From positions 1 through 11,168 of the forward strand of contig CAZHRF010000068.1 in the NCBI GenBank assembly GCA_964534625.1: a DNA stretch of 11,168 bases, in the 5' to 3' direction. Of this stretch, positions 1-11,168 are shown piece by piece (position 1 is the first letter of the stretch; every line of letters begins with the position of its first letter). Source of the DNA: an uncultured archaeon (lineage in GTDB: Archaea; Asgardarchaeota; Heimdallarchaeia; Heimdallarchaeales; Heimdallarchaeaceae). The translations under genes were made by a program, and so were the position numbers. The notes below the pieces were generated by a model. That model had not been told where the DNA came from and made no database searches. It saw nothing but the letters and a program-made list of their open reading frames with translations.

Positions 1-77
1 TAATGAGCAGTAATTTGACCTATACCACCAGTAGCACCTGTTAAAAGAATAACATGTCTATTATCAGTATTGTTCAT
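1..77 (-). CDS. N-terminus of a short-chain dehydrogenase/reductase (SDR), running off the window edge
   Basis: Manual translation of the reverse strand from the ATG at 77 gives MNNTDNRHVILLTGATGGIGQITAH..., the Rossmann TGxxGGIG motif of SDRs. Not in the ORF track because it is truncated. Confidence 0.85.
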   Translation of the reverse strand, partial: MNNTDNRHVILLTGATGGIGQITAH

Positions 78-99
78 AACTAGAAAAAATACAAGTACA

Positions 100-106
100 A
101 TATAAA
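100..106 (-). promoter_or_regulatory. Putative TATA box (TTTATAT, preceded by AAAG) for the SDR
   Basis: The minus strand reads aaagTTTATATtg, ending 22 nt before the SDR ATG, which fits a leaderless archaeal transcript. Confidence 0.4.
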
Positions 107-108
107 CT

Positions 109-1254
109 TTAACTCATCGTTGTTTGTTTCCCCATTAAATTGAGTTTAAATTTACGTGTCGTTTCAGGAGATATCTTATTACCGTCTTTATCTTGAAAGT
201 AAATAGCATCACATGGACATTGTACTACACATGCCCCGCATTTAATGCATAATTGGGAATTTACCATGTTGACTCTGTTAGTATTTTTGTTCATTTGATA
301 ACAGTCTCTTGGGCATACATCTATACACACACCTATTCCACGACATTTATCTAGATTAATTTTAATTATCCAATCTTTATTGTCATGTGTGTCACTCTTA
401 TAGATAGGCGTTGTACCCTTAAGCTCCATAATAACAGAGATAACTAGTAGTAAAGACATTATATTCCATCTCAAAAAGAAGTGAAAACTAACAGTTTTTC
501 TAATCAACAAGTACGTTAAAGGAAGAAAGACAACAAAGTTAAAACACAAAATCACGAGGAATTTATATAAGTAGATCTGTATTTTTGATTTTTCGTATTC
601 ACTTAGGATATTGCTATAGAGAGGAAACGATACGAATATCATCAAAGGTATCATCCAGCTTAATATTAACCCCATGTACCATTCGTTGATCCAAAATATC
701 AACACAATGATCTCAACTAGTATAGAAATAGGAAAGGACCAAGCTACTGCCATTTCTATTCTTTCTAAGAATTTGAAGTGAGTTCTAGATTCAACCTTTT
801 TTTTCGAATAATTAGATTTAATGAATAGGTGAATATCTTCTGCATAAATCGGTCCCCAGATTATTTTCCAGCCAGTTTTCTCGCTTACTTTAGCTGGTTC
901 AATTCCCGTTGCAGCTAGTTGCGGTAGTATTACTTCTTTATGATTGACTAAATTCTCAATATTGGTTGTTTTGAGAATTGAAATAACAGAATGATTGTTT
1001 AAATGTCCTCCTGCCGCTGCACACCATACATTTATACCTTTGGTGTCTGCTACTAATAAATAGCAATCCATATTTCTTAATACTTTCATTAGTTTCAGTA
1101 CCGTTAAATGATAATTTACAGTAAGAAAAACAGGAGAAAACTCGTTGGGTTGTCCAATGGTTCGAATTCCAGGTTTACTTGATACAGGAAAAAAGCGTAT
1201 CAATGTTTCCAACATAGAGTATAAGACATAAGTAATCCATCTAAACCTTTTCAT
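109..1254 (-). CDS. HgcAB-like fusion protein: CdhD/E-type (CFeSP-related) corrinoid-binding domain, about 4 transmembrane helices, C-terminal dicluster ferredoxin
   Basis: HgcA-type motifs SPVFLTVNYHLT, LLVADTKGINVWCAAAGG (cap helix, nt 1032-1006), VILPQLAATGI and WGPIYAEDI are present. Four hydrophobic segments follow, then CRGIGVCIDVCP (345-310) and CIKCGACVVQCP (249-214). I prefer the ATG at 1254 to the GTG at 1263 given in the ORF track. Confidence 0.9.
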   Translation of the reverse strand: MKRFRWITYVLYSMLETLIRFFPVSSKPGIRTIGQPNEFSPVFLTVNYHLTVLKLMKVLRNMDCYLLVADTKGINVWCAAAGGHLNNHSVISILKTTNIENLVNHKEVILPQLAATGIEPAKVSEKTGWKIIWGPIYAEDIHLFIKSNYSKKKVESRTHFKFLERIEMAVAWSFPISILVEIIVLIFWINEWYMGLILSWMIPLMIFVSFPLYSNILSEYEKSKIQIYLYKFLVILCFNFVVFLPLTYLLIRKTVSFHFFLRWNIMSLLLVISVIMELKGTTPIYKSDTHDNKDWIIKINLDKCRGIGVCIDVCPRDCYQMNKNTNRVNMVNSQLCIKCGACVVQCPCDAIYFQDKDGNKISPETTRKFKLNLMGKQTTMS

Positions 1255-1915
1255 TTTTTGCACCTATTTCTAAGATTATTAAACTTTCAAAGAGAAAAAG
1301 TTCTTTAGATCGCACTTCAAGCCGATTCTGTTGTAAATAGTCTTGTATTTGAATGATGTCTAGGGGCTTTGTTGTTGTCTGTGAAATGAGGTATGTAATT
1401 ATGATAAGAGGTATTTTAATAATCCAATATAGCATCTTTTTATAAAAAGTTCTTGGTCTAACTTCATCTACAATGATTAATTTTCCCTTGAGAGTCAACA
1501 ATTTAGCTATTTCTTTAATTGCATACTCTCTTTCGTGCTCAGATAATTCGGAAAAACACAATCCACTGACAACGTAATCAAAGGATTGGTTCTCGAATTG
1601 ATCAATTTCAGCTACTCCCATTTCTTTGAATTCAACTTTATCTTCGAGGGGAAGAGAATCAAATCTTTCCCTTGCTAAATCTAACATTTGGGGATTAATA
1701 TCGATCCCAATTAAAGTAACAGCCTGTTTACCTCTCAGACAATTAACTGATAATTTCCCAGTTCCGCATCCTACATCCAGAATTCTTGAATTATTAGTTA
1801 TTTTTTTTCCTACAATGTCATATATTTTATCTAACTTACCTAAGGTTAAAATTTTAATTCCTCTGTCATAGCGTGAGGGCGAAGATTCTAATACTCTCAT
1901 AAAGACGATTGACAT
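1241..1915 (-). CDS. cpaM: Class I SAM-dependent methyltransferase (UbiE-like fold), probably the corrinoid protein-associated type (CpaM-like)
   Basis: Motif I ILDVGCGTG, post-I GIDINPQML, motif II SFDYVVS and motif III GKLIIVDE are present. It has an N-terminal MRVLESSPSRYDRGI and a hydrophobic C-terminal helix. Its 3' end overlaps the start of the HgcAB-like gene. The CpaM label is recalled from memory and not verified. Confidence 0.88.
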   Translation of the reverse strand: MSIVFMRVLESSPSRYDRGIKILTLGKLDKIYDIVGKKITNNSRILDVGCGTGKLSVNCLRGKQAVTLIGIDINPQMLDLARERFDSLPLEDKVEFKEMGVAEIDQFENQSFDYVVSGLCFSELSEHEREYAIKEIAKLLTLKGKLIIVDEVRPRTFYKKMLYWIIKIPLIIITYLISQTTTKPLDIIQIQDYLQQNRLEVRSKELFLFESLIILEIGAKNEKV

Positions 1916-1944
1916 TTTTTTCTCTATTAGACTATTTTTTTTAA

Positions 1945-1958
1945 TATTAAAAAGGTTT
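1945..1958 (-). promoter_or_regulatory. Putative BRE/TATA for the methyltransferase-HgcAB-like operon
   Basis: The minus strand reads aaacctTTTTAATA, ending about 30 nt upstream of the ATG at 1915. Confidence 0.45.
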
Positions 1959-2042
1959 AGAGAAAATATCCCTCTTCAACTAGAACTTTTGATTTCAATT
2001 CTTAACCCATAATTTTTTATGGTTATCAAATAACTATTATGT

Positions 2043-2288
2043 ATGAAACCCCCCTATTGTACTATCTGTAATGCTTTCATAAAAGATTTTGATCGTGGTG
2101 GTTTAATCAATTTTAAAAAAACACAAAATAATCTGGAATGGGAACAACGAATGAAAAGAGAAAACAAGGTTGAACATCCTCCTTACGCTGAATGGTTTTG
2201 TGAAGACCATTATCCTATTGCGAACCAATTTTCTCACTTAACTTGGAGTGAAGGAATGAAAAAAATCAGAGAAGTGCTAGATGATTAA
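2043..2288 (+). CDS. Small hypothetical protein, probable Zn-binding (CxxC...CxxH)
   Basis: 81 aa with an ATG start. PPYCTIC near the N-terminus and WFCEDH near the C-terminus provide four potential metal ligands. Confidence 0.75.
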   Translation: MKPPYCTICNAFIKDFDRGGLINFKKTQNNLEWEQRMKRENKVEHPPYAEWFCEDHYPIANQFSHLTWSEGMKKIREVLDD

Positions 2289-2334
2289 TATCTAGTTTCT
2301 ATTAGTGAATAAAGTATTCGTATCATCAATAAAA

Positions 2335-2341
2335 TTTAAAA
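2335..2341 (+). promoter_or_regulatory. Putative TATA box for the amidohydrolase
   Basis: aaaaTTTAAAA lies about 23 nt upstream of the ATG at 2364. Confidence 0.35.
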
Positions 2342-2363
2342 TTCTTTAACATTTTTTTATTAT

Positions 2364-3731
2364 ATGAACATAGCTGTTAAAGGTAAACTCGCTTTTTTTT
2401 ATGATTCTGATCTTCAATTTCATGTTATACATCATCCATTAATCTTAATTGAAGATAACAGGATCACTTCTGTTGGCAGATATTCTGAACTCAAATCCGA
2501 ACTTTCTGGCGTAGATAAGATAGTTGGAAACGAACATTCACTTATTATACCTGGTCTGATTAATACTCATACTCATTTAGGTATGACCATGTTTCGTGGA
2601 CTTTCAGATGAGCTTCCTCTCAATACTTGGCTTGAAGAACACATATGGCCACTTGAAAAACACATAACAGCTGATGATGTATTAATTAGTGCTAAGGTTG
2701 GTGCTATTGAATCAGCGTTAAGTGGCGTTACAACCATCAATAGTATGTATTGGTTTCCTGAGTCTGAGGCTAAAGCTATTGAAGAAACAAAGATAAGAGC
2801 CATGCTTGGTGCACCTATTCTAGCTAATGAAAAAGCCACAAAAGAGGCTTTTCAGATCGCACGGAAAGTTCATAACACAGTAAATGATAGGATCAGAGGA
2901 TCAATTACTCCTCATGCACCGTATACTGTACCTATTTCCCAATATCAAGAAATACATCAACTTTTAATTGAACATAACAACTCATCAGATAAGGAAAAAG
3001 AAAAGTTTCTGATGCACACTCATTTAGCAGAACCTACTGATGAATTGGCTATTTCTAAGGAATTTAATGAAAAGAAGGCAGAAGAATTTCCTGATGTTAA
3101 TACTCCAGTGGAATTTTTTGATAAAATAGGCATTTTAGATGATAATTTACTTGCTGCTCATTGTATTCATGTAACAGAGAGGGATATACAATTACTATCC
3201 GATCGTGGAGTTAGGGTATCGTTAAATCCTCTTTCTAATTCTAAATTAGGTAATCACATGCCCCCCATACCAAAGATGTTACCTAAACTTGAACGTATAG
3301 GATTAGGAACAGATGGGCCAGCTAGCAATAATACATTAAGCATTTTTGATACTATTCGCTATATGGCACTATTTTACAAAGGATATCATCATGACCCCAC
3401 AATTGTTAAAGCCCAAGATATCTTTAGATTAGCCACAATAGGTGGCGCTAAAGTACTAAAGTGGCAAGGGTTAGGAACACTTGAAGTGGGATCACTTGCG
3501 GATTTAATAACGATAGATCTTAAAAAACCTCACCTTTCTCCTTCACAAAGTAAAATAGAAGATGCAGTAATGAGCCATTTTGCTTATGCAATGAATGGAA
3601 ATGATATTAGTAATACAATTATAGACGGAGAACTGATAGTAGAAAATTCCCAATTAGTTAATCAAAGACTTCTTGATTCGTTAGATGAGCTTGAAAAAGT
3701 TACTCAAAAACTTGTAGACGCGGCTTTGTAA
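2364..3731 (+). CDS. mtaD: Metal-dependent amidohydrolase, 5'-methylthioadenosine/S-adenosylhomocysteine (or 5'-deoxyadenosine) deaminase-like
   Basis: PGLINTHTH (HxH), MTMFRGLSDELPLNTWLEEHIWPLE, PHAPYT, HTHLAE (His plus catalytic Glu), AAHC, GLGTDGPASNN (Asp) and GTLEVGSLADL. The exact substrate cannot be determined from sequence. Confidence 0.85.
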   Translation: MNIAVKGKLAFFYDSDLQFHVIHHPLILIEDNRITSVGRYSELKSELSGVDKIVGNEHSLIIPGLINTHTHLGMTMFRGLSDELPLNTWLEEHIWPLEKHITADDVLISAKVGAIESALSGVTTINSMYWFPESEAKAIEETKIRAMLGAPILANEKATKEAFQIARKVHNTVNDRIRGSITPHAPYTVPISQYQEIHQLLIEHNNSSDKEKEKFLMHTHLAEPTDELAISKEFNEKKAEEFPDVNTPVEFFDKIGILDDNLLAAHCIHVTERDIQLLSDRGVRVSLNPLSNSKLGNHMPPIPKMLPKLERIGLGTDGPASNNTLSIFDTIRYMALFYKGYHHDPTIVKAQDIFRLATIGGAKVLKWQGLGTLEVGSLADLITIDLKKPHLSPSQSKIEDAVMSHFAYAMNGNDISNTIIDGELIVENSQLVNQRLLDSLDELEKVTQKLVDAAL

Positions 3732-4618
3732 TGATTATGTTTTATTGAAATAACAATTATTCCGGTGATAATTATTGTTATAGCCAGTGCTAAAAAGAGA
3801 CCATGAATAATGTTTAATCTTTTCCATTCACCTAGCACAATTCCACCAAACATTATGGGGACAATAACCATTAACCCATTATAAAGCGACATAGTAGTAG
3901 ATATTCTTCCCTCTCGGAAAGCCATCTGTAATCCACCAGTTGAAGATAAAGCTGTAAGAAGGAAGAGGATAATATACAATACTATTTTTAAGATATTAGA
4001 ACTGATAGAAACAGTAGCTGTAAGGTATAGGACCAATCCTTTCATAACAACCGTTTGTAAGCCAGAAGCTATACCCGAAAACACTCCAAATGTAATTGGG
4101 GATAAATGCATATTTCGTATTATTGAATATATTGGCATTGTTACACCTATAAATAATATCACTACTATAAAGATATATGACTCATATGTATTAATATAGG
4201 CTTTCCAATCATCTAAATTTAACTTAGTCAGGTAAAGTGACGAAATGTACGAAGATACTGAAATAGAAACAACTATACCTATAATTGCTAATATTTCTGC
4301 GAGAGAGAATCTTTCTTTTGCTTTTCCATGAGCATATAAAATTAAAAAGATCAATCCTATTCCTGTTAGCGGAGCGATTGCTATTAACGGTGCCCAGATT
4401 AATGCGATAAAATAAAACACTATACTTATCATAGTTAATAATAAACCAGCCATCCATTTCATATTTCTAATTAGTAAAATGAGTAAAGAGAAAAAATTAG
4501 CTTTCTGTACTTCATCAATCTCATCTATTGCTTGTTTTTCAAGAGCAAACCCATAATTGTATAAAACATAATAGAGTGTTCCTGCAATTAAAGAAAGAAT
4601 GAAGTAGAAATTTGTCAT
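3704..4618 (-). CDS. DMT-superfamily membrane transporter, NIPA (Mg2+ transporter)-like
   Basis: About 9 hydrophobic helices. GFALEKQA...KWMAGLLL...FIALIWAPLIAIAPL resembles the NIPA/DMT N-terminal pattern. It overlaps the amidohydrolase 3' end convergently by 28 nt. Confidence 0.8.
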   Translation of the reverse strand: MTNFYFILSLIAGTLYYVLYNYGFALEKQAIDEIDEVQKANFFSLLILLIRNMKWMAGLLLTMISIVFYFIALIWAPLIAIAPLTGIGLIFLILYAHGKAKERFSLAEILAIIGIVVSISVSSYISSLYLTKLNLDDWKAYINTYESYIFIVVILFIGVTMPIYSIIRNMHLSPITFGVFSGIASGLQTVVMKGLVLYLTATVSISSNILKIVLYIILFLLTALSSTGGLQMAFREGRISTTMSLYNGLMVIVPIMFGGIVLGEWKRLNIIHGLFLALAITIIITGIIVISIKHNHYKAASTSF

Positions 4619-4759
4619 TTAGAGCAGAAGTTAAGTGAGAATTAATAAATACTTAGTTGTGATTCTTGTATTGTATTTTTAGAGTTATCTTAAGTATTCT
4701 TCAAACTTTAAGGAAAAAAGGTATTTTCTTTAATTTTTATCACAACGCATCCTATCTTA

Positions 4760-5584
4760 TCAGATTGTTTCATCCTTATTATTAATGTCTCTAAGAAAAT
4801 ATGCGTTACTCATTAATTCTGCTGTTCTAGATATAAACCTCGTAGCGGGGGCACCATCTACGACATTATGATCAAAAAGGAATGTCATGCACAAGAATTT
4901 TGCATCAAATATCTCCTCATTTTTTCGGATTAGTCTAGTACTAATACCACCAACAGCAATATTAACTGTACTGTCAGCAAAAGGAATAGCCCAGCCACTA
5001 ACATTTTGAGCAAACATACCAAGAGAGGTTATTCCTGCTGTACCAATTAGCTTTTTCAAAGAGAAGGGATTAAGAAGTTTCTTTTTTATGAAGAATTTGC
5101 GTATAACACGGGGAATAAATCGGTAGACTTTTGTCCATTTTGATCTGTCTGCGTAAAGTTTCTTTTCTTCTTTTGACTGATTTTCTATGACTCTAATTTC
5201 TTCTGTTATCTCTTTTACGCTTTTATCTTGTGCTTTCCTTACTACATGGTTGTAAGGAATCTTTTTTCCTGATGATGATGTTATTTCTATTATCATAGAT
5301 ATATCTACATCATCAAAACAAATTAACTTTCTCCGCCATTTATAGGAATTTAATTGTTTGTTTTCCGTAAGAGCTTTTGCAAAACACTTTACAACCCATC
5401 CAGTAAAAGACACATCACTTTGCTCTTTTTCTTTTAATTCTTTAATCCTTGTCATTGCGCGAGTAATTTCAATTTCAACTAATCCAGCTACCCTTGTAAA
5501 ACTAGCAGCAACATCGTTATAATCAGCCAGGATCATTTTTGCTATAGAATAGTTCTCAATGGAGTATGAAGGTTTTTTTGCCAT
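4760..5584 (-). CDS. Stand-alone 2-oxoacid dehydrogenase E2 (dihydrolipoamide acyltransferase) catalytic domain / CAT-like acyltransferase
   Basis: VSFTGWVVKCFAKAL, DVDISMIIE, GTAGITSLG and the catalytic FDHNVVDGAPATRF (DHxxxDG) are present. At 274 aa it has no lipoyl or E3-binding domain. Confidence 0.88.
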   Translation of the reverse strand: MAKKPSYSIENYSIAKMILADYNDVAASFTRVAGLVEIEITRAMTRIKELKEKEQSDVSFTGWVVKCFAKALTENKQLNSYKWRRKLICFDDVDISMIIEITSSSGKKIPYNHVVRKAQDKSVKEITEEIRVIENQSKEEKKLYADRSKWTKVYRFIPRVIRKFFIKKKLLNPFSLKKLIGTAGITSLGMFAQNVSGWAIPFADSTVNIAVGGISTRLIRKNEEIFDAKFLCMTFLFDHNVVDGAPATRFISRTAELMSNAYFLRDINNKDETI

Positions 5585-5806
5585 TATAAGATTAGAAAAA
5601 AAGGTTAGTAAAAAATCTTATGTAGCCAGATTTATGAATTTTTGAATGTATTTCAATTAATTTCAATTTCTATTGAATTCTAGTATTCAAAAAAGAATCT
5701 ACTTGATTCCGATATTTAGGCTTAGATTTATTTTCTAGTGTTTAAACCAAGGACATTTTACACAATAATCCACTTGAGAAACACAAGTTGATTTAAAATA
5801 CTAAGA

Positions 5807-5813
5807 TTTATAT
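5807..5813 (+). promoter_or_regulatory. Putative TATA box for the alpha/beta hydrolase
   Basis: aagaTTTATAT lies about 31 nt upstream of the ATG at 5845. Confidence 0.4.
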
Positions 5814-5844
5814 TAACCCTACGTAACGGGAATGCGGATGGATT

Positions 5845-6615
5845 ATGGCATCAGAATTCCCGAAAATAATAGTAGTAGCAGGTTTTTCAAATTATAATAG
5901 GGAATACCCTGATTACACGAAAATGTTTGGTGAACAAAATATTCATTGGACAACAAATAAAGACCGATATACTGTAGAAGAGCATTTAGCTGAATTGAAA
6001 TCCAAAATCCCAAAAGACCAGCCTTTTATTCTTTCAGGTCATTCTATGGGAGGAGCATTAATTATTGAGCTGATGAAAAAAGAAAAACTAGATAATTGTA
6101 AAGGTATAGTCTTAGTTGGTGCATCAAGAAGAATCTTTCCTCATTGGGCGCTTAATTTTATATTCCGTATGCCTATTCCGATTATTTATCTTTTCGCTAT
6201 TACATTGATTATTTCTTTTCCTATTTCTCTTGTTGTTAACTTGTTTAACCTGCATAAAGCCAAACAAGCATCTTTTGAAGCTTTTCAACGTATCAGAGAT
6301 AGTGGAGCCCGTAGAATGAAAAAAGAATTCAATTTATGTTTAAGAGATCTTGGTAAGGATACGGAAGATATACTAGAAGTCAATAAAAACATACCCGTAT
6401 TATTTCTAAGGCTAAAAAAAGATATGATGTTACGTGATTGGGATATAGATCTTACTAAATCTTTTTTCAATAGTTGGAAAGAAATTATCATTCCATCAAA
6501 TTGTATCCATCTCACCCATGATTTTGATGATAAGGTAGTTGAATTAATCAATCAGCAATTATCCTTTTTTGGGTATAATCAAATAAATGAGAAGGAAATG
6601 GCAGAAGGATCATGA
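5845..6615 (+). CDS. Alpha/beta-fold hydrolase (esterase/lipase-like) with a hydrophobic insert
   Basis: Oxyanion region VVAGFS, nucleophile elbow GHSMGG, candidate Asp (KKDMM) and His (CIHLTHD). The lid region is hydrophobic (IPIIYLFAITLIISFPISLVV). Confidence 0.85.
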   Translation: MASEFPKIIVVAGFSNYNREYPDYTKMFGEQNIHWTTNKDRYTVEEHLAELKSKIPKDQPFILSGHSMGGALIIELMKKEKLDNCKGIVLVGASRRIFPHWALNFIFRMPIPIIYLFAITLIISFPISLVVNLFNLHKAKQASFEAFQRIRDSGARRMKKEFNLCLRDLGKDTEDILEVNKNIPVLFLRLKKDMMLRDWDIDLTKSFFNSWKEIIIPSNCIHLTHDFDDKVVELINQQLSFFGYNQINEKEMAEGS

Positions 6616-6648
6616 ATAACTGCAAACTATTACTTTTTTATACAAGTC

Positions 6649-6655
6649 TTTATAA
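6649..6655 (+). promoter_or_regulatory. Putative TATA box for the LLM oxidoreductase
   Basis: aagtcTTTATAA ends 23 nt upstream of the ATG at 6679, a leaderless spacing. Confidence 0.5.
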
Positions 6656-6678
6656 TTATAAAGAACATTAAAATCTCT

Positions 6679-7518
6679 ATGAAATATGGACTTTATGCAC
6701 CCAATTTTGGTAAAACATTTGGTGACCCAAATAAATTAGTTGAACTTGCTGAGATAGCGGAACAATCAGCTTGGCAAGGATTTTTTTTATGGGATCACAT
6801 CTTAACTGAAGAACCCACATATGTTGTTGATCCTTGGATAGCTTTAACCGCAATGGCATCTAAAACAGATTCATTAATCTTAGGTACATCGGTTACTCCT
6901 TCTCCTCGTAGGGATCCGTCTAAACTTATACGAGAAACTTTAACCTTACAATCATTTTCTGGTGGGCGTTTAATTTTAGGGCTTGGTTTAGGTATTGATG
7001 ATGAGTTTCGGTGGTTAGGTCATGAACCTAACATCAAAATCAGAGCTAAAATGCAAGAAGAACAATTAGAAATTCTTTCTTCTGCTTGGAAAGGTGAGGA
7101 AGTTAACTATCAAGGAGATTATTATAACATAGAAAAAGCTCAATTTCTGCCAGAAAAAGCTACTAAAACAGATATCCCCATTTGGTTCGGAGGTACATGG
7201 CCAAATAAGAAACCTTTCCGACGAGCTGCTAGATGGGGGAATGGCATCATCCCTCTTAAAGTAGGATTTGAAGAACCACTAACTCCTGATGAAATACAAG
7301 AAGTGAAAGACTATACTAGTCAATTTCTACCTAAGGGAAGAAAATTTGATATTATAAAAGTCGGATTTACTCCAAGGGAAAAAAGAGAAGAACAAATTAC
7401 ACACCTCAAATTTTATGAAAAAGCGGGTATAACGTGGTTTTTAGAAACGATCGGCGATTTTAGAGGTACTTTTCAAGACATCGTTGAGATTATTGAAAGA
7501 GGTCCAATACTGCTCTAA
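6679..7518 (+). CDS. LLM-class (luciferase-like) flavin/F420-dependent oxidoreductase
   Basis: AEQSAWQGFFLWDH, DPWIALTAMA, LGTSVTP, SGGRLILGLGLG, IPIWFGG and RRAARWGNG are typical LLM TIM-barrel motifs. Confidence 0.92.
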   Translation: MKYGLYAPNFGKTFGDPNKLVELAEIAEQSAWQGFFLWDHILTEEPTYVVDPWIALTAMASKTDSLILGTSVTPSPRRDPSKLIRETLTLQSFSGGRLILGLGLGIDDEFRWLGHEPNIKIRAKMQEEQLEILSSAWKGEEVNYQGDYYNIEKAQFLPEKATKTDIPIWFGGTWPNKKPFRRAARWGNGIIPLKVGFEEPLTPDEIQEVKDYTSQFLPKGRKFDIIKVGFTPREKREEQITHLKFYEKAGITWFLETIGDFRGTFQDIVEIIERGPILL

Positions 7519-7519
7519 A

Positions 7520-7529
7520 TCTTTTTTTC
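7520..7529 (+). terminator. Archaeal-type oligo-U terminator after the LLM gene
   Basis: tctttttttc lies just after the TAA at 7516-7518. Confidence 0.45.
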
Positions 7530-7539
7530 AAGAGAAGAA

Positions 7540-7547
7540 TATATATA
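7540..7547 (+). promoter_or_regulatory. Putative TATA box for the eIF2B-like gene
   Basis: Purine-rich gagaagaa followed by TATATATA, 30 nt upstream of the ATG at 7578. Confidence 0.5.
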
Positions 7548-7577
7548 CATCTTTCCCTTTTTATAAATGAATTTAAC

Positions 7578-8313
7578 ATGTCAGCTACCTTTAACAAGGA
7601 AATAGAAAGGTTACGGAATGACAACACTAGCGGTGCTCAAGAGCTTGTATTCCGGGCTTTAAAAAGTTTAGAGCGAGAATTAGAAGACAATCCCAAGGAA
7701 ATTCTAGATTTATTTCCCTTGTTTAAAAAAATAATACAAGTCAACCCCGAAATGACTGTTCTCAGAAATGTTTGCTTACTCCTTATTCAATTTTTAGGAA
7801 AACATAATAGGGGAGAAAAGGTTTTTAGACATATAGAAGGAGCAATAGTCGATTTAGATGAACAAGTGATTCAAGAAGGAATTAATGAGCTAAAAACATA
7901 TTCGAATATATGCACCTTTTCACGTTCTTCAACTCTTCAGGTTGTTACAAAAATTTCAACCTGAAGTGGTGATTATCGGAGCGGATACTATATGCCACAA
8001 TGGTGATAGCATCAATAAAATAGGCAGTTATCCGCTAGCACTAGTATGTAAATCACTGTCGATCCCTTTTATTGTTATTAGCTCTACGCTCAAAAAACAA
8101 ATGCGCCCTAAAGACATCAAAATACTAGCGAGGGGATCTCATGAGATATGGGAAATAGAACAAGAAGGGATAAAAATTGTTAATTATTATTTTGAAAAAG
8201 TCCCAAGAGATTTAATTACGGCATATATTACAGAGGAGGGGTATGTAACGGATGTTCCTTCATTTTCTGTTGATCTCGCTAGTTCGCTAATTGAAAGAAT
8301 CTATTCTATGTAA
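7578..8313 (+). pseudogene. eIF2B alpha/beta/delta / ribose-1,5-bisphosphate isomerase-family gene, split into two frames (7578-7964 and 7942-8313) with an internal deletion
   Basis: The 5' ORF has DNTSGA, NPEMTVLRN and ICTFSRSST. The 3' ORF has VVIIGAD, NKIGSYPLAL, IPFIV, NYYFEKVP and ITAYITEEG. The family's central ESxP..EG...L...GI segment is absent from both frames. Confidence 0.75.
7935..7966. repeat. Perfect 10-bp inverted repeat at the eIF2B break point
   Basis: CTTCAGGTTG (7935-7944), a 12-nt spacer, then CAACCTGAAG (7957-7966). Confidence 0.9.
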
Positions 8314-8320
8314 GAATTTC

Positions 8321-9037
8321 TTATGACCCTTCATCTAACTCTAACTTCTGATTATTGCTCTCTGGTACAATAGGTTCAACATAATAGGCTATTTTTCCAG
8401 CCCATCTTACTTCTCCTGTTCTATAGATGGGATTATTTCTAATGTGTCTAATTCGTGATACTGATAAATTGTATTTCTCACTTAGCATTTTAAGGCTTGT
8501 AAAAGGTTTGTCAACTTCACTCAATATTCGCCTTATTAATGCTCTTTTACTTTCATCAACTACTAATTCTCCTTGTTCTACCTTATAGCCAAAAGGCGGT
8601 CTAGACATTACTTTTTTTTGTTCTAACCTTTTTTTCATGCCCTTGTATCTATTCTTCCTGTATTTCTTCAGCTGTTTTTGTGTTTCTTCTAACTTCGGTG
8701 GTAACTCTGCATTTTTCTTTTTCTTTTCTTCCACATTTTGATATACAATTCCTCTTTTCTTCAACAAGATTTTAACATAACCTAATAGATCCAAGTCTTG
8801 AGTTACTGATTTAGCATCATATATCCACAATTCATCAAATTGGTTCTTTTTGGCCAACTGCAATATATGGTCAAATTCTTCTCTCTCTTCTGGATCTTTA
8901 ATTCTAAAACTTGTTTCTCGAATAATTGTTTTTATTTCCCTCTCTCCTTCTTGATATATTAGTGCTGAAATATCTTCTAATTGTTTCTCAGCTCTTTCTT
9001 CATTTTCTTCATTGATATAAATAATACACCGTTTCAT
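8321..9037 (-). CDS. Serine recombinase-family protein (resolvase-like N-domain plus recombinase DNA-binding domain), catalytically degenerate
   Basis: MKRCIIY..., EREEFDHILQLAKKNQFDELWIY, GMKKRLEQKKVMSRPPFGY and IRNNPIYRTGEVRWAGK...EPIV match the fold. The catalytic YxRxS reads YINEE and DRLxR reads KSVTQ. Confidence 0.8.
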   Translation of the reverse strand: MKRCIIYINEENEERAEKQLEDISALIYQEGEREIKTIIRETSFRIKDPEEREEFDHILQLAKKNQFDELWIYDAKSVTQDLDLLGYVKILLKKRGIVYQNVEEKKKKNAELPPKLEETQKQLKKYRKNRYKGMKKRLEQKKVMSRPPFGYKVEQGELVVDESKRALIRRILSEVDKPFTSLKMLSEKYNLSVSRIRHIRNNPIYRTGEVRWAGKIAYYVEPIVPESNNQKLELDEGS

Positions 9038-9056
9038 AACCTTGTGAAAAGGTTAT
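9036..9056. promoter_or_regulatory. Perfect 8-bp inverted repeat overlapping the start codon of the recombinase-like gene (candidate operator or 5' hairpin)
   Basis: ATAACCTT-gtgaa-AAGGTTAT; the start codon is the complement of 9035-9037. Confidence 0.55.
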
Positions 9057-9221
9057 TCACCAGATAAAAGCATATGTAATACGTTCTGTGAACTACTTCC
9101 ACCTAAAAGAATGGGATTTTTTGCCATCTCAGCTAAAAAAAGAAGTAGGAAGAATCAAGAAATTTCCAGTTAACACGGTCATTTCCGATTATTTTTCCTT
9201 TTCTTTTTGGTGTATTCCCTT

Positions 9222-9689
9222 TCAATCTTCAAATATCATCGGATCTGGTATTTCTTTTTCTGTTTCAGGTTCCTTAGATATGTATCTATTAACGAAATAT
9301 CGTGCAAATTCTATCGCTTCATCCATATCAAATGGAGTTTCTTCTCCTGCTCTCTTCATACTTGATAATTTTTGTCTTAATAATCCTGTAGTTAACGCTA
9401 TAACTCTATTTTGATCATATAGACTATTTGCTTTAAATCTGATTTTTGCTGCGTCTCCTAATAGTTCTGAATACTCTTCTTTTAATTCTAGAAATTGTTT
9501 TTGAATTTCTTTTCTTTCTTTTTCTATTTCTTCTATTGCCATTTCTTGTATTTTTTCTGGAACATGATCAAAATAACCTATGTAATTCACTAAATCTTGT
9601 ACAAACTGTTCTTCATTTTCAATTGGCATCTTGTCTTTGAATTTAATTTTAAACATTGTACTGCTACGGATCTTTATTCGTCTGCTCAT
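9222..9689 (-). CDS. Hypothetical helical/coiled-coil protein (155 aa)
   Basis: ATG preceded by SD-like GTGAGG overlapping the upstream stop codon. It has a charged, heptad-like central region (EEIEKERKEIQKQFLELKEEYSELL). No family recognised. Confidence 0.8.
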   Translation of the reverse strand: MSRRIKIRSSTMFKIKFKDKMPIENEEQFVQDLVNYIGYFDHVPEKIQEMAIEEIEKERKEIQKQFLELKEEYSELLGDAAKIRFKANSLYDQNRVIALTTGLLRQKLSSMKRAGEETPFDMDEAIEFARYFVNRYISKEPETEKEIPDPMIFED

Positions 9690-9696
9690 GTTATCC

Positions 9697-10071
9697 TCAC
9701 TTCCACTTAATTCCCATCTCTTTTAATTGATCTTCATATGTTGTCAATTCGGAATAATCTTGCTTATATTCTATAATGGCATCTTTAAGTATTTGTACTA
9801 ATTCTTCTATTTTTATCATATCGTCTTTCCGTCTATCCAATCTATCTTTGTATTCTGCATATTTTATTGCAGCTTTAAAATAAGTATAAAAATCAACATC
9901 ACTATCTTTTCCATGGTTATTTTGCCAACCTTTGTATATCCAGTGCATAACACGCTTATACCGTTCTAGGATGGCTTCCTCGCTTATTTTTCTGTTGTCT
10001 CGATGGTTTTTAATCATTCGTGACTGATTAATGTTGAATCTTATTTTTTTCACTTTTTTCATATGTTTCAC
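9697..10071 (-). CDS. Hypothetical helical protein (about 121-124 aa)
   Basis: Open frame with a GTG at 10071 or an ATG at 10062. The stop lies 7 nt before the next ATG. No family recognised. Confidence 0.75.
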   Translation of the reverse strand: MKHMKKVKKIRFNINQSRMIKNHRDNRKISEEAILERYKRVMHWIYKGWQNNHGKDSDVDFYTYFKAAIKYAEYKDRLDRRKDDMIKIEELVQILKDAIIEYKQDYSELTTYEDQLKEMGIKWK

Positions 10072-10171
10072 GTCTATATTTTCTTTTTTCTTATTAAAAT
10101 TATGGAAATGAATACTATTAGAATTATGACTTCAATTTCTATTAACAAATATTATACTCGAAAAAGATTCT

Positions 10172-10840
10172 TTAATTTAATTCCGCCATCATCATTCTAA
10201 ATGGTTCCAAGAATGTTGCTGGATCCAAATTCGATGTCTCGTAAATAGGTATTGCTTCATTTAGTTCTGAATCTGCAATATCTTCTGCCACACGTTTACC
10301 AAGATAGACTCCTTTTTTCTTTAGGTCTGCTTTATTCACAAATATCATAATGGGTATCTCCTTGCCTGTTCTTTCACGTTCATCTTTCACAAGGCTGATA
10401 TATTCCACTATTTTTTGAAGTGAAGATATATTAGTACCATCTGCCATTATTATGACTAGATCTGATCCTTTTACTGCTATTTCTTGCATGAAACTAAACC
10501 TATCTTGCCCTGCAGGATCATTAAACACCACTTGATATGCATCATCTACGTGTGTGTAATCAATTTCTTCCTTGTTTTTCATTTTTTCAAGAACAACCGT
10601 ATTATGAGTTGTAAGGCACATAATTGAATCCACAACATTGAGTGAAACAGTTGTAGTACTCTGGGAGAAATCTGAATCTTTAATGGGTATAAAGTCGTAA
10701 TTATCGGCGGATTCTGCGCCTACTCGTCTTTCCACATCGCTTTTATGAAAATCCCCAAATACACTACTCAAAAAACTTGTTTTGCCACTACCTGTTGTAC
10801 CAAGAATACTGACCTTGCGAATTTGTGCGCTCTTTAACAT
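10172..10840 (-). CDS. Ras-superfamily small GTPase (Rab/Arf/MglA-like) with insertions
   Basis: G1 GTTGSGKT, G2 candidate TTTVSLN, G3 DPAGQDRF, G4 NKAD, G5-like ETSN. Confidence 0.92.
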   Translation of the reverse strand: MLKSAQIRKVSILGTTGSGKTSFLSSVFGDFHKSDVERRVGAESADNYDFIPIKDSDFSQSTTTVSLNVVDSIMCLTTHNTVVLEKMKNKEEIDYTHVDDAYQVVFNDPAGQDRFSFMQEIAVKGSDLVIIMADGTNISSLQKIVEYISLVKDERERTGKEIPIMIFVNKADLKKKGVYLGKRVAEDIADSELNEAIPIYETSNLDPATFLEPFRMMMAELN

Positions 10841-10944
10841 CGTATCACTTTAAGTTGATGAATAGTCTATCAATTTTTTTATAGAATACTATCATATTTA
10901 AACGATTTGTTTGAAGCAACCCTTTATACACTTAAATCAATTAA

Positions 10945-11060
10945 AACACATGAGAATTAGATATAGCAGTACGTTTGTTTTACTAAATAGAATATCAACA
11001 CATGAATATTATTACTTTTATAAATCTCTATGTAAAAGTGTTTTGTTTACTACATGAGAA
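10945..11060. repeat. Three ACATGA-cored direct repeats with exact 52-bp period
   Basis: ACATGA starts at 10948, 11000 and 11052. Copies 1 and 2 share AACACATGA; copies 1 and 3 share ACATGAGAA. Confidence 0.6.
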
Positions 11061-11077
11061 AAAGGGAAGGTGAAGGA
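11056..11077 (-). terminator. Pyrimidine-rich terminator-like tract after the right-edge gene
   Basis: The minus strand reads tccttcaccttccctttttctc directly after the TAA. Confidence 0.35.
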
Positions 11078-11168
11078 TTACTTAACCTTCAGCTCTTTTT
11101 TCTTTAAAGAATGAACTATTGCATATAGAACAAATCCCATCATTCCGAGTGCAGGAATGATTATTTTT
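11078..11168 (-). CDS. C-terminus of a membrane-anchored protein entering from outside the window
   Basis: Manual translation gives ...KIIIPALGMMGFVLYAIVHSLKKKELKVK*, a hydrophobic helix followed by a basic tail. Confidence 0.65.
   Translation of the reverse strand, partial: KIIIPALGMMGFVLYAIVHSLKKKELKVK

Follow-up and report, generated by a model that had tools for sequence, protein, structure and literature searches.

What would a SAM-dependent methyltransferase be doing beside a membrane protein that combines a corrinoid-binding domain with a ferredoxin, and what would such a pair methylate? The question is raised by two overlapping genes in the window analysed here, an 11,168-nt stretch of DNA from an uncultured archaeon. 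The original prediction, made from the letters alone, had described a class I methyltransferase gene whose stop codon overlaps the start of a gene for a corrinoid/transmembrane/ferredoxin fusion by 14 nt, and both minus-strand reading frames lie exactly where it put them, with the overlap as it claimed (Table 1). Strong Pfam and NCBIfam matches, together with the retention of columns conserved in at least 95% of 119 relatives (79/85 in the fusion protein and 44/47 in the methyltransferase, CpaM), indicate that the pair is real rather than a chance product, and the same matches bear out the domain reading. The fusion gene has an alternative GTG start at 1263 (1263..109, 384 aa, P0002); alignment with relatives favours the ATG, 8-11 nt upstream of which lies a GGTG. 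No Rfam families or tRNAs were found in the window.

Table 1. Features of the CpaM/HgcAB-like locus in the window (residue numbers of the fusion protein follow P0002, the GTG form)
Feature	Coordinates	Strand	Basis or detail
cpaM, class I SAM-dependent methyltransferase gene, 224 aa (P0001)	1241..1915	-	ATG start, TAG stop 1243-1241
HgcAB-like fusion protein gene, 381 aa	109..1254	-	ATG 1254-1252, TAA stop 111-109
Overlap of cpaM stop and fusion start, 14 nt	1241..1254	-	visible in the letters themselves
Corrinoid-binding (CdhD-like) domain, aa 26-160	784..1188	-	Pfam PF03599, 73 bits, aa 26-144
Cap-helix motif NVWCAAAGG, aa 78-86	1006..1032	-	read in the sequence
Membrane domain, four predicted TM helices	415..771	-	AF2 secondary structure and hydrophobic sequence
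C-terminal ferredoxin domain, aa 298-365	169..372	-	Pfam Fer4 families (aa 298-363)

The locus, in a Heimdall-lineage Asgard archaeon, is an unremarkable if somewhat divergent example of a catalogued but uncharacterised CpaM/HgcAB-like module. The fusion protein scores 402.5 bits against the NCBIfam model for HgcAB-like fusion proteins (NF043039, curated equivalog cut-off 285), covering 348 of its 350 profile positions, and it has the one-polypeptide architecture by which that family is recognised: a CdhD-like domain with NVWC, then a TM domain, and a ferredoxin at the C-terminus. The canonical models, in contrast, all score it below their cut-offs, namely HgcA (NF040863; 145.7 bits against 275, over profile positions 31-192 only), HgcB (NF040864; 43.3 against 99) and CdhE/AcsC (NF003195; 96.5 against 306). 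No second PF03599 protein occurs in the window's genome. In a quick IQ-TREE tree of the corrinoid domain (79 rows, with SH-aLRT support only), it falls inside the two-gene fused clade (SH-aLRT 97) and groups with Heimdallarchaeota rows (92), as the proposed Asgard origin would have it, and it lies outside canonical HgcA, whose bacterial and archaeal members form a separate clade (99), with CdhE as the outgroup (98). The fused clade and canonical HgcA are sister clades in this tree, which shows no ancestry of either, and the ancestral role suggested originally is conjecture.

With other members of the fusion family, for example those of Pyrococcus furiosus, Methanococcoides methylutens and Kosmotoga pacifica, the window protein shares its domain architecture, the NVWC cap helix, four TM helices, both ferredoxin motifs and an upstream CpaM. 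The copy is divergent, however: its best relative is about 51% identical, its terminal branch in the tree, at 0.53, is long beside the median of 0.12, and 6 of 85 highly conserved positions are substituted (e.g. R380Q, G101N). The suggestion that the module is new did not survive, as NCBIfam already names both halves (NF043039 and NF043040, 'CpaM'). The fused clade is routinely caught in hgcAB surveys, where it is handled as a paralogue or a non-methylator, and the NF043039 type is reportedly the 'fused HgcAB' of Podar 2015. It is likewise the 'fused HgcAB' of Gilmour 2018 and of Lin et al. (bioRxiv 10.1101/2022.11.21.517362), and in the latter its presence in Asgard archaea is already in print.

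The corrinoid domain of the fusion protein finds CFeSP large subunits among PDB sequences (4djd_C and 2h9a_A, over aa 26-152). Its cap helix residues N78, V79, W80, C81, G85 and G86 are invariant among 20 diverse relatives, as are all eight ferredoxin cysteines; the cap-helix region has a pLDDT below 50 in the fusion monomer model. By analogy with work on HgcA, Cys81 (codon 1023-1021) is presumed to be the cobalt ligand (PMC11588087). AF2 (mean pLDDT 70.6) predicts TM helices at aa 165-190, 192-224, 229-255 and 260-283, with conserved residues in the membrane domain at W175, F177, F213-P214 and W266 and in the motif G283-x-T-P-x-x-K-S, and with this even number the corrinoid domain and the ferredoxin would face the same side of the membrane. 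In the ferredoxin, the first motif is C307-x5-C313-x3-C317-P-x2-C321 (CRGIGVCIDVCPRDC in the window, from aa 307) and the second is C339-x2-C342-x2-C345-x3-C349-P, which includes C339-I-K-C-G-A-C345; 7Fe ferredoxins are among the PDB matches. The domain is followed by a tail, RKFKLNLMG (aa 370-378), 7 of whose 9 positions are conserved in the family alignment, and the protein ends in ...MGKQTTMS.

In canonical HgcA and HgcB, as in this protein, a corrinoid domain of common descent carries a Cys in its cap helix and is combined with a membrane domain and a ferredoxin, and SAM is the likely methyl source in both systems. The differences drawn in the original prediction stand: NVWCAAAGG and CIKCGAC are present and the C-terminal Cys pair is missing, as claimed. 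Against the HgcA consensus as given there, N(V/I)WCA(A/G)GK, which the window does not match, the canonical CA(A/G)GK is replaced by CAAAGG, so that the Cys is kept and the Lys is missing. HgcB is a separate small ferredoxin, whereas the ferredoxin here is fused, lacks the Cys pair and has an altered first motif. The form C-x5-C-x3-CP-x2-C occurs in 121/121 fused proteins, as opposed to two CxxCxxCxxxCP motifs in 20/20 canonical HgcB. This departure of the first motif from CxxCxxCxxxCP had gone unremarked. Finally, canonical hgcAB loci need no separate SAM methyltransferase gene, whereas the module in the window depends on one.

That methyltransferase scores 246.8 bits against NF043040 ('corrinoid protein-associated methyltransferase', a hypothetical equivalog; cut-off 180), over profile positions 1-213 of 216, and also matches Pfam Methyltransf_25/11/31. 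Besides SAM motif I (LDVGCGTG, aa 46-53), it carries every signature that the family alignment brings out: ESSPSRYDRG (aa 10-19), EMGVAE (98-103), SGLCFSELS (117-125) with the invariant Cys120, and a conserved hydrophobic helix at aa 157-178. The gene has the family's usual position and strand relative to the fusion gene, and we see no material difference from other members, the overlap being 14 nt where 4 nt is usual. The AF2 model (pLDDT 85) has a Rossmann methyltransferase fold nearest to Coq5 and MM_2633 (TM-score about 0.7 to 4obw), and the fold search returned generic class I methyltransferases alone, with no clue to the substrate. The enzymes closest to it in structure, Coq5 among them, methylate C, O or N atoms of small molecules and are not corrinoid methyltransferases. 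Outside its own family, CpaM is closest in both sequence and fold to the UbiE/MenG/Coq5 class I C-methyltransferases, although it scores 68.8 bits against TIGR01934 (UbiE/MenG), far below the cut-off of 158, and those families lack EMGVAE, SGLCFSELS and an obligate corrinoid partner. The literature searched yielded no mention of CpaM or of a 'corrinoid protein-associated methyltransferase', and a search on the P. furiosus locus tags found nothing relevant.

The obligate character of the partnership is clear from gene order. A one-genome-per-species collection gave 381 matched relatives, and 80 genome loci spanning more than 15 phyla were inspected; in 78 of them CpaM is the immediate upstream gene on the strand of the fusion gene, and the other two are cut by contig ends, so that the linkage holds in 78/78 informative loci. 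The two genes overlap in 50 of the 78 (by 4 nt in 41) and are 0-17 nt apart in 22 more, which makes 72/78 with an overlap or a spacing of at most 17 nt, and these tight junctions, like the 14-nt overlap in the window, agree with the translational coupling proposed originally. Across 301 Asgard genomes, the fusion protein scored above its cut-off in 58 and CpaM in 67, and the two are side by side wherever contig coordinates permit comparison; in most of the discordant genomes, though not in all, a contig end accounts for the discordance. The module is also carried by Thermococcales. No third gene is conserved: when every ORF lying up to about 4-5 kb from the fusion gene was clustered over the 80 loci, only shadow ORFs recurred besides the pair, the best real neighbour appearing in 8 loci of close relatives. 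Moreover, in 13 Asgard genomes, all found through genome searches, CpaM and the HgcAB-like protein form one open frame of 597-672 aa, as verified by domain mapping in 5 of the 13.

Structure prediction points the same way. The model of CpaM with the fusion protein reached an ipSAE of 0.61 (0.62, 0.61 and 0.61 in the separate runs) against 0.00 for the best control, a mark reached in calibration by 58/80 solved complexes and by 2/110 mismatched pairs, with at least 56% of contacts in common between runs and a partner pLDDT of at least 75. The predicted interface involves CpaM residues 73, 75-76, 98-103 and 125-131 and, on the fusion protein, residues 31-32, 73, 89-100, 129 and 371-372, beside the cap helix, so that in this cofactor-free prediction the SAM-side loops of CpaM face the corrinoid domain. 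We know of no similar complex in the PDB. Taken with the adjacency, the tight junctions and the single-polypeptide fusions, the model suggests that the methyltransferase and the corrinoid protein are physical partners, as had been supposed.

Based on this partnership, we think it rather likely that CpaM loads the methyl group of SAM onto the corrinoid cobalt of its membrane partner, from which it would pass to an acceptor that is probably not mercury; the direction of methyl flow and the cofactor content of the module are what we infer here. CpaM would take up SAM and dock, through the loops on its SAM side, on the corrinoid domain in the cytoplasm, where it would convert cob(I)amide ligated by Cys81 into methyl-cob(III)amide. 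The fused ferredoxin domain, one of whose clusters is atypical by its motifs and may be of the 3Fe-4S type, would supply low-potential electrons for the reduction of cob(II) to cob(I), and the methyl group would finally be handed over, at the four-helix membrane domain, to its acceptor. Since no third gene accompanies the pair, this acceptor is probably a compound generally present in the cell or its surroundings and not an intermediate of a pathway. Two findings weigh against this scheme: the closest fold relatives of CpaM are not corrinoid methyltransferases, and neither CobS nor CbiB turned up in the window's genome, which is about 90% complete, so that the corrinoid would need to be imported.

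A similar logic is known from the corrinoid iron-sulfur protein of CODH/ACS (AcsC/CdhE, PDB 4djd and 2h9a) and its methyltransferase MeTr: its corrinoid-binding domain is a homologue of the one here, its methyltransferase is likewise a distinct protein that docks on the B12 domain, and reductive activation is served by an Fe-S cluster. CFeSP, however, is a soluble protein without a Cys ligand in the cap helix; a TIM-barrel methyltransferase supplies it with the methyl group of methyl-H4folate or methyl-H4MPT, which it delivers to the Ni of ACS. As for the donor proposed here, SAM can methylate HgcA-bound cobalamin, and the original statement of SAM as the HgcAB methyl donor checks out (PMC11588087). 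However, canonical HgcAB needs no separate methyltransferase to use SAM, and CpaM may thus have a role other than loading the cobalt.

Two such roles deserve consideration, although we regard each as unlikely. CpaM could be a repair (reactivation) methylase resembling the SAM-binding activation domain of MetH, the methionine synthase, in which case SAM and a ferredoxin electron would serve only to rescue oxidised cob(II), while the routine methyl donor would be something different, for example a methylated pterin, a thiol, an amine or a methoxylated aromatic. MetH sets the precedent, its rescue route being established as reductive methylation with SAM; a built-in ferredoxin suits reductive activation, and the adjacency, natural fusions and complex model fit repair as well as they fit catalytic loading. 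Yet the 80 loci contain no second corrinoid methyltransferase of the TIM-barrel type, nor any other conserved gene, and SAM is the catalytic donor in canonical HgcAB (PMC11588087).

It is about equally improbable that CpaM methylates a hydrophobic small molecule or lipid of its own while the corrinoid/ferredoxin protein carries out different chemistry on the same substrate, such as reduction or dehalogenation, which would make the two proteins pathway partners and not a methyl relay. The closeness of CpaM to the UbiE/Coq5 type and its conserved hydrophobic helix would suit such a role, but the predicted interface sets the SAM-side loops against the corrinoid domain, the short linkers of the single-polypeptide fusions suggest direct cooperation, and Thermococcales, which are not known to have quinones, carry the module. 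A 2026 preprint (10.64898/2026.04.26.720869) claims halomethane dechlorination by HgcAB, which would favour different chemistry in the partner, but fused forms are mentioned neither in its text nor in the 2024 SAM paper (PMC11588087).

Direct loading of the cobalt by CpaM is the reading we retain, and its target is probably not mercury. It is very improbable that the two proteins methylate mercury as HgcAB does and that the negative cultures reflect poor expression or Hg uptake: the NVWC cap helix is retained with its cobalt-ligating Cys, the domain order is identical to that of HgcA plus HgcB, and just two fused-gene organisms have been tested (PMC5893877), but the HgcA and HgcB equivalog models fail, the window protein has no C-terminal Cys pair, the tree places the protein in a separate clade, the first Fe-S motif is unlike that of HgcB, a Cys-rich C-terminus occurs in only 3/121 fused proteins compared with 20/20 canonical HgcB, and both tested organisms were negative for MeHg. 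In PMC5893877, M. methylutens, which has a fused hgcAB, produced MeHg no higher than controls and P. furiosus is cited as likewise negative, in line with what the original prediction had stated.

What the HgcA superfamily does natively is a genuine question in mercury biogeochemistry, and the constant CpaM partner, the welded Asgard proteins and the docked model together define an in-vitro experiment, for which the window offers little beyond other family members, culturable Thermococcales included. A bolder proposal, against which we lean slightly, is that CpaM is the first Rossmann-fold (class I) SAM methyltransferase acting on the cobalt of a corrinoid protein, and the module a self-contained, membrane-bound SAM-to-B12 relay with a non-mercury acceptor. 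If this were true, the acceptor could be another soft metal or metalloid, or sulfide. The module is spread widely among anaerobes, in more than 15 phyla, and its Asgard architectures would then record repeated joining of methyltransferase and corrinoid protein, as two genes, as triple fusions, as methyltransferase-HgcA proteins, and as these with a separate ferredoxin.

Among these Asgard variants, one is a CpaM-HgcA-like protein without a ferredoxin and another is a distant methyltransferase-HgcA-like protein followed by a separate ferredoxin gene. A search for longer homologues, of 673-2000 aa, gave one 731-aa protein with methyltransferase, CdhD and Fer4 domains. Many Asgard HgcA-like matches contain a single in-frame TGA, for which selenocysteine was considered and rejected, the TGA being the ordinary stop of a methyltransferase-HgcA-like fusion (...LMGW*), with the ferredoxin gene next.

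The module formed by cpaM and the HgcAB-like fusion gene is real and intact, and the family to which it belongs is interesting though already catalogued; the copy in the window is an ordinary, somewhat divergent member of the Heimdall lineage. P0001, in which Pfam finds generic class I SAM methyltransferase domains, is CpaM, the 'corrinoid protein-associated methyltransferase' (NCBIfam NF043040: 246.8 bits, cut-off 180), while P0002, with a CdhD corrinoid domain at aa 26-144 and 4Fe-4S ferredoxin domains at aa 298-363 (Pfam), is an 'HgcAB-like fusion protein' (NF043039: 402.5 bits, cut-off 285). P0002 passed neither the canonical HgcA model (145.7 bits vs cut-off 275) nor that for HgcB (43.3 vs 99), and the NCBIfam models for the ACDS gamma subunit (96.5 vs 306) and UbiE/MenG (68.8 vs 158) were not passed either. 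Since both families have NCBIfam models, the pairing has been recognised and named by curators; in our literature search neither name of CpaM was met in papers. The fused hgcAB clade, Asgard members included, has been published (Lin et al., bioRxiv 10.1101/2022.11.21.517362). What the present analysis adds is the single-polypeptide fusions of Asgard archaea, a family-wide difference in the ferredoxin motif and a controlled complex prediction.

The features originally read from the sequence were all recovered: the cap motif NVWCAAAGG at aa 78-86 of P0002, the ferredoxin motif CIKCGAC at aa 339-345, a C-terminus lacking the Cys pair, and a 14-nt overlap between the TAG stop of cpaM and the fusion ATG at 1254, a start that agrees with the N-termini of aligned relatives and gives a 381-aa protein. 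The fusion protein shares at most ~51% full-length identity with any relative and keeps 79/85 highly conserved columns (CpaM, 44/47); judged by this conservation, the copy looks functional rather than decaying. The suggested Asgard-like origin is supported by the closest relatives of both proteins, which come from Heimdallarchaeota MAGs, and by a Ras/Roc-family small GTPase, a type typical of Asgard archaea. Four ORFs near the GTPase gene have no family match.

The linkage between the two genes is strongly conserved, as the original prediction required. The fusion protein has 381 relatives in a scan of one genome per species, and 80 loci were fetched. In 78 of these, HMMs made from sets of homologues place a strong CpaM match directly 5' of the fusion gene and in the same orientation; the remaining two have the fusion gene running to the contig end. 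The genes overlap in 50/78 loci (41 of these by 4 nt) and are separated by 0-17 nt in a further 22. The loci include archaea (Heimdallarchaeota, Thermococcaceae, Methanococcoides, Hydrothermarchaeota), bacteria (Chloroflexota, Aminicenantes, Atribacterota, Desulfobacterales, Spirochaetota, Calditrichota, Ignavibacteriota) and further groups, with no third conserved gene beside the pair among the 80 loci. Among 301 sampled genomes of the window's phylum, 58 have a fusion match above its cut-off and 67 a CpaM match above its own; whenever both matches are listed for a single contig, they are neighbours by coordinate. Most of the discordant genomes have the gene right at, or close to, the edge of a contig. 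Five fused-gene genomes lacked canonical HgcA.

In 13 of the 58 fusion-carrying Asgard genomes, CpaM and HgcAB-like matches lie in one open frame of 597-672 aa. Domain mapping of five such triple fusions (600-668 aa) placed CpaM (~aa 6-243) ahead of the HgcAB-like part (~aa 250-644), so that methyltransferase, corrinoid, TM and ferredoxin domains share a single ORF. As Rosetta-stone proteins, these natural fusions argue for direct cooperation of methyltransferase and corrinoid protein. Two further Asgard architectures were found: a CpaM-HgcA-like fusion of ~554 aa without the ferredoxin domain, and a fusion of a distant CpaM-like methyltransferase (~70-86 bits) with an HgcA-like domain, which terminates in ...LMGW-TGA, has a separate ferredoxin gene immediately 3' and forms a clade of its own in the tree. 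Selenocysteine was considered at the in-frame TGA of Asgard HgcA-like matches and rejected, the TGA being an ordinary stop codon.

Coordinates of genes and features in the window and of fusion genes at other Asgard loci
Feature	Position	Strand	Size or basis
SDR-like N-terminus	1-77	-	
HgcAB-like fusion gene (P0002)	1263..109	-	frame of 384 aa
cpaM (P0001)	1915..1241	-	224 aa
CpaM Cys120 codon	1558-1556	-	
TATA-like element	1941-1953	-	
Small ORF	2043-2288	+	81 aa
Amidohydrolase	2364-3731	+	455 aa
DMT-type transporter	3704-4618	-	
ORFs near GTPase gene	7578-7964, 8321-9037, 9222-9689, 9697-10071		
Ras/Roc-family small GTPase	10172-10840	-	222 aa
Triple fusion	L097:1186-2985	-	domain mapping
Triple fusion	L100:1063-2895	-	domain mapping
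Triple fusion	L098:1456-3405	+	domain mapping
Triple fusion	L099:1413-3416	+	domain mapping
Triple fusion	L101:1377-3311	+	domain mapping
Two further architectures	L102:646-2871; L104:593-2713; L106:613-2406	+	
Two further architectures	L103:978-3044; L105:699-2369	-	

ESMFold2 with our own alignments predicted a complex of CpaM and the fusion protein at ipSAE 0.61 (runs 0.62/0.61/0.61) against 0.00 for the best control, a mark that 58/80 solved complexes and 2/110 mismatched pairs reached in calibration. The runs had at least 56% of contacts in common, with partner pLDDT of at least 75, and we know of no solved homologous complex that the model could have copied. CpaM contributes the loops around its SAM pocket (residues 73, 75-76, 98-103, 125-128, 130-131), and the fusion protein contributes residues 31-32, 73, 89, 91, 94-96, 98-100, 129 and 371-372, mostly in the helix directly after the cap helix. 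By hand count from the alignments, 10/14 of these fusion-side residues are invariant or nearly so (vs ~30% overall), as are 7/15 on the CpaM side (vs ~27%). The predicted interface supports binding, short of showing it.

The AF2 model of the fusion protein (pLDDT 70.6) has four TM helices (165-190, 192-224, 229-255, 260-283), which would put the corrinoid and ferredoxin domains on the same side of the membrane, presumably the cytoplasmic one. All 121 fused proteins carry C-x5-C-x3-CP-x2-C as first cluster motif and only three have CC near the C-terminus, whereas HgcB encoded beside canonical hgcA has two CxxCxxCxxxCP motifs (20/20 extracted) and, in nearly all of the 20, a Cys-rich tail. In its altered form the motif is similar to the one in 7Fe ferredoxins, and such proteins occur among the PDB sequence matches, so one cluster may be 3Fe-4S, or C321 may serve as ligand. 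CpaM is modelled (AF2, pLDDT 85) as a Rossmann methyltransferase nearest to Coq5, MM_2633, CysG and CmoA (TM-scores ~0.7), with family-specific invariant motifs ESxPxRYD, EMGVAE and SGLCFSELS and a hydrophobic helix at aa 157-178. Invariant Cys120, in SGLCFSELS, is located where strand 4 ends, a site at which residues of class I methyltransferases adjoin the transferred methyl group; it might contact a metal or the cobalt, or take part in catalysis.

In the relay that we favour, and judge fairly probable as a whole, the methyl group of SAM would pass via CpaM to Cys-ligated Co(I), re-reduction would fall to the ferredoxin domain, and the methyl would move on to an acceptor, probably non-mercury, at the membrane domain. 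With its Coq5-like fold and hydrophobic helix, CpaM might instead be a pathway partner of the fusion protein on a common hydrophobic substrate, with no methyl relay; given the natural fusions, we think this unlikely. Equally unlikely is a role for CpaM as a MetH-like repair methylase. SAM is the methyl donor of canonical HgcAB (PMC11588087). A true Hg methylase is most improbable, Methanococcoides methylutens, which has the fused gene, having produced MeHg not above controls and Pyrococcus furiosus being cited as likewise negative (PMC5893877). The original prediction stands in its observations (genes, motifs, overlap) and only in part in its interpretation.

Its idea of an ancestral role meets a tree that resolves fused and canonical HgcA only as sister clades. 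This quick IQ-TREE analysis used 141 columns of the corrinoid domain in 79 rows, and its support values are SH-aLRT alone. With CdhE as outgroup (98), canonical bacterial and archaeal HgcA form one clade (99) and the two-gene fused proteins, the window's included, a separate one (97), with the Asgard triple fusions as its sister (89). The window protein is placed among Heimdallarchaeota rows (92) on a long terminal branch (0.53, median 0.12).

The window is an entire contig of 11,168 bp from a 3.37-Mb genome, ~90% complete (89.8%), in which the fusion protein is the only PF03599 protein, so that the genome has neither a CODH/ACS corrinoid protein nor canonical HgcA; two other proteins have B12-binding domains. 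CobS and CbiB were not found at this completeness, and the corrinoid is therefore probably taken up from outside. Divergent from cpaM, on its 5' side, lies an amidohydrolase of the MTA/SAH/5'-deoxyadenosine deaminase-like group (best NCBIfam matches 330 bits, under cut-offs), followed by a DMT-type transporter. Synteny of these two genes with the module extends to 4-7 loci of the Heimdall lineage (~50% identity) and is not seen in other phyla; SAH recycling for the SAM methyltransferase is possible, and shared ancestry accounts for the synteny equally well. Directly 3' of the fusion gene, the contig end cuts a short-chain dehydrogenase/reductase-like protein whose N-terminus reads MNNTDNRHVILLTGATGGIGQ... 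with a TGxxxGxG motif; no downstream SDR recurs in the 80 related loci. A TATA-like TTTTTAATATTAA, 26-38 nt 5' of the cpaM ATG, could mark an archaeal promoter whose transcript would be nearly leaderless, or could easily be chance at 32% G+C. A small ORF between cpaM and the amidohydrolase matches nothing in Pfam or NCBIfam; its Cys/His pairs (CTIC ... CEDH) point to a possible small protein that binds zinc.
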